DNA of 64,000 bases, from positions 166,280-230,279 of the forward strand of contig JAPPHY010000007.1 in NCBI GenBank assembly GCA_028877205.1. The letters are read 5' to 3'. The notes beneath the pieces are model-generated. The model was not told where the DNA came from. It saw nothing but the letters and a program-made list of their open reading frames with translations, and did no database searches. The stretch's first letter is position 1, and the number at the start of each line of letters is the position of its first letter. The DNA is from Chloroflexota bacterium (GTDB taxonomy: Bacteria; Chloroflexota; Dehalococcoidia; Lucifugimonadales; UBA2985). The position numbers and the translations under genes were made by a program. Shown one piece after another: positions 1 to 64,000 of the stretch.

Positions 1-756
1 CTGCGTGGCTTCCGCCGGTCTCCCCAGGTGGTCGTAGCCCCTGGACTCCACCTCCAGGGCCAGCTCCTTGCCGCCTGACCTGACGATGCGTCCGTCGATG
101 AGCACGTGTACCTGGTCAGGCACCACGTAGTTGAGGATGCGCTGGTAGTGGGTCACGAGGATGATGGCGTTGTCCGGCCGCCGTAGCTGGTTGATGCCGT
201 CGGCCACGATGCGCAGGGCGTCCACGTCCAGGCCGGAGTCCGGCTCGTCAAGGATGGACAGCTTGGGCTCGAAGATGGCCATCTGAAGCACCTCGTTGCG
301 CTTCTTCTCGCCGCCGGAGAACCCCTCGTTGACGGAGCGCTTGGTGAGGTTACGGTCCATCTCCACCACGTCCACGCGCTCGTTGAGCAGCCGGTCGAAC
401 TTCAGCACGTCGTACTCGTCCATGCCCTTGCTCTTGCGAATGGCGTTGAAGCCTGCGCGCATGAAGTGATCGAGGCGCACGCCCGGCACCTCGATGGGGT
501 GCTGGAAGCAGAGGAAGAGCCCCGCACGCGCCCTGTCCTCGGGCGGCATGCCCAGCAGGCTCTCGCCTTCGAACGTTGCGTCGCCGGCGGTCGTGGTGAA
601 CGACGGGTTGCCCGCCAGCACGTTGGCCAGCGTGCTCTTGCCGGAGCCATTCGGCCCCATGATGGCGTGAACCTCGCCCGCGTTCACCTGCAGGTCAACG
701 CCCTTGAGTATCTCTACGTCGCCTACGGAGGCGTGAAGGTTGGTTATCTGGAGCAT
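1..756 (-). CDS. sufC: Fe-S cluster assembly ABC ATPase SufC (3' end runs off the window)
   Basis: Manual translation from ATG at 756: MLQITNLHASVGDVEILKGVDLQVNAGEVHAIMGPNGSGKST (Walker A), later GFSGGEKKRNEVLQ and LDEPDSGLDVDA; directly downstream of sufB. Confidence 0.95.
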   Translation of the reverse strand, partial: MLQITNLHASVGDVEILKGVDLQVNAGEVHAIMGPNGSGKSTLANVLAGNPSFTTTAGDATFEGESLLGMPPEDRARAGLFLCFQHPIEVPGVRLDHFMRAGFNAIRKSKGMDEYDVLKFDRLLNERVDVVEMDRNLTKRSVNEGFSGGEKKRNEVLQMAIFEPKLSILDEPDSGLDVDALRIVADGINQLRRPDNAIILVTHYQRILNYVVPDQVHVLIDGRIVRSGGKELALEVESRGYDHLGRPAEATQ

Positions 757-802
757 TGGCAGAGTCTCCTGTGTTCGCCTGAAATGGTCGGCCCGCCGGG
801 CG

Positions 803-2260
803 CTAGCCCACGGTGCCCTCGAGGTTCATCTCCAGCAGCCGCGTGGCCTCAACTGCGAACTCCAGAGGCAGCTGCTTGAAGACCTCCTTGCAGAATCCGT
901 TGATGATCAGCGAGTGCGCGTCCTCGATGGAGATGCCCCGCTGGTTGCAGTAGAAGAGCTGGTCCTCGCTCACCTTGGAGGTGAACGCCTCGTGCTCAAG
1001 GTGTGCGGAGTTGTTGCGCACCTCCACGTAGGGCGTGGTGTGGGCGCCGCACTGGTCGCCCAGCAGCAGCGAGTCGCACTGCGTGAAGTTCCACGCGTTG
1101 GTGGCCCGCGGCATCACCCGGACCAGGCCGCGGTAGGTGTTCTGGGCGTGACCCGCCGAGATGCCCTTGGCGATGATGGTGCTGCGGGTGTTCTTGCCTA
1201 AGTGGATCATCTTGGTGCCGGTGTCCGCCTGCTGGTACGCCTTTGTGAGTGCGACCGAATAGAACTCGCCGATGGAGTCGTCGCCCCGCAGGATGACGCT
1301 GGGGTACTTCCACGTGATGGCCGAGCCGGTCTCCACCTGCGTCCAGGAGATCTTCGAGTTGCGTCCCTGGCAGATGCCTCGCTTGGTGACGAAGTTGTAG
1401 ATGCCGCCCTTGCCCTCGTCGTCGCCGGGGTACCAGTTCTGGATGGTGGAGTACTTGATCTCCGCGTTGTCGAGCGTGATCAGCTCCACCACGGCGGCGT
1501 GAAGCTGGTTCTCGTCGCGCATGGGAGCGCTGCACCCCTCGAGGTAGCTGACGTAGCTGCCCTCGTCGGCGATGATGAGCGTGCGCTCGAACTGCCCTGA
1601 CCCCTCGCTGTTGATGCGGAAGTAGGTGGTCAACTCCATGGGGCAGCGCACGCCCTTCGGTATGTAGCAGAACGAGCCGTCCGAGAAGACGGCGGCGTTG
1701 AGCGCGGCGTAGAAGTTGTCCGTGTGCGGCACCACGGAGCCGATGTACTTGCGTACCAGGTCCGGGTGCTCCTGCACGGCCTCCGACATCGAGCAGAAGA
1801 TGATGCCGTGCTTGGCAAGCTCCTCCTTGAAGGTGGTGGCGATGGACACGCTGTCGAACACGGCGTCCACTGCCACGCCTGCCAGTCGCTTCTGCTCCTG
1901 TAGGGGGATGCCCAGCTTCTCGTAGGTACTCAAGATCTCCGGGTCCACCTCGTCGAGGCTGGCCAGCTCCTTCTTGGCCTTGGGCGCGGAGTAGTAGATG
2001 ATGTCCTGGAAGTTAACGGGCGGATGGTGGATGTTGGCCCAACCCGGCAGCCGCTCGCCGTCCAGAAGGGACAGGAAGTGATGGTACGCCTTCATGCGCC
2101 ACTCCAGCATCCACTCCGGCTCGTTCTTCTTGGCGGAGATGAAGCGGATGGTGTCCTCGTTGAGGCCGGGGGGAGCCGACTCCTGCTCGACGTCGGTGAC
2201 GAAGCCGTACTTGTACTCCTGCTTGGCTACGTCCCTGACGACCTGGTTTGTGGTGGTCAA
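803..2260 (-). CDS. sufB: Fe-S cluster assembly scaffold SufB
   Basis: YKYGF N-terminus, [52 protein letters not shown] motifs. Confidence 0.97.
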
Positions 2261-2387
2261 CTGCTCACTCCCTCCCGCGCCTCTCCGCCGGAGCCCTGGG
2301 GCCTCGGCGGCTCGGAGACACGAATACCATTGCTTCTGTATCTATCGGGAATACCTGTGGCCGGGAACACCTGTAGCTGCACCGGGC

Positions 2388-2443
2388 AATTGTCGACCTT
2401 AATGGTCGACAATTATGCTAGCACAGGGCAATGTGCCGGTCAA
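2388..2443 (-). promoter_or_regulatory. suf promoter (TTGACC-N17-TAGCAT) with downstream palindromic operator
   Basis: Minus-strand -35 at 2443-2438 and -10 at 2420-2415; perfect inverted repeat AATTGTCGACC-TTAAT-GGTCGACAATT at 2388-2414. Confidence 0.7.
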
Positions 2444-2512
2444 TAGATACTGCGCAGGCACGGCGGGCGGGTTTGCGGCGACGCTTTCGCTCCAAAATCG
2501 CCTCCGATTTCA

Positions 2513-2541
2513 TTGACTTACGCACAGCGCGGTGGTATATT
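2513..2541 (+). promoter_or_regulatory. sigma70-type promoter for guaB-like gene
   Basis: TTGACT-N17-TATATT with extended TG. Confidence 0.6.
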
Positions 2542-2569
2542 TCCAACCATAATCACCGGGAGATGTACC

Positions 2570-3712
2570 GTGGAGGTTCCTCACCTGAAAGAGCTCCGCA
2601 GGTCCTACGGCTTCGACGAGGTGGCCATCGTCCCGGGGAGCGTGACCGTAAACCCCGACCAGACCCTGATTGACTTCTCCATCGGCGACTACTCCTTCGG
2701 CACTCCATTCCTCGCGTCCTCGCTCGACGCGGTTGCATCCCCCAAGTTCGCGGCCTGCCTGGGCAGGATGGGCGGTCTCGCCGTCCTCAACCTGGAAGGC
2801 ATCTACACCCGCTATGACGACCCCGAGGCCGTCATCCAGCACATCATCGAGGCGCCCCAGGTGGAGGCCACGCCCCTCCTGCAGAAGATCTACTCGTCTC
2901 CCATCAAGGACAACCTCATCGGCGAGCGCGTGGAGGAGATCAAGCGCGAAGGCGTCGCCTGCGCCGTATCGCTCACGCCCGCCAACACCAAGCGCCTCTC
3001 GCCCATCGCCATGGAGGCCGGCGCCGACATCCTGTTCGTCCAGTCCACCGTCACGACGGCGCGGCACATCTCGAAGAGCGAGCAGGGCCTGGACCTGTAC
3101 GACATCTGCAAGCAGGTTCGCGCCCCGGTGGTGGTCGGCAACACGGTCACCTACGGCGCCACGCTGGAGCTGATGGAGACCGGCGTTCAGGGCGTCTTGG
3201 TGGGCGTCGGGCCCGGCGCCATCTGCACCACGCGCGAGGTCGAGGGCATCGGCGTGCCTCAGGTCACCGCCACGCTCGACTGCGCGGCGGCGCGGGAGGA
3301 GTTCTTCCACCGCACCGGTCGCTACGTCCCCATCATCACGGACGGGGGAATGCGCACGGGCGGCGACATCTGCAAGGCGATAGCCAGCGGCGCCGACGCG
3401 GTGATGCTCGGCACCACGTTTGCACAGGCGGAGGAGGCCCCCGGCATGGGCTACAACTGGGGAATGGCCAGCTTCCACCCTGCGCTGCCAAGGGGCACTC
3501 GCATCAACGTCGGGACGAAGGGACCTCTGGAGCAGATCCTCTACGGGCCCACGTCGATGACGGACGGCACGCAGAACCTTGCAGGCGCGCTGCGAGCGGC
3601 GATGGGCATGTGCGGCGCGTTCAACATCGGCGAGATGCAGCAGGCGGAGATGGTGGTTGCGCCGGCCATCAAGACCGAGGGCAAGTACTTCCAGCTGGCG
3701 GGCCGCTTCTAG
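2570..3712 (+). CDS. IMP dehydrogenase family protein (GuaB3-like, no CBS domains)
   Basis: YGFDEVAIVPG, catalytic loop GVGPGAICTTREVEGIGVPQ, DGGMRTGGDICKAIASGADAVMLG; GTG start at 2570 chosen. Confidence 0.9.
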   Translation: MEVPHLKELRRSYGFDEVAIVPGSVTVNPDQTLIDFSIGDYSFGTPFLASSLDAVASPKFAACLGRMGGLAVLNLEGIYTRYDDPEAVIQHIIEAPQVEATPLLQKIYSSPIKDNLIGERVEEIKREGVACAVSLTPANTKRLSPIAMEAGADILFVQSTVTTARHISKSEQGLDLYDICKQVRAPVVVGNTVTYGATLELMETGVQGVLVGVGPGAICTTREVEGIGVPQVTATLDCAAAREEFFHRTGRYVPIITDGGMRTGGDICKAIASGADAVMLGTTFAQAEEAPGMGYNWGMASFHPALPRGTRINVGTKGPLEQILYGPTSMTDGTQNLAGALRAAMGMCGAFNIGEMQQAEMVVAPAIKTEGKYFQLAGRF

Positions 3713-3726
3713 GGCGCACGCGCACC

Positions 3727-3755
3727 GCTCGTGCTGAGCCTGTCGAAGTGCGAGC
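3727..3755 (+). repeat. Palindromic intergenic repeat (REP-like, GAGCCTGTCGAA core)
   Basis: GCTCGTGCTGAGCCTGTCGAAGTGCGAGC; same core recurs at about 24.9, 28.9, 29.1, 60.4 and 61.2 kb. Confidence 0.75.
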
Positions 3756-3827
3756 AGTCACTCCACGATTGACTCTCCCCGGCAATCCGTGAGTTTCCCA
3801 AGCGTGACGTCGCGCGCCTCGCAGGGT

Positions 3828-3856
3828 TTGACGCGTCTGGTTGGCGCCGATACAAT
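3828..3856 (+). promoter_or_regulatory. sigma70-type promoter for tRNA-Ala
   Basis: TTGACG-N17-TACAAT, 30 nt upstream of the tRNA. Confidence 0.7.
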
Positions 3857-3886
3857 CGTAGGCACAGCGCGGCCGTGCGCGTACGC

Positions 3887-3962
3887 GGGGATATAGCTCA
3901 ACTGGGAGAGCGCGGCGTTCGCATCGCCGAGGTTGGGGGTTCGAGCCCCCCTATCTCCACCA
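3887..3962 (+). tRNA. tRNA-Ala (CGC)
   Basis: 76 nt cloverleaf, acceptor GGGGATA/TATCTCC with G3:U70, anticodon arm CGGCG-TTCGCAT-CGCCG, GGTTCGAG T-loop, encoded CCA. Confidence 0.97.
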
Positions 3963-4315
3963 ACCGACCCTAAATTCAGGGGCTAGTGAGTTTCGGGAAT
4001 TAGGGTATCCCATACGGCCTTCCAAGTCTCCTCAAATCATGAAGAACCTGCTGGACGTCCACTGAAGGTGAGAGCAGTCGCGGGGTGTCTAGACGAACAT
4101 CCAACTACAGTACCCTTCACATGCGTTTCGAGGGTAAGGAAGATAAGGTCGCCGGTCGTGAGTTACGAAGTTTTCCTAATGAATAAAGCGCCATTGAGTA
4201 TATGGCTGACCGCTGGCCCAATTCATACTCCAACATGAACCACGCTGGATTTGTTGCTGGTACGCTTATTAGTAGACAAACGGCTAAACTCAACTTTACG
4301 AAGGAAACTCGTGCA

Positions 4316-5194
4316 GTGAATGCGGATCATCACGAAATCACTGAAGTCACGCGGCGTGCCATCCTTGACCATCTAGCTTTGAGTGGCATTCCCTGGGCAG
4401 GCCGCCTAGGAGAGCAAGAATTCCTCGCTAGGCTCTATGACCTCTCATCAATGCCTTCTACAGACAGTCGTTTCAGAGACGCTGACGGTGACATTTGGCA
4501 GCACCGTGTACGCAATCCGAACGATTGGGAAGACGATTGGGTCTTTACCGACCGAAGATTCGACCTACTACACGCTACAGACGACAGATTTCTCCGGTTC
4601 CTCTGTGAAACCATTCATCCCGTCGTGAGGGCCAATGACGAGGAAGTAGGTAACCTTGTATATCATTACAATCAGCATCTGGAGTTCGATGGGTGGCAGA
4701 TAATTGAAGGGGGCAAGATTTCAGGACAGCGATTCTTCGTTCCCCATAAGATGGGACGACGCGTGCAAGTCTTGGACGAACCGGTTGGATGGGAGAAAGT
4801 TCAAGACCTCATAGGCGAAGCCCGCGATCTTCTCCAGGCTGGACTGTATCCGCGGGTGGGTAGTGCCTGCCGCGATGCGCTCATTTATGTGGCGAGAGAG
4901 TTACAAGCAATTGCGCCGGAAACTGCGTTGGGACTGCAAGAAGGAAACGTCCAAGGAATACTAGAGGCCTTCTTGAAAGCAAAACGACCGGGTAAATCGA
5001 ACGAACGCCTTCGGGCTTACGCCAGGACTCCTTGGAACTTCGCTCAACAGGTGCAGCATGACACGGAAGCAGATTATATCTCCGCAGCACTCTGCCTTGA
5101 GGCTGTCGCGTCCACGGCCGCCATTGCATATTTGCTCGCCACTTATGACCAAGGTGGCGATTTCTCCGGCGATATTGATGATTCACCGTTCTGA
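4316..5194 (+). CDS. AbiJ N-terminal domain (NTD3)-containing putative abortive-infection/defence protein
   Basis: ITEVTRRAILD..WAGRLGEQEFLARLYDLSSMPSTDSRF..AxGDIWQHRVRNxxDWEDDWVF..FLRFLCETIHPVVR matches AbiJ_NTD3 by recognition; visibly lower GC than flanks; GTG 4316 after AAGGA (ORF open from 4202). Confidence 0.75.
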   Translation: MNADHHEITEVTRRAILDHLALSGIPWAGRLGEQEFLARLYDLSSMPSTDSRFRDADGDIWQHRVRNPNDWEDDWVFTDRRFDLLHATDDRFLRFLCETIHPVVRANDEEVGNLVYHYNQHLEFDGWQIIEGGKISGQRFFVPHKMGRRVQVLDEPVGWEKVQDLIGEARDLLQAGLYPRVGSACRDALIYVARELQAIAPETALGLQEGNVQGILEAFLKAKRPGKSNERLRAYARTPWNFAQQVQHDTEADYISAALCLEAVASTAAIAYLLATYDQGGDFSGDIDDSPF

Positions 5195-5448
5195 GAGCTC
5201 TTGCTAGTCGTCAAAACCCCTATTCGGTCTGCCAACCGCTCCAGCTCACTTTGATGAACCTGTTTCCCTAGGTATAGGCCAATTCGCGAGGCGCTACGAA
5301 ACTCCTACAAGGCATTACGGACATCACCGCCAAAGCAGGAACACACGCCGCGCCACCGCAAAGTCAACACGGCCGCCAAGTTGCACTGCAATACTCAGAA
5401 CGACTTGACCCACCAGGACTGGCCCGCGTTTTCGAGTAGAAGCGATGG

Positions 5449-5844
5449 CTACAGCGAGTCCACCGCGGCCTGGGCGCAGATTTCGTCCTGTTCCCCCGTG
5501 CCCCCTCCGACCCCACACGCCCCCTCCACGACGCCATCCCGGATAACGGGTATCGCTCCCTGGCCCGGGATCATGCTGCTACCGGAGGCGGCGATGATGC
5601 CCCGGATGGTCGGGTGGTCGGCGCGATCCTGGAGCAAGCCGCTGGCCCTACCGAATCCGACAGACGCGGTTGCCTTGCCCTGGGACCCGTAAACGCTGGC
5701 CCAAATGGCCCCGTCCATCCGGGCGAATGAGATCAGCCTTCCGCCCGGGTCGCACACGGCCACGCTGATCTTGATTCCCAGCTCATTTGCCTTCGCTATA
5801 GCGGCTGCACACAGCTTGTTTGATTCGTCCAGGGTCAGCGCCAT
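5449..5844 (-). CDS. GlcG/HbpS family heme-binding protein
   Basis: ISVAVCDPGGRLISFARMDGA..GKAxASVGF..GAIPVIRDGVVEGACGVGGGTGEQD. Confidence 0.88.
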   Translation of the reverse strand: MALTLDESNKLCAAAIAKANELGIKISVAVCDPGGRLISFARMDGAIWASVYGSQGKATASVGFGRASGLLQDRADHPTIRGIIAASGSSMIPGQGAIPVIRDGVVEGACGVGGGTGEQDEICAQAAVDSL

Positions 5845-6153
5845 GTCGGTTTCCTCCACGGTCGTTGGTGGCAAGCATCATATATCAGGGACTCGGGGTT
5901 CACAAGAAGAAGAGGTTGCGCTGCGTGCAACACAACCACCTCAGCGAAGACATAGCCAAGAGGACAGCACTGACCCTCCAGGCAGGCTTGAGGCCACCAC
6001 CCACGTCTAGAATACGGAATGCCTACCACTCTCATTGATCCACCTAGATCCGCGCCATCAAGAACCGCCGCACTGGCTATCACGATGCGTTAGGCGCGAC
6101 AATAGCGCTGTGCGCCAATTCGCACGCGTTATCTTGGACTGAGGCAACGGAGA

Positions 6154-6801
6154 ATGAACAAATCCAAGGGTGGCTGGCAGCCGGGTACGCAGATACTCCA
6201 GCAGGACATGTGGGGCGACCAACTCCTGACCGTCAGGCCGGTGACGGTCGTGGAGGATGGAGAGCAATACCTCGCACTGTACACTCACCCCAGCGCCCCG
6301 TATCGCTCCGCCGCCACCCGCAGTCGGCACGCGATGTCAGTGCGCGACCGCATTGACCATTGGGAACAGCCCGTGCAGACGCCACTGGAGGAGCGCGTCT
6401 CGGGGCCATACCACGTGCTGACACTTACTCCTCCAGGGTCGTGGCACTCGGTGTGGCTATTCTGGGATCTGGATTGGGAGGTCCACCGGTGGTTCGTGAA
6501 CCTTCAGTCTCCCATTCGCCGGACGTCGAAGGGGATTGTGGTGCGGGACCATATCCTTGACATTAGAGTCGAGCCGGACCTGTCGTGGTCGTGGAAGGAC
6601 AGGGACGAGTTTGACGAACTGGTGCGGCGCGGCTGGTTCACGGACAAGGAGTACACGGCGGTGCTGGCTGAAGCACAGGCAATGGCGCGCATTGTTACCG
6701 AGAAGGGTCCGCCTTTCTCGGACGACTGGGAGCTCTGGCGGCCGGACCCGTCATGGCCAGTCCCAGTCATGCCGGACGACTGGGACCAGCCGGGCTGGTA
6801 G
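6154..6801 (+). CDS. DUF402 domain protein
   Basis: RPVTVVED, HSVWLFW..WFVNLQSP..DHILDIRVEPDLSWSWKDRDEF, C-terminal WRPDPSWPVP. Confidence 0.8.
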   Translation: MNKSKGGWQPGTQILQQDMWGDQLLTVRPVTVVEDGEQYLALYTHPSAPYRSAATRSRHAMSVRDRIDHWEQPVQTPLEERVSGPYHVLTLTPPGSWHSVWLFWDLDWEVHRWFVNLQSPIRRTSKGIVVRDHILDIRVEPDLSWSWKDRDEFDELVRRGWFTDKEYTAVLAEAQAMARIVTEKGPPFSDDWELWRPDPSWPVPVMPDDWDQPGW

Positions 6802-6837
6802 ACCGCTGTGGCTCAATCAAATCGAGCCGGAGAAAGC

Positions 6838-7377
6838 ATGGACAACTGGCACTCACTCGGCACGGCCGGGGAGCACATCGAGGTGGTGGAGTACCGCGCC
6901 GACTGGCCCCTCGTCTTTGAGCGGGAGGCGGCGGCTATCCTGGCGGCGTGCCGGCCCTGGATCACCGAGGGGCACCACATTGGCAGCACGTCCGTGCCGG
7001 GACTCGCGGCCAAGCCCATCCTGGACGTCCTGCCGGTTGCCGCAGGCCCTGCGAAGGCTGACGAAGCCGTCTCCCGGATGGCGGCGCTGGGCTACCGGTA
7101 CCGCGGCGAGAACGGCATCGTCGGCCGCTTCTACTTCGACAGGGTCGTCGACGGCCGCACGGTCATGCACGTCCACATGTTTCCGGCGGGCCATCCCGAA
7201 GTCCATCGACACCTGGTATTCCGCGACCACCTCAGGGCGAACCCGGACGCCGCACGCGAGTACGAGAGGCTCAAGAGGGAGCTCGCAGCGCGATACAGGG
7301 ACGACCGCCGGGCCTACACTGACGCGAAGGCCGCCTTCATCACAAGCGTCATCGACGCCGCGATGCGCGACGCCTGA
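6838..7377 (+). CDS. GrpB family protein (nucleotidyltransferase-like)
   Basis: HIGSTSVPGLAAKPILD, HVH, FRDHLR..EYERLKRELA..YTDAK. Confidence 0.92.
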   Translation: MDNWHSLGTAGEHIEVVEYRADWPLVFEREAAAILAACRPWITEGHHIGSTSVPGLAAKPILDVLPVAAGPAKADEAVSRMAALGYRYRGENGIVGRFYFDRVVDGRTVMHVHMFPAGHPEVHRHLVFRDHLRANPDAAREYERLKRELAARYRDDRRAYTDAKAAFITSVIDAAMRDA

Positions 7378-7429
7378 GTTCTACCCTGGTCTTACCGTCC
7401 CGGCAGAGAATGGTCGCCGAAGCAGGGGC

Positions 7430-8467
7430 CTAGAGGGGCTTGCGCGCCAGGAAGCAGTACAACGGAGTGAAGATTCCGCTCTTGCCGCCCGCCACGTAGG
7501 CCCTTGCGGTATGGTCCATCAGCCCGATGACGTCCGCGGACCCCTTGGGCAACACTCTCAGCGCCTCCGCCATCCTGGATGTCCCCAAGAGCACCTTGCG
7601 GCCCAGCGGGGTCCTGCGCAGGGCGTTTCCCAACGTATTCCCCCGGGCCTCCATCGGCTGATACCACGGCGTGATCCGACCGTTTTCGTCGACAGCCCGG
7701 TCCGTCGCCTCTATGACTTGGAACCCCGCCGTTTCCAGTGCCCGGTTCACCTCGCCCATAGTCGCTATGTCCCTGAGCGCGATGCCGTGCATCAGGTCCC
7801 TCTTCGTGGCTTGGTGCCGCACGTCGCCGGGATCGAACTCTTCCGTCATGCACATTTCCTGGCCCCAAAAGAGGGCTCCGGGCTTCAGCACTCGATATAT
7901 CTCGGCGAACGCGCCCACCTTGTCCGGTGCATGGCACGTTGATTCGATGGCGTAGCCACAGTCGAAGGTATCGTCCGCAATGGCGTCCATGTCCATAAAG
8001 CTGCACGCGAGGTAGTCGACCATGTGGTCCAGCCCTGCCTCAGCGCTCAACGTCTTCGCCTTATCGAGCTGGAGCTCATTCCTGTTGACTCCTACGACCC
8101 TGACGCCGGCCTCGCGGACGACACGGCGCATCGGTCCGCCGACCCCGCAACCAACGTCGATCACAGTCATACCCTCGCTGAGCTCCAGTTTGGAGATCAT
8201 CAGCCGCTGATGCCGGATCTTCGACTCCTCCAGGCTCTCCTCAGGAGATAGCGGCGCGAAGTGCAGGGACTCGCCCCAACCGTACACCATGAACTCGCTG
8301 CAAAGGTCATAGTACTCGTTGACGGTTTCGGTATGGTCGTAGCCCACCGCGCCTCCGTCCTCCGGGTACGCTCTGTCGACCCATCCGTGGAAGCGCTCAA
8401 CCCGACGGGAAACGTCCGACTCGCGGTATGCGGCCCGTAACCCCTTGTATAGCTCCAGAAGTTGCAT
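7430..8467 (-). CDS. Sterol 24-C-methyltransferase-like protein (ERG6/SMT family)
   Basis: YYDLCSEFMVYGWGESLHFA, IDVGCGVGGPMR, YAIESTCHAP, IYRVLKPG, C-terminal VAGGKSGIFTPLYCFLARKP; TATAAT -10 on minus strand at 8550-8545. Confidence 0.88.
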   Translation of the reverse strand: MQLLELYKGLRAAYRESDVSRRVERFHGWVDRAYPEDGGAVGYDHTETVNEYYDLCSEFMVYGWGESLHFAPLSPEESLEESKIRHQRLMISKLELSEGMTVIDVGCGVGGPMRRVVREAGVRVVGVNRNELQLDKAKTLSAEAGLDHMVDYLACSFMDMDAIADDTFDCGYAIESTCHAPDKVGAFAEIYRVLKPGALFWGQEMCMTEEFDPGDVRHQATKRDLMHGIALRDIATMGEVNRALETAGFQVIEATDRAVDENGRITPWYQPMEARGNTLGNALRRTPLGRKVLLGTSRMAEALRVLPKGSADVIGLMDHTARAYVAGGKSGIFTPLYCFLARKPL

Positions 8468-8655
8468 TTGCACCTTTCGAATCAGCCTGGGCAAAGGATA
8501 GTTCGGCTGAAGCGCTGACTCAGCGCCGGATAGCCTCCCGGCCCATTATACTACGACGCCGTTGACCCGCCGCGCTTTCTTCTAATTCGGAACCGCGTAC
8601 GCCTGGTTGAGACCTGGCGGAGTCACCACGACCTCAGCGGCGTTCCACGGTTCGT

Positions 8656-8685
8656 TTGACACCGGGGCGGCCATTCAGATAGGCT
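8656..8685 (+). promoter_or_regulatory. Candidate sigma70 promoter upstream of the small ORF
   Basis: TTGACA-N18-TAGGCT; its spacer is one arm of a 14-bp perfect inverted repeat. Confidence 0.45.
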
Positions 8686-8759
8686 TCGAATCCGAGGGCG
8701 ATGCCTGACGGAATGGCCGCCCCGTTGGGGAATCGGCGGCCCGGGAATCTCTTTCGGCT

Positions 8760-8927
8760 ATGCGTACGCTAACCGCACTTCTGATACTCGCCGGAGCAGC
8801 GATAGTGGTGCTTCGCTTCTTGAACGCGTACAGGATCACCGCGAAGTTCGAGATGCGCAGGCGTGACCAGGACGCCGATGACGGCATGGAGATGACCGCG
8901 CTGTTCGAGATGAACCGACGCGGCTGA
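8760..8927 (+). CDS. Small (55 aa) single-pass membrane peptide, not in ORF track
   Basis: MRTLTALLILAGAAIVVLRFLNAYRITAKFEMRRRDQDADDGMEMTALFEMNRRG; hydrophobic N-terminus, mostly G/C third positions, fills the gap between two minus-strand genes. Confidence 0.6.
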   Translation: MRTLTALLILAGAAIVVLRFLNAYRITAKFEMRRRDQDADDGMEMTALFEMNRRG

Positions 8928-8943
8928 GTGCGCGCCTCTCCGC

Positions 8944-9573
8944 CTACCCCGCGCTTGTGTAGAACGCGGCCGTTCGCGCCGCAGCAGCTCTTGCGGCTTC
9001 CGGGTCGTCTCCGGCGTCGATCGATGCCTGCGCCCAGCCGTCGCTGCTGCCCACGACGAGCGCGCGTCCTTCCGGCGACGCGGCGAACTCCTCTTCGTCA
9101 ATCTTCGGGGCGTCCGGCTGCGCCAGATGTAGCGAAAGCCCCAGCAGCCCCATCTCCCAGCCCACGCCTGCGGCGCCCGGTCCGAACTCGTCCCAGTGCG
9201 GCGAAAGCAGCGCCTCGTGCGATAGCGTGAACCTAGCGCGACCGGCCCCTTCCCTCACAAAGCGGACCTCCACCCAGCTGACGTCGCCGGCGAACTCCCA
9301 CGTCACACCGAGGCGGGAGCGCCTCAGGCACGTGACGATCGTCCCGCCTGCGTTGCCCTCCAGCTGAAAGCGGCCTCCGGGTTGCAGGTCGCCGCTCACG
9401 GGCATGAACCAGCGCGGGAGGCGGTTCGCACTGGTGATGGCGTCCCACAGGTTGTCCACGCGCGCCGGGAAGCTCCGCGCCAGCGTCACAACACTAGTGG
9501 GCCGGCCGTCGCGCTCCGTATAGCTCACAGCACGCGTTACAGAGCTCAGCTGATCGTCCACGTTCAGGTTCAA
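8944..9573 (-). CDS. SRPBCC/Aha1 domain protein
   Basis: LWDAITSANRLPRWFMPVSGDLQPGGRFQLEGNAGG..FGPGAAGVGW. Confidence 0.88.
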   Translation of the reverse strand: MNLNVDDQLSSVTRAVSYTERDGRPTSVVTLARSFPARVDNLWDAITSANRLPRWFMPVSGDLQPGGRFQLEGNAGGTIVTCLRRSRLGVTWEFAGDVSWVEVRFVREGAGRARFTLSHEALLSPHWDEFGPGAAGVGWEMGLLGLSLHLAQPDAPKIDEEEFAASPEGRALVVGSSDGWAQASIDAGDDPEAARAAAARTAAFYTSAG

Positions 9574-9582
9574 GGCTCCTCC

Positions 9583-10530
9583 TCAGCTAACGTCTGTCAG
9601 CGTCGTTCCAGCGAAGTCGCCGTAGCCCCGCATGAACTCGGCCGCCTCCATGACGCGACGACCCTCCGGCTGCACCCTCACGAGGCCCAGCACGCCGTCG
9701 CCTGTCGCCACACCAACGGGGGCAGGCCCGTCGGACGGCAGCCTCAGTACCGAACCAGGCGCGGAGGTGACCAACTCCGGAATCGGTACCGCCTCCACGA
9801 CCTTCAGCAGGCCCCCGCGCCATCGCGTGTACGAGCCAGGCCAGGGCGTGAATGCGCGCACCTGCCGCCACAGCTCGGCCGCGGACAGCTCCCAGCGGAT
9901 AGCGCCGTCCTCCTTGGTGAGCTTGCGGGCGTAGGTGGCGCGGCTGCCGTCCTGCGGCACGGGCGTGACCTCGCCGCGGCCGTAGGCGGGCAGGACGCGC
10001 GCCAGCAGGTCTGCTCCGCGGCTGAACAGCTCGTCCGTGAGCGCTCCCGTCGTGTCTTCAGGCATCGACGGCCTCTCCTCCTGTGCAAGGACAGGCCCTG
10101 AGTCCGTACCGCGGTCCAGCAGCATGAGCGATACGCCGCCAATTTCGTCGCCCTCCAGGATGGTGAAGGCGACGGGCGACGGCCCGCGATGCCTCGGCAG
10201 CAGCGATGGATGTAAGTTGACGCAACCCAGGGGCGGCGCTTCAACCACGGCGCGCGGCAGGATCAGCCCGTAGGCCGCAATGACGACCACCTCCGGCTCC
10301 AGCGCAATGATCTCGGCCTGCGCGATCGCGTCACGAAGGGTTGCGGGCTGCAGGACTCGCAGCCCTTGGGACTCCGCGTACACCTTGACCGGCGGCGGCA
10401 TCAGTCCACGGCCGCGGCCGGCGGGCCGGTCGGGCTGCGTCACGACGCCAACCACGCTGTGGCCTCCCTCCAGCAGCGCGGTCAGCGGGGTCACCGCGTA
10501 GGCAGGCGTACCCATGTATATCACTCGCAC
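9583..10530 (-). CDS. fmt: Methionyl-tRNA formyltransferase
   Basis: MRVIYMGTP, VVTQPDRPAGRG, NLHPSLLPRHRGPSP; GTG start at 10530. Confidence 0.95.
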   Translation of the reverse strand: MRVIYMGTPAYAVTPLTALLEGGHSVVGVVTQPDRPAGRGRGLMPPPVKVYAESQGLRVLQPATLRDAIAQAEIIALEPEVVVIAAYGLILPRAVVEAPPLGCVNLHPSLLPRHRGPSPVAFTILEGDEIGGVSLMLLDRGTDSGPVLAQEERPSMPEDTTGALTDELFSRGADLLARVLPAYGRGEVTPVPQDGSRATYARKLTKEDGAIRWELSAAELWRQVRAFTPWPGSYTRWRGGLLKVVEAVPIPELVTSAPGSVLRLPSDGPAPVGVATGDGVLGLVRVQPEGRRVMEAAEFMRGYGDFAGTTLTDVS

Positions 10531-10821
10531 TTCTGCTCCTTCGCGGCCGATTATAGTAGGACAAGGAGACCCAAACAACGGCCCCCCAAAGTCTCCGAAA
10601 ATTCCCGTCACAACCCTCTTGCACCCCCCAAACAACCCTCCTGTTATATTCTGTTTGGCCGATGTACTCGCTCCTCTGACACCCATTTTCGGCCTCATCG
10701 CGTACTTCACGCCGCCCGGCCTCCGGGCGCCTCTCCAGCGCCTCCCGGCGCTATCGATCCACGGTACGTCCGACTAGCACCGCGTCTACGCGCGGCCACC
10801 TTGAGGAGAGGCGACAGAGCG

Positions 10822-12207
10822 TTGAACCACCCGAGTCCCCGCACCGTTTGGGAGGCCGCCCTGGGGAGGCTGGAGCTGCAGGTCAGCAGACCCAGTTTCG
10901 CCACCTGGCTCCGGGACACCTCGGCCGTCTCCTTTGACGACGGTCGGATGGTGGTTGCAACGCCGTCGCTGTTCGCGGCACGGTGGCTCGAGCAGAGGAT
11001 GTCATCCCTGGTGGAGGCCACTCTCACCCAGATCGCAGGGCGTCCATCCACCGTGCGATTCCAGGTTGCAGGGACGCCTGCGTCCGCCGAACCCAGGTCT
11101 GTTGCCACACCCACTTCCAGTGGTGACTGTGATGACTGGCCCGCCGATCCACCGGCATCCTCGGGTCGCGGATTCGCGCTCAACCCGCGCTATACGCTTG
11201 GCTCCTTCGTAGTGGGCGCGTCCAACCAGCTCGCGTACGCCGCGGCGGTCGCAGTCTCCACCCGCCCGGGCGCCGCGTACAACCCGCTTTTCCTGTACGG
11301 GGGAGTTGGCCTCGGAAAGACGCACCTGCTGCACGGCATCGGCAATGCCTCTGCCAGCAGGGGCCTTTCGTGCCTCTACGTCAGCTCCGAGCAGTTCACC
11401 AACGACTTCATCACCTCCCTGCAGACGAAGCGGACGCGCGAGTTCCGAGAGAAGTACCGATCCGTTGACGTGCTCCTCATGGACGACATCCAGTTCCTCC
11501 GCGGGAAGGAGACCGTTCAGGAGAGCTTCTTCCACACCTTCAACGACCTGCACAACTCAAATCGCCAGATAGTCCTGGCGTGCGACAGGCCAACGTCCGC
11601 GCTTTCCCCGATCGAGGATCGCATCCGCTCCCGGCTCCAGTGGGGCTTGAGCGCGGACATACAGTTGCCGGCACAGGAGACCCGAAGAGCCATCCTTGAG
11701 CTCAAGGCGAGAGAGATCGGCGTGGACGTACCAACCGACGTGCTCAACCTTCTTACGGACCGCTTTGCCGGGAGCGTTCGCGACATGGAGGGTGCACTGA
11801 ACCGGGTTGCTGCTTACGCTGACCTTACGGGAACCGCCATCGACCTCGCGCTCGCGCATAGTGCCCTCGGCGAACTGCTGGCCTTACCGCCAGCACCCAC
11901 ACCCTCGCCCCAGGCCATCCTCAGCACCGTCTGTGGCCACTACCAGGTTGACCTTCGTGCAGTCGTGAGCAAGCGGCGAGACCGGAAGGTTACCCTCGCG
12001 CGACAGGTCGCTATCTACCTGCTACGAGAGCAGGCACTGATGCCGCTCAAGAGTATCGGCGCGCTAGTCGGCAACCGAGAGCATCCTTCAGTGAGGCAGG
12101 CATGGGCCAAGATAGGCAGGGAGCGCGATGTGGATCCCTCTTTGGACGCGGAACTCCGTTCGCTGTCCGAGTCCCTGTTCGCGCCGCGGGAAGCTACTCC
12201 CTCCTAA
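10822..12207 (+). CDS. dnaA: Chromosomal replication initiator DnaA
   Basis: FATW domain I, YNPLFLYGGVGLGKTHL, DVLLMDDIQF, QESFFHTFN, RSRLQWGL, VRDMEGAL; TTG start at 10822. Confidence 0.95.
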   Translation: MNHPSPRTVWEAALGRLELQVSRPSFATWLRDTSAVSFDDGRMVVATPSLFAARWLEQRMSSLVEATLTQIAGRPSTVRFQVAGTPASAEPRSVATPTSSGDCDDWPADPPASSGRGFALNPRYTLGSFVVGASNQLAYAAAVAVSTRPGAAYNPLFLYGGVGLGKTHLLHGIGNASASRGLSCLYVSSEQFTNDFITSLQTKRTREFREKYRSVDVLLMDDIQFLRGKETVQESFFHTFNDLHNSNRQIVLACDRPTSALSPIEDRIRSRLQWGLSADIQLPAQETRRAILELKAREIGVDVPTDVLNLLTDRFAGSVRDMEGALNRVAAYADLTGTAIDLALAHSALGELLALPPAPTPSPQAILSTVCGHYQVDLRAVVSKRRDRKVTLARQVAIYLLREQALMPLKSIGALVGNREHPSVRQAWAKIGRERDVDPSLDAELRSLSESLFAPREATPS

Positions 12208-12366
12208 CTTCGTATGCAGTTCTTTACTTATCACCATATTACTTCCTCTCTAGCAGTAGCAGGTGTTGCGAAACTTGGCCTCTTCCTACAGCCAGCAAAT
12301 TCACATTAGCTACACAGTCAGCTATTATTACTGCTATCTGCTTCTTATGGAAGAAACACATAAGGG
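12208..12366. other. oriC: Probable replication origin oriC / DNA unwinding element
   Basis: AT-rich gap after dnaA; AAATTCACA..AGCTACACA-GTCAG followed by trinucleotide run CTA TTA TTA CTG CTA (12322-12336); + strand looks C-rich before and G-rich after. Confidence 0.75.
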
Positions 12367-13635
12367 ATGATTGATACAGCAACGATAGTTGTCAAAGGTG
12401 GAAAAGGTGGAACGGGAGTAGTGAGCTTCCGGAGGGAGAAGTACGTTCCGCGTGGTGGTCCAGATGGTGGCGATGGGGGAGCTGGCGGAGACGTTCTGTT
12501 AGAGGCACAGTCGGGACACCACCTTCTTCAAGTGTTCCGCTCCCGGAAGTACTTCTCAGCGAGAGACGGACACAATGGTCAGAGTGGTGACAAGACTGGT
12601 CGTGCCGGGGAGGCTCACGTAATAGGAGTTCCTGTTGGGACTCTTGTTACACGGCGTACAAGTGGTGGAGACAGGACACTTCTCGCGGATCTCACTGAGG
12701 TTGGAGCAACCGCCTTGGTTGCGAGAGGTGGCCGCGGAGGTAGGGGGAACGCGCGATTTGCGCACGCGCAGAACCGGGTGCCTGTGCTCGCTGAAGATGG
12801 GGAGATCCCTTGTGAGGTCACCCTAGAGCTAGAGCTTCAGCTACTCGCGGACGTGGCGATTATGGGCATGCCAAGCGTAGGTAAATCGTCCTTGCTCAGG
12901 GCCTCTACCCGAGCGCACCCGGAAGTGGCCGCGTATCCGTTCACGACCCTCGAGCCTGTGCTAGGCTTCGTGATCGGCCAAGAGAGGGACTTCGTGCTGG
13001 TAGAGATCCCGGGTCTGCTTGAGGGGGCACACCGCGGAGTTGGCCTTGGTTCTGACTTCCTGCGCCACGCGGAGCGGGTGAAGACCGTCATTCACCTCAT
13101 TGATGGGGCTGCGGAGGATCCCGTCGGCGACTACATCCGCATCCGCGAGGAGATGCGCCTGCACGGTGGAACCCTCGCGGGCAAGCCGGAGATCGTGGCC
13201 GTGAACAAAATGGATGTGCCGGAAGCAGAGGCACGTCGAGAGGAGATCGAGTCATCACTGCGAGCGCGCGGAGTCAGGCCCAGCTTTATTTCGGCTGCCG
13301 GCGAGGTAGGCGTTGGAGACCTGTTGCTCCGGGTGGAACAGATGCTGGCTGACCACGCAGTCCCTACCCCGGCGCAGGCTCAGCCGCCGGCAGTCGTGCT
13401 GACGCCGCAGCCTGTCGGGCCGCGCGTGTCGGTGGAGCGAGATGGTGATGTGTTCGTGCTGCGCGCCGACCGGGCGGAACGCATTGTTCGCCGGGTCAAC
13501 TTGGACGACTGGATGGTGCAGGTCCAACTGTGGGGCGAACTGAGGCGTATGGGCGCAGTCCGCGCCCTGGAGCGCGCCGGCGCCCGTGCCGGCACCACCG
13601 TGAGGGTCGGGGACTGGGAGCTGGAGTGGAAGTAG
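12367..13635 (+). CDS. obg: GTPase ObgE/CgtA
   Basis: FRREKYVPRGGPDGGDGG, GMPSVGKSS, YPFTT, NKMD, C-terminal OCT domain. Confidence 0.96.
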   Translation: MIDTATIVVKGGKGGTGVVSFRREKYVPRGGPDGGDGGAGGDVLLEAQSGHHLLQVFRSRKYFSARDGHNGQSGDKTGRAGEAHVIGVPVGTLVTRRTSGGDRTLLADLTEVGATALVARGGRGGRGNARFAHAQNRVPVLAEDGEIPCEVTLELELQLLADVAIMGMPSVGKSSLLRASTRAHPEVAAYPFTTLEPVLGFVIGQERDFVLVEIPGLLEGAHRGVGLGSDFLRHAERVKTVIHLIDGAAEDPVGDYIRIREEMRLHGGTLAGKPEIVAVNKMDVPEAEARREEIESSLRARGVRPSFISAAGEVGVGDLLLRVEQMLADHAVPTPAQAQPPAVVLTPQPVGPRVSVERDGDVFVLRADRAERIVRRVNLDDWMVQVQLWGELRRMGAVRALERAGARAGTTVRVGDWELEWK

Positions 13636-13636
13636 C

Positions 13637-14242
13637 GTGAAGCTGGGCGTTTTCGGGGGGACCTTCGATCCGATTCACGTAGGGCATCTCATCATCGCGC
13701 AGGAGGCCGCGGTCGAGGCAGGGCTAGACCGGGTGCTGTTCGTGCCGGCGGGGCAGCCGTGGCTGAAGGCCGGTACGTCTGTGTCGGAGGCAAGGCATCG
13801 GCTGGAGATGACGAGGCTAGCCGTGGGGTTCAACGACCGCTTCGACGTGTCATCTGTGGAGGTAGACAGGTCCGGGCCGACGTACACCGCCGACACCCTG
13901 GAGGAGCTGCAGCAGGGAATGAGAACCTCCGACAGCCTCCACTTCATACTCGGCATGGACGCCCTGGAGAACCTGCACAGGTGGAGCAGGCCGGAGCGCA
14001 TCTTCGCCCTGTGCATGGTCGTTGCGGTGTCGCGTCCCGGCCACCGGGACTTCGACCTGCGGGCGCTGGAGAGCATTGTCTCCGGTGCATCGAGCAGGGT
14101 CTCGGTTGTGGACGGCCCGGGCATAGGGATCAGCGCCGCGGAGATTCGCCGGCGTGTCGTCCAAGGGCTGCCCATCACCCACTGGGTGCCGCGCCCGGTG
14201 GAGGAGTACATATACGAGAACGGACTGTATCAGGAGGTCTAG
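13637..14242 (+). CDS. nadD: Nicotinate-nucleotide adenylyltransferase
   Basis: GVFGGTFDPIHVGH, YTADTL, FILGMDA, ISAAEIR. Confidence 0.95.
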   Translation: MKLGVFGGTFDPIHVGHLIIAQEAAVEAGLDRVLFVPAGQPWLKAGTSVSEARHRLEMTRLAVGFNDRFDVSSVEVDRSGPTYTADTLEELQQGMRTSDSLHFILGMDALENLHRWSRPERIFALCMVVAVSRPGHRDFDLRALESIVSGASSRVSVVDGPGIGISAAEIRRRVVQGLPITHWVPRPVEEYIYENGLYQEV

Positions 14243-14243
14243 C

Positions 14244-14813
14244 GTGAGCGACGAGATGGCCCGCAGGGTGCTGGAGATATCGGAGGAGGTGGGAGCCCTC
14301 AAGTACGGGGAGTTCACCCTGTCCTCGGGCGCAAAGAGCACCTACTACTTCGACGGGCGGCTGGTGAGCCTCCATCCGGAGGGATCCTACTGGCTGGGTC
14401 GGGCCTTTCTCCGCGCCATCGAAGGGGAGGAGGTGACCGCCGTGGGCGGTCCAGCGATGGCCGCGATACCCATCGCCACAGCCGTTGCGCTGACCAGCCG
14501 TATTGAGGGAACGCCAGTGCATGCCTTCTTCGTCAGGTCGGAGGCAAAAGGGCACGGCACAGGCCAGCAGGTGGAGGGCGGCCTGCAGCCAGGCAGCCGC
14601 GTGTTGATCATCGATGACGTCTGCACATCCGGCGGCTCGCTCATAACGGCCATCGAGGCCGTAGAGGCCGCGGGGTGCAGCGTGGCAAGGGTCATGGTGG
14701 TGCTCGACCGCCACCAGGGCGGCGGCGAGGAGCTGCGGCGGCGGGGATACGACTTCCGCGCCCTGCTGGAGCCGGCGTCGGACGGCAGCGTCCGCGTTGC
14801 TGAGCAGGCCTAG
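14244..14813 (+). CDS. pyrE: Orotate phosphoribosyltransferase
   Basis: GEFTLSSGAKSTYYFD, RSEAKGHG, IIDDVCTSGGS PRPP loop. Confidence 0.94.
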   Translation: MSDEMARRVLEISEEVGALKYGEFTLSSGAKSTYYFDGRLVSLHPEGSYWLGRAFLRAIEGEEVTAVGGPAMAAIPIATAVALTSRIEGTPVHAFFVRSEAKGHGTGQQVEGGLQPGSRVLIIDDVCTSGGSLITAIEAVEAAGCSVARVMVVLDRHQGGGEELRRRGYDFRALLEPASDGSVRVAEQA

Positions 14814-15454
14814 ATGCCCACTATGCGGATAGCTGTCCGCGCCTTGTACAGCCGGTTGACGTTCAGCAGTAGAGGCGTGAGACCCTCGACGTAACGAGAT
14901 CCCGCCAGCCCGCCTCCGTCCACGGCCCGCAACGCGGGGATCCGCTCCGCCAGCCCCATCACGAGCCGCTTGGCAGCGGCGTCGTCTGCGCACACCACCA
15001 CGTCGCCTTCCACGGGATGCGGCGCGTCCAGTAGGTCTCGCGCGCTGATGGTCTGGAAGGCGGCAACCATGTTGCTGCCGGGCAGCAGCGCCTGCGCCTG
15101 CAGCGCCGCCGATCCCTCCTCCACGTGCAACAGTTCGAATACACCCCCTGTGCGTGTGAGAGCAACCGCCGTATCCAGCACGATCTTCCCGCGCAGCCGC
15201 TCCCGCAGGGGCACGAGCACGGCGCGCTGGGCCTCGAACGGCACGGCGACGACAACCGTGTCGGCGCGCTCAGCGGCCTCCTCGTTCAGGCCGCCCTGCA
15301 CATCAGTGGTGACGCCTTGAGCGCGCAGGCTCTCGCCTGCCGCGGTGGCGCGGGCCGCGTCGCGCGAGCCGATGAAAACCGGCTCGCCGGCGAGGCCGAG
15401 CCGCAGGGCCAGACCCATTCCCTCAGGTCCGGTGCCTCCCAGGAATCCCAGCAA
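14810..15454 (-). CDS. npdG: NADPH-dependent F420 reductase (F420H2:NADP+ oxidoreductase)
   Basis: LGFLGGTGPEGMGLA, IGSR, EGSAA, VAAFQTISA, VEGLTPLLLNVN; TTG start after GGGAGG. Confidence 0.88.
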   Translation of the reverse strand: MLGFLGGTGPEGMGLALRLGLAGEPVFIGSRDAARATAAGESLRAQGVTTDVQGGLNEEAAERADTVVVAVPFEAQRAVLVPLRERLRGKIVLDTAVALTRTGGVFELLHVEEGSAALQAQALLPGSNMVAAFQTISARDLLDAPHPVEGDVVVCADDAAAKRLVMGLAERIPALRAVDGGGLAGSRYVEGLTPLLLNVNRLYKARTAIRIVGI

Positions 15455-15583
15455 TGGCAGCCTCCCGTGGTGCGCAGGATACGCAGGCACTATACCACCG
15501 GCGCGACGGCGGGACAAACCGCCGGGAGTTGCGAGCGTGGGCCGCCCGTGCTATAACTGGACTGGAAGATGGGAGGGAGAGGA

Positions 15584-16630
15584 TTGAGCATCTACACTCG
15601 TCTGGTACGCCCCCTCCTTTTCAGACTTCCTCCCGAGAGAGCGCAGAGACTCGCCGAAACGTTCCTTGTCGCCGGTCCCGTCTGGCGCGCCGTCTCCGCC
15701 TTGGACGACCCGAGGCTCCATGCCGAGGTAGCGGGCATCCGCCTGCCGAACCCCATCGGTCTGGCCGCCGGCTACGACAAGGACTGCGCCATGCTGGGCC
15801 GCCTGGCAAGCCTGGGCTTCGGCTACATGGTGGGAGGCACGGTGACGGCGCAGCCGCGCCCGGGTAACCCTAGGCCCCGCATCGTGCGCAACCCCGGCGG
15901 CGGCTCGCTGGTGAACTCGCTCGGATTCCCCAGCAGAGGCGTGGAGGAGGCGGCCCGAAGGCTCAGTCGGCGCGCACCCAACGTTCCCTTGCTCCTCAGC
16001 ATCTCCGGCCTGACCCTCGGTGAGTTCTCGCTTTGCTACCGCAAGCTGAGTCCGCTCTGCGGCGGCGTCGAGCTCAACGTCAGCTCCCCTAACACGGAGG
16101 GCATACGCGTGTTCCAGGAGCCGGGGAGGCTAGGCGAGCTGCTTTCCGCGCTCAGTGCGGAGAAGACGGGACCGCTATTCCTGAAACTGCCTCCTTATTT
16201 CGACGACGACCAGAGGGACGGCGTGATGAGACTAGTGGACGTGTGCCTGGATGGCGGCGTGGAGGGCGTGACAGTGTCCAACACCCATCCCGTGCCCGAC
16301 GAAAGGCTGGCCGTCGGACGGGGCGGGATGAGCGGCAGGCCGCTGCTTCCCCATACGCTTCGCATGGTGTCTGAAGTCAGGCGCCAAGCCGGTGACGGCC
16401 TGGCGATTAACGGGTGCGGAGGCATCTCATCAGGCGAGGATGCGCTGAGCGTGCTCCGCGCCGGCGCCGACACTCTGCAGCTGTTCACCGGCTTCGTCTA
16501 CGAGGGGCCTGGGCTGATGAAGCGAATAAAGCGCTACCTGCTGGACCGCATGGAGGAGGAGGGGGCCTCGTCGCTCGCGGAGTTGACCCGCGCTGCCGGC
16601 GCTTCGCCGCCTCACCATGCGGGCGCGTGA
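15584..16630 (+). CDS. pyrD: Dihydroorotate dehydrogenase, class 2 (quinone)
   Basis: NPIGLAAGYDK, GNPRPR, NSLGFPS, ELNVSSPNT, GGMSG. Confidence 0.92.
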   Translation: MSIYTRLVRPLLFRLPPERAQRLAETFLVAGPVWRAVSALDDPRLHAEVAGIRLPNPIGLAAGYDKDCAMLGRLASLGFGYMVGGTVTAQPRPGNPRPRIVRNPGGGSLVNSLGFPSRGVEEAARRLSRRAPNVPLLLSISGLTLGEFSLCYRKLSPLCGGVELNVSSPNTEGIRVFQEPGRLGELLSALSAEKTGPLFLKLPPYFDDDQRDGVMRLVDVCLDGGVEGVTVSNTHPVPDERLAVGRGGMSGRPLLPHTLRMVSEVRRQAGDGLAINGCGGISSGEDALSVLRAGADTLQLFTGFVYEGPGLMKRIKRYLLDRMEEEGASSLAELTRAAGASPPHHAGA

Positions 16631-16655
16631 GCCGGCGGCGGCGAAGGACGATGGA

Positions 16656-17250
16656 ATGAAGTGTCCCCAGTGCGAACACGCACGCCCGACCGGGCGTCGC
16701 CACCGCCTGTTCTTCAGCCTCGTGGCCCTGGTCCCGATCGCGGCCATCACGGCCTATGCCCTGCTCTTCGCGGGCGACGTTCGAGACCTCCAGAGGCTGG
16801 GGGTATGCCGGCGTACTGGCCGCCAACGTGCTGGCCAGCGGCACCTTCGTGCTGCCGCTGCCCGGGCTTGCAGTCGCATTCGGGGCGGCGGCTGTGTTGA
16901 ATCCCGTGCTGGTTGCCCTGGCAGGCTCCACAGGCTCCACGCTGGGTGAGATGGCGGGTTACGCGGCCGGCGCATCGGCGCACTCGACGTTCGGGGAGAG
17001 GATGGAGCGCAGCCTCTGGTATGGCCGCGTGGAGGGCTGGCTGCGCAGGTACGGAGCGGTCACAATTGTGGCTCTCGCTGCCACGCCTACCCCTCTCTTC
17101 GACGTGGCCGGCTTTGCAGCAGGCTCGCTGGCATATCCCGTGCGCCGTTTCGCCGCGGCGTGCTGGCTGGGGAAGACCGTGAAGTTTATGCTTGTGTCAC
17201 TGGCCGGGGCTTGGTCGATCCACACCTTGGCCGACATATTCGGGCCGTAG
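16656..17250 (+). pseudogene. DedA/VTT (SNARE-associated) membrane protein with a +1 frameshift in a G5 run
   Basis: N-terminal TM ..DLQRLG continues as GYAGVLAANVL..GSTLGEMAGY..TPLFDVAG only if one G at 16799-16803 is removed. Confidence 0.7.
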
Positions 17251-17332
17251 CAGATGCGGCCGGACGGCAAGGTGCTATAATGGCTACGGGCAGTGGTTGC
17301 CCGAGTGCATAAGCGAAGGGAGGTATCGAACA

Positions 17333-17770
17333 ATGTATTCACGAGTCTTGGTGCCCCTGGACAGCAGCGGGCTGGCGGAGAAGGCGATCCCCCATGCGAC
17401 ACAGATTGCCAAGGGGCTGAACGTGCCTATCGTGCTCGTGCGCGTGATCGATCAGGTTGACCCCCAGCTGACCGATCCACAGCACGGCCTCTACCTGGAC
17501 CAGGTCTCCAGCAGCCTCAGGTCAAACGCACAGGAGTACCTGAACAGAGTTGCCTCCTCTTTGCGCGATGAGGGTCTCACGGTTGAGTGCGAGGTCCACG
17601 AGGGCGACGTGGCCTCCCGCATAATCGACCAGGCTGAGATGCAGCCGGACACCCTCATAGCCATGACCACCCACGGATACTCCGGCGTTGCCCGGTGGGT
17701 GATGGGCAGCGTCACCGACAAGATCCTGCGAGGCTCCTCCAACCCTGTCCTCGTGATCCGCGCCGACTAG
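17333..17770 (+). CDS. Universal stress protein
   Basis: VLVPLDSS..AE, IAMTTHGYSG..WVMGSVTDKILR..PVLVIR; GGGAGG RBS. Confidence 0.93.
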   Translation: MYSRVLVPLDSSGLAEKAIPHATQIAKGLNVPIVLVRVIDQVDPQLTDPQHGLYLDQVSSSLRSNAQEYLNRVASSLRDEGLTVECEVHEGDVASRIIDQAEMQPDTLIAMTTHGYSGVARWVMGSVTDKILRGSSNPVLVIRAD

Positions 17771-17808
17771 CGGTCGGGTCAGCCCCCAGCGGCTGCGGGG
17801 ATCAGCTC

Positions 17809-18549
17809 ATGCCTCCCAGAGTAGACGTCGTCATTCCGGTCCTGAACGAGGAGCGGGCCCTGCCCATCTGCGTGGATATGCTCCTACGGTTTCTTGGGGA
17901 GTCCTCGCCATACCCGTTCCGCATCGTAATCGCCGACAACGGCTCCACGGATCGGACACCGGAGATAGCCGAAGCGCTCTCGCAAGAGAACTGGCCGCGC
18001 GTGGCCTGGAGCCGGCTGGAGATTCGCGGACGGGGCAGGGCGCTGCGCAAGGCGTGGCTGGAGAGCGACGCTGACATCCTCACCTACATGGATGTGGACC
18101 TCTCCACGGATCTGGCGGCCTTCCCGCCCATGGTCAAGGCCATAGGCGAGGAGGGGTTCGACCTGGCCGTGGGTTCCCGACTCATGAAGGGCTCCAATGT
18201 GAGCAAGCGCACGCTCAAGCGTGAGATCACGTCGCGCTCCTACAACGTGATCATCAAGGCGACGTTTTTCACGCGGTTCTCGGACGCTCAGTGCGGGTTC
18301 AAGGCGATCAGCAGCAGCGCGGCGCAGGCGCTGGTGCCCAAGGTACTGGACCAGGGCTGGTTCTTCGATTCAGAGCTGCTTATCCTTGCGGAGAAGGGCG
18401 GCTACCGGATCAAGGACATCCCCGTGCGCTGGGTAGACGACCCCGATACCCGCGTGCGCGTCGTCAAGACAGCCATCGACGACTTGAAGGGGCTCTACCG
18501 GCTCAGATTCGGGGGCGTTTCCCGCGCGTTGAAGTCGGACGGAGGATAG
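17809..18549 (+). CDS. Family 2 glycosyltransferase (polyprenol-phosphate glycosyltransferase-like)
   Basis: VVIPVLNEE, DNGSTD, YMDVDLS, DAQCGFKA, WFFDSEL. Confidence 0.92.
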   Translation: MPPRVDVVIPVLNEERALPICVDMLLRFLGESSPYPFRIVIADNGSTDRTPEIAEALSQENWPRVAWSRLEIRGRGRALRKAWLESDADILTYMDVDLSTDLAAFPPMVKAIGEEGFDLAVGSRLMKGSNVSKRTLKREITSRSYNVIIKATFFTRFSDAQCGFKAISSSAAQALVPKVLDQGWFFDSELLILAEKGGYRIKDIPVRWVDDPDTRVRVVKTAIDDLKGLYRLRFGGVSRALKSDGG

Positions 18550-18582
18550 GGCGACAGGCGCCTGCCGCCGCCAGCCCGCTCC

Positions 18583-19458
18583 TTGCGCCCGATGCTGCTC
18601 TACGGCGTGGTGGCAACCGGCGTGGCCGCCGTGTCCTGCGCCGCCGTGCTCATACGCCTCGCCGATGCGCCCGCACTGGCGATCGCTGCCTACCGGCTCG
18701 GCTTGGCCAGCCTGGTGGTGGCGCCGCTGGCAGTCTCGCGTGACTGGCGAGGCCTCCGCTCGCTGACCTTCACGCAGGCGCTGTGGTGCCTGGCGTCAGC
18801 GCTTGCGCTTGCCGTCCACTTCGCAGCCTGGATTGCCTCGCTAGAGCACACCTCGGTTGCCAGCTCGGTGGTGCTGGTGACCACAAGCCCACTGCTCATC
18901 GCCGCGGTCTCATACGTGGCCTACCGGGAGCGGCTGACTGCGCCGCTTGCCGGCGGCATCGCGCTTGGCCTCGTGGGCAGCTTGGTTCTCGCGCTGGGAG
19001 ATAGGGCCGCCGGAGAGCGAGAGCTCTTCGGCGACCTGCTGGCGCTCATCGGGGCAGTGGGCTCCGCGGCCTACTTCCTCATCGGCAGGCGGGTGAGAAG
19101 GCAGATGTCGAATGTCAGCTACATTGGCATCGTCTATCCGGCTTGTGCCGTTGCGCTGCTGGCTGCGGTAGCGGCCACCGGCACCTCGATGACCGGCTAC
19201 GGCGCGTTCACCTTCGCGATGATCGCGCTGATTGCGCTGGGGCCTCAGCTGCTGGGTCATTCGTCGCTCAACTGGGCGCTGGGCCACATGAGCGCGACGC
19301 TTGTGGCGGTGGCGGTCATGGCGGAGCCCGTGGGGGCGACGATTCTCGCATGGCTTGTGCTCGGCGAGGCGCCGCCTTCGACCAGCGTAGCGGGCGGCGG
19401 ACTGGTGCTGGCGGGCGTGTACCTGGCGTTTCGGAGGCCGGCAGCTTCTGCACCCTAA
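18583..19458 (+). CDS. DMT/EamA family transporter
   Basis: About 10 TM segments, SLEHTSVASS, GHSSLNWAL, EPVGA. Confidence 0.9.
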   Translation: MRPMLLYGVVATGVAAVSCAAVLIRLADAPALAIAAYRLGLASLVVAPLAVSRDWRGLRSLTFTQALWCLASALALAVHFAAWIASLEHTSVASSVVLVTTSPLLIAAVSYVAYRERLTAPLAGGIALGLVGSLVLALGDRAAGERELFGDLLALIGAVGSAAYFLIGRRVRRQMSNVSYIGIVYPACAVALLAAVAATGTSMTGYGAFTFAMIALIALGPQLLGHSSLNWALGHMSATLVAVAVMAEPVGATILAWLVLGEAPPSTSVAGGGLVLAGVYLAFRRPAASAP

Positions 19459-19536
19459 TTCTCTTCGATATTCTCGAATTGCATCAGTCCCGCGCTTTGC
19501 CCCTGCGCCCTCCAGCGGCTACAATGGAGCCCAGCT

Positions 19537-19944
19537 ATGCTCTACCTGGATCCGAAGTACGCCGAGGAGATGGTGGCTCACGCCTTGGAGGATGACCCCA
19601 ACGAGTGCTGTGGCATTCTCGCGGGCAGCGACGGCGAGATTCACAACCTGTACCGCATGGTCAACGTCGAGGCGAGCCCGTACCGCTACCGCATGGACCC
19701 CAAGGAACTCCTCAACGTCTACCGTGAGATCGACGACCGGGGCTGGGAGATCATCGCCATCTACCACTCGCACACCCACTCGGAGGCCTACCCTTCCGCG
19801 ACCGATGTGCGGCTCGCCACGTGGCCGGAAGCGTTCTACATCCTCATCTCACTCCTCCAGCGTGACAACCCACCCATTCGGGCCTTCCGAATCGAGGGAG
19901 GCGATGTCACTGAGGAAGAGGTGTGCGTTGGCGAGCAGGAGTGA
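19537..19944 (+). CDS. M67/JAMM metallopeptidase (Mec-like)
   Basis: PNECCGIL..IYHSHTHSEAYPSATD JAMM motif. Confidence 0.9.
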   Translation: MLYLDPKYAEEMVAHALEDDPNECCGILAGSDGEIHNLYRMVNVEASPYRYRMDPKELLNVYREIDDRGWEIIAIYHSHTHSEAYPSATDVRLATWPEAFYILISLLQRDNPPIRAFRIEGGDVTEEEVCVGEQE

Positions 19945-19990
19945 CTTCAACGCATAGTCCGTATGAACCCTGAGCCGGGAGGAACCCGAA

Positions 19991-21277
19991 TTGACTTTCC
20001 CCAACGCCAATCTGTTCCCTTACACCGCCGAGGTGGACGTCCGCGGTCGGCTGTCGCTGGGCGGATGCGACGCCATTGAGCTGGCGGCCGAGTTCGGCAC
20101 GCCGCTCTACGTGTTCGACGAGGACACGCTGCGCGGGAAGTGCCGCGAGTTCGTGGACGGCTTCAAGTCACGGTACCGGAACAGCTCCGTTATCTACGCC
20201 TGCAAGGCCTTCATCAACGTGGCGCTGGCCCAGCTGTTACTCGACGAAGGCCTGGGACTGGACGTGGTGTCCGGCGGCGAGCTTGCGGTCGCTCTGCGCG
20301 CCGGCTTCCCGCCAGAGCGGATCTACTTCCATGGTAACAACAAGAGCCGCGATGAGCTGGCGATGGCGCTCGACTGCGGTATCGGCCGCGTGGTGGTCGA
20401 CAACTTCCACGAGATGTCGCTGCTCGCGGAGCTGGCTTCCGAGCGGGGCGTCGTCCAGGACATCACACTCCGCGTCTCGCCCGGCGTGGATCCGCACACT
20501 CACGTCTACACGACGACGGGAGTCCTGGACAGCAAGTTCGGGTTCGCGATCCAGACCGGCGACGCGCAGAAAGCCGTTGAAAGCGCCTCTGGAGAGAGTG
20601 GATTGAGGCTGGTGGGTGTTCACTTTCACCTGGGGTCGCCCATATTCGAGCTTGAGCCGTACACCCGCGCAATGGAGATCTCGCTGGAGTTCGCCTCGAT
20701 GGTCGGGCTGCCACTGGCGGAGATCAGCCCCGGCGGCGGTTTCGCCATAGCCTACACGAGAGACCAGGAGCCGCCGCCGGTCGAGGCGTACGCGGAGGCC
20801 ATCTCCGCGCCTCTGCCCTCGGAGGGCGGCCCGCACCTTGTGGTGGAGCCGGGCCGAGCCATCGTCGGACGGGCCGGCGTGGCGCTGTACAGCGCCGGCG
20901 CAGTGAAGGACGTTCCGGGAGTCCGGCGGTACGTGTCGGTGGACGGCGGCATGGGCGATAACATACGCCCGGCGCTCTACCAGGCTCAGTACGAGGCCGT
21001 CATCGCCAACAAGATGGTGGATGAGGAGTGGGAGGCCGTATCAGTGGCCGGAAAGTTCTGCGAATCAGGCGACGTGCTGCTTCGCGACGTGCTCATCCCG
21101 CGGCTGGAGCCGGGCGACATCCTGGCCGTTCCGGCGTCCGGCGCCTACGCACCCGCCATGGCCAGCAACTACAACCTCGTGCCCAGGCCGGCGATCGTCA
21201 TGGTCAAGGACGGGCGCGCCAGGCTCATCCGTCGCCGCGAGACGTACGAAGACCTCATGCGGCACGACGTAGTCTGA
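19991..21277 (+). CDS. lysA: Diaminopimelate decarboxylase
   Basis: YACKAF PLP lysine, DVVSGGEL, HFHLGS, EPGRAIV, CESGD. Confidence 0.95.
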   Translation: MTFPNANLFPYTAEVDVRGRLSLGGCDAIELAAEFGTPLYVFDEDTLRGKCREFVDGFKSRYRNSSVIYACKAFINVALAQLLLDEGLGLDVVSGGELAVALRAGFPPERIYFHGNNKSRDELAMALDCGIGRVVVDNFHEMSLLAELASERGVVQDITLRVSPGVDPHTHVYTTTGVLDSKFGFAIQTGDAQKAVESASGESGLRLVGVHFHLGSPIFELEPYTRAMEISLEFASMVGLPLAEISPGGGFAIAYTRDQEPPPVEAYAEAISAPLPSEGGPHLVVEPGRAIVGRAGVALYSAGAVKDVPGVRRYVSVDGGMGDNIRPALYQAQYEAVIANKMVDEEWEAVSVAGKFCESGDVLLRDVLIPRLEPGDILAVPASGAYAPAMASNYNLVPRPAIVMVKDGRARLIRRRETYEDLMRHDVV

Positions 21278-21304
21278 GAGCGCTTGCAGGCTGACTGCCG
21301 GACC

Positions 21305-22336
21305 ATGTGGCGAATCGCGGGTCACGATGAAGCTGTCACCCTCCTCTCCAGGAGCCTGGAGAAGGAGAAGCTGTCTCACGCATACCTGTTCGCGGGGCCG
21401 CCCAGGGTGGGCAAGGCCACGCTTGCGATGATCCTGGCCCAAGGCGTCAACTGCCTCGCGGACACTGGCGAGCGGCCCTGCGGTGAGTGCTCCCAGTGTC
21501 TGCGCATCGCGGCAGGGCAGCACCCGGACGTGCAGGTCGTCGACCTTGCATCCGCCCAGTCGCCGACGAGGAGAGAGATCGGCATTGACCAGGTGAGAGA
21601 GGTGCAGCGCGCCGCGGCGCTCAAGCCGTTCGAGGGGCGCCGCCGCGTGTTCATATTCCCGGATGCGCCGTCCCTCAGCACAGAGGCGTCCAATGCCCTC
21701 CTCAAGCTGCTGGAGGAGCCTCCCGACTCCGTGCTCCTGCTGCTTCTGACCACGCAGGCGGACGCCATACTGCCCACAATCCGGTCGCGATGCCAGCTTG
21801 TGGAGCTAGGCCGCCTGCCGGTGGAGGCCATCGCAGAAGAGCTCACTCGGTCCCGCGGCGTGGCGCAGGACGAGGCAGAGTCTCTTGCAAGGCTGTCGGG
21901 CGGCAGCATCGGCTGGGCGATGGAGGCCTCCGCGCGCCCCGAGGTTCTGCAGGAGTACACAGAGGAGCTGGAGCGCGTGGCCGCGCTGCTCGGCGAGGGT
22001 CTTGAGGGTCGGTTCGCCTGGGCCGAGGAGACGGCGAGCCTTTACGCCAGAGACCGCGAGCGGGCGTTGCTGCGGCTCAGGACTGCACTGGGCTGGTGGC
22101 GCGACCTGCTGGCGCTGAAGGAGGGCGGCGACGCGCTGGTGTCGAACACGCCGGCGCTGGAGTCGATGCGGCGTCACGCTGGGTGGGTCGCGTCGTCCCA
22201 GGCCGTCGAGGCCGTCGGCCGTATCCGGGAGGCCATCAGCCACCTGGAGGCCAACGTCAACCCAAGGCTTGCGCTGGAGGTGATGGTGCTCGGGTTGCCC
22301 CGCGGCGCCGCGCAGGCGGAGAGGAAGGCGGTCTGA
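21305..22336 (+). CDS. holB: DNA polymerase III subunit delta'
   Basis: HAYLFAGP..GK, CGECSQC Zn finger, HPD, NALLKLLEEPP, TIRSRC. Confidence 0.93.
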   Translation: MWRIAGHDEAVTLLSRSLEKEKLSHAYLFAGPPRVGKATLAMILAQGVNCLADTGERPCGECSQCLRIAAGQHPDVQVVDLASAQSPTRREIGIDQVREVQRAAALKPFEGRRRVFIFPDAPSLSTEASNALLKLLEEPPDSVLLLLLTTQADAILPTIRSRCQLVELGRLPVEAIAEELTRSRGVAQDEAESLARLSGGSIGWAMEASARPEVLQEYTEELERVAALLGEGLEGRFAWAEETASLYARDRERALLRLRTALGWWRDLLALKEGGDALVSNTPALESMRRHAGWVASSQAVEAVGRIREAISHLEANVNPRLALEVMVLGLPRGAAQAERKAV

Positions 22337-22564
22337 GTGACGAGACTGGTAGGCGTAAGGCTTCCGTCCGAGCACCGGGTCCGATACCTGGACGCGGGTG
22401 ACCACGACGTGGCCCTTCTGGACCGCGTGGAGGTGGAGACGGAGCGAGGCGTGGAAACTGGGCAGGTCGTGATTGGCCCGGAGCAGGTAGTCTACAGCGA
22501 GGTGCGAGGCCCCTTCGGGAGCGTGATCAGGAAGCTGGCCCCGGACTCGCCGGATGGGGTTTAG
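22337..22564 (+). CDS. Short PSP1/RicT(YaaT) N-terminal-like protein
   Basis: LVGVR..YLD..VEVETERGVETGQV..VIR; abuts holB as yaaT normally does. Confidence 0.65.
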   Translation: MTRLVGVRLPSEHRVRYLDAGDHDVALLDRVEVETERGVETGQVVIGPEQVVYSEVRGPFGSVIRKLAPDSPDGV

Positions 22565-23114
22565 CCGCCCTGCCGCCTGCGATTGGACGGAGCTCGGTCA
22601 GCCACGGCACAAAGCTCAGCCACTCCTCCCGAATTGGCCCGTGCGCAAAGATGGAGTAGGGGTTCGGCTTCGGGGGAAGGATCTCGCCGGGGAGGTGCAT
22701 GCCCGCTTCCTGCGGAGTGCGTCCCGCCTTCCGGTGGTTGCACGATATGCAGGCGCTGACCACGTTCTCCCACGTGTGCGCTCCGCCCCTGTACCGCGGA
22801 ATCACGTGGTCGAGCGTGAGCTGTCGCGTCTCGCGGCCGCAGTACAGGCACGTGTAGTTGTCGCGCAGGAACACCTCTCGCCGTGAGAGGCGGCGCTGGA
22901 GCAAGGGCCTTCGAATCAGGTACACGAGCCTGATCACGGACGGGATGGCGAAAGACGCCGCGGTAGTGTGGACCTCGCCGCGGCCGTTCTGCAGCAGCTC
23001 CGCCTTGCCCACGTCTAGCAGGACGATGGCGCGGCGGACGGTGCACACGTTGAGCGGCTGGTAGTTCTGGTTCAGCACGAGGACCGGCGCGCCGATGATC
23101 GATGATACTCTCAA
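22527..23114 (-). CDS. HNH endonuclease (McrA-like)
   Basis: VLVLNQNYQPL, RDNYTCLYCG..LTLDHVIPR..GG..WENVVSACISCNHRK. Confidence 0.92.
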   Translation of the reverse strand: MRVSSIIGAPVLVLNQNYQPLNVCTVRRAIVLLDVGKAELLQNGRGEVHTTAASFAIPSVIRLVYLIRRPLLQRRLSRREVFLRDNYTCLYCGRETRQLTLDHVIPRYRGGAHTWENVVSACISCNHRKAGRTPQEAGMHLPGEILPPKPNPYSIFAHGPIREEWLSFVPWLTELRPIAGGRAAKPHPASPGPAS

Positions 23115-23725
23115 GACCCCTCCCGGTTCCCGCCGTCTATCTGTGCCTCCAGGATGTCGAGAGCCACGTCGAAGTCGTCCGGCACGAAGCCCATCGCGTC
23201 GCCCGGAACCGAGCGGCGCGCCTCCAGGTAGACGGGAACCAGCGCCGACTCCGTCAGCGAGTCGTTGAGCCCCGTCTGGAGTTCGGTCCTGTCTATGCCC
23301 TCCAGGTCCATCGCTTCGATCTCCTTTGGCAGATCGCTGGCCAACCTGGCCATCATGGCGACCGAGCCGCCCGTCAGCGCAAGTCCCAGCACGAGTCCAA
23401 GGGCTGCCCCGCCGAGATTGTCCACCCATTTGACGGAAACGGCTTTCATTATCTTGTGGAAAGGCGCCTTGATAGTCTCTCTGAGCGCCTGCACTGCCAG
23501 GAACACGATGGTCGTTATGACGGCGTAGGAGATGACCGTTGCCAGCGTGTCGCTGAACAGCGAGTCGGTGAACAGCTCCGAGACGTCGTCGCTCAGGTGG
23601 CCGGCTACGAATACGCCTGCGGCCGCGCCTCCCGCGAGGAAGGCGGCGTTGAAGAGCCCGGTCCTCCAACCCAGCAGAACGCTGATACCCAGCAGGAATA
23701 GGATGGCTATGTCAAGCCAGTTCAA
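23111..23725 (-). CDS. CvpA (colicin V production) family membrane protein
   Basis: MNWLDIAI..GWRTGL..VDNLGGAALGLVLG. Confidence 0.85.
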   Translation of the reverse strand: MNWLDIAILFLLGISVLLGWRTGLFNAAFLAGGAAAGVFVAGHLSDDVSELFTDSLFSDTLATVISYAVITTIVFLAVQALRETIKAPFHKIMKAVSVKWVDNLGGAALGLVLGLALTGGSVAMMARLASDLPKEIEAMDLEGIDRTELQTGLNDSLTESALVPVYLEARRSVPGDAMGFVPDDFDVALDILEAQIDGGNREGS

Positions 23726-23857
23726 CTATGCACCATGCCGAAAATGGCGCTGACTTCAGGAACATAGCACAGTGTAGCACACGGCAATTGCATGGGCAAA
23801 GCTGAGTGAGAGGGCGCGCGTCGCGCCTTTCGCTCTGCAGACTAATGCGGTACTTCC

Positions 23858-23930
23858 GGCCCCCATCCTGACCTTCCCCCGTGAGCGGGGGAAGGGATTA
23901 TTGCTGTTCGGCGGTCTCCGCCAGAATGAC
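23858..23930. repeat. Intergenic hairpin repeats (CCTTCCCCC..GGGGGAAGGG and ..CAGAATGAC types)
   Basis: CCTTCCCCCG-TGAG-CGGGGGAAGG hairpin; TTCGGCGG..CCGCCAGAATGAC resembles 28914-28950. Confidence 0.5.
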
Positions 23931-23963
23931 GGGCAGGTTGGTTGGTGACGGGAAGGCTGCTTG

Positions 23964-24809
23964 CTACTCCCGGAGGGCCTCGATAACCCTCTGCGCCGCC
24001 GCGTAGTCGCGCCGCCCGCCTGACAGGATCGGAGGCACCAGGTAGATGCGGCTGTGCCCCCCGGCGATGAGCCGGCGCCCCATCTCGGCTGCTATCTCCT
24101 CGCCGGGGCGTCCCGCATCAAGCTGCCTTCGCACGTTCTCAGGCACAGCGCTGAATGACAGGCCACCCTGCGCCGGTACCTGCAGCCCCACGAACAGCGG
24201 GCATGGCAGCTCTTCACCGGCGACGTCGCGGTAGCATGACAGGAACTCCGCCAATGGCTCGAGATCGAAGACCGGCTGCGTGACCAGGAAGTCCGCCCCG
24301 GCAGTCACCTTGTCGTGCGCCAGCGAAGCCTCCTTCCTGACGTCACGGCCGGGATCCGCTACAGTGCCCACGCAGAACGACGTTGGCGACCGCAGCCGCA
24401 GCCCCCGGTAGTCGACGGCGCGGTTCATGTCCTTGATTGTCCTGATGAGTCCCGTGGGCCGAAAACTGTCCGCTTCGCGTGCCTCCTGAGGAACGTCTCC
24501 TGCTAGCACGATCACGTTTTCGAGGCCCAGCAGCGCAGCGCCCAGCAGGTGGGATTGCACGGTCAGGCGGTTCATGTCCCTTGTGGCGATTGTGAACACC
24601 ACATCTTTGCCGAAACGCTGCCTGATGGCGTGTGCGGTCATGGCGGAGTTGGCGCGGACGGAACGGCCGGGGCTGTGGGCCACGGACAGGAAATCAGCGT
24701 CCACTAGGCGGGCGCCGTCGAGCAGGGCCGGGTCGGACCCGCGCGGCGGCGAGAAGTCGCAGATGAACACCGGGCCGTCCGAGGCGGTGCACTCGGACAC
24801 CCTGTTCAC
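23964..24809 (-). CDS. Methylenetetrahydrofolate reductase (MetF)-like flavoprotein, divergent
   Basis: SPPRG, TRDMNRL..QSHLLGA..LGLENVIVLAGD, KVTAGADFLVTQPVFD. Confidence 0.8.
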   Translation of the reverse strand: MNRVSECTASDGPVFICDFSPPRGSDPALLDGARLVDADFLSVAHSPGRSVRANSAMTAHAIRQRFGKDVVFTIATRDMNRLTVQSHLLGAALLGLENVIVLAGDVPQEAREADSFRPTGLIRTIKDMNRAVDYRGLRLRSPTSFCVGTVADPGRDVRKEASLAHDKVTAGADFLVTQPVFDLEPLAEFLSCYRDVAGEELPCPLFVGLQVPAQGGLSFSAVPENVRRQLDAGRPGEEIAAEMGRRLIAGGHSRIYLVPPILSGGRRDYAAAQRVIEALRE

Positions 24810-24896
24810 AGCAGGCTCCGGGTCGCAGCTTGTGCGGTATTCATCGCGACAATTCTACAGGCGGCCGCGCGGTGAGCACAATGCAGGGGGGGCGTC

Positions 24897-25018
24897 CCTT
24901 CATGCTTTGACAAGCTCAGCACGAACTGGGTTGACGTAGCCCGCTCTTCCCCGAATCAAGTGCGGAGCCTGCGCCGTACTCGATACGGGGCAGGCTCCGA
25001 GCTGTCGAAGGGCGGGCG
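24897..25018. repeat. Cluster of REP-like palindromes including a nested element
   Basis: CTTTGACAAGCTCAGCACGAAC and GAGCTGTCGAAGGGCGGGC cores, with inserted ATCAAGTGCGG / CCGTACTCGATACGG units. Confidence 0.7.
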
Positions 25019-25023
25019 ACCGC

Positions 25024-25052
25024 TTTACAGCCGCCGACAGGGGCCTTACAAT
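25024..25052 (+). promoter_or_regulatory. greA operon promoter
   Basis: TTTACA-N17-TACAAT. Confidence 0.65.
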
Positions 25053-25063
25053 AGCACCCAGTT

Positions 25064-25095
25064 GAGGGGAACCCGAGGTTCCTCTCTCAGTTTTT
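25064..25095 (+). terminator. Leader terminator/attenuator upstream of greA
   Basis: Stem GAGGGGAACC-CGA-GGTTCCTCTC then TCAGTTTTT, between promoter and RBS. Confidence 0.5.
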
Positions 25096-25113
25096 GTGTT
25101 GTGGAGGGGCGCC

Positions 25114-25584
25114 GTGCCAGGGAGAGAGAGCTACCTCACCAGGGAGGGGCTGACCAGGTTGGAGGCGGAGCTTGACGAGCTGCGCACGGTCCGGCGGCAG
25201 CGTGTCGCGGAGCGGATTCAGAAGGCCACGGAGCTGGGCGGCACGGTAGACAACGCGGAGTACGACGACTCCAAGAACGAACAGGCCTTCGTGGAGGGGC
25301 GCATCCTCACACTGGAGCGCATCACCGGCAGCGCGATCATCATTGGCGAAGAGACCGCGCTTTCCGGTGAGGTGAAGATGGGCGGCCGCGTAACACTGCT
25401 CAACCAGAACGGCAACGAGGAGGAGTACACCATTGTGGGCAGCCCGGAGGCGGACCCGGCCCAGGGCCGCATTTCCAACGAGTCCCCGGTGGGCAAGGCA
25501 CTCCTGAACAAGCGCGTCGGCGATGAGGTGCAGGTCAAGACCCCCGCCGGCACGGTTACACTGACCATCTCGAGCATCAGCTAA
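25114..25584 (+). CDS. greA: Transcription elongation factor GreA
   Basis: YLTREG..LEAEL, NAEYDDSKNEQAFVEGRI, EADPAQGRISNESPVGKALL. Confidence 0.92.
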   Translation: MPGRESYLTREGLTRLEAELDELRTVRRQRVAERIQKATELGGTVDNAEYDDSKNEQAFVEGRILTLERITGSAIIIGEETALSGEVKMGGRVTLLNQNGNEEEYTIVGSPEADPAQGRISNESPVGKALLNKRVGDEVQVKTPAGTVTLTISSIS

Positions 25585-25610
25585 TCGTCGATCGGGATAC
25601 ACCACGCGCC

Positions 25611-27098
25611 ATGGTCGGACAAGGCGGAGACCTCCTTCTCAGCCGTCGGGAAAAGCTGCGACGCCTGAGAAGCAGAGGTACGGAGCCGTTTCCAAACACC
25701 TACCGACGCACCCATACCATCAGGGACGCGATCGATTGCTTCCACGCGATTGAGCGCGAAGTGGGGTCGCAGGCACGCACGGAGGCCGTGTCTCTTGCGG
25801 GACGCGTCGTGTCGATAAGAGGCATGGGAAGGGCCACGTTCTTGAACATCCAGGACGCCACAGGGGACGTTCAGATACACCTGCGCCGGGACATCCTGCA
25901 GGACGAGTACGAGCTTGCCCGCGACCTGGACCTGGGCGACTTTCTGGGCGCCCGCGGGCCTCTCTTTCTCACGCGCACCGGAGAGGTCACGCTGGAAGCG
26001 GCCGAGGCGTCCATCCTGGCGAAGTCCATGAGGCCGCCGCCTGAGAAGTGGCACGGGCTGTCGGACGTGGAGATTCGCCACCGGCAGAGATACCTGGACC
26101 TCATAGCCAGCCCTGAAGTGCGAGAGGGCTTCCGGCTGCGGAGCACAATCGTCGGGGCTGTGCGCTGCTTTCTGGAGGGCCGCGGATTCATCGAGGTCGA
26201 GACGCCCATACTGGTGCCCGTCGCCGCCGGCGCAATGGCCCAGCCGTTCGCCACGCACCACAACGCCCTCGACCGCGACCTGTACCTTCGCATAGCCACG
26301 GAGCTATACCTCAAGCGCCTCATAGTCGGCGGCATGGACAAGGTGTTCGAGATAGGCCGCGTGTTCCGTAACGAGGGCATAGACCAGGACCACAACCCTG
26401 AGTTCACGCTGCTGGAGAGCTACGAGGCCTACGCCGACTACAACGACGTGATGGAAATGGTAGAGCAGATGGTGTCAAGCGTTGCCCTGGAGGCGCTGGG
26501 AACCACCGTCATTCCCTTCGGCGAGGAGACGATTGACTTCACGCCTCCGTGGCGCAGGGTCAGCCTGCGGGAGGAGACGCTGCGCTGCACGGGTATCGAC
26601 TTCCAGCAGTACCCGGACGCCGCCGCACTCGCCGAGGCGATGAGCGCCAAGGGCATTCACGTAGAGGGACGCAGCAGCCGCGGGAGGCTCATAGACAAGC
26701 TGGTGTCGACGGGCGTGGAACCGCAGCTGGTGCAGCCCACGTTCCTCACCGAGTACCCAGTGGAGATGTCGCCGCTCGCCAAGCAGAAGCCGGGAGACCC
26801 GTCCCTGGTGGAGCGCTTTGAAGGGTTCGCCGGCGGCATGGAGATCGCGAACGCCTTCAGCGAGCTGAACGACCCGGACGAACAGCGCAGCCGCTTCATG
26901 GAGCAGGAGGAGCTGCGCAGAACCACCAACGCGGAGGAGGACACGGACCGCCTTGACGAGGACTTCCTGCTGGCGCTTGAGCACGGTATGCCTCCTACAG
27001 GAGGACTGGGTATGGGCATCGACCGGCTGGTCATGCTGCTCACCGGGAAGCCGTCTATACGAGAGGTCGTCCTGTTTCCGCAGTTGAAGGAGAGGTAG
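25611..27098 (+). CDS. lysS: Lysine--tRNA ligase (class II)
   Basis: RQRYLDL, YLRIATELYLKRLIVGG, FRNEG, GMPPTGGLGMGIDRL. Confidence 0.97.
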   Translation: MVGQGGDLLLSRREKLRRLRSRGTEPFPNTYRRTHTIRDAIDCFHAIEREVGSQARTEAVSLAGRVVSIRGMGRATFLNIQDATGDVQIHLRRDILQDEYELARDLDLGDFLGARGPLFLTRTGEVTLEAAEASILAKSMRPPPEKWHGLSDVEIRHRQRYLDLIASPEVREGFRLRSTIVGAVRCFLEGRGFIEVETPILVPVAAGAMAQPFATHHNALDRDLYLRIATELYLKRLIVGGMDKVFEIGRVFRNEGIDQDHNPEFTLLESYEAYADYNDVMEMVEQMVSSVALEALGTTVIPFGEETIDFTPPWRRVSLREETLRCTGIDFQQYPDAAALAEAMSAKGIHVEGRSSRGRLIDKLVSTGVEPQLVQPTFLTEYPVEMSPLAKQKPGDPSLVERFEGFAGGMEIANAFSELNDPDEQRSRFMEQEELRRTTNAEEDTDRLDEDFLLALEHGMPPTGGLGMGIDRLVMLLTGKPSIREVVLFPQLKER

Positions 27099-27105
27099 CC
27101 GGAAC

Positions 27106-28368
27106 ATGCTGAGCATCGAGCTTGTCCGAAACAACCCGGACGCGGTCAGGGAGGCGCTCGAGCGCAGGGGCGAGCACGCGCCCCTGGATACAATTGTATC
27201 CCTGGATGCGGAGAGGCGCTCGCTCCTGACGGAGCTGGAAGGCCTGCGCGCCGAGCGAAACCGCGTGAGCCGGGAGATGGGACGCATGTCGGAGAGACCG
27301 GCCGAGATGGTGGAGGAGATGCGACGCACCGGCGACCGCATCCGCGGCCTGGAGGAGCGGGTGAAGGAGACTGAGGCCGGACTGGAAACCGAGCTAATGG
27401 CCCTGCCAAACCTGCCCCTGCCGGGCGTTCCGGACGGCGCGGACGAGACGGCAAACACGGTGGTGTCCACCTGGGGAACGCCCCGCACCTACGAGTTTAC
27501 GCCGCTGCCGCACTGGGACCTCGGCGAACACTTGGGCATCATAGACCTGTCACGAGGCGCCAAGCTCTCCGGCTCGCGGTTCTTCACGCTGTCGGGCGCC
27601 GGCGCGAGGCTCCAGCGAGCCCTCACCGCCTGGATGATCGATCTCCACGTGCAGGAGCACGGCTACCGCGAGGTATACGTTCCGTACCTGGTGCGAAGGG
27701 ATACCATGTACGGCAGCGGCAACCTGCCGAAGTTCGCGGACAACCTCTACCACGACGAGGAGGACGACCTGTGGCTGATTCCCACGGCGGAGGTGCCGCT
27801 TACCGGCTTCCACCGCGACGAGATCCTGGAGCCGGGCACGCTCCCCCTCTACTACGTGTCGCACACGCCGTCGTTCCGACGCGAGAAGGCCGCCGCAGGC
27901 AAGGACACGCGCGGCATCAAGCGCGTCCACCAGTTCGACAAGGTGGAGCTGTACAAGCTGGTTGAACCGGACTCCTCAGGCCAGGAGCTCGAGAAGCTGC
28001 TGGAGGACGCCAAGGACGTCTGCCGGCGCCTGGACATTCCGTACCGGGTGGTGCGGCTCTGCGCCGGCGACATGGGCTTCCCGTCGGCGGAGTCCTACGA
28101 CCTTGAGATGTGGGCGCCGGGCTGCGAGGAGTGGCTGGAGGTCAGCTCGTGCTCCAACTGCACCGATTTCCAGGCTAGGAGGGCCAACATTCGATTCAGG
28201 CCGCAGGCAGGGGCGCGGCCGCAGCTGGTGCACACCCTGAACGGCTCCGGCCTGGCCCTCCCCAGGGTGCTCATTGCGATCATGGAGACCTACCAGCAGT
28301 CCGACGGCTCGATCAGCGTCCCGGACGTGCTGAGGCCCTACATGGGACTGGATACCATTACACCCTGA
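27106..28368 (+). CDS. serS: Serine--tRNA ligase
   Basis: LIPTAEVP, FRRE, RVHQFDKVE, EVSSCSNC, HTLNGSGLA. Confidence 0.97.
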   Translation: MLSIELVRNNPDAVREALERRGEHAPLDTIVSLDAERRSLLTELEGLRAERNRVSREMGRMSERPAEMVEEMRRTGDRIRGLEERVKETEAGLETELMALPNLPLPGVPDGADETANTVVSTWGTPRTYEFTPLPHWDLGEHLGIIDLSRGAKLSGSRFFTLSGAGARLQRALTAWMIDLHVQEHGYREVYVPYLVRRDTMYGSGNLPKFADNLYHDEEDDLWLIPTAEVPLTGFHRDEILEPGTLPLYYVSHTPSFRREKAAAGKDTRGIKRVHQFDKVELYKLVEPDSSGQELEKLLEDAKDVCRRLDIPYRVVRLCAGDMGFPSAESYDLEMWAPGCEEWLEVSSCSNCTDFQARRANIRFRPQAGARPQLVHTLNGSGLALPRVLIAIMETYQQSDGSISVPDVLRPYMGLDTITP

Positions 28369-28435
28369 CGGAGGGGGACGTATCCGTGCATCGGCAGGAA
28401 GCCGGCAAACAGGGCTCACGGGAAAGGAGAGCATT

Positions 28436-28807
28436 ATGGCATACGACATCACCGTTCTTATCGACGACCTGCCGGGCGCGCTGGCTCAGGTGGGGGAGAC
28501 GCTGGGGAAGGCCGGAATCAACATCGACGGCTACTGCTCCTTCACCTCCGGCATCAAGACGCAGCTTCACGTGCTGGTTCAGGATGCTGAGGCAGCGCGG
28601 AGTGTGCTGGAGGCCGGCGGCATACAGGTGCTTCAGGAACGAGAGGTGTTGACGGTTGACATGACCGACAACCCGGGCGAGCTCGGCAAAGTGGCCCGCC
28701 GCATTGCCGACGCCGGTGTCAACATAGACATGGTCTATATGGGTACGGAGTCCCGGCTGGTGGTCGCCGCCTACGATCTGGACAAGGCCCGCGAGGCCGC
28801 AGGCTGA
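28436..28807 (+). CDS. Tandem ACT-domain protein
   Basis: DLPGALAQV..LGKAGINI and DNPGELGKV..IADAGVNI. Confidence 0.88.
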   Translation: MAYDITVLIDDLPGALAQVGETLGKAGINIDGYCSFTSGIKTQLHVLVQDAEAARSVLEAGGIQVLQEREVLTVDMTDNPGELGKVARRIADAGVNIDMVYMGTESRLVVAAYDLDKAREAAG

Positions 28808-28851
28808 AGCCGTCAACGTTCTTGCTCCTTGGTACGCAGTGAGCCGCACTT

Positions 28852-29207
28852 GGCCCGCTCATGGTGAGCTTGTCGAACCATTTGGGCGGGCCTGTTCGCT
28901 GCGCCCAGTCGGTGATTCTTCGATTCGACTGCGCCTGTCTCGAAATGACAGTGGGAGGTGGCGCCACGCGACGGTCAGCTCGCCCTCTGCTCCCGCATCA
29001 AGTGCGGGACAAGCTTGGCAGGGGCAGGCTCTGAGCCGGTAGAAAGGTACGCGGGAGACCGACAGGCGTGTTCACCCGCTCATGGTTCGACAGGCTCACC
29101 ACGAGCGGGAGCGGATCGAAGCCCCGTTCGTACTTCGACAGGCTTAGCACGAACAGGCTTGGCGCGGTGGAGGCTTGCTCCGCCCCGCATGTGATGCTGG
29201 GCAGGAG
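28852..29207. repeat. Array of REP-like palindromic repeats in both orientations, with nested units
   Basis: GGCCCGCTCATGGTGAGCTTGTCGAACCATTTGGGCGGGCC (28852-28892), CCCGCTCATGGTTCGACAGGCTCACCACGAGCGGG (29075-29109), CCGTTCGTACTTCGACAGGCTTAGCACGAAC (from 29124). Confidence 0.8.
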
Positions 29208-29229
29208 GCTGCGTGCAGGCTCGCCGCAC

Positions 29230-29267
29230 AAAAGCCGAGCGGGAGGAGTCTTCGCTCCCCCCGCTCG
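29230..29267 (-). terminator. Intrinsic terminator after the ABC substrate-binding gene
   Basis: CGAGCGGG..CCCGCTCG stem followed on the minus strand by GCTTTT. Confidence 0.6.
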
Positions 29268-29317
29268 ATTGCGTCTCCTTGGATACGGATGCGACGCGCG
29301 TTCGCTGTGTGACGTCT

Positions 29318-30502
29318 CTACTCGTTGGCGAGCGCCGCGTCAACGCTGGCGATGATCTCGTCGGCGTTGTCGTCGGTGATCCATGACGTCCACACGTCCC
29401 TGTTGTTCTTCAGGTAGTAGATCGCCACGTCCCGCCACTCGGCGTCGTTTTCGTCCTTCCATATCTCGAGTGTCCCCACATTGAGAGCGCCGATGAAGAC
29501 GTTGGCCAGGAACTCCGTCACCTCTGGAGCGCGCTCCTGCAGGTTGCGGTGGACTGCGCTGTGGACGTCCCAGACCTGGTAGGCGCATGCCTCCGTTGCC
29601 GTGTCGAAGGGCGGTTGCACACCTTCGGCAGTTGCTTCGTTAAGGGTGTCCTGACACTCCTGGGTCCACTCGGGCTCCTCCAGCCGGTACAGATCCAGCT
29701 CGTTGACGATGGTGGTGGGCTCCCAGTAGTAGGCCAGCACGGGGTCGCCGGCCGTGTAGGCGCCCTTGATGGCCGCGTCGAGCGCGCCGGCCGAGCCGGG
29801 CTCAGCGACGTTGTAGGTGTCGAACAGGCCGTATGCATGCCACTTGGCCCTGTTGAGCCTCTGGCACTTCCAGCCAAGGATGCAGTTGATCATCACGCCC
29901 TTGCCGGGATCCTCAGGGTCTTCGAACAGCTCCCAATACTCCGGCAGGTCGGACACCGACTGCAAGCCGGGGTTCTCGTCGATGACATACTGGGGCACGT
30001 AGAAGCCCTGCGCCGACTGCTCCAGTATCTGTCCCTTGGAGCCGTTGGGGAGGCTGTCGGCGGTACCTGCCAGGTCAATGATCGTACCGGCCTCCGTTTG
30101 CTCCACGTACCAGTCCAGTATGTTCTGGCGCCAGAGTTCCATGTTGACGTCCATCTCGCCCTGCGGGAAGGTCGCAATCATGGTGGTGGTGGTGCCCGGA
30201 ATGTACTCTACAGGGTATCCGTAGCCGTGCTCGATGATGTACGCGGGAATGCGGGTGTTGAGCTCGACTGAGGTCCAGTTGGAGGTGTATACCTTGACCG
30301 GCTCCTTGGGCTCCATCGACTCCATGGCTTCCTCGGTCGGCGTCGGCTCCATCATGGCCTCAGTTGGCGTGGGTGCCGGGGTGTTGGTCGGTACGGGAGT
30401 CGCCGTAGGCTCCTCGCTGCACGCTGCCACTGTCAGGAGCATCAGCCCCACAATTCCCAAGAAAAGCCCCATCATCCGGGGCCCCGTATATCTCCCTTTC
30501 AT
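29318..30502 (-). CDS. Glycine betaine/proline ABC transporter substrate-binding lipoprotein (OpuAC/ProX-like)
   Basis: Lipobox VAAC, PT linker, NWTS, HGYGYPVE, ELW, CILGWKC, YYWEPT; AGGAGG RBS at 30502 (a second RBS and in-frame ATG at 30628). Confidence 0.88.
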   Translation of the reverse strand: MKGRYTGPRMMGLFLGIVGLMLLTVAACSEEPTATPVPTNTPAPTPTEAMMEPTPTEEAMESMEPKEPVKVYTSNWTSVELNTRIPAYIIEHGYGYPVEYIPGTTTTMIATFPQGEMDVNMELWRQNILDWYVEQTEAGTIIDLAGTADSLPNGSKGQILEQSAQGFYVPQYVIDENPGLQSVSDLPEYWELFEDPEDPGKGVMINCILGWKCQRLNRAKWHAYGLFDTYNVAEPGSAGALDAAIKGAYTAGDPVLAYYWEPTTIVNELDLYRLEEPEWTQECQDTLNEATAEGVQPPFDTATEACAYQVWDVHSAVHRNLQERAPEVTEFLANVFIGALNVGTLEIWKDENDAEWRDVAIYYLKNNRDVWTSWITDDNADEIIASVDAALANE

Positions 30503-30816
30503 CTGCAATTGCCTCCTAGTAGATTTCAAGGTCTGTTCAGGTCCAGGGACGGGAGAAACCGAGGAACGCAGAGTTGGCCTGTTCCCGTCCGTTCGGAGAT
30601 CTGACTCCGATACCAGTTTCTGGGCCATTCACCTCCTGTCCTCTGTATTTGCCGTCCCCACTATGGTCGGAAGCCATCTACTGCTCCCCGCAGGGAAGGC
30701 TATCGCGCGATGCAAGGCATCGGGACACCTTGGGATGGCTTCGGAATTGGCGAGTGAGACCGCGGGCGCAGCCCCATCTTTTGGATCGACCTGTTGGGGT
30801 TCCGGTCGAGATATCT

Positions 30817-30846
30817 AAAACTAGTAGTTTTGCGGGCTGATGTCAA
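30817..30846 (-). promoter_or_regulatory. Promoter TTGACA-N17-TAGTTT overlapped by palindrome AAAACTA-G-TAGTTTT
   Basis: -35 at 30846-30841, -10 at 30823-30818, perfect 7-1-7 palindrome at 30817-30831. Confidence 0.6.
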
Positions 30847-30925
30847 CCCCTGTGACGCCGTTCACAGGCATGCAAAAACCATTGCCGGCGCGAGATGTAA
30901 GGGTTGAATGTGCGCTCGCAGGCGC

Positions 30926-32488
30926 CTAGTGCCAGAAGGCGCGCTCGCCGGTAAGTACCATTGAGATGCCCGCGGCGTCCGCGGCGTCTATCGAGGCCTG
31001 GTCGTTGATGGAGCCGCCCTGCTGCACGATGGCCGCGATTCCGTAGCTTGCCGCCAGCTCCACGCTGTCCTGGAATGGGAAGAAGGAGTCGGACGCCAGG
31101 ATCGCGCCTCGGGCGCGCTCCCCGGCCTGCTCCAGCGCTATGCGGGCCGAGCCCACCCGGCTCACCTGGCCGCTGCCTATGCCCAGCGTAACGCCGGCCG
31201 CCTCGTCCCAGACCATGATGGTGTTGGAGCGGATGTGTCGCATCAGTAGCCAGGCGTCCTCCATGCCGCTCAGCTGCTCCGGCGTTGGCTGGACGCGCGT
31301 GGCCACTCTCCATGCCTCCCGGTCGATGGGCGACGTGTTGGCCTGCTGGTACAAAAGCCCGCCGGGCACCTGTTTGACGTTGACGCTTCCGGCGGGAAGC
31401 GCGCCAAGCTCGTCTACGGTGTAGAGCACCATGCGCCTGCGAGTCCTGCGCAGGATGGCCACGGCCTCCTCGGACGCGCCGGGCGCAACGATGGCGTCTA
31501 TGTTGGACGACTCCAGCTCCCGGAAGCGGGCTACCACTTCCGCCGTCTCCACGTCCATCGGCCGGTTCAGCCCGATGATGCCGCCGAAGGCCGACGTGGC
31601 GTCCGCGTGTATGGCCTTCTCCAGCGCCTCGGCGGACGTTGCGCCGAACGCGAAGCCGCTGGGAGTGGCGTGCTTGATGACCACCGCCGCCGGCCTGTCC
31701 ATGAAGTCACGCACGCTCTCCAGCGCCGCCGACATGTCGTACACGTTGCACAGCGACGGCTCCTGCCCGAGCAGCTGTGAGCCGGACGCGAGACTCGCGT
31801 AGCCCAGAAGAGGCTCCGTGTACAGCGCGCCCAACTGGTGGGGATTCTCTCCGTAGCGAAGCTGCTGCACCCTGTGGTATGCCAGCGTGAGCTCCTGAGG
31901 AAACGCCCCCTCCGGGTCCTCGCGGCGCAGGTACGACGCAATGAGCGTATCGTAGTAGGCGACATGCTGGAAAGCCTTGTGGGCCAGGCGCCGCCGCTCC
32001 TCCAGCGAGAGGCCCTCGCCTGCCAGCTTCTCCGCGACCCAGGAGTAGTCAGCGGGGTCAACCACCACGGCTACGAATGGGAAGTTCTTGGCAGCGGCGC
32101 GTATCATGGTGGGGCCGCCTATGTCGATGTTCTCCAGCGCGTCGTCCAAGGTGACGCCGGGACTCGCGATCGTTGCGGCGAACGGGTACAGGTTGACGGC
32201 GACGACGTCGATGGTCTCCATGCTGAGGCCGGCAAGCTCCGAGACGTGGCCGGGGTCGTCGCGGCGGGCCAGGATGCCGCCGTGGATGGCGGGATGGAGC
32301 GTCTTGACGCGGCCGCCCAGGATCTCCGGCGAGCCGGTGAAGTCGGACACCTGCTGGACCGGCAGGCCCGCGTCCGCGATCGTCTGATGGGTGCCGCCCG
32401 TGCTGATCAGGTCGGCGCCCGCCCTCTGCAGCTCTCGCGCAAAGTCCACCACGCCGTTCTTGTCGAATACGCTGAGCAGGGCCTTCAT
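30926..32488 (-). CDS. purH: Bifunctional AICAR transformylase/IMP cyclohydrolase
   Basis: ALLSVFDK, STGGT, GRVKTLHP, IDIGGP, LRYGENPHQ, SAFGGII, ASDSFFPF. Confidence 0.96.
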   Translation of the reverse strand: MKALLSVFDKNGVVDFARELQRAGADLISTGGTHQTIADAGLPVQQVSDFTGSPEILGGRVKTLHPAIHGGILARRDDPGHVSELAGLSMETIDVVAVNLYPFAATIASPGVTLDDALENIDIGGPTMIRAAAKNFPFVAVVVDPADYSWVAEKLAGEGLSLEERRRLAHKAFQHVAYYDTLIASYLRREDPEGAFPQELTLAYHRVQQLRYGENPHQLGALYTEPLLGYASLASGSQLLGQEPSLCNVYDMSAALESVRDFMDRPAAVVIKHATPSGFAFGATSAEALEKAIHADATSAFGGIIGLNRPMDVETAEVVARFRELESSNIDAIVAPGASEEAVAILRRTRRRMVLYTVDELGALPAGSVNVKQVPGGLLYQQANTSPIDREAWRVATRVQPTPEQLSGMEDAWLLMRHIRSNTIMVWDEAAGVTLGIGSGQVSRVGSARIALEQAGERARGAILASDSFFPFQDSVELAASYGIAAIVQQGGSINDQASIDAADAAGISMVLTGERAFWH

Positions 32489-32522
32489 CGGCCACCTCCT
32501 CGTTTTGAAGTACGAAGCAAGG

Positions 32523-33530
32523 TCAGTCCAGGGTCACGCCCTCGTCCGCCACCACCTCTCCCGCCCATACGGCCTCCGGCACGAGCCGTAGCACCTCGTC
32601 GGCGCGCTCCGGCGAGCAGGCCAGCACCATGCCAACGCCCATGTTGAACACGCGGTACATCTCGTCCGGCTCGACCCCACCCTCCTCCTGGATGAGCGTG
32701 AAGATCGGCGGGACTCGCCAGGCAGACGTGTCGAAGCGAGCGCCGAGGCCCGCGGGCAGAATGCGGGGCACGTTCTCCGGCAGACCCCCGCCTGTGATGT
32801 GTGCCATGCCACTGATGAGCGGCAGGACCGGCTCCAGCAGAGGATAGTAGCACCGGTGGGGCTCCATCAGGGCCTCTCCCAGCGTTGCGCCGAGCTCCGG
32901 CACCGTCCGATCGAGGACGGATGGGTTATCGTCCACACCGAACACCCTGCGAGCCAGGGAGTAGCCGTTGGTGTGCAGGCCGTTCGAGGGCACCGCCAGC
33001 AGCACATCACCCTCAGCTATAGTGGAGCCGTCCAGAATGGCGTCTTCCTCGACCACGCCCACCGCGAAGCCGGCCAGGTCGAACCCGTCCTCCGGATAGA
33101 TGCCCGGTAGCTCCGCGGTCTCGCCGCCGATAAGGGCGCATCCCACGGCCCGGCATGCCTCAGCGACGCCCCGTACAAGCGCCTCGGCTCTCTCCGGCAC
33201 CAGCCGTCCCACGCCAAGGTAGTCGAGGAAGAAGAGGGGGGTTGCGCCGGAGACGAAGACGTCATTGACGCAGTGATTCACCACGTCGACGCCCACGCTC
33301 TCGAAGCGGCCGGTCAGGGTGGCGAGCATGAGCTTGGTTCCCGGCGAGTCCGTGCTGGACACGAGCACCGGCTGTCGATAGCCCTGCAGCCGGTACATTC
33401 CGCCGAAGAACCCTACGCCGCCTATGACGTTGGGCCCGTGCGTGGATTCGGCGAGGGTCTTGATGGCCTCTGTTGCCTGTCGCGCGGCTCCCAGGTTGAC
33501 CCCGGCTGCGAGGTAGGTCTCACCCGCCAT
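32523..33530 (-). CDS. purM: Phosphoribosylformylglycinamidine cyclo-ligase
   Basis: GATPLFFLDY, GGETAELPG, SNGLHTNGYSL, HITGGG, FNMGVG. Confidence 0.96.
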   Translation of the reverse strand: MAGETYLAAGVNLGAARQATEAIKTLAESTHGPNVIGGVGFFGGMYRLQGYRQPVLVSSTDSPGTKLMLATLTGRFESVGVDVVNHCVNDVFVSGATPLFFLDYLGVGRLVPERAEALVRGVAEACRAVGCALIGGETAELPGIYPEDGFDLAGFAVGVVEEDAILDGSTIAEGDVLLAVPSNGLHTNGYSLARRVFGVDDNPSVLDRTVPELGATLGEALMEPHRCYYPLLEPVLPLISGMAHITGGGLPENVPRILPAGLGARFDTSAWRVPPIFTLIQEEGGVEPDEMYRVFNMGVGMVLACSPERADEVLRLVPEAVWAGEVVADEGVTLD

Positions 33531-33536
33531 TGCGCG

Positions 33537-34988
33537 TCATCCCAGGGCGGGGACTTCGAGGGCCAGCTTGTTCATCTCCAGCTGGACGGGAATGGGGTGG
33601 TCGCCGGTGAAGCAGCCGGCGCAGTGCGAGTTGCCGTTGCCTCCCACGGTCTTGAGTAGGCCCTTCACGCTCAGGTAGCCCAGCGAGTCGGCGCCCACGA
33701 ACTGTTGGATCTCTTCGACACTCTTGTTGGCGGCGATGAGCTCGCGGTAGGAGGCCATGTCCACGCCAAGCTGGCAGGGGTGCCTGATGGGCGGGGCGCA
33801 CACGCGAAGGTGGACCTCGGTGGCGCCGGCCCTTCTAACCAGGCGCACAACGTGAGGGGTCGTGGTGCCCCGTACTATGCTGTCGTCGACGACAACGACG
33901 CGCTTGCCGGCCAGCACCTCGGGAAGGGTGTTGAACTTTAGCTGCACGCCAAGGTCGCGGACGCGCTGGTCAGGCTCGATGAAGGTGCGCCCCACGTAGC
34001 GGTTCTTGAGCAGTCCCTCGCTGTAGGGAATGCCGGCCTCCCGGGCGTAGCCAACGGCCGCCGCCGTCGCGGAGTCCGGTACGCCGATCACCACGTCGGC
34101 GTCCACAGGGTGCTCCTTCGCAAGCTGTGCGCCCATCTCCTGGCGCAGCGAGTAGGTCAGCCGGCCTCCCAGCACGCTGTCGGGCCGCGCAAAGTAGATG
34201 TACTCGAAGACGCAGAATGCGCGGCGCCTCTGGCCGCCTCGGTAGAGCGTCCTCATGCCCTGGTCGTCGATGATGATCGCCTCCCCGGGCTCGATCTCGC
34301 GGTGCAGCGTTGCGCCCAGGTGGTCGAGCGCGCAGCTCTCCGACGCCACGATCCAGCCGCCGTTCATCTTGCCCACGCACAGGGGTCGCACACCGAGGGG
34401 GTCTCGAATAGCAATGAGCGAGTCCAGCGTCAGGACCACCAGGGAGTAGGCGCCCTGCAGGCGGCGCATGAGGTACTGCACGCGCTCCGCCCAGTCGCGG
34501 CCGGGCGCGTTGGCTAGCAGCTGCGCCACGATCTCGGAGTCGGAGGTGGAGGTGAAGCGGCAGCCCCACTCCTCAAGCTCCTGGCGGAGCGGCAGGGCGT
34601 TGACCACGTTGCCATTGTGGCCCAGGGCCAGCTCTCCGTAGGGGCCGCTGGCGAGAATGGGCTGCGCGTTGCAGAGGATGCTGGAGCCTGCGGTGGAGTA
34701 CCGGGTGTGGCCTATGGCGATGTGGCCGGTGAGTCGCTGGAGGTCCTGCTCGCGGAAGGCCTGCGCAACGAGGCCCATTGCGGTGCTGTTTCGGAGCGAT
34801 TGACCGTCGCTGACGGCTATGCCGGCGCTCTCCTGGCCGCGGTGCTGCAGGGCGAAGAGTCCGAAGAAGGCGACGCGTCCCACGTCCTCGCCGGGTGCAT
34901 AAACGCCGACCACGCCGCAGGCCTCCTGCGGCATGTCGTCCCAGTCCCCTGCCACCTCCACCCCGGGCGGAAAGGTCACCTTGCTCAA
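33537..34988 (-). CDS. purF: Amidophosphoribosyltransferase
   Basis: EACGVVG, LQHRGQESAG, GHTRYST, VVVDDSIVRGTT. Confidence 0.97.
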   Translation of the reverse strand: MSKVTFPPGVEVAGDWDDMPQEACGVVGVYAPGEDVGRVAFFGLFALQHRGQESAGIAVSDGQSLRNSTAMGLVAQAFREQDLQRLTGHIAIGHTRYSTAGSSILCNAQPILASGPYGELALGHNGNVVNALPLRQELEEWGCRFTSTSDSEIVAQLLANAPGRDWAERVQYLMRRLQGAYSLVVLTLDSLIAIRDPLGVRPLCVGKMNGGWIVASESCALDHLGATLHREIEPGEAIIIDDQGMRTLYRGGQRRRAFCVFEYIYFARPDSVLGGRLTYSLRQEMGAQLAKEHPVDADVVIGVPDSATAAAVGYAREAGIPYSEGLLKNRYVGRTFIEPDQRVRDLGVQLKFNTLPEVLAGKRVVVVDDSIVRGTTTPHVVRLVRRAGATEVHLRVCAPPIRHPCQLGVDMASYRELIAANKSVEEIQQFVGADSLGYLSVKGLLKTVGGNGNSHCAGCFTGDHPIPVQLEMNKLALEVPALG

Positions 34989-35027
34989 GAGCTCCCTTCC
35001 AAGGGGCGACGTAGATCGCGCATGGGG

Positions 35028-35111
35028 ATTGTAGTATCAATGTTGTGAGTCGGTCAATCCCCGCGTACGGTCGATGCTTCAATTGACACGGCCAGAGCGG
35101 TGATATATCCT
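35028..35111. promoter_or_regulatory. Divergent promoters for the pur (minus) and nuo (plus) operons
   Basis: Minus TTGACC-N18-TACAAT (35057-35028); plus TTGACA-N17-TATCCT (35083-35111). Confidence 0.6.
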
Positions 35112-35173
35112 AGGCTAAGTCTGCAAGCCCCGTTATGGCGGCCGAACGCAGGCCGCCGGTCTGGAGGGACCAG

Positions 35174-35545
35174 TTGGCGCCTGAAGGATTTACCCTCAAC
35201 TACACTGCGGTGGTGATAGCGGGTATTGTGGGGTTTGTGGGCATGGCGATAATGTTCGCCGCCTCCTTCATCCTCTCTCCCAAAAAGCGCACGCCTCTCA
35301 AGGACATGCCCTACGAGTGCGGCATCCCTCCCGCTCCCTACTCCTGGTCGCAGCTCCACATGCGCTACTACATCTTCGCAATTCTCTTCCTCATCTTCGA
35401 CGTCGAGGCCGTCTTCCTCTTCCCGTGGGCCGTGGTGTTCCTCACCAGCATCGACGCCGTCTTCTACGAGATGCTCCTGTTCATCGCTATACTCTTCTTC
35501 GGGATCATCTACAGCTGGAAGAAGGGGGTGCTCCAGTGGAAGTGA
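35174..35545 (+). CDS. nuoA: Complex I subunit A
   Basis: [28 protein letters not shown]. Confidence 0.95.
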
Positions 35546-36057
35546 CGCTAGGCTCGGGCAACCAGGAGCCGCGAAGCATCCTGAACCGGGCGGCGCCGGG
35601 CATAGTCACCGCCAGGTCGGAGGAGCTCATAGCGCTGGCCCGCAAATCTTCGCTGTGGCCCATGACATTCGGTCTGGCCTGTTGCGCCATCGAGATGATG
35701 AGCACATACATGGCCCACCACGACCTCGACCGGTTCGGCATAGTCCCCTGGCCCTCCGCCAGGCAGTCGGACGTGATGATTGTGGCCGGCACCGTGGTCA
35801 AGAAGATGGCGGAGCCGATCAAGATTCTCTACGAGCAGATGCCGGAGCCCAAGTGGGTCATAGCAATGGGAAGCTGCGCGACCAACGGCGGGCCCTACTA
35901 CCGCTCCTACTCCGTGGTGATGGGGGTGGACCACATCATTCCCGTGGACGTCTACGTGCCGGGATGCCCGCCCAGGCCCGAAGCCCTGCTGGACGGCATC
36001 CTCAAGCTGCAGGACAAAATCATGCAGGACGCCAGGGAGCGTGGTAGAAAGGCATAG
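35536..36057 (+). CDS. nuoB: Complex I subunit B
   Basis: [27 protein letters not shown]. Confidence 0.95.
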
Positions 36058-36556
36058 ACCCGGGCACACTACCCCCCAGGCCGCCGTTGCCCTGGACGAG
36101 AAGGGGCAGGCCCTGGAACGACTGCTCCCGGACGTCCTGGCGCGGTTCAATCCCGAATTGGGCGCCGCAGTCGACCTTGTGACCGCCACCGTCAACCCAT
36201 CGGACGTCGCCGAGGCCTGCCTCACGCTACGGGACTCGCCGGAGTGCCGGTTCGACTACCTCACCTGCCTCTGCGTAGTGGACTACGAGGAGCATCTGCA
36301 GGTGGTCTACCACCTCTACAGTACAACCCACAAACACATGATGGTGCTCAAGGCCAACGTTTCGCCGGAGCAGGCCGTCGTTCCGACCGTGACCTCCGTT
36401 TGGGTCGGCGCGGACTGGTTCGAGCGTGAGAGCCACGACCTGTTCGGGGTGACGTTCGACGGACACCCCAACCTGGCGCCCCTGCTGCTGTACGAGGGCT
36501 TCGAGGGATACCCCGGCCGCAGAAACTTCGAGATGCCGGAGTACGCGGAGTGGTAG
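36041..36556 (+). CDS. nuoC: Complex I subunit C
   Basis: [22 protein letters not shown]. Confidence 0.92.
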
Positions 36557-37683
36557 ACGTAAGCGTGGAGAGCCAGTCGGAGGGCCAGCTGGACACGGTC
36601 CAGATGCTGGTCAACATGGGGCCGCAGCACCCCAGCACTCACGGCGTGTTCCGCATGGTGCTGATGGTGGACGGCGAGCGCATCGTCGACGTGGAGCCGC
36701 ACATCGGCTACCTGCACCGCGGCTCCGAGAAGTTGTGCGAGGGCGAGATCTACGCCCAGATCGTCACGCTCTTCGACCGGCTGGACTACATCAGCAACCT
36801 CAACAACGAAATGGCCTTCTGCCGCGCCGTCGAGAAGCTGATGTCGTTGGAAGTGCCAGAGCGCGCCGAGTACGTCCGCGTCATCCTGTGCGAGCTGAAC
36901 CGGGTTGCCAGCCACCTGCTGTTCTTCGGCACGTTCGGCATAGACGCAGGCGCCATGACGCCCATCATGTACGCCTTCCGCGACCGGGAGAAGATACAGT
37001 CGATGTTCGAGGCCGTGACGGGCGCGCGCATGATGCACAACTATATTCGCATCGGCGGAGTCAAGAACGACGTGCCGGACGACTTTCGGCAGCGCATGAC
37101 GGCGCTCATCGGGGAGCTGCGCCAAGGCATAGACGAGGCGGACCGGCTCCTGAGCTTCGGCGAGATTTTCCTGGCCCGCAGCAAGGGAATCGGCGTGATT
37201 GCCCCGGAAAGGGCCATAGCCTACGGCGCAAGCGGCCCCACGCTGCGAGCCTCCGGCGTGCCGATGGACGTGCGCAAGGACGCTCCCTACTCCATCTATG
37301 ACCGGTTTGACTTTGGCATTCCGATAGGCGAGAAGGGCGACTCCTGGGACCGCTTCTACGTGCGCGTGGAGGAGATGCGCCAGTCGCTCAGCATCATCGA
37401 GCAGGCGCTGCGCGACATGCCGGAAGGCCCCACCATCACGCCGACGAGGCTCGTACTGCGCCCGCCGCAGGGCGAGGTGTACGTGCGCGGCGAAAACCCC
37501 CGCGGCGAGATTGGAGTCTACCTGGTGAGCAACGGTGCCGATCGGCCGTACCGCGTGAAGGTGCGCCCGCCGTCGTTCTGCAACCTGATGGCGATCAGGG
37601 AGCTGTTGCTGAACACCTATGTTGCGGACGCGGTCGTGATCCTGGGGTCGCTGGATATAGTGCTGGGTGAGGTGGACCGGTGA
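36550..37683 (+). CDS. nuoD: Complex I subunit D
   Basis: NMGPQHPSTHGV, GYLHRG, RLDY, DIVLGEVDR. Confidence 0.96.
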   Translation: MVDVSVESQSEGQLDTVQMLVNMGPQHPSTHGVFRMVLMVDGERIVDVEPHIGYLHRGSEKLCEGEIYAQIVTLFDRLDYISNLNNEMAFCRAVEKLMSLEVPERAEYVRVILCELNRVASHLLFFGTFGIDAGAMTPIMYAFRDREKIQSMFEAVTGARMMHNYIRIGGVKNDVPDDFRQRMTALIGELRQGIDEADRLLSFGEIFLARSKGIGVIAPERAIAYGASGPTLRASGVPMDVRKDAPYSIYDRFDFGIPIGEKGDSWDRFYVRVEEMRQSLSIIEQALRDMPEGPTITPTRLVLRPPQGEVYVRGENPRGEIGVYLVSNGADRPYRVKVRPPSFCNLMAIRELLLNTYVADAVVILGSLDIVLGEVDR

Positions 37684-38798
37684 TGCTGCTTGACGTTGCA
37701 CTTTTGGTGGCCTTGTCCCTGACTCTTCTGACTGCGCTCTCGGTCGTGGTACTCTCCCTCGTGTGGATTGAGCGCAAGTTCCTGGGCCGCATACAGATGC
37801 GGATGGGCCCTATGCACGTCGGCCCGTTCGGGCTGCTGCAGCCGGTCGCCGACGCCATCAAGCTGATGGCCAAGGAGGACCTTCTCTCGTCCTGGGTGGA
37901 CAGGGTGATCTACTGGGTGGCGCCGCTGGTGGTGTTCGTGCCCGTGCTGATGATATGGGTTACGATACCGGTGGCGCGAGACCTTGTGATCCGCAACCTG
38001 GACCTGGGCCTGTTCTACATCATCGCGTTCTCCGTGCTATCGATCGTGGGACTGGTGGCCGCGGGCTGGGCGTCTTCCAACAAGTATGCCGTCCTGGGTG
38101 GATTCCGAGCCGCCGCGCAGCTGGTGAGCTACGAGATACCGCTCATACTGGCCGTGCTGGGAGTGGCGATGCTGGCGCAGTCGATGAACCTGGTCCAGGT
38201 GGTCAATGAGCAGAACGTGTGGGTCTACGCGCTGATTCAGCCCTTGGGACTGGTCATATTCTTCATCGCAGGTCTGGCAGAGCTTGGACGTACTCCGTTC
38301 GACATCCACCCGGCCGAGTCGGAGGTCGTGGGCGGGCCGTTCGTTGAGTACAGCGGAGCCCACTGGTCGGTCTTCTTCCTGGCCGAATACATCAACACCT
38401 TTGCCATCGCCGCCCTCACGGTGCTGCTCTACTTCGGCGGCTGGCTGTTCCCGGGGCTGCCGGGCGACGTGCCCATCATCAGCCTTGCCGTTTTCCTGGC
38501 CAAGACGTACCTGGTGATACTGGTCATCTTCTGGATACGCGGCACTTACCCTCGCCTGCGCATCGATCAACTGATGTCGCTGGGGTGGAAGGTGCTGGTG
38601 CCGCTGGCGTTCGTGAACATCCTCATGACGGGCGCGTACCTCTTCTACGGCTGGCCCGCCTGGGTCCTTAGCCTGCTGTCGGTGGCGGTGCTGGCCGCCA
38701 CGGTATGGGGGCTGAGCAAGGCCATGCGGACCGCGCCGAGGCCGGAGGTCACAGTGCGGATATACAACCCAACTTCGGAGGCAGGCCATGCTGGGTAA
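37680..38798 (+). CDS. nuoH: Complex I subunit H
   Basis: ERK..RMGP, QPVADAIKL, SYE, RTPFD..AESE, PRLRIDQL. Confidence 0.96.
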   Translation: MMLLDVALLVALSLTLLTALSVVVLSLVWIERKFLGRIQMRMGPMHVGPFGLLQPVADAIKLMAKEDLLSSWVDRVIYWVAPLVVFVPVLMIWVTIPVARDLVIRNLDLGLFYIIAFSVLSIVGLVAAGWASSNKYAVLGGFRAAAQLVSYEIPLILAVLGVAMLAQSMNLVQVVNEQNVWVYALIQPLGLVIFFIAGLAELGRTPFDIHPAESEVVGGPFVEYSGAHWSVFFLAEYINTFAIAALTVLLYFGGWLFPGLPGDVPIISLAVFLAKTYLVILVIFWIRGTYPRLRIDQLMSLGWKVLVPLAFVNILMTGAYLFYGWPAWVLSLLSVAVLAATVWGLSKAMRTAPRPEVTVRIYNPTSEAGHAG

Positions 38799-39288
38799 CC
38801 TGAAGGGCCTCCTGGTCACCTTTGCGACCATGATCAGAAAGCCCGTAACCTACCAGTACCCCAAGGAGCACAAGCCCATCGAGGACCGGTACATGGGTTT
38901 CCCAGTCCTCATGTGGGACGAGAAGGTGGAGGAGCCGTACTGCACCGGCTGCATGGTCTGCGTCCGGTACTGCCCCACGCAGTGCATGACTGCCGTGATG
39001 AAGGACAACCCCCTCCACGCGGACGGCAAGAGCTCCCGGCGAAAGATAGTCGACACCTTCGAGATCAACCTGGGCAGGTGCATCGTATGCGGCATCTGCG
39101 TTGACGTGTGCAACTTCGACGCCATCGAGATGAGCCATGAGCACGAGCTGAGCAAGTACGCTCGCAACGACAACCGCAGCGACCTCGGCAGGCTGCTGGA
39201 GATGGGCTGGGCCTACCAGCAGGAGACGGGATGGCGCCCCGCCAAGGAGAAGGCAGCGGAGGAGGCCACGGCGGAGGCCGAGAATTGA
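38788..39288 (+). CDS. nuoI: Complex I subunit I
   Basis: TYQYP, CTGCMVCVRYCP and CIVCGICVDVC. Confidence 0.94.
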   Translation: MLGNLKGLLVTFATMIRKPVTYQYPKEHKPIEDRYMGFPVLMWDEKVEEPYCTGCMVCVRYCPTQCMTAVMKDNPLHADGKSSRRKIVDTFEINLGRCIVCGICVDVCNFDAIEMSHEHELSKYARNDNRSDLGRLLEMGWAYQQETGWRPAKEKAAEEATAEAEN

Positions 39289-39785
39289 GCCTGTCCCTCG
39301 CGGTCTTCTACCTGCTGAGCGCGGTGTGCCTTGCCGGCGCCATTGGAGTGGTGGTGTCCAGGAACGTGGTGTACGCCGCGCTGCTCCTGCTTGTGACGCT
39401 GATGGGGGTTGCCGGGTTGTACCTCCTGCTGCTGGCGGAGTTCCTCGCGCTGGTGCAGGTGCTCATATACGGCGGAGCGATAACCATCGTGATTCTGTTC
39501 GTCATCATGCTGACGCGTGTCCACGAGTTCCGGGCCATGCGCGACAACCCGCAGTGGCCGCTGGCGCTGGTGACGGCTCTTGGAGTGTTCGCGCTGCTTG
39601 CGATTGCGCTGGTGAACGGCGCCCCGGACGAGACCGTCAGACGCGGCGTGAGCTTCAGCAGGCTGGGCGACAGCCTGTTCGCGCAGTGGGCGGTTCCGTT
39701 CGAGGTCGCCTCGCTCGTGCTGCTGGTGGCGCTCATCGGGGCCATCGTCATAGCGCGGGAGCGTGAGGAGGGAGAGGAAGAGTGA
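39285..39785 (+). CDS. nuoJ: Complex I subunit J
   Basis: AEFLALVQVLIYGGAI, PFEVASLVLLVALIGAI. Confidence 0.93.
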   Translation: MSLSLAVFYLLSAVCLAGAIGVVVSRNVVYAALLLLVTLMGVAGLYLLLLAEFLALVQVLIYGGAITIVILFVIMLTRVHEFRAMRDNPQWPLALVTALGVFALLAIALVNGAPDETVRRGVSFSRLGDSLFAQWAVPFEVASLVLLVALIGAIVIAREREEGEEE

Positions 39786-40087
39786 CCCTTCTCCACTTCC
39801 AGCTTCTGGGCGCGGCGCTCTTCTCGATAGGCGTGTACGGCGTGCTCGCGCGCCGCAGTGCCGTGCTTATACTGCTGGCGCTGGAGCTGATGCTCAACGC
39901 GGTGAACGTGAACCTGATTGCCTATGCCGCGTACGGGACGCCGGCGGACTCGACGGGCCAGATCATAGCGATATTCGTGATCACGGTGGCGGCCGCGGAG
40001 GTTGGCCTTGCGATGGCCATTATCCTGAGGCTATTCCGCGACCGCGGCTCTGTGGACCTGGACGAAGTGGACCTAATGAAGGGGTAG
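39782..40087 (+). CDS. nuoK: Complex I subunit K
   Basis: ELMLNAVN, AAAEVGLA. Confidence 0.95.
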   Translation: MTLLHFQLLGAALFSIGVYGVLARRSAVLILLALELMLNAVNVNLIAYAAYGTPADSTGQIIAIFVITVAAAEVGLAMAIILRLFRDRGSVDLDEVDLMKG

Positions 40088-40127
40088 CCATCCAATAGAC
40101 AATGCTTTTTCAGGCTGGGCAGATACG

Positions 40128-42101
40128 ATGACGACCTCCGGGGTGGCGCTTGCGTGGCTGGCGCCGGCCGCGTGCGTAGCCGCATTCCTTGGTATCGTGA
40201 TCCTGGGGCGGTACCTGCCGCTGAAGGGCGTATTCCTGTCGATTCTGGCCATCCTCGGGTCATTCGGGCTGTTCTTCTACGTTCTCACCGAGTTTCTCGC
40301 GTCCGGCGGAGGCGTGTTCTCCGAGGAGTGGTTCAGTGTCGGTGAGAGCACCTTTGCCGTAGGCATTATCATCGACGAGCTGTCGGTGTTGATGCTGGGC
40401 CTCGTGACCTTCGTGGCGCTGATGGTGCAGGTCTACTCGCTGGGCTACATGCGGAGCCAGCCTGGGGACATCGGCTGGTACTTCGCCGTCCACTCACTCT
40501 TCGCAGCGGCCATGCTTGCACTCTCGTTGGCCGACAACCTGCTGCTGATATACATCGCGTGGGAGCTGGTGGGCGTGTGCTCCTACCTGCTGATAGGGTT
40601 CTGGTACGAGAGACGGTCGGCGGCGGAGGCGGCCAAGAAGGCGTTTGTGACCACTCGTATAGGCGACGTGGGCTTGCTGATAGGCATACTGCTACTGTTC
40701 AAGGAGACCGGCACATTCGACATCTCCGCCATCTTCCACGTGGTGGAGCAGGGCGGCATTGATTCGGGCACGCTGACGGTTTCGGCGCTCCTGATCTTCC
40801 TGGGTGCGATGGGCAAGTCGGCGCAGTTCCCGCTGCACGTCTGGCTCCCGGACGCGATGGAGGGCCCCACGCCGGTCAGCGCCTTGATTCATGCGGCGAC
40901 GATGGTGGTCGCGGGCGTGTTCTTGGTGGCCCGCCTGTACCCGATCTTCGTCACGTCCGACACTGCGATGATCGCGGTTGCCGTGATCGGCCTCGTTACG
41001 GCCCTGGTTACGGCGGTCATGGCGCTGGTGATGACCGACCTCAAGCGCGTGCTGGCCTACTCCACGGTGAGCCACCTGGGACTCATGATGCTGGCGCTCG
41101 GCTGCTTCGGGTTTACGGCTGCGCTGCTCCACATGGTGGCACACGCATTTGCGAAGGCCCTCCTGTTCCTGGGCGCGGGCAGCATCGCGCACGGCACGGA
41201 GGACCACGACCGGCCGGAGGGCGCACGGGACATTCGGCAGATGGGCGGGCTGTATAAGCGGATGCCAATTACGTCCGTCACCTTCGCAATCGGTGTACTG
41301 TCGCTGGGAGGCATACCGCTCATGGGCGGGTTCTTCAGCAAGGAAGAGGTGCTGCTCGCGGTGCTGGACGGGCGCGGGCCGGTGTTCTTCGTCCTCGTGC
41401 TGGTGGCCGCCCTTCTCAGCGCGCTGTACATGGCGAGGCTGCTGTTCGTGGTGGTGCTGGGCGACCTGAAGAGTGAAAACGAGCACGCCCACGAGTCTCC
41501 GTCGGTGATGACTGGACCGCTCGCATTGCTGGCTGCGCTGGCGCTTGGATCCGGCTTGCTGGCCGTCGGCGGCTGGTGGCCGGGCTTCGACGGTCTGGGC
41601 GGATGGCTGTACTTCGACAAGCCGCACCCCTACAAGATCAACGTACTGGTCATGGGGCTGTCGATTCTGGTGGCGGCGGCGGGATTCGGCCTGGGCTGGT
41701 ACCTGTACGGCCGCGGCGTCGAGTCCGCGGAGGAGTTGCGGAGGCGACAGCGGGCGGCCCGCGGGAGCGACGAGCCGGTGTACGCCCGGCATCCCATACC
41801 GGCCAGGCTGCAGGAGCAGTTCTCCGGCCTGCACGCGCTGGCCGTCAACAAGTTCTACATCGACGAGCTGTACCAGTGGGTCATCGACCGGGTGGCGCTG
41901 GCATTCGGCAATTTCATGGCCCTGTTCGACCGCGTGGTGGTGAACGACACGGGCGTGAACGGCACGGGGCGCTCGGTAGAGCTCTCCGCGAAGGTGCTGA
42001 GGCTGCTGGAGACGGGCAAGGTGTACAACTACGCCCTCGGCATGGCGGTCGGGACGGTCGTCGTGGCGCTGATTTGGTGGCTGGGGCTGCCGAGGTTGTG
42101 A
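40128..42101 (+). CDS. nuoL: Complex I subunit L
   Basis: WELVG, GKSAQFPLHVWLPDAMEGPTPVSALIHAATMV, HAFAKA. Confidence 0.96.
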   Translation: MTTSGVALAWLAPAACVAAFLGIVILGRYLPLKGVFLSILAILGSFGLFFYVLTEFLASGGGVFSEEWFSVGESTFAVGIIIDELSVLMLGLVTFVALMVQVYSLGYMRSQPGDIGWYFAVHSLFAAAMLALSLADNLLLIYIAWELVGVCSYLLIGFWYERRSAAEAAKKAFVTTRIGDVGLLIGILLLFKETGTFDISAIFHVVEQGGIDSGTLTVSALLIFLGAMGKSAQFPLHVWLPDAMEGPTPVSALIHAATMVVAGVFLVARLYPIFVTSDTAMIAVAVIGLVTALVTAVMALVMTDLKRVLAYSTVSHLGLMMLALGCFGFTAALLHMVAHAFAKALLFLGAGSIAHGTEDHDRPEGARDIRQMGGLYKRMPITSVTFAIGVLSLGGIPLMGGFFSKEEVLLAVLDGRGPVFFVLVLVAALLSALYMARLLFVVVLGDLKSENEHAHESPSVMTGPLALLAALALGSGLLAVGGWWPGFDGLGGWLYFDKPHPYKINVLVMGLSILVAAAGFGLGWYLYGRGVESAEELRRRQRAARGSDEPVYARHPIPARLQEQFSGLHALAVNKFYIDELYQWVIDRVALAFGNFMALFDRVVVNDTGVNGTGRSVELSAKVLRLLETGKVYNYALGMAVGTVVVALIWWLGLPRL

Positions 42102-42148
42102 CGCGGGCGAGGCGAATCGAAGCGAGAGTGCAGGACTAGCAGGCAATA

Positions 42149-43669
42149 GTGGAAACGCTGGACTCATACGTACTGACGGCGCTGGTGGGCATTCCCTTCA
42201 TCTGGGGAGTCGTGCTGGCCTTCCTGCCGAGCCACCGGCTGCAGCACATCCGCATGACCTCCGCCGCGGTGGCCGCCATGCTCATGGCGCTCACCGCCTA
42301 CGTGTTCCTGGCCTACGACAACGGCGAGGGCGGCTTCCAGCTGACCCGCGAGGTGGCCTGGCTCGACTCGCTGGGCATAACCTTCCTGCTCGGCGTGGAC
42401 GGCATATCCGTGCCGATGATCCTGCTGACAGGCATAGTGGGCCTCACCGGCGTGCTCGTCTCCTGGACCGTGCAGGACCGCGCCAAGGAGTTCTTCGTGC
42501 TGTTCTTCCTGCTGGTCGCGGGAGTGTACGGCGTGTTCGTCTCGCTGGACCTGTTCTTCTTCTTCTTCTTCTACGAGCTGGCCGTGATGCCGATGTACCT
42601 GCTCATAGGCGTGTGGGGCAGCAGCAGCGACTTCGGCACCTTCCTGCGTCCCAAGGAGTACGGGGCGATGAAGCTGATGCTGTACCTGGTGGCGGGCAGC
42701 ATACTCGTGTGGGTGGCGTTGATGGCCGTGTACGTGGACGGCGGCATCGGTAGCTTCTCGCTGGTGGAGTTGCGCGAGGTGACGTTCTCGGTGGAGTTCC
42801 AGCGCATATTCTTCCCGCTGTTCATGATCGGGTTCGGCGTGCTGGCGGGCCTGTGGCCGTTCCACACGTGGTCGCCGGACGGCCACGTCGCCGCGCCGAC
42901 GGCCGTGAGCATGCTGCACGCCGGCGTGCTGATGAAGCTGGGCGCGTACGGCATCATCCGCGTGGGCATCGACCTGCTGCCGCAGGGCGCCGACGACTGG
43001 ATGCCGGTGCTCATCGTCCTGGGCACGATCAACGTGGTGTATGGCGCCATCTCCGCGATGGGTCAGCGGGACCTGAAGTACGTCATCGGCTACTCCAGCG
43101 TGAGCCACATGGGCTACGTACTCATGGGATTCGCCACGCTGAACGCCATCGGAGTCGGGGGCGCGGTGCTGCAGATGTTCTCGCACGGCATCATGACCGC
43201 CCTTTTCTTCGCACTCGTGGGCGTGATCTACGACCGCGCGCACATCCGCGACATCGGCATACTGGAGGGGCTCACCAAACGCATGGGGCTTACGGCGGGG
43301 TTCTTCGCCGTGGCGGGCCTCACGTCGCTGGGGCTGCCGGGCCTGAGCGGGTTCGTGGCGGAGGTGATGGTGTTCATCGGCGTGTTCCAGGACTACCCGC
43401 TGCTGGGCGTGCTCGGCATTGTCGGCGCGGCCATAACGGCCGTGTACATCCTGCGGCTGCTGTCGAAGGTGTTCTTCGGGCCGCTCGACCCGCGGGTGGA
43501 CCCTCTGCCGGACGGCACCCGGCTAACGGACGCCACGCGGCTCGAGGGCTTCTCGGCGGCGACGCTGGTCCTGTTCCTGGTCGTCGTGGGCCTGTACCCG
43601 AAACCGTGGATTGAGATGATCGACAGCGGCGTGGCCCCAATCCTGGCGCGAGTGGCGGGTCTGCAATGA
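42149..43669 (+). CDS. nuoM: Complex I subunit M
   Basis: DGIS, PFHTWSPDGHVAAP, LMKLGAYG, YSSVSHMG. Confidence 0.95.
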   Translation: METLDSYVLTALVGIPFIWGVVLAFLPSHRLQHIRMTSAAVAAMLMALTAYVFLAYDNGEGGFQLTREVAWLDSLGITFLLGVDGISVPMILLTGIVGLTGVLVSWTVQDRAKEFFVLFFLLVAGVYGVFVSLDLFFFFFFYELAVMPMYLLIGVWGSSSDFGTFLRPKEYGAMKLMLYLVAGSILVWVALMAVYVDGGIGSFSLVELREVTFSVEFQRIFFPLFMIGFGVLAGLWPFHTWSPDGHVAAPTAVSMLHAGVLMKLGAYGIIRVGIDLLPQGADDWMPVLIVLGTINVVYGAISAMGQRDLKYVIGYSSVSHMGYVLMGFATLNAIGVGGAVLQMFSHGIMTALFFALVGVIYDRAHIRDIGILEGLTKRMGLTAGFFAVAGLTSLGLPGLSGFVAEVMVFIGVFQDYPLLGVLGIVGAAITAVYILRLLSKVFFGPLDPRVDPLPDGTRLTDATRLEGFSAATLVLFLVVVGLYPKPWIEMIDSGVAPILARVAGLQ

Positions 43670-45108
43670 ACTGGTGGCTGTTCTCGCCGGAGTTTGCGTT
43701 GACCGGGGCCGCGTTCGCAGTACTGGGCGTCGACCTGCTGCTGCCGCGGGAGAAGAAGGACTACCTGCCGGCGCTGAGCATCGTCGGGCTTGTCGCCGTG
43801 CTCGCGCTGTCGTTGTGGTACCTGTGGGGCCGCGACGAGCAGCTGTACGACGGCCTGTTCCTCATCGACGATTTCTCGCTCTTCTTCAAGGGGTTTTTCC
43901 TGGTGCTGGGCGTGCTGACCGTGCTGGTCTCGGTGGAGTACGTGAGGCAGCACCTGAGCCGCCCCGGTGAGTACTACGGCATCCTGCTGTTCTCGGTCCT
44001 GGCCATGATGCTCATGGCGGCGTCCGGCGAGCTGCTCACGGCCTACATATCGCTGGAGCTGCTGAGCTTCAGCCTGTACGTGCTGGTGTCGTACGGGAGG
44101 CGCGGGCTCAAGCCCAGCGAAGCGGGCGTGAAGTACATCCTGCTGGGCGCGTTCGCCTCGGCGCTGCTGCTGTACGGGATCAGCCAGGTGTACGGCATTC
44201 TCGGCACGACGCGCTTCGACGAGATTAACGCCGCGCTCGCGGCCGCCGACTCGCCGCTGAACCCTGCCGTGCTGGTGGGCCTGGCGCTGATCATCGCCGG
44301 GCTAGGGTTCAAGGTGGCGGCGGTGCCGTTCCACATGTGGGCGCCGGACGTATACGAGGGCGCGCCGACGCCGATCACCGCCTACCTGGCCGTCGGCTCC
44401 AAGGCGGCGGCCTTCGCGCTCATACTGAGGCTGTTCACGCAGGCGTTCATGCCCGCCTTCGACGACTGGCAGATCGTGCTGGTGGTGCTGGCCGCTCTGA
44501 CCATGACGCTCGGAAACCTGGTGGCGCTGGCGCAGTCGAACATCAAGCGGATGCTGGCGTACTCGAGCGTGGGACAGGTGGGCTACCTGCTGATGGGAGT
44601 GGCGGCGATCTCGCCGGTGGCGGCCACAGGTGTGATATTCCACCTGGCGGGGTACGCGGTTACGAGCATGGCCGCGTTCCTGTGCATCATCGTGTTCTAC
44701 AACGCGACGGGCAAGGAGAACATCGGGGACTTCGCCGGGCTGGGGAAGCGGTCGCCGTTCGTGGCGATGGTGCTGACCGTGTCGCTATTCTCGCTGGCGG
44801 GGCTGCCGTTCTTCGCCGGGTTCACGACCAAGTTCTACCTGTTCACGGCGGTTGCGCAGGGCGAGCTGCTGTGGCTGGTGGCGCTGGCGATAACGAACAG
44901 CGTGATCTCGCTCTACTACTACATGATGGTGATGAAGCAGATGTACATGGAGCCGGCGGAGGACGAAACGCCGGTGCCCGTTTCGATGCTGAGCCGCGGC
45001 GTCCTGGGAGCGATGCTCGCTGGCATCATCGCGATCGGCATATACCCGGCCCCGCTGGTGGACGCGATAGAGGCGGCGAGGAGCGTGCTGGTGTGGTACG
45101 TGGTGTAG
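43666..45108 (+). CDS. nuoN: Complex I subunit N
   Basis: EAGVKY, FKVAAVPFHMWAPDVYEGAP, KRMLAYSS. Confidence 0.96.
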   Translation: MNWWLFSPEFALTGAAFAVLGVDLLLPREKKDYLPALSIVGLVAVLALSLWYLWGRDEQLYDGLFLIDDFSLFFKGFFLVLGVLTVLVSVEYVRQHLSRPGEYYGILLFSVLAMMLMAASGELLTAYISLELLSFSLYVLVSYGRRGLKPSEAGVKYILLGAFASALLLYGISQVYGILGTTRFDEINAALAAADSPLNPAVLVGLALIIAGLGFKVAAVPFHMWAPDVYEGAPTPITAYLAVGSKAAAFALILRLFTQAFMPAFDDWQIVLVVLAALTMTLGNLVALAQSNIKRMLAYSSVGQVGYLLMGVAAISPVAATGVIFHLAGYAVTSMAAFLCIIVFYNATGKENIGDFAGLGKRSPFVAMVLTVSLFSLAGLPFFAGFTTKFYLFTAVAQGELLWLVALAITNSVISLYYYMMVMKQMYMEPAEDETPVPVSMLSRGVLGAMLAGIIAIGIYPAPLVDAIEAARSVLVWYVV

Positions 45109-45197
45109 GGGGTAGCGGGGAGCTACACCGCGTAACGTGAGATTCCTGCGTGCGGTGGGCCGATTCATGTGATTTCACTGTCAGGGAGGCTAGTGGT

Positions 45198-47462
45198 ATG
45201 CTGACCTCCATTCTGCTGAGCGAGGCGCGCAGGCGCATTAGTTGGGGAGTGCACCTTGGAGCTCTGTGCCTAATGACTGCTACGTTGTCGGTGGCATGTG
45301 AAGGTGGGTCGCAGGTAACAAGTTCAACTCAGGTGAGCCAAAATCCGGAACCAACCTTCACACCGACAGCGTCTCCCGTTTCCATACCGACCAGTTCACC
45401 CAGTCCGATACCAACGCCAACTCCTACTACACCACCCACCAGTACGCCTACACCCGTTCCTACCCCAACACCCACCAGCGCGCCCACGGCCACTCCTACT
45501 CCAACACCCACCAGCGCACCCACGTCGACATCCACGCCTACTCCTGTGCCTGCGCCTACCAGCACACCCACTCCGGTGCCAACGGCAACTCCAAATCCCC
45601 GGGATGTGGCTGCCTCCCAATTGGCTGAGATCATTCCATGGTTCGAGGATCCCGAGGGAGCTGCTTCGGCCGACGCGGCTAGAATTCTTGTTGATCTCTT
45701 CCTAGACTATCCTGACGTTGGCAATACAGTCGCCAAGTTGCCTTGGGTTGTAGACGGAGCGTCTCAAGTAGAAGTGGACCTTTTGTGGAGTCTTCAGAGA
45801 ATCGCCGACGTGGATTCCGACCTGGCCGGGAGGATAATAGCCCTTCCCTGGCTAGCTAGCGACGTAACCAGTGACGGTCTGAGCGACCTCCAATCCTTCG
45901 ACAGAGTAGCTTCGCAGGACATTGAGTCAGCTAGGCAAATCGCTGCTATTCCCTGGTTCATGGATGGCCTGGACAGATACGAACAGAGCGCAATCAACCA
46001 TATCGGCAGCTTCATCGGATCGGCGGACGAACTCGACCGACGCCTAGCTCAGCAGGTCGTCAACGCAGGGTGGTTCACTGACGGCGTAACCTGGCGCAAG
46101 GCGTGGACGATAGGAGTCTTGGCCTCTGTTTCCAGAACGTATCGAGAGGTGCTACCTGCTATCGTCGAGTTTGATTGGGCATTCGACGACGACCTGACTT
46201 GGCACGAATTCAATGTGGTTACCAACATCAGGGACTTGGAGTTGTTCAATCCCGGCTCTGGAGTCATGCTTGTACAGTTCCAGTGGCTGTATGACGGCAT
46301 CACAGACAGCGAGGGTGGGGCGCTCTCCGTCATAAGGCACTTGGCGGAGTTCAACCCGGAGTTTAGCGTATGGCTAATCGAATCGCCCTGGGTGGCGGAC
46401 GGGATAACCTCCTATTCTGAAGTCCAGTTGATGCGTGGCTTGGGCAATATCTTCGCTGTGGCCGGTACCCTAGACCGCGATCCCTTTAAACTCTTGAGCC
46501 TTCTAGTGGATGAGGCTGACGGACCGTATAGTCCCATTGAGGGTATGCTGATGCGGAGCTTGGGACAGGGCTTGGAGGATGAGGAAACGAGACGCAAGCT
46601 CCTTGAAGAGATGATGGCCGCGGACTGGTTCGTCGACGGCCTGACGGATATCGAGAGGGTCCACATTATCGGCCTGAGTAGCGAAAACGCCTACTATCAG
46701 GAATGGCCGAATCTAAACTCGGAAAAGGTACATTCTAGGACGATTGACCTCCCGCTTGCAGGTGAGGTTAATCTCTGGCTGATGGAGGGCAGCACGGTGT
46801 CTTGGGAGAGCGCAATGTATTGGTTTGAAGAGGCCGTGAGGGGAGCGGAGCAGCTCATGGAGGAGCCGTTCCCCTTCAGCGAACTGGTCGTTGCGACGGT
46901 GGGGAGATACGACTATGACGGCAGGGCTCGCACTGTTGTCGGGCAGTCTTACGACGGAGGTCAACGCATCGAGATAGTCGACAATCTATCCGACAAAGGC
47001 ATGCGAGACGTCTTGCATCACGAAGTAGCCCATTCCTATTTCAATAGCCTGATGGGCCCCAAATGGTTCGCAGAGGCGGGGGCTGAGTACGTCCGCGAGT
47101 ATATACAGAAGTGGAAGGGTTACGCTGACCAGGACGCACACATTCGCGTGATGAATCTGGTCAGGGATGATTGCACGTCCAAGGGGGTCTTGCAGATTGT
47201 GGAGGCCCTCGTCGACAGCCCGGGAATACCGCCCTTCTGCAAGTTCAAGATTGGCCTACACCTGCTGCTCAGCCTGGAGAGGGAGATTGGGTTCGAGGCC
47301 GTAGTGGCGGCACTGGGAGATCTGCACCGCACGGGCCTGGCCAGCCAGGTTCCCAATAGCGATAGGGACATATATGAGGCCTTTCTTAGGCATACACCAA
47401 CAGGCAAAGAGAACAAGATGCAGGAAATCTGGGACAGGCTGTACGGCTCCTCCGACTGGTAG
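45198..47462 (+). CDS. Lipoprotein with Pro/Thr linker, W-x-x-D repeats and a C-terminal HExxH metallopeptidase-like domain
   Basis: LSVAC lipobox, about 80-residue PT tract, repeated PWxxDG units, HHEVAHSYF..WFAEAGAEY; lower GC than the nuo operon. Confidence 0.75.
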   Translation: MLTSILLSEARRRISWGVHLGALCLMTATLSVACEGGSQVTSSTQVSQNPEPTFTPTASPVSIPTSSPSPIPTPTPTTPPTSTPTPVPTPTPTSAPTATPTPTPTSAPTSTSTPTPVPAPTSTPTPVPTATPNPRDVAASQLAEIIPWFEDPEGAASADAARILVDLFLDYPDVGNTVAKLPWVVDGASQVEVDLLWSLQRIADVDSDLAGRIIALPWLASDVTSDGLSDLQSFDRVASQDIESARQIAAIPWFMDGLDRYEQSAINHIGSFIGSADELDRRLAQQVVNAGWFTDGVTWRKAWTIGVLASVSRTYREVLPAIVEFDWAFDDDLTWHEFNVVTNIRDLELFNPGSGVMLVQFQWLYDGITDSEGGALSVIRHLAEFNPEFSVWLIESPWVADGITSYSEVQLMRGLGNIFAVAGTLDRDPFKLLSLLVDEADGPYSPIEGMLMRSLGQGLEDEETRRKLLEEMMAADWFVDGLTDIERVHIIGLSSENAYYQEWPNLNSEKVHSRTIDLPLAGEVNLWLMEGSTVSWESAMYWFEEAVRGAEQLMEEPFPFSELVVATVGRYDYDGRARTVVGQSYDGGQRIEIVDNLSDKGMRDVLHHEVAHSYFNSLMGPKWFAEAGAEYVREYIQKWKGYADQDAHIRVMNLVRDDCTSKGVLQIVEALVDSPGIPPFCKFKIGLHLLLSLEREIGFEAVVAALGDLHRTGLASQVPNSDRDIYEAFLRHTPTGKENKMQEIWDRLYGSSDW

Positions 47463-47766
47463 TGTGAGCCTACTCACTCTCTCATAATAGGTGGTACAGG
47501 TTGAGTTGAGTGAGATATGACCGGAGTACCGATGCGGAGCATAATAGAGACAAAGAAGACAAGTGGAGTGGAGTGCAGCGTCGTTCCGCAGCTCCCAGAC
47601 AATCCTGCCCGGTGCTGAGTGGGGCTCCAAACAAGCGGCTGGTGCCCACTGAATGCCTGCACTGTTTGTCATGAGGTCGCCGTGATAGGATGCAACCGCC
47701 CAGCCCTGCCAGGCTGGCGATCATAGGACGGGGCGCCCATCGCAAGGCGAGTGTGAAGGGAGAGCC

Positions 47767-47991
47767 GTGAACGTAGAAGATAGTGTGACTCTAACGCTCC
47801 GGTACACAAGGGAGGAGGGTAAGTGGGTAGGCGTATGTGTCGAGTTGGGGACGAGCACATTCGGTAGGAACTTCGAGAGAGTCGCGGCGGACTTGGAAGC
47901 ATTGGTGGAAGAACACCTGAATCTCCTGGAAGAAGCTGGCGAGCGTGAGCGCTTTTTCTCAGAGAACGGGATTGAAATGATTCCCGCCTAG
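47767..47991 (+). CDS. HicB-like antitoxin (N-terminal domain only)
   Basis: EEGKWVGVCVELGTSTFGRNFE..LEALVEEHL pattern of HicB N-terminal domains. Confidence 0.6.
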   Translation: MNVEDSVTLTLRYTREEGKWVGVCVELGTSTFGRNFERVAADLEALVEEHLNLLEEAGERERFFSENGIEMIPA

Positions 47992-48002
47992 CCGAATCTT
48001 GA

Positions 48003-48125
48003 ACGGCGGTGAAGGATACGCGCGAGAATATCCCTCAGACGACACTCAGCCAAATCCTCGGCCCAAAGCAGACCGGACTCGGACGCGATGGCTTGGAGCG
48101 CTTGGAGAAACAGCACAACAAGTAG
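48003..48125 (+). pseudogene. C-terminal remnant of a HicA-like toxin
   Basis: Frame reads TAVKDTRENIPQTTLSQILGPKQTGLGRDGLERL..*, resembling the HicA IPxGTLxxIL(K)QxGL end; in-frame stop at 48000. Confidence 0.4.
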
Positions 48126-48188
48126 TTGCGACCTTGCGCCCCCTTGTACCACCGCCTCCGTTTTGATATGATGCATTGTCAATAGGCA

Positions 48189-48280
48189 GGAGGGATCGCA
48201 TAGAGGCCTAGTGCGGCCGCCTGCTAAGCGGTTAGGGGGCGAAAGCTCTCTCATGGGTTCGAATCCCATTCCCTCCGCCA
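48189..48280 (+). tRNA. tRNA-Ser (GCT)
   Basis: 92 nt, acceptor GGAGGGA/TCCCTCC, anticodon arm GCCGC-CTGCTAA-GCGGT, long variable arm, GGTTCGAATCC, G73, CCA. Confidence 0.96.
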
Positions 48281-48287
48281 ACGGGGT

Positions 48288-49616
48288 ATGCGCACGATGC
48301 CACAGACGCAGTTGAACCCCTCCAGCTATCATATCTGGACCATCGGCTGCCAGATGAACACAGCCGACTCCGAAAGGCTCGCCGGCGCCCTCGAGGGCAT
48401 GGGCCTTGAGGAGACCGCTCGCCCCCAGGACGCCGATGTCGTCGTGCTCAACAGCTGCGTGGTGCGCCAGAGCGCCGAGGACAAGGTGGTAGGCATGATC
48501 ACATCGCTCAAGCCCGTGATGCGGTCGAGCCCCGACCGCATTTTCGCGCTTATGGGGTGCATGGTCGGGCCGAACTCGACGCAGCTGCAGAAGCGGTTCC
48601 CCTACGTGGACGTGTTCATGCGACCGCAGCAGTACGAGCCTCTCATCGACCTGATCGGCGGCCGCCTCGGCATCGATGTCGACGGCTGCCTGCGCGACAT
48701 CGCGCCGCCCAGGCCGAGCGTCGCGACGCACGTGCCGGTCATCCACGGCTGCGACGAGTTCTGCTCGTTCTGCATCATCCCGTACCGCCGCGGCCGCCAG
48801 AAGAGCCGGCCCGTCGATGACGTGGCGCGCGAGGTGGAGCTGCTGGCCCGCCGGGGCGTCCGCGAGGTGACGCTGCTGGGCCAGACGGTCGACGCCTACG
48901 GCCACGACCTGCCGGACAGGCCCGACCTAGCCGACCTCTTCGAGGCCATCCACGACGTGGACGGGCTGGAGCGAATCCGCTTCCTGACCTCGCATCCCAA
49001 CTACATGAGCGATCGCATCATCGAGGCGGTGGCCGGCCTTCCCAAGGTGTGCGAGCACGTCAACCTGCCGTTCCAGGCGGGCGACGACCGCGTGCTGCGC
49101 GACATGCGCCGCGGCTACTCGTCCGACGACTACCGCAGGCTGGTGGAGCGCATTCGCGACGCCATTCCGGGCGTGTCGATGAGCACGGACGTGATCGTCG
49201 GCTTCCCGAGCGAGACGGACGACGAGTTCCGGTCCACGCTGGACCTCATACGAGACGTGCGGTTCGACAAGGTGCACGTGGCGGCCTACTCGGACCGCGA
49301 GGGCACCATCGCTCACCGTCGCATGGACGACGACGTGCCCCACGAGGTGAAGCGGGAACGCGTTCAGGAGATCGAGCTGCTGCAGGAGGCCGTCGCCGAG
49401 AGCATCAACGCAGGCCTGGCGGGACGAGTCGAGCCAGTGTTGGTGGAAGGCCCGAGTCGAGACGGGTGGCAGGGACGCACGCGCAGCAATAAACTGGTAT
49501 ACTTCTCCCACGACGGAGATCCGACGGGAGAGTTGGTTGACGTTCGGATTGAGCAGGCCGGCCCCTGGTCGCTAAGGGGCGCGGTTGCGGAGCAAGTCAT
49601 GAGCGGGTCGAGGTGA
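48288..49616 (+). CDS. miaB: tRNA-2-methylthio-N6-dimethylallyladenosine synthase
   Basis: GCQMN..DSE, NSCVVRQSAE, radical SAM GCDEFCSFC, TRAM domain. Confidence 0.93.
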   Translation: MRTMPQTQLNPSSYHIWTIGCQMNTADSERLAGALEGMGLEETARPQDADVVVLNSCVVRQSAEDKVVGMITSLKPVMRSSPDRIFALMGCMVGPNSTQLQKRFPYVDVFMRPQQYEPLIDLIGGRLGIDVDGCLRDIAPPRPSVATHVPVIHGCDEFCSFCIIPYRRGRQKSRPVDDVAREVELLARRGVREVTLLGQTVDAYGHDLPDRPDLADLFEAIHDVDGLERIRFLTSHPNYMSDRIIEAVAGLPKVCEHVNLPFQAGDDRVLRDMRRGYSSDDYRRLVERIRDAIPGVSMSTDVIVGFPSETDDEFRSTLDLIRDVRFDKVHVAAYSDREGTIAHRRMDDDVPHEVKRERVQEIELLQEAVAESINAGLAGRVEPVLVEGPSRDGWQGRTRSNKLVYFSHDGDPTGELVDVRIEQAGPWSLRGAVAEQVMSGSR

Positions 49617-49620
49617 GCCT

Positions 49621-50826
49621 ATGCCTACCACTGAGAAGGTACCATATATACCTCTGACGGAGGTCGAACAGTCGGCGTTCTGCCGTACCGATGAGACCCT
49701 GGACGTCAAGCCGCTGGCGGAGGAATTCGCCGCGGTGGTCAGCTGGCAGAGCATACCGTCCGAGTACCACTACATGGGCGGCGAGGAGCTGACGCGCCGG
49801 ATCCGATACGCCAGAGACATCCTGGCGGACCGGCTGGTGGTGCTGGGCCACCACTACCAGCGCGACGAGATCATCCAGTTCGCCGACTTCCGCGGCGACT
49901 CGCTCAAGCTGTCGCAGCAGGCGGCGGCACAGCCGCAGGCGGAGTTCATCGTCTTCTGCGGCGTCCACTTCATGGCGGAGACGGCGGACATACTCAGCGC
50001 GCCGCATCAGCAGGTTATCCTGCCCAACATCACGGCCGGCTGCTCCATGGCGGACATGGCCCGCACGGACGACGTGCTGGACTGCTGGGACGATCTGACG
50101 GAGGTGCTCGGCGAGGGCGGCATCATACCCATCACGTACATGAACTCCACGGCGGCCATCAAGGCGCTGTGCGGTCGCAACAACGGCATCGTGTGCACGT
50201 CTTCGAATGCGCCGGCGGTGATGCGCTGGGCCTTCGAGCGGGGCGAGCGCGTGGTGTTCTTCCCGGACCAGCACCTGGGTCGCAACACCGGCGTCAAGCT
50301 GGGCATACCGGTGGATGAGATGCTGGTGTGGAACCCGTTCAAGCCGCTGGGAGGACATACGGCTGAGGAGCTTCAGCGTTCGAAGGCCGTGCTGTGGATG
50401 GGCCATTGCTCGGTGCATACGCGGTTCAGCGTGGCGCAGATCAACAAGGCCAGGGCCGCGTACCCGGACATAAACGTGGTGGTGCACCCGGAGTGCGTGA
50501 AGGAGGTCGTGGATCTGGCCGACTGCGACGGCTCGACGGAGTTCATCATCAAGACGATCAACGAGGCGCCTTCCGGCAGCAAGTGGGCCGTGGGCACGGA
50601 GATAAGCCTGGTGAACCGGCTGGCGCAGGAAAACCCGGACAAGCTGGTGTTCTGCCTGGACTCGGTTGTGTGCCCGTGCTCGACGATGTATCGAACGCAC
50701 CCGGCGTACCTGCTGTGGTCGCTGGAGCGGCTGCTGGACGGCGAGGTGATCAACCGCATCACGGTCGACGACGAGACGGCGCACTACGCCCGCATATCGC
50801 TGGAGCGAATGCTGCAAGAGGTGTAG
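49621..50826 (+). CDS. nadA: Quinolinate synthase
   Basis: GHHYQ, FCGVHFMAET, GCSMAD, YMNS, HPEC, CPCSTM. Confidence 0.95.
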   Translation: MPTTEKVPYIPLTEVEQSAFCRTDETLDVKPLAEEFAAVVSWQSIPSEYHYMGGEELTRRIRYARDILADRLVVLGHHYQRDEIIQFADFRGDSLKLSQQAAAQPQAEFIVFCGVHFMAETADILSAPHQQVILPNITAGCSMADMARTDDVLDCWDDLTEVLGEGGIIPITYMNSTAAIKALCGRNNGIVCTSSNAPAVMRWAFERGERVVFFPDQHLGRNTGVKLGIPVDEMLVWNPFKPLGGHTAEELQRSKAVLWMGHCSVHTRFSVAQINKARAAYPDINVVVHPECVKEVVDLADCDGSTEFIIKTINEAPSGSKWAVGTEISLVNRLAQENPDKLVFCLDSVVCPCSTMYRTHPAYLLWSLERLLDGEVINRITVDDETAHYARISLERMLQEV

Positions 50827-50907
50827 GGGCGCGGGGCACCGTCGGACAATGGAAGCGAAGCCTGAGCGCAGCGGACCCGAGTGACTCGGGACCTATCCAC
50901 TAGCTTG

Positions 50908-51753
50908 ATGCAAATCACATCCTCGATTCGAGACATCGTCGAGCGGGCGCTTGTGGAGGACCTGGGCCACGGCGACGTCACCACGGACGCTCTCATACCG
51001 ACTGACGCGCGCGGGCAGGCGGTGGTGGTGGTCAAGGCCGACGGCGTAGTGGCGGGCCTGGAGGTCGCGCTCGAGGTGTTCCGACAGGTCGACGCGTCGA
51101 CCAGAGGGGCGATCCATGTGCCTGACGGAACGGCCGTATCGCCCGGCGACGTGGTTGCGGACGTCGAGGGGAGCGTGGCCGGCATCCTGAAGGCGGAGCG
51201 CGTAGCGCTCAACTTCCTGCAGCGTCTCAGCGGCATCGCCACGGCCACGGCCGCCTACGTGAGGGCAGTCCAGGACACGAAGGCCCGCATCATCGACACG
51301 CGCAAGACCGTGCCCGGCCTGCGGCAGCTGGAGAAGTACGCCGTGCGGGCGGGCGGCGGCCACAACCATCGCTACAACCTGGCCGACGGCATCCTTATCA
51401 AGGACAACCACATCGCTGCGCTGCGTGCGCGGGAGCTGGGGCTGGAGGAGATAGTGGACCTGGCCCGACAACGCTCACCGCATACGCTGCGGATTGAGAT
51501 CGAGGTGGAGACGGTGGAGGAGGCAGTGGAGGCGCTGGACGCGGGCGCGGACGCGGTGCTGCTGGACAACATGTCGCCGGAGGAGATGCGCCGCGTGGTG
51601 GAGATCTCGGGCGGCCGGGCGCTGCTGGAGGCGTCGGGAGGCGTGACGCTGGACACCGTGCGGGCTGTGGCGGAGACGGGCGTGGACCTCATATCGGTTG
51701 GCGCGCTGACACACTCGGTTCGGGCGCTGGACATCAGCCTGGACCTGGGGTAG
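50908..51753 (+). CDS. nadC: Nicotinate-nucleotide pyrophosphorylase (QPRTase)
   Basis: ERVALNFLQRLSGIAT, DTRKTVPGLR, LIKDNH, LLDN, ISVGALTHS. Confidence 0.96.
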   Translation: MQITSSIRDIVERALVEDLGHGDVTTDALIPTDARGQAVVVVKADGVVAGLEVALEVFRQVDASTRGAIHVPDGTAVSPGDVVADVEGSVAGILKAERVALNFLQRLSGIATATAAYVRAVQDTKARIIDTRKTVPGLRQLEKYAVRAGGGHNHRYNLADGILIKDNHIAALRARELGLEEIVDLARQRSPHTLRIEIEVETVEEAVEALDAGADAVLLDNMSPEEMRRVVEISGGRALLEASGGVTLDTVRAVAETGVDLISVGALTHSVRALDISLDLG

Positions 51754-51918
51754 AGGAGCGCGGGCAGGCCCGCTCCGACGCCTCGCCCGTCGATCAGATA
51801 AAGTCGGCAGCCGCGGCTGCATGCCCCACGCTCGCCAGCTTGCAATGGCTGCTCGACTGTGCGATACTCTCGCAGTTACGTGAAGGTGTGAGTAAAGGAC
51901 AGGGAGGAGCGCGCACGC

Positions 51919-52842
51919 ATGGTCGTTTCCGATGAGCGAGAGGTAGCCTCTCAACCGCAAGAGGCTCTAACCATGAAGTCTCTGCTGGAAGCAGGGGTCC
52001 ACTTTGGGCATCAGACTCAGAGATGGCACCCCCGCATGAAGCAGTACATTTTCTCGCAGCGCAACGGCATACACATCATAGACCTGCAGCAGTCCATGTC
52101 GCTGCTCAAGCGCGCTCAGCAGTTCGTATCGGACGTGGTGGCCGGCGGGCAGAGCGTACTGTTCGTGGGCACCAAGCGCCAGGCGCAGGACTCGGTCGAA
52201 CAGGCCGCCCGGAACTGCGGCATGTTCTTCGTGAAGCACCGATGGCTTGGCGGAACGCTCACCAATTTCCCGTCCATACAGGGGCGTATCGACTACCTTG
52301 TGCGCCTGGAGGAGCGACGCGCCAAGGGTGGCTTTGCCCTGCTCACCAAGAAGGAGGCGCTGAAGCTGGAGGACGAGGTGCAACGCCTCAACCGCAACTT
52401 CGGGGGCGTGAAGGAGATGACCACGCTGCCCGGGGCCCTCTTCGTGGTGGACATCGGCAGGGAGAAGATAGCCGTGGCCGAAGGGCGGCGAATGGGTATA
52501 CCCATAGTCGCGCTCGTGGACACGGACGGCGATCCCGACCTGGTCGACTACCCCATCGCCGCCAACGACGACGCCATTCGCTCCATCAGCCTCGTGACGG
52601 CCCGCATCGCCTACGCCGTGACGGAGGGTCTGCGCCGACGGGCCGAGCTTGCCAGCGCCGCTCAGGAGCTTGAGATGGCTGAGGAGGCGCTGGAGACGGG
52701 CGAGGCTGTGGAAGAAGAAGAGGAGGGCGAGACCCTGGTGGAGGTGGATCCGGAGGCCCTTGCTCGCGCCATGGCCGGAGATAGTGGCTCGTCGCCCAAT
52801 CCGGGGAACGCTAGCCAGGCCTCTTCGGAAGGGACCGCCTAG
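51919..52842 (+). CDS. rpsB: 30S ribosomal protein S2
   Basis: [28 protein letters not shown]; acidic C-terminal tail. Confidence 0.97.
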
Positions 52843-52844
52843 CC

Positions 52845-53369
52845 ATGCCGGGAGTGTCGCTCGAGGCGATCAAGGACCTGAGGGAGCAGACCAGCGCGGG
52901 CGTCATGGACTGCAAGAACGCGCTGGAGGAGGCCGGCGGTGATATGGCGAAGGCGGTCGAGCTCCTGAGACAGAAGGGCCTGTCGATTGCCGCCAAGAAA
53001 TCGTCCAGAGACACGCTTGAGGGCGTGGTCGACAGCTACATCCACGCGGGCAGCCGCGTGGGCGCCATCGTGGAGCTAAACTGCGAGACGGACTTCGTGG
53101 CGCGGACGCCGGAGTTCAAGGAGCTTGCTCACAACCTGGCGATGCAGATCGCGGCCATGTCGCCTCGATACGTGGACGGCGAGGCCGCCGATGAGGACGA
53201 AGCCGCCGGCGCCGAGAGCCTCCTGCTCATGGAGCAGGCTTTCATCAAGGACCCTTCCCAGACGATCAGGGACGTTGTGAACGACGTGATGGCGCGCCTG
53301 GGCGAGAACATCCGCGTCCGGCGGTTCCAGCGGTTCGCGCTGGGCGAAGACGCGGCCGCGAGCGAGTAA
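52845..53369 (+). CDS. tsf: Elongation factor Ts (short form)
   Basis: LRE.T.AGVMDCKNAL, ELNCETDFVA, GENIRVRRF. Confidence 0.96.
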   Translation: MPGVSLEAIKDLREQTSAGVMDCKNALEEAGGDMAKAVELLRQKGLSIAAKKSSRDTLEGVVDSYIHAGSRVGAIVELNCETDFVARTPEFKELAHNLAMQIAAMSPRYVDGEAADEDEAAGAESLLLMEQAFIKDPSQTIRDVVNDVMARLGENIRVRRFQRFALGEDAAASE

Positions 53370-53426
53370 CGGGCGTCCCCGTTTACTCCGAGGTTGCGCC
53401 TGTCAGAGTCCCAAGATAGGACTCCG

Positions 53427-54287
53427 CTAATCGCGTTCGTCGTCTCTCATGCGCTGTTCCAGGCGCCGGAGAGTGGCCTGCGTGGTTCTTATCTCTCGCA
53501 GAAGCTCCTCACTGCTTGGGGGGCCTTCCAGTTTGCGCAACCGCTCCGTCTTCGCATCGTCCAGGCTGTTGATGATGATGGCTATGAACATGTTAATCAC
53601 CACAAAAGTGCCTACGACGACGAAGCTGACGAAGTACACCCAAGCCCACGGATACGCCTCCATGGCCGTGTACATGATGTCGGTCCAGTCCTCCAGCGTT
53701 AACACCCGGAAGAGGGACAGTAGCGAAATCCCCAAGTTGCGCCAGTGGACCGGGTCGTGCTCGTGGAACAGGTGGTAGCCCATGATGGCGTAGATGTAGA
53801 CCACAATGCTCATCAGGATCAGCACGTGGCCCACGCTGGGGATGGATCGCACGAGGGCGGCGACTATCAGGCGCAGGTCCTTGATGGTGGAGATGAGCCG
53901 CACAACCCGCAGCAACCGGAAGAGGCGAGTGACTATGGCAAACTCACCAGTGGCCGGGATCAGCGCCAGAACGATAACCGTGAAGTCGAAGACGTTCCAG
54001 CCGTCGGTGAAGTAGCGCAGCGGCCGCGGCCATCGGGCCGCCAGCTTCAACAGCGCCTCCACCACAAAGACGCCCAGAATTGCGTTGTTGGCCAGGTTGA
54101 GCCAGCTGCCGTAGTCTCGCTCGATGGCCGGCGACGTGCCGAGTCCGAGAAGCGCGGCGTTGAACAGGATTATTGAGATGATCAGGTACTCGAACCGGTT
54201 GGCCTCGACCAACCGCCGGCATCCATCCAACAGCCGGTTAGTCCCGGCCTGCGGAGTGGATTCTTCGGTTTCTTCTCGTTCGGTCAA
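53427..54287 (-). CDS. Bacterial voltage-gated cation channel (BacNav-like, 6TM)
   Basis: WNVFDF in S3, S4 RLFRLLRVVRLI, filter TLEDWTD, S6 NMFIAII, coiled-coil tail; TTG start at 54287. Confidence 0.9.
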   Translation of the reverse strand: MTEREETEESTPQAGTNRLLDGCRRLVEANRFEYLIISIILFNAALLGLGTSPAIERDYGSWLNLANNAILGVFVVEALLKLAARWPRPLRYFTDGWNVFDFTVIVLALIPATGEFAIVTRLFRLLRVVRLISTIKDLRLIVAALVRSIPSVGHVLILMSIVVYIYAIMGYHLFHEHDPVHWRNLGISLLSLFRVLTLEDWTDIMYTAMEAYPWAWVYFVSFVVVGTFVVINMFIAIIINSLDDAKTERLRKLEGPPSSEELLREIRTTQATLRRLEQRMRDDERD

Positions 54288-54555
54288 AGCTCTGTCTGCG
54301 AGGGGTGTGTGATTTGCCTCAGGCGGGATGCTTCTGCAGTCTCGGCCTAGCGCCAGGGTGGGTATCCGGTAACCGGAGATGGCCCCGCAGGCAGCGGCCA
54401 CTGCAATCTTACACCACCCGGCTTGAGACGGGCAAAGACCGTCGGCTCCTCAAGGCTTTATCGGCGGGCTTTTCCTATGCTACACTTCCTTTGACGCTGC
54501 CAGATTGGCATCAACGGAGTAGCCGCACGACATTCTCGCAAGGGGAGCGTGACTC

Positions 54556-55119
54556 ATGGCCACGATTAGGGAGGTCCTCGAAGAGGGCGACCAGAGGAAG
54601 AAGCGGTCGGTGGAGGCTCTCAAAAGGGAGCTCGCCACCGTCAGGACAGGCCGGGCCAACCCGGCGCTGGTCGAGAACGTGATGGTGGACTACTACGGCA
54701 CATCCACGCCGCTCAACCAGCTGGCATCGATCACGGCGGCGGAGGCGCGTCTGCTAGTAGTGCAGCCCTGGGACCGGCAGAGCCTACCCGCCGTGGAGAA
54801 GGCCATTCAGAAGCTCAGCATTGGGCTGAACCCCATCAACGACGGCAACGTGCTGCGACTGGCCATCCCGCAGCTCACGGAGGACAGGCGCAAGGAGTTG
54901 GTTCGCCTCGTTCGCAAGAAGGTGGAGGACGGACGCGTCGAGGTGCGCAACATCCGCCGTGACGTCCTGGAGCAGCTGAGAGGCATGGAGCGTGAAAAGG
55001 AGATCTCGCAGGACGAGGGCAAGCGCGCGCAGGACCAGCTCCAGAAGATGACAGACCTGTACGTGGGCGAGATGGACGGCCTGGGCTCCGACAAGGAGAA
55101 GGAGGTCATGGAGGTCTAA
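54556..55119 (+). CDS. frr: Ribosome recycling factor
   Basis: RTGRANP, YYG..TPLNQLA, IPQLTEDRRKEL, VRNIRR. Confidence 0.97.
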   Translation: MATIREVLEEGDQRKKRSVEALKRELATVRTGRANPALVENVMVDYYGTSTPLNQLASITAAEARLLVVQPWDRQSLPAVEKAIQKLSIGLNPINDGNVLRLAIPQLTEDRRKELVRLVRKKVEDGRVEVRNIRRDVLEQLRGMEREKEISQDEGKRAQDQLQKMTDLYVGEMDGLGSDKEKEVMEV

Positions 55120-55183
55120 GACTTCTCCGCAGCTCGCGTAACGGGCTGCCCCAACCGCGGCGCGGAGCCGGACCGAAGGACCA

Positions 55184-55921
55184 ATGAAGGCGAAGGAGCA
55201 GATAAACCCGGACGTGAGCGAAGAGTTTTCGCACGTGCCGGTGCATGTTGCCATCATCATGGACGGCAACGGGCGATGGGCGGAGCAGCGTAGCCTTCCC
55301 AGGCTGGCCGGCCACCAGGCAGGCCGCGAGAACATCCGGCGCGTGATCGAGGAGGCGGCGAGGATCGGAGTCAAGCACCTGACGATCTACGCCTTCTCCA
55401 CGGAGAACTGGGACCGGCCTGTAGAGGAGGTGAACGGCCTCATGGGCATCCTGGGAGAGGCGGTGGAGACCGAGACCTCCGCGCTCCACAAGCAGGGCGT
55501 CAGGCTGTGTCACCTCGGCACTCTCGATCGGCTCCCTCCGGAGCTTCGGAAAGCCGTGTGCCGCGCCGTGGAGCTGACCAAGAACAACGACCGCATCACC
55601 CTCAACGTGGCCTTCAACTACGGCGGCCGGGCCGAGATACTTGGGGCGGTGCGCCGGATAGTCGAGGAAGGAGTGGCGCCCAAGGACATCGACGAGGTCA
55701 CCTTCAGCAGCTACCTCAACACGGCGGGCATGCCGGAGCCGGACTTGATCATTCGTACCGGAGGCGAGATGCGCCTGAGCAACTTCCTGCTGTGGCAGTC
55801 GGCGTACAGCGAGTACTACAGCACAGAGGCGTACTGGCCGGACTTCGACCAGGAGGAACTGCACTTGGCGCTCAAGGCCTACGGCCGCCGCCGGCGTCGC
55901 TTCGGCAGGGTCGAGGCCTGA
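55184..55921 (+). CDS. uppS: Isoprenyl transferase (undecaprenyl diphosphate synthase)
   Basis: HVAIIMDGNGRWA, YAFSTENW, NYGGR, RTGGEMRLSNFLLWQ. Confidence 0.96.
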   Translation: MKAKEQINPDVSEEFSHVPVHVAIIMDGNGRWAEQRSLPRLAGHQAGRENIRRVIEEAARIGVKHLTIYAFSTENWDRPVEEVNGLMGILGEAVETETSALHKQGVRLCHLGTLDRLPPELRKAVCRAVELTKNNDRITLNVAFNYGGRAEILGAVRRIVEEGVAPKDIDEVTFSSYLNTAGMPEPDLIIRTGGEMRLSNFLLWQSAYSEYYSTEAYWPDFDQEELHLALKAYGRRRRRFGRVEA

Positions 55922-56051
55922 TGCCCCAGACCGGCGGCCCGCGCAAGGTGCCGGAGCACTCGACAGACCTTGCCCGAGCCCGCTACCGGCGCACGGTGAC
56001 CACAGATCCATCGTTGCCCATCCCCTAAGGGTGCTACCAATCGTCTGACCA

Positions 56052-56894
56052 ATGGCTTCTCGGCTGGCAAGCGCCTTCGTTGGCGTACCCATCGTCATCG
56101 CCGCCCTCTGGGCCGGCGCGCCCTGGCTCTCTATGCTGGCCGCCGTGCTCGCGTCCCTTGGAGCGGTGGAGTTCTACCGCATGGCGGAGCAGCGAGGCGC
56201 GCGGCCGGCCACGGTGCTGGGCGTCGCCTGGGCGCTGGTGTTCGTGGTCAGCGGCCACAGCGAAGACTACGTGGAATACCAGACTACGCTGGTTGCCGTG
56301 GGCGGAGGTGCCCTGACTCTCGCGTGGCACCTGGCGCGGCGTTTCGTTCCGGGTCGGGCGAAAGATGACATCGACGAAGCTCCGGACAGTCTTGGCGATA
56401 CGATAGCCGACTGGGGCAATACGGCCGCGGGCGCGATCTACACGGGTTGGACGCTCTCGTTGTTCCTGCGCCTCCGCGCAGGAGAGGACGGCTTGGAGTG
56501 GGTGCTGCTGGCTGTCCTTGCCACGTTCGCCACGGACACGGGAGCGTTCCTGGTTGGCCGTGCGATAGGCCGCCGGCGCATGGCGCCCCGTATCAGCCCC
56601 GGCAAGACGTGGGAGGGCGCGATTGGCGGATGGGTCGCGGGAGTTGGCGCCGTTGTCGGATTGGCTGCGCTGCTGGACATGCCACTGACGCAGCCGGAGG
56701 CCATTGTTCTAGGCGCGCTGATCGGTGTTGCGGCGCAGGTGGGAGACCTGGTTGAGTCCATTCTCAAGCGAGCCGCCGGCGTAAAGGACTCCGGCACGCT
56801 GATACCGGGCCACGGCGGCGTGCTGGACCGGCTGGACAGCGTTGTCTTCGCAGTCGTGGTCGTGTACCATTTCAGTGTATGGACAGTGGGGTGA
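56052..56894 (+). CDS. cdsA: Phosphatidate cytidylyltransferase
   Basis: ISPGKTWEG, GDLVESILKR..VKDSG..IPGHGGVLDRLDS. Confidence 0.95.
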   Translation: MASRLASAFVGVPIVIAALWAGAPWLSMLAAVLASLGAVEFYRMAEQRGARPATVLGVAWALVFVVSGHSEDYVEYQTTLVAVGGGALTLAWHLARRFVPGRAKDDIDEAPDSLGDTIADWGNTAAGAIYTGWTLSLFLRLRAGEDGLEWVLLAVLATFATDTGAFLVGRAIGRRRMAPRISPGKTWEGAIGGWVAGVGAVVGLAALLDMPLTQPEAIVLGALIGVAAQVGDLVESILKRAAGVKDSGTLIPGHGGVLDRLDSVVFAVVVVYHFSVWTVG

Positions 56895-58024
56895 AGGGCC
56901 TTGCAATCCTCGGTTCAACGGGGTCGATAGGCAGACAGACCCTGGACGTTGTGCGCGCCTTTCCGGACCGCTTCTCGGTCGTGGCGCTCTCTGCGGGGAG
57001 CAACCTGGACCTGCTCGCGGAGCAGGCGCGCGAGTTCGGCGCCCGCGTGGCGTCGAGCGAGGCCCCGGCCGGTGAGCTCGCGGCGCTCCTGCCGCAGGGA
57101 TGCGCAGTGGCGACCCACGAGGAAGTTGCTTCGCATCCGGACGTGGACATGGTAATGGCGGCCAGCGTGGGCCGCGCCGGCCTCGGCCCCATCCTGGCGG
57201 CCATTCGTGCGGGCAAGACGCTGGCGCTTGCCAACAAGGAGCCAGTGGTGATGGCCGGCGAGATCGTGATGGGCGCGGCCAGGGATGCGGGCGTGGACGT
57301 GCTGCCGGTCGACAGCGAGCCGAGCGCGATCTGGCAGTGCCTGCGCGGCGAGGACAGGGCCATCTCGCGCGTGATCATTACCGCTTCCGGCGGCGCGTTC
57401 CGCAATCGAGCGCCGGAGGAGCTGGCGTCCGTGACACCGGCGGAGGCGCTGCGCCACCCCACGTGGACGATGGGGCGCAAGATCACTATCGACTCCGCGA
57501 CGCTGATGAACAAGGGGTTCGAGGTCATCGAGTCACGCTGGCTCTTCGACCTGACATGGGAGCAGATCGACGTCGTCGTGCACCACCAGAGCATCATTCA
57601 CGCGATGGTGGAGTACGCGGACGGCTCCACGAAGGCGCAGCTCAGCCCGCCGGATATGCGGATTCCCATCCAGCACGCACTGCTCTACCCGGAGCGCATG
57701 GAGAACGATGCCCTGCCCAGGTTTGAGCCCGCCGAGACGGGCGCGCTCACCTTCGAGCCGCTGGACGAGGCCAGGTACCCGTGCTTCCGGCTGGCGTTGG
57801 AGGCGGGTCGCAAGGGGATGACCTACCCCGCAGTACTCAGCGCCGCCGACGAGGTCGCAGTCGAGATGTTCCTGGGCGGCGCGATCGGCTTTACCGACAT
57901 TCCCGCGGCCGTGGAGTGGACGCTGTCCAGGCACGAGCCGGCGGCGACTCCTGTCCTGGAAGACATACTGGAGGCTGACGAGTGGGCTCGCCGGACCGCG
58001 CGTTCGTGGCCCGGCCGGGCGTGA
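56879..58024 (+). CDS. dxr: 1-deoxy-D-xylulose 5-phosphate reductoisomerase
   Basis: LGSTGSIG, LANKE, LPVDSE, TASGG, HPTWTMGRKITIDSATLMNKG. Confidence 0.96.
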   Translation: MDSGVKGLAILGSTGSIGRQTLDVVRAFPDRFSVVALSAGSNLDLLAEQAREFGARVASSEAPAGELAALLPQGCAVATHEEVASHPDVDMVMAASVGRAGLGPILAAIRAGKTLALANKEPVVMAGEIVMGAARDAGVDVLPVDSEPSAIWQCLRGEDRAISRVIITASGGAFRNRAPEELASVTPAEALRHPTWTMGRKITIDSATLMNKGFEVIESRWLFDLTWEQIDVVVHHQSIIHAMVEYADGSTKAQLSPPDMRIPIQHALLYPERMENDALPRFEPAETGALTFEPLDEARYPCFRLALEAGRKGMTYPAVLSAADEVAVEMFLGGAIGFTDIPAAVEWTLSRHEPAATPVLEDILEADEWARRTARSWPGRA

Positions 58025-58043
58025 CACTGGAGGGAGGAGTGGC

Positions 58044-59162
58044 ATGCTGGGCGGACTGATGGTGGTTGTGGCGTTCGTGGTGATTCTCATGGCCCACGAG
58101 GGTGGGCACCTGGTCACTGCCAAGCTCCTGAACATGAAGGCCACCAAGTACTTCCTGGGATTCGGCCCTACGCTCTGGTCGTTCCAGCGGGGCGAGACGG
58201 AGTACGGCGTCAAGGCCATACCCGCGGGCGGCTACGTGCGCATCGTTGGCATGAACGCGCTGGACGTGGTGGAGCCGCACGAGGAGGCCCGCGCCTACAG
58301 GAATAAGCCCTTCTGGCAGAAGTCGGTCGTGGTGATGGGCGGAATCGCTACGCACTTCGTGATCGCTTTCGTGCTGCTGTGGGTCGTGAACGTGGTCATC
58401 GGCGAGCCGGACACGTCGCGCCCGCTTCTGGAGGTGGCGCGCGTCATACCTGAGACGGAAGAGGGGTCGCCATCGGCTGCGGCACTCGCAGGTATGCTGC
58501 CCGGCGACCGCGTAGTGGCGGTGAACGGCCGTCCAGTGGACCGGTGGAGCGACCTGTCCGCGATCCTCAGGAGCAATCCCAACCAGCGAGTCGAGCTGGA
58601 CGTGCTTCGCGACGGCACGCTGGTCCGGCTGAGCGCAACGCTCTCGTCGCGCGCCGATGCCGAGACGGGCGAGCGGGTGGGTTTCCTGGGCGTGTCGCCG
58701 AGGGTTGAACGGGAACGCGACAACCCCATCCTGGGCGTGGGCAAGGCGGCGGGTGACGTTGCGCTCTACACACGGCTGAGCGTGCAGGGCATCTGGCTGT
58801 TTGCCACCAACCTGGGCACGCTGGCGAACGCGGTGGTCAGCGATGACGAGTCGCTGGACAGGGTGCGGCCGGTGAGCGTCATCGGCATCACGCAGTTCGG
58901 GGCCGCCAGTTCCCAGGCGGGGATCAACGTAACGCTGGAGCTCATCGCATACATCGCCATCTTCGTGGGCGTGCTGAACGCCATACCGCTGTTCCCGTTC
59001 GACGGGGGGCACTTCGTCGTGGCGCTCTATGAGAAGGTCACGGGCCGGCCGCCTGACATGCGCAAGGTGGTGCCGGTAGGAGCGGCAGTGTTCGCACTGG
59101 TCGTGATGATCGGCATTCTCGGCGTCTACCTGGACATAGCGAGGCCGCTGGACCTGGGGTGA
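58044..59162 (+). CDS. rseP: RIP metalloprotease RseP (M50, PDZ)
   Basis: HEGGH, PDZ domain, NAIPLFPFDGGH; canonical position after dxr. Confidence 0.9.
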   Translation: MLGGLMVVVAFVVILMAHEGGHLVTAKLLNMKATKYFLGFGPTLWSFQRGETEYGVKAIPAGGYVRIVGMNALDVVEPHEEARAYRNKPFWQKSVVVMGGIATHFVIAFVLLWVVNVVIGEPDTSRPLLEVARVIPETEEGSPSAAALAGMLPGDRVVAVNGRPVDRWSDLSAILRSNPNQRVELDVLRDGTLVRLSATLSSRADAETGERVGFLGVSPRVERERDNPILGVGKAAGDVALYTRLSVQGIWLFATNLGTLANAVVSDDESLDRVRPVSVIGITQFGAASSQAGINVTLELIAYIAIFVGVLNAIPLFPFDGGHFVVALYEKVTGRPPDMRKVVPVGAAVFALVVMIGILGVYLDIARPLDLG

Positions 59163-59236
59163 GGCGGTCTCATTTGACCATCCTCGCCCCTGTAGGATAA
59201 GCTACAGGCATAAGCAGAGCGAAAAGGCGGAAGACC

Positions 59237-60376
59237 ATGACAACCAGACGTGTTTCCAAGGCCATCCAGGTAGGCGACGTCACCGTGGGGGGCAACGCCC
59301 CGATCACCGTCCAGTCCATGACCAAGACTGACACCCGCGACGTGAAGGCCACGGTGCGCCAGATCAGGGAGCTTGAAGACGTGGGCTGCGACATCATCCG
59401 GCCTGCGGTCCCGGACATGGAGGCGGCGCAGGCGCTCCGCGAGATCAAGAGGCGGGTCAGGATTCCCGTCATCGCGGACATCCACTTCCACTACCAGCTC
59501 GCGCTTCAGGCGATCGAGTCGGGCGTGGACGGGCTGCGGCTCAACCCGGGCAACATCCGCGACCGGGAGAAGGTGGAGATGGTGGTGCGCGCGGCCAAGG
59601 AGCGCCAGATACCGATTCGTATAGGCGTGAACTTCGGCAGCCTGCCGCCCGTCGGACAGATAGGCAAGTTCGGTGGGCTGCACCGCCACGCCGACGGCGT
59701 GAACAAGCTGGCCAAGGTGGGCGAGGCTGAGGAGGGAGAGTTCAGCGTGGTTGACCACATGGTTGCCACGGCCCTGTGGGAGATAAGCGTCCTGGAAGAC
59801 CTGGACTTCGACCTCATCAAGATCTCGTTGAAGGCGTTCGACGTGCCGACGACCGTCGAGGCATACCGGAGGCTGGCGTACATGGTGCCCTACCCGCTGC
59901 ACCTGGGCATCACGGAGGCGGGCACGGCGATGGCCGGGTCAATCCGTAGCGCAGTCGGCCTGGGTTACCTGCTGTACGAGGGCATCGGCGATACGATCCG
60001 CGTGTCGCTGAGCGCAGACTCGAAGGAGGAGATCGCGGCCGGCTACGAGATCCTGAAGTCGCTGAACCTGCGCGAGAAGGGCACGACGCTTGTGGCGTGT
60101 CCCTCGTGTGGCCGCGCGGACGTGGACGTCATCAAGCTGGCGAACACGGTCGACGAACTGCTGAAGACGAAGAACTATAACGTGAAGGTGGCCGTGATGG
60201 GCTGCGAGGTCAACGGCCCCGGCGAGGCAAAGGATTCGGACGTGGGCATTGCCGCGGGTGTAGGGCGCGCGGTGATCTTCCGCAAGGGTGTCAAGTCCCG
60301 GGTGGTGGAGGAGTCGGACATGCTGACGGCGCTGATGGAGGAGGTGGAGCTGGTGGCTGCGGAGCAGGGCGCGTAG
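59237..60376 (+). CDS. ispG: 4-hydroxy-3-methylbut-2-en-1-yl diphosphate synthase
   Basis: VQSMT, ADIHF, RLNPGN, HLGITEAG, CPSCGR, AVMGC.VNGPGE. Confidence 0.96.
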   Translation: MTTRRVSKAIQVGDVTVGGNAPITVQSMTKTDTRDVKATVRQIRELEDVGCDIIRPAVPDMEAAQALREIKRRVRIPVIADIHFHYQLALQAIESGVDGLRLNPGNIRDREKVEMVVRAAKERQIPIRIGVNFGSLPPVGQIGKFGGLHRHADGVNKLAKVGEAEEGEFSVVDHMVATALWEISVLEDLDFDLIKISLKAFDVPTTVEAYRRLAYMVPYPLHLGITEAGTAMAGSIRSAVGLGYLLYEGIGDTIRVSLSADSKEEIAAGYEILKSLNLREKGTTLVACPSCGRADVDVIKLANTVDELLKTKNYNVKVAVMGCEVNGPGEAKDSDVGIAAGVGRAVIFRKGVKSRVVEESDMLTALMEEVELVAAEQGA

Positions 60377-60395
60377 GCGACGGCCATTCGCGCGA

Positions 60396-60432
60396 CCCGC
60401 TCACCCAGAGCTTGTCGAAGGGTGTGAGCGGG
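60396..60432 (+). repeat. REP-like palindrome (empty copy)
   Basis: CCCGCTCACCCAGAGCTTGTCGAAGGGTGTGAGCGGG. Confidence 0.75.
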
Positions 60433-60469
60433 AATGAGAGCGGTGGCGTCGCAAGAGAGTGACCTCTCG

Positions 60470-61120
60470 ATGTTGAATCGATACTTCCGTGCTTTGCTGG
60501 CCGCGCTGCCGCTCGTGCTGCTCGTGGCGGCGTGCACAACGGAGCCCACGCCAACCCCAACCGTGACGCCCGCGCCGACGTCGACCGCGACTCCCGCGCC
60601 AACGCTGCAACAGTACGACTCGCCCCCGCCACTGACGATCGACCCGGACAAGAGCTACACGGCAACGCTGGCGCTGGAGAAGGGTGGAGAGATCGTCATC
60701 GAGCTGTTCGCCAAGGAGGCGCCGGTGACGGTCAACAACTTCATCTTCCTGGCACGTGAAGGCTACTACGACGGGGTGACCTTCCACCGCGTCATACCGG
60801 GATTCATGGCGCAGGGCGGCGACCCGACGGGCACGGGCCGGGGCGGCCCCGGATACACGATACCGGACGAGTTTAGCCCACTGAGACGCCACGACGGCCC
60901 CGGCGTGCTGTCGATGGCAAACATCGGCCGTCCCGACACGGGCGGCGGCCAGTGGTTCATCACCTTCGCAGCCACGCCGCACCTGGACGATGCGCACACG
61001 GTGTTCGGCCAGGTGATCGAAGGCATGGACGTGGTGAACGGCATATCGCCACGCGACCCCACAATGGCAACCACGCCGGGCGACGCGATTGCTTCCATCA
61101 CCATTCAGGAGGGCGGATAA
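60470..61120 (+). CDS. Cyclophilin-type peptidyl-prolyl isomerase lipoprotein
   Basis: LVAAC lipobox, PT linker, [25 protein letters not shown]. Confidence 0.93.
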
Positions 61121-61135
61121 CCCGCCACTAGGAAA

Positions 61136-61253
61136 CCCACTCACGCCCTTCGACAAGCTCAGAGCCTGCTCCGCACTTGATGCGGGGGTGAGCGGGCATG
61201 GGGTGGTGGCAGCCCCGCTCATGGTGAGCCTGTCGAACCATTTGAGCGGGGCT
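61136..61253. repeat. Two REP-like palindromes, the first with a nested insertion
   Basis: CCCTTCGACAAGCTCAG[AGCCTGCTCCGCACTTGATGCGGG]GGTGAGCGGG and AGCCCCGCTCATGGTGAGCCTGTCGAACCATTTGAGCGGGGCT. Confidence 0.8.
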
Positions 61254-61324
61254 ATATTGTATACTGGGCGGGCAGCTCAGCCCCAGGAGTGAACGATGAC
61301 CCCGGACCTCAGGAGGTAAGCAAC

Positions 61325-62254
61325 ATGAGCAACTTCGAGAAGATGCAGGCCCGCATCGCGGTGGGCGAGACGATCCTGATGGACGGCGGCATGGGCTCGG
61401 AGTTCGAGCGGCGGGGGCTGGCGAGCCCCACCGTGTGGTCGGGCGGCCCGATGCTCACGAATCCGGAGCTGGTCAGGGAGATCCACGAGGAGTACATCAA
61501 GGCGGGAGCGGAGATCATCATCACCAACACCTTCGCCACGGGGCGAGACTCGCTGGAACGCGGCGACCTCGGGCACAAAGTCGCTGAGGCCAACCGGCTG
61601 GGCATCGAGGCGGCGGTGCAGGCGAGGCGCAACGCCGGCAAGGAAGACTCGGTGGTCATCGCGGCCTCCGTTGCTACCATGACCCCCAAGGAGCACGCTG
61701 AAACGCCGGTGCCATACGAGAAGGCGCTGGATACATACCGGGAGCAGTTCGCGGAAATGGCAAAGGGCGGCCCGGACGTGGCGGTCGGCGAGATGCTGAT
61801 CCGTATATCGGACACGCTGGCGTCCATAGACGCGGCTGCGGAGCTGGGCCTGCCGGCGTGGGTCGGTCTTTCGGTGCTTCGCGATGGCGACGAGCTTTAC
61901 CTGGGCATCCGCGGCAGGCATGGAGACGGCGGACACGCCGGCGAGACGCTTCAGGACGCGCTGGACGCCATCAAGGACAGGGACGTCGCGGCGGTGTTCG
62001 TGATGCACACGCCGGTGGATATCACGGCGCCGGGGCTGGAGGTAGTGAAGAGGAACTGGTCAGGTACCTTCGGCGCCTACGCCCACTTCCCGCGCGCCAG
62101 CGGCCCGGACCCGCGGGCAAACGTGCTCGATCCGCAGCAGTACCTGGAGTACGCGAAGGGGTGGCGCGAGCAGGGCGCGCGGATAATTGGCGGCTGCTGC
62201 GGCACGAGACCCGACCACATCCTTGCGCTGAGGGAGTGGCTGCGCGGCGTGTAG
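61325..62254 (+). CDS. Homocysteine S-methyltransferase family protein
   Basis: LMDGGMGSE, H..YIKAGAEIIITNTF, IIGGCCG. Confidence 0.88.
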   Translation: MSNFEKMQARIAVGETILMDGGMGSEFERRGLASPTVWSGGPMLTNPELVREIHEEYIKAGAEIIITNTFATGRDSLERGDLGHKVAEANRLGIEAAVQARRNAGKEDSVVIAASVATMTPKEHAETPVPYEKALDTYREQFAEMAKGGPDVAVGEMLIRISDTLASIDAAAELGLPAWVGLSVLRDGDELYLGIRGRHGDGGHAGETLQDALDAIKDRDVAAVFVMHTPVDITAPGLEVVKRNWSGTFGAYAHFPRASGPDPRANVLDPQQYLEYAKGWREQGARIIGGCCGTRPDHILALREWLRGV

Positions 62255-62378
62255 CGCGGGATGCCCTAAGGGGAGTGAGTTTCGCCGAGTGGTCTTGCTC
62301 GGCTAACCAGCTCTTCGTCAGGCCAACTCCGTGGGAGGGATGGTCGTAGAACCATATTGGGTCTGGAGGACTTTGAGC

Positions 62379-62879
62379 ATGCCGGACAAACTCGCCTTGC
62401 TTGTGTACGAGTCTTGGAAGAGTCTCGACGACTCACTGAAGGGACTTACGCCTGAAGAAGCAACGTCGCGTCACTTCGGAGGGAGCAGCATTGCTTGGAC
62501 AGTAGGTCATGTTTCTACAATGGTGGACTCTTGGATCAACGTTAACTTTCAGAACTTGCCACCTCACCCGTTCATGTCCCAGTTCCTGCCGGGAAGCAGA
62601 GGAAAGTGCGAGGACTGGGAGGGAGTTCTCGGCGCAGCAAGCGAGGTCAGAAGCAGGGCGAGCTCGTTTTTGGATACTAATCCCTCCATCGACCAAGTCA
62701 TCCCATATGGAGGATCAATAGTATTCCTGCGAGAAACCGGCCTGAGGCTGAGTTATGCACTACTCCGCATTGCATATCATCACCTAATTCATGTAGGAGA
62801 GATTCTAACCATCCGCTCTCGCCTTGGACACAATGTCGATAAGCTACAAGACGCGGAATGGGGAAGACCCCTAGTGTGA
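62379..62879 (+). CDS. DinB family protein
   Basis: SIAWTVGH..YHHLIHVGEI metal-binding His pattern; lower GC. Confidence 0.75.
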   Translation: MPDKLALLVYESWKSLDDSLKGLTPEEATSRHFGGSSIAWTVGHVSTMVDSWINVNFQNLPPHPFMSQFLPGSRGKCEDWEGVLGAASEVRSRASSFLDTNPSIDQVIPYGGSIVFLRETGLRLSYALLRIAYHHLIHVGEILTIRSRLGHNVDKLQDAEWGRPLV

Positions 62880-62923
62880 TTCAACAGCCGGGCCTAGAAG
62901 TGGGCCGACTTGGGAGAGGTACG

Positions 62924-64000
62924 ATGAGGTCGTTGCAAAAGCTGAGTTTTCTATTTGTCTCGATGGCCATACTGACCGTGGCGGCGCTGGCCTGCGGAGG
63001 GGACGAGGAGGTGTTCAGGATCGGGGTGATGGAGTCGCTGACCGGCTCCGGTGAGACCTACGGCACAGTCGCCAACCAGGCCAAGCAGATGGCCGCGGAC
63101 GAGATCAACGCGGCCGGCGGCGTTAACGGCCGCAGACTGGAACTGGTAGTTGAAGACTCTCGCTGCAACGCCAGTGACGCGATAATTGCCTACAACAAGC
63201 TGACCGACGTCGAAGGCGTGAAGATTATACTGGGGACCTCGTGCAGCGCCGCGATGCTTGGCGTCGCTCCGCACGCGGAGGCCGATGGCGTGATCCTGTT
63301 CTCCGGTCTCGCCAGCAACCCGGACATCGCCAATGCCGGCGACTACATCTTCCGCACCCAGATCAGCGACTTGGAGGTCGGCATCACCACAGGCAACATC
63401 CTGTGGGCCGACGGCGTCCGCATACTCGCGACCATTACCGAGAGTACCGACTACGCCGAGGGCGTCCGCCGCACCTCGGTCGCTCAATTCGAGACGCGTG
63501 GTGGAGCAGTTGTAGCCGGGGAGCATTTTGGGTCGGAGGTGACGGACTTCAGGAGCCAGCTGTCGAAGCTCTTCGCTGAGGACCCGGACGCGCTGCACAT
63601 AGCCCCCCAGTCCGAGTTTGCGGCCGGGACCATCGTCAAGCAGGCTCGGGAGCTAGGATTCGAAGGCCCTATCTATGCTGAGACCGTTTCCGTGGGAACA
63701 ACCGCCCTGGAAATAGCGGGTGCGGCCGCGGACGGCATGAAGGCCATCACGGCCGACCTCGACCCGGATAACGAGAAGGGACAGGAGGTCCTGGCGAATT
63801 TCCGGGAGCGGTATGAATATGTGACGCTGCCGTGGCACCTGGGGTCGGCATACGACGACGTATACATCGCCGCCGAGTGCCTCAAGATAACCAACGACGA
63901 CCAGGACGCGGACGGCTTCCGCGACTGTATGTATGCTATCACCTGGAGCGGCGCCATCGGAGACAACTACAGCTTCGACTCCGACGGCGAAGTCGTTGGG
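62924..64000 (+). CDS. Branched-chain amino acid-type ABC transporter substrate-binding lipoprotein (runs off the window)
   Basis: Manual translation MRSLQKLSFLFVSMAILTVAALACGGDEEVFRIGVMESLTGSGETYG..INAAGGVNGR..EDSRC; GGAGAGG RBS. Confidence 0.88.
   Translation, partial: MRSLQKLSFLFVSMAILTVAALACGGDEEVFRIGVMESLTGSGETYGTVANQAKQMAADEINAAGGVNGRRLELVVEDSRCNASDAIIAYNKLTDVEGVKIILGTSCSAAMLGVAPHAEADGVILFSGLASNPDIANAGDYIFRTQISDLEVGITTGNILWADGVRILATITESTDYAEGVRRTSVAQFETRGGAVVAGEHFGSEVTDFRSQLSKLFAEDPDALHIAPQSEFAAGTIVKQARELGFEGPIYAETVSVGTTALEIAGAAADGMKAITADLDPDNEKGQEVLANFRERYEYVTLPWHLGSAYDDVYIAAECLKITNDDQDADGFRDCMYAITWSGAIGDNYSFDSDGEVVG

Follow-up and report, generated by a model that had tools for sequence, protein, structure and literature searches.

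A Dehalococcoidia sterol methyltransferase-family gene with an altered Region I in a genome without a detected sterol cyclase or epoxidase

Steranes with alkylated side chains, 24-isopropylcholestane among them, are interpreted as fossils left by eukaryotes and early sponges. Symbiont sterol methyltransferases (SMTs) can make such alkylated side chains (Brown et al. 2023, PMC10070321). The window analyzed here, a stretch of 64,000 nucleotides, contains an SMT-family gene, termed type A, and raises the question of what this enzyme would methylate in a cell that appears unable to make sterols. To the bacterial SMTs already described, the locus adds a very widespread Dehalococcoidia/SAR202 clade with a systematically altered sterol-binding region and close relatives in sponge-metagenome assemblies. 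It also adds fixed clade partners (a P450, a Rieske oxygenase and a sterol-sensing-domain transporter), as well as evidence that the usual setting of type A is a cell unable to make sterols. Type A may well be a dispensable enzyme that tailors sterols from outside the cell, probably those of a sponge.

The type A gene and its family

The features of the locus are as follows.

6808..7377, plus strand: GrpB-family gene (Pfam GrpB, 170.6 bits), left flank, outside the system; a conserved flank in the closed genome G242 of the same genus
7378..8634, no strand assigned: single-gene segment holding the SMT gene and its upstream region; about 88 bp stand in its place in G242
7430..8467, minus strand: type A SMT-family methyltransferase coding sequence, 345 aa from ATG, supported by the open reading frame, Pfam matches, homologue lengths and dN/dS
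8471..8476, minus strand: AAGGTG, a putative Shine-Dalgarno-like element read off the sequence, 3 nt before the ATG
8545..8550, minus strand: TATAAT hexamer within the inserted segment, a possible -10 box with no recognizable -35
8944..9573, minus strand: AHSA1/SRPBCC-family gene (Pfam AHSA1, 35.9 bits), right flank, not a partner

A longer call in the open reading frame listing, 7430..8494 on the minus strand, begins at a TTG at 8494 and gives 354 aa; the 345-aa form from the ATG at 8467 agrees with the coordinates of the sequence-only reading, is that of the window's database entry P0001 and has the length of most homologues. The gene is confirmed as real and intact. It is under purifying selection, with dN/dS of 0.13–0.18 against nine homologues from other lineages and somewhat higher values, 0.23–0.28, against the copies of congeners. 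The motifs YYD...YGWGESLHFA, DVGCGVGGP, YAIESTCHAP and VAGGKSGIFTPLYCFLARKP, on which the sequence-only reading relied, are all present in the translation. That reading also credited the gene with its own TATAAT promoter. The hexamer is there, a perfect match 79 nt before the ATG, but it is weak evidence for a promoter because no -35 accompanies it and TATAAT occurs five times in the window against 2.2 expected, a count reached in 4 of 100 shuffles. A promoter scan of 7200–9000 returned no full sigma-70-type sites, and no terminator-like sites were found in the same stretch.

Assignment to the SMT family, made earlier from motifs, was borne out by the Pfam search. The protein scores 62.8 bits against Methyltransf_11 and 60.0 bits against Sterol_MT_C (gathering cut-off 21.7), the latter over profile positions 4–65 of 66; Sterol_MT_C matched in 0 of 14 control genomes and is therefore specific. 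Over residues 4–345 the protein is 41% identical to a rice cycloartenol C-24-methyltransferase-1-like protein. The Region II signature D-x-G-x-G-x-x-G-P is found in the window protein and in all 117 orthologues examined (D125, G127, G129, G132 and P133). The five residues reported as essential in yeast Erg6 in a passage of the preprint 10.64898/2025.12.19.695621 (H90, D125, G129, P133 and E195) are likewise all present. By these features type A is a predicted SAM-dependent C-methyltransferase of the Erg6/SMT family, within a bacterial clade. Among solved structures no close SMT was found. MitM matched best (78 bits), and an entry titled 24-sterol C-methyltransferase scored only 28 bits.

Region I departs from the canonical Y81-E-Y-G-W-G-x-x-F89-H-F. 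G84, W85, G86, H90 and F91 are retained, while M81, L89 and I249 are invariant across the 117 orthologues, and 112 of them have S, G or N at position 78. When compared with the 25-residue set of functional SMTs (section 9 of the same preprint; numbering transferred via Cladosporium Erg6, itself 25 of 25), the window protein keeps 22 residues and carries the changes T78S, F89L and L341M. It thus departs from the rule followed by the SMTs of PMC10070321 and the preprint, and differs further at M81 and I249. The alteration of Region I in every type A protein counts against a sterol substrate. Of 11 SMTs inactive on desmosterol or 24-methylenecholesterol in the preprint, seven deviate at conserved positions.

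The gene had been described as eukaryote-type, a label that its tree position and its non-canonical Region I do not bear out. The protein falls inside the SMT family on the side of the bacterial proteins, and a branch with 96% SH-aLRT support parts all nine named eukaryotic SMTs from 30 rows comprising this gene and the bacterial SMTs, in a tree without an outgroup whose root is the midpoint only. The type A clade itself has 100% SH-aLRT support and a stem of 0.74 changes per site. With eukaryotic Erg6/SMT1 type A shares Regions II–IV, the C-terminal domain, H90 and E195; it differs in Region I (M-V-Y-G-W-G-E-S-L-H-F as compared to Y-E-Y-G-W-G-Q-S-F-H-F in Cladosporium Erg6) and in its setting, a genome with no sterol synthesis pathway.

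The nearer likeness is to the bacterial SMTs of Brown, Olagunju, Giner and Welander (2023, PMC10070321), which have the same Methyltransf_11 plus Sterol_MT_C architecture, lie on the bacterial side of the tree, come from sponge-microbiome assemblies and often have no oxidosqualene cyclase (OSC) in their MAG. In that study, in vitro assays showed desmosterol methylation for 20 of the 24 bacterial SMTs from metagenomes, and an OSC was found in the same cluster or MAG for only 13 of the 24. Chloroflexota are mentioned in the main text of neither that paper nor the preprint, though their supplements may list such SMTs, and a type A protein may be among the inactive enzymes. A literature search on Chloroflexi or SAR202 together with sterol or sterol methyltransferase returned no paper describing the type A clade, supplements aside; a triterpenoid-cyclase paper and a Melophlus paper make passing mention of these terms.

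A proposed sterol-tailoring toolkit in a cell without a detected cyclase

The window contains no squalene epoxidase or OSC, as had been noted from its sequence, and the absence extends to the genome. No matches to SQHop_cyclase_C (PF13243), SQHop_cyclase_N (PF13249) or SE (PF08491) were found in the 96.3%-complete assembly, and none of the nine genus genomes, two of which are single contigs, matched SQHop_cyclase_C. The earlier description of the gene as an orphan SMT therefore holds with respect to epoxidase and cyclase. The genome also contains genes that had been overlooked. A second, canonical SMT (type B) has all 25 conserved residues and G249, and fits the pattern of the bacterial SMTs in PMC10070321 and the preprint. 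An ERG4_ERG24 reductase-family protein scores 130 bits (0 of 14 control genomes matched), and hpnC, hpnD and hpnE, all above their NCBIfam cut-offs, adjoin a polyprenyl synthase. The usual partner genes of type A are located elsewhere in the genome.

These partners were recognized from homologous loci. At least 465 species genomes, almost all of them Dehalococcoidia/SAR202, carry type A, and the clade is conserved at 74–82% identity with a conserved gene neighborhood. The titles of 78 of the 80 best homologous loci name Dehalococcoidia, Dehalococcoidales, Chloroflexota, Chloroflexi or SAR202, which agrees with the first guess of a Chloroflexota genome. In 49 of the 74 loci with full flanks, type A is accompanied by a Rieske/KshA_C protein, an MMPL/sterol-sensing-domain (RND-SSD) transporter and a GPP34-P450 fusion, as opposed to the erg/sdmAB clusters of the SMTs in PMC10070321 and the preprint. 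The window copy has left this cluster and stands alone. A flavin amine-oxidase-family gene accompanies the cluster in 37 of 80 loci. Nothing is conserved around type B, where the largest non-self cluster is present in 17 of 80 loci and ERG4/24 is nearby in 2 of 80.

The partners have a sterol theme, which favors the sterol reading. The nearest solved relatives of the P450, the Rieske protein and the transporter are CYP51 (69 bits), KshA (92 bits) and HpnN/MmpL4/Patched (about 49 bits), respectively, and in the Atlas the proteins resembling the Rieske oxygenase are auto-named cholesterol 7-desaturase, which is a lead only. The likeness of all three to sterol enzymes is remote, a point against the same reading, and none of the SMT, Rieske, RND, P450, ERG4/24 and amine-oxidase proteins reached the cut-off of an NCBIfam model.

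Across the nine related genomes compared in the genus, the toolkit appears dispensable and its members decay in pairs. Type A and the P450 are both intact in four genomes and both decayed or absent in five; type B and ERG4/24 are both intact in two and both decayed or absent in seven, with the reservation that G278 is 91% complete in 90 contigs, and gaps in its assembly could explain why type B and ERG4/24 are missing there. G242 retains remnants of ERG4/24 (aa 275–429) and of the P450 (aa 1–109 and 623–687), and loss of toolkit genes is therefore shown. This series of intact, remnant and absent states provides natural knock-outs for comparison.

The stretch was found in three DNA runs of one study, possibly its source, all labeled sponge metagenome; no RNA runs containing it were listed. 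Type A homologues also occur on contigs whose prefixes, LXNI01 and JGIcombinedJ30088, are those of Sarcotragus foetidus and Aplysina aerophoba metagenomes (preprint 10.64898/2025.12.19.695621).

From these data we infer the substrate, regiochemistry and physiological role of type A. Since epoxidase and cyclase are absent, sterol synthesis in this cell is not expected, and the acceptor would most likely be a sterol from outside; given the sponge-metagenome label of the runs, a sponge host is its likely source. The earlier suggestion that the enzyme may act on host or scavenged sterols thus remains the best reading, with sterol uptake by these cells as a putative step. It is favored further by the sterol-making class relative G022 (described below), which carries type A and a type B-like SMT alongside similar tailoring genes, and by the desmosterol activity of the bacterial SMTs noted above. 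By analogy with the family, SAM would give a methyl cation to the side-chain double bond of a sterol-like lipid, in a C-24-type reaction in which His90 would take off a proton and Glu195 would help hold the acceptor. Type A would be paired with the GPP34-P450 fusion and type B with the ERG4/ERG24-type reductase, and these four, together with the KshA-like Rieske and RND-SSD transporters, would make up a dispensable sterol-tailoring toolkit that sister genomes are losing. On host sterols the remodeled pocket (M81, L89 and I249) might steer methylation to a non-canonical position; if so, the clade would contribute to the unconventional side chains of sponge sterols that serve as biomarkers. Should the clade tailor host sterols, symbiotic Chloroflexota would be direct candidates for a part in determining which sterols sponges contain.

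Other candidate acceptors

The alternative that survives best, which we consider possible though doubtful, is that type A is a triterpene methyltransferase acting on the cell's own squalene, or on a squalene-derived acyclic or hopanoid lipid, in the manner of Botryococcus braunii TMT-1/2/3. Oxidation of the product would then fall to the P450 and Rieske oxygenase, and its export to the HpnN-like RND transporter. The cell has hpnC, hpnD and hpnE beside the polyprenyl synthase, and no cyclase or epoxidase was found to use up the squalene. In the class sample, every one of 22 type A genomes has a squalene/presqualene-synthase match and just 2 have a fused squalene epoxidase-cyclase (SE-OSC), so that an endogenous squalene-derived acceptor fits the phyletic pattern at least as well as an imported sterol, a point counted against the sterol reading. 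The HpnC model matches at E ≤ 0.001 in 22 of 22 type A genomes as compared to 81 of 201 in the whole class sample, and above its cut-off in 15 of the 22; a strong cyclase is missing from 11 of the 22, and in 10 of these 11 HpnC exceeds its cut-off. The best named NCBIfam relatives of the transporter, below cut-off, are HAE3 and HpnN.

A passage of PMC3533583 describes the algal TMTs as SMT-like, with variant sterol-binding domains; their methylation substrates are linear squalene or botryococcene. Type A is likewise SMT-like, with a variant Region I and in a squalene-supplying cell, although this is resemblance only.

Other data disfavor a squalene-derived acceptor. Intact hpnC/D are present in all nine genus genomes, including the five with lost or broken type A; therefore, squalene synthesis neither depends on nor travels with type A. 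In merely 1 of 80 loci do hpnC/D lie within 6 kb of type A. Moreover, hpnCDE are lineage-wide in the type A families, and the nesting of one distribution in the other may be mere phylogeny, while ERG4/24 and the canonical type B SMT belong to sterol families. The fuller proposal that type A has no sterol function, and that with its partners it turns HpnCDE squalene into methylated, oxygenated and envelope-exported acyclic triterpenoids, we regard as quite doubtful. We know of no methylsqualenes from bacteria. If type A methylates squalene, its product would be a new bacterial lipid class. The triterpenoid reading, if true, would mean that the methylsqualene pathway of Botryococcus has a counterpart in bacteria, the first of its kind, and that cyclase-less Dehalococcoidia are a new source of methylated triterpane hydrocarbons in sediments.

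It is unlikely that type A is a leftover being lost, or acts on a non-isoprenoid olefin such as an unsaturated fatty acyl chain, with no sterol or triterpenoid role in this organism. Five of nine genus genomes have no intact type A and the toolkit is decaying; dN/dS against congeners is the somewhat higher figure given above. The protein also matches the CMAS family at 58.6 bits, and no NCBIfam equivalog reached its cut-off. However, the gene has an intact frame, retained catalytic residues and a dN/dS well under 1, the clade holds its sequence identity and neighborhood across its many genomes, and Sterol_MT_C is specific.

De novo sterol synthesis through an unrecognized cyclase or epoxidase, with type A as an ordinary biosynthetic SMT, is very improbable. 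The genome encodes squalene synthesis together with two SMTs, a P450 and an ERG4/24 homologue, the amine-oxidase-family gene accompanies many of the clusters, and SE-OSC does occur in some class relatives. In the case of G022, a fused squalene monooxygenase-OSC lies beside P450, ERG4/24 and Rieske oxygenase genes and a 3beta-HSD-like gene, and the genome carries type A and a type B-like SMT too. In contrast, the window's genome and its whole genus have the tailoring genes only, with no SE-OSC core: neither cyclase domain nor SE was matched, the genus is devoid of SQHop_cyclase_C even in closed genomes, a search for an FA_hydroxylase-type C-4/C-5 enzyme came up empty, and the genome's single P450 is remote from CYP51.

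Flanks and origin of the window copy

SRPBCC-fold proteins can bind lipids, and both the neighboring SRPBCC protein and a 55-aa membrane peptide, chromosomal neighbors of type A, had been proposed as accessory factors of the methyltransferase; this is hardly credible, since each is beside the homologue in 0 of 80 loci, the SMT segment is missing between GrpB and SRPBCC in G242, the gene is at another site in G278 and G279, and the peptide matched no Pfam family. The same count, 0 of the 80 best loci, was obtained for GrpB, HbpS, AbiJ, Fmt, DnaA and Obg; DUF402 adjoins the homologue in one.

The segment itself measures 1.26 kb. A DNA synteny search and junction alignment found it absent in G242, where GrpB and SRPBCC are direct neighbors. 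Both junctions are bridged by contigs from three runs. Among the read-derived contigs no joint bypassed the gene, although contigs do break within it, and no flanking repeats marked the segment.

In the congeners G278 and G279, type A occupies a different chromosomal site from that in the window, and this difference is the only established part of the question of origin. Horizontal replacement of the window copy was favored at first; grouping the window protein with its congeners is, however, not rejected in an AU test (p = 0.742), and horizontal replacement is only one candidate origin. The window protein is 71–73% identical to the congeners' copies and up to 82% identical to those of other lineages, and the tree constrained to unite it with the congeners was 29.5 log-likelihood units better than that from a quick free search.

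The type A gene and its genome

The type A gene of the window belongs to a bacterial, mainly Dehalococcoidia/SAR202 clade of the sterol methyltransferase (SMT) family. It encodes an intact SMT-family enzyme under selection, and the cell that carries it produces squalene but is unable to cyclise it. All the SMT motifs quoted in the sequence-only reading were found in the translation of 7430-8467(-). Its proposed Pfam check gave a Sterol_MT_C match at 60.0 bits (cut-off 21.7), together with Methyltransf_11 at 62.8 bits. The features of the gene are:

7430..8494, minus strand: open frame of 354 aa with a TTG start
7430..8467, minus strand: SMT of 345 aa from the ATG at 8467, the same form as database entry P0001 and the commonest homologue length
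8471-8476, minus strand: AAGGTG preceding this ATG, read from the sequence
8545-8550, minus strand: TATAAT hexamer, read from the sequence

The gene had been credited with its own TATAAT promoter. The hexamer is present, but the window holds 5 copies of it where 2.2 would be expected, and a promoter scan found no full sigma-70-type site across 7200-9000. No NCBIfam equivalog matched the type A protein at or above cut-off, and a search of solved structures returned no close one. Values of dN/dS were 0.13-0.18 versus other lineages and 0.23-0.28 versus the congeners, the other genomes of the genus.

The absence of a sterol pathway beside the gene was confirmed: no sterol gene was found elsewhere in the window. 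The other genes serve housekeeping functions: complex I, purine synthesis, tRNA synthetases and ribosomal genes, plus the MEP-pathway enzymes Dxr and IspG. On contig C5 of the window's own genome, G000, hpnC (332 bits), hpnD (291 bits) and hpnE (408 bits), each above its curated cut-off, lie downstream of a polyprenyl synthase gene. The suggested genome-wide search for cyclase and epoxidase genes likewise came back empty: neither squalene-hopene/oxidosqualene cyclase domain, nor the squalene epoxidase domain, nor FA_hydroxylase had a match in this 96.3%-complete genome. Its one P450 is a GPP34 fusion, and it encodes one ERG4_ERG24 reductase (429 aa, 130 bits), a family found in 0/14 control genomes.

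Family placement, acceptor pocket and the second SMT

A profile-free search of the type A protein against 1.84 billion representatives gave 257 clusters at E <= 1e-30. Named relatives among them included a rice cycloartenol C-24-methyltransferase-1-like protein (41% identity, residues 4-345), fungal Erg6, algal and protist SMTs, and bacterial proteins from Acidimicrobiia, including Candidatus Poriferisocius, and from Candidatus Dadabacteria. The label "eukaryote-type" did not hold. In a 45-row quick tree built with IQ-TREE, which has no outgroup and gives a split rather than a rooted clade, a branch with SH-aLRT 96 divides all 9 named eukaryotic SMTs from 30 rows that include the window protein, its type A orthologues, the second SMT of G000 (type B) and the named bacterial proteins. 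The type A clade has 100% support, and its stem of 0.74 changes per site is the longest internal branch of this quick tree.

A 2025 preprint from the Welander group (10.64898/2025.12.19.695621) lists 25 residues conserved across all SMTs functional in vitro and names H90, D125, G129, P133 and E195 as essential in yeast. A Cladosporium Erg6 that reproduces 25/25 of the listed residues, its positions shifted throughout by 8, supplied the numbering. Of the 25 listed residues, 22 are kept in the window protein, as are all five yeast-essential ones. The residue changes in type A are:

T78S: in the window protein
F89L: L in 117/117 type A orthologues
L341M: M in 48/117 and L in 69/117 orthologues
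Position 81: M in 117/117 orthologues, Y or F in canonical SMTs
Position 249: I in 117/117 orthologues

The preprint's models put residue 81 no more than 5 Angstrom from the docked sterol in 8/8 cases, and residue 249 in all but one. With the essential residues kept and these two pocket positions changed, the catalytic core of type A is intact and its acceptor pocket remodelled. The preprint also reports that 7/11 inactive SMTs depart from conservation at one of the 25 positions.

The second SMT is 44% identical to type A in G000:

Contig C2, L001:1495-2520 (= L006:10040-11065), minus strand: type B SMT, 341 aa, Sterol_MT_C 85.9 bits

It keeps 25/25 of the listed residues. Position 249 is G, as in 114/116 orthologues, and G249 is tied to side-chain propylation capacity in the preprint (10.64898/2025.12.19.695621). 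A type B relative is present in at least 212 species genomes, among them MAGs of Acidimicrobiia (Candidatus Poriferisocius), Latescibacterota and Gemmatimonadota at 61-70% identity; this spread suggests exchange between phyla. No conserved neighbourhood was found around type B relatives. About 5 kb from type B lies a frame for a 1340-aa eukaryote-like protein with leucine-rich repeats almost throughout (L006:1004-5026(+)).

Partners, distribution and loss

The adjacent SRPBCC protein and membrane peptide had been put forward as accessory factors, a role the neighbourhoods argue against. Among the best 80 loci homologous to type A, 74 of them with full flanks, SRPBCC, GrpB, the peptide and six other window neighbours were each found in 0/80, and DUF402 in 1/80. 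The usual order is a sterol-sensing-domain MMPL/RND transporter, the SMT and a convergently oriented GPP34-P450 fusion; a Rieske/KshA_C oxygenase is close by. The transporter was present in 63/80 loci, the P450 in 67/80, the Rieske gene in 58/80 and a flavin amine-oxidase-family gene in 37/80; the first three occurred together in 49/74 full-flank loci, and 11/74 had none of them. The nearest solved relatives, all remote, are KshA (92 bits) for the Rieske protein, CYP51 (69 bits) for the P450 and HpnN/MmpL4/Patched (~49 bits) for the transporter. In G000 these three genes lie on contig C1, apart from type A, and the transporter and P450 genes abut, so there is no space for an SMT between them. 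On contig C4, the amine-oxidase gene associated with the cluster is separated from ERG4/24 by a DDE transposase (DDE_Tnp_1_4, 410.8 bits; L088:10664-11995(+)).

A close type A relative is encoded in at least 465 species genomes. Even sampling of the class (201 genomes) gave Sterol_MT_C in 28 and type A (called at >=65% identity) in 22, G000 counted. A strong cyclase match (E < 1e-50) was found in 11 of these 22 and none in the other 11, and a strong squalene epoxidase match in only two (G022 and G060), fused to the cyclase; the orphan setting is thus the rule for type A. The HpnC model matched at E <= 0.001 in 22/22 type A genomes versus 81/201 of the whole sample, and above cut-off in 15/22 versus 60/201. 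Strong epoxidase matches occur in 4/201 class genomes (G022, G060, G121 and G148). Contig C4 of G022 carries a compact sterol synthesis cluster (L241:2697-10958) with a 3beta-HSD-like gene, a Rieske/VanA_C gene, ERG4/24 (245 bits), a P450 (190 bits) and a squalene epoxidase-oxidosqualene cyclase fusion of 1263 aa. With G022, sterol makers are shown to exist within the class.

Sterol-related genes in nine related genomes of the genus (G278: 90 contigs, completeness 91%)
hpnC/D: intact in 9/9
Cyclase PF13243: found in 0/9
Type A SMT: intact in G000, G280, G279, G278; no intact copy found in the other five
GPP34-P450 (668-698-aa frames): intact in G000, G280, G279, G278; remnant in G281, G283, G284 (Pfam) and G242 (tblastn); none in G282
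Type B SMT: intact in G000, G280; remnant in G281; no intact copy found in the other six
ERG4/24: intact in G000, G280; remnant in G242, G281; none in G278, G279, G282, G283, G284

By presence across these nine genomes, type A pairs with its ancestral neighbour the P450, and type B with ERG4/24, matching the classical Erg6-then-Erg4 order. The closed genome G242 has ~88 bp between GrpB and SRPBCC in place of window 7378-8634, and ~52 bp between XdhC and aldolase II in place of type B. It retains aa 1-109 and 623-687 only of the P450 and aa 275-429 only of ERG4/24, and its Rieske and transporter genes are intact (87% identity). G281 has an internal deletion of ~730 bp in type B at the same locus, and G284 a Sterol_MT_C remnant in a 69-aa frame, not assignable to A or B. 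These remnants show the absences to be losses.

The flanks of type A in G278 and G279 are 24 bp apart in G000 (C7:101395/101419), and in G280 the gene is at a third chromosomal site. The different sites indicate that type A relocates, or is reacquired, as a unit of one gene. Against the congeners' copies the window copy shows 71-73% identity, and against those of other lineages as much as 82%. A clade of window and congeners was not rejected by an AU test (p 0.742), with the constrained tree faring better. Transfer and relocation both stand as candidate origins of the window copy.

The acceptor, the habitat and the surrounding window

That type A acts on exogenous sterols is, in our estimate, an even proposition. 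Orphan sterol-modifying enzymes occur in host-dependent bacteria and in sterol-auxotrophic animals, which provides a precedent. This reading is favoured because of the company type A keeps (a canonical SMT, ERG4/24, the KshA-like Rieske oxygenase and the sterol-sensing-domain transporter), because sterol-making relatives carry the same accessory genes, because of the sponge setting and because hpnCDE is kept in genomes that shed the toolkit. It is also favoured by the in-vitro record of bacterial SMTs, 20/24 of which were active, with 11/24 lacking an oxidosqualene cyclase in the same cluster or MAG (PMC10070321). An endogenous acceptor, squalene or a triterpenoid, is a distinctly less probable choice; it would fit the altered Region I of type A, its perfect nesting within squalene-synthesising genomes and a precedent in Botryococcus (PMC3533583).

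Evidence for the sponge setting, on which the exogenous-sterol reading draws, comes from metagenomes. Three DNA runs, all from the same study and bearing the label sponge metagenome, contain 92-95% of sampled words of the stretch and may be its source. Each junction of the SMT segment is spanned by contigs from these runs; contigs also break inside the SMT gene. Summed contig depth was 403-1206 at the conserved SMT block 7834-7927 versus 9-13 on the flanks, a rough indication that seems to reflect many related SMT copies of other organisms in the community. A pattern search of a metagenome collection, which finds close relatives only and is not a habitat census, gave 60 type A loci from about ten assemblies. 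Contig prefixes among them include LXNI01 and JGIcombinedJ30088, identified in the preprint as Sarcotragus foetidus and Aplysina aerophoba metagenomes (10.64898/2025.12.19.695621).

Bacterial SMTs, sponge-symbiont SMTs and epoxidase-cyclase fusions are already in print. In the main texts of the literature searched, no description was found of the type A clade as such, of its fixed pocket changes and partner cluster, or of its prevalence in cyclase-less Dehalococcoidia and the within-genus decay series.

Other features of the window were observed. An imperfect 29-nt inverted repeat (8660-8727) sits in the spacer that separates the SMT segment from SRPBCC; it folds as a stable hairpin (-53.1 kcal/mol over 8640-8760, z -2.84, 0/200 shuffles as good) and matches no Rfam family at gathering score, and its flanking sequence is kept in G242. 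A 613-aa frame (10366-12207) resembles DnaA by eye (Walker-type GGVGLGKTHLL), and cumulative GC skew has its minimum at 10-12 kb; together these place type A ~2-3 kb from a probable replication origin. The stretch as far as the probable dnaA shows many insertions and deletions between the window genome and G242. What resembles a small tRNA-associated defence island (3887-5446; G+C 0.55 versus ~0.64) contains a tRNA gene (3887-3959) and, after it, an AbiJ_NTD3 protein (4202-5194); here the window has ~1480 bp versus ~590 bp in G242. Another island may lie at 45150-48277, where a 770-aa frame with no Pfam match and lower G+C (0.56 at 46-48 kb) precedes a second tRNA gene (48189-48277).
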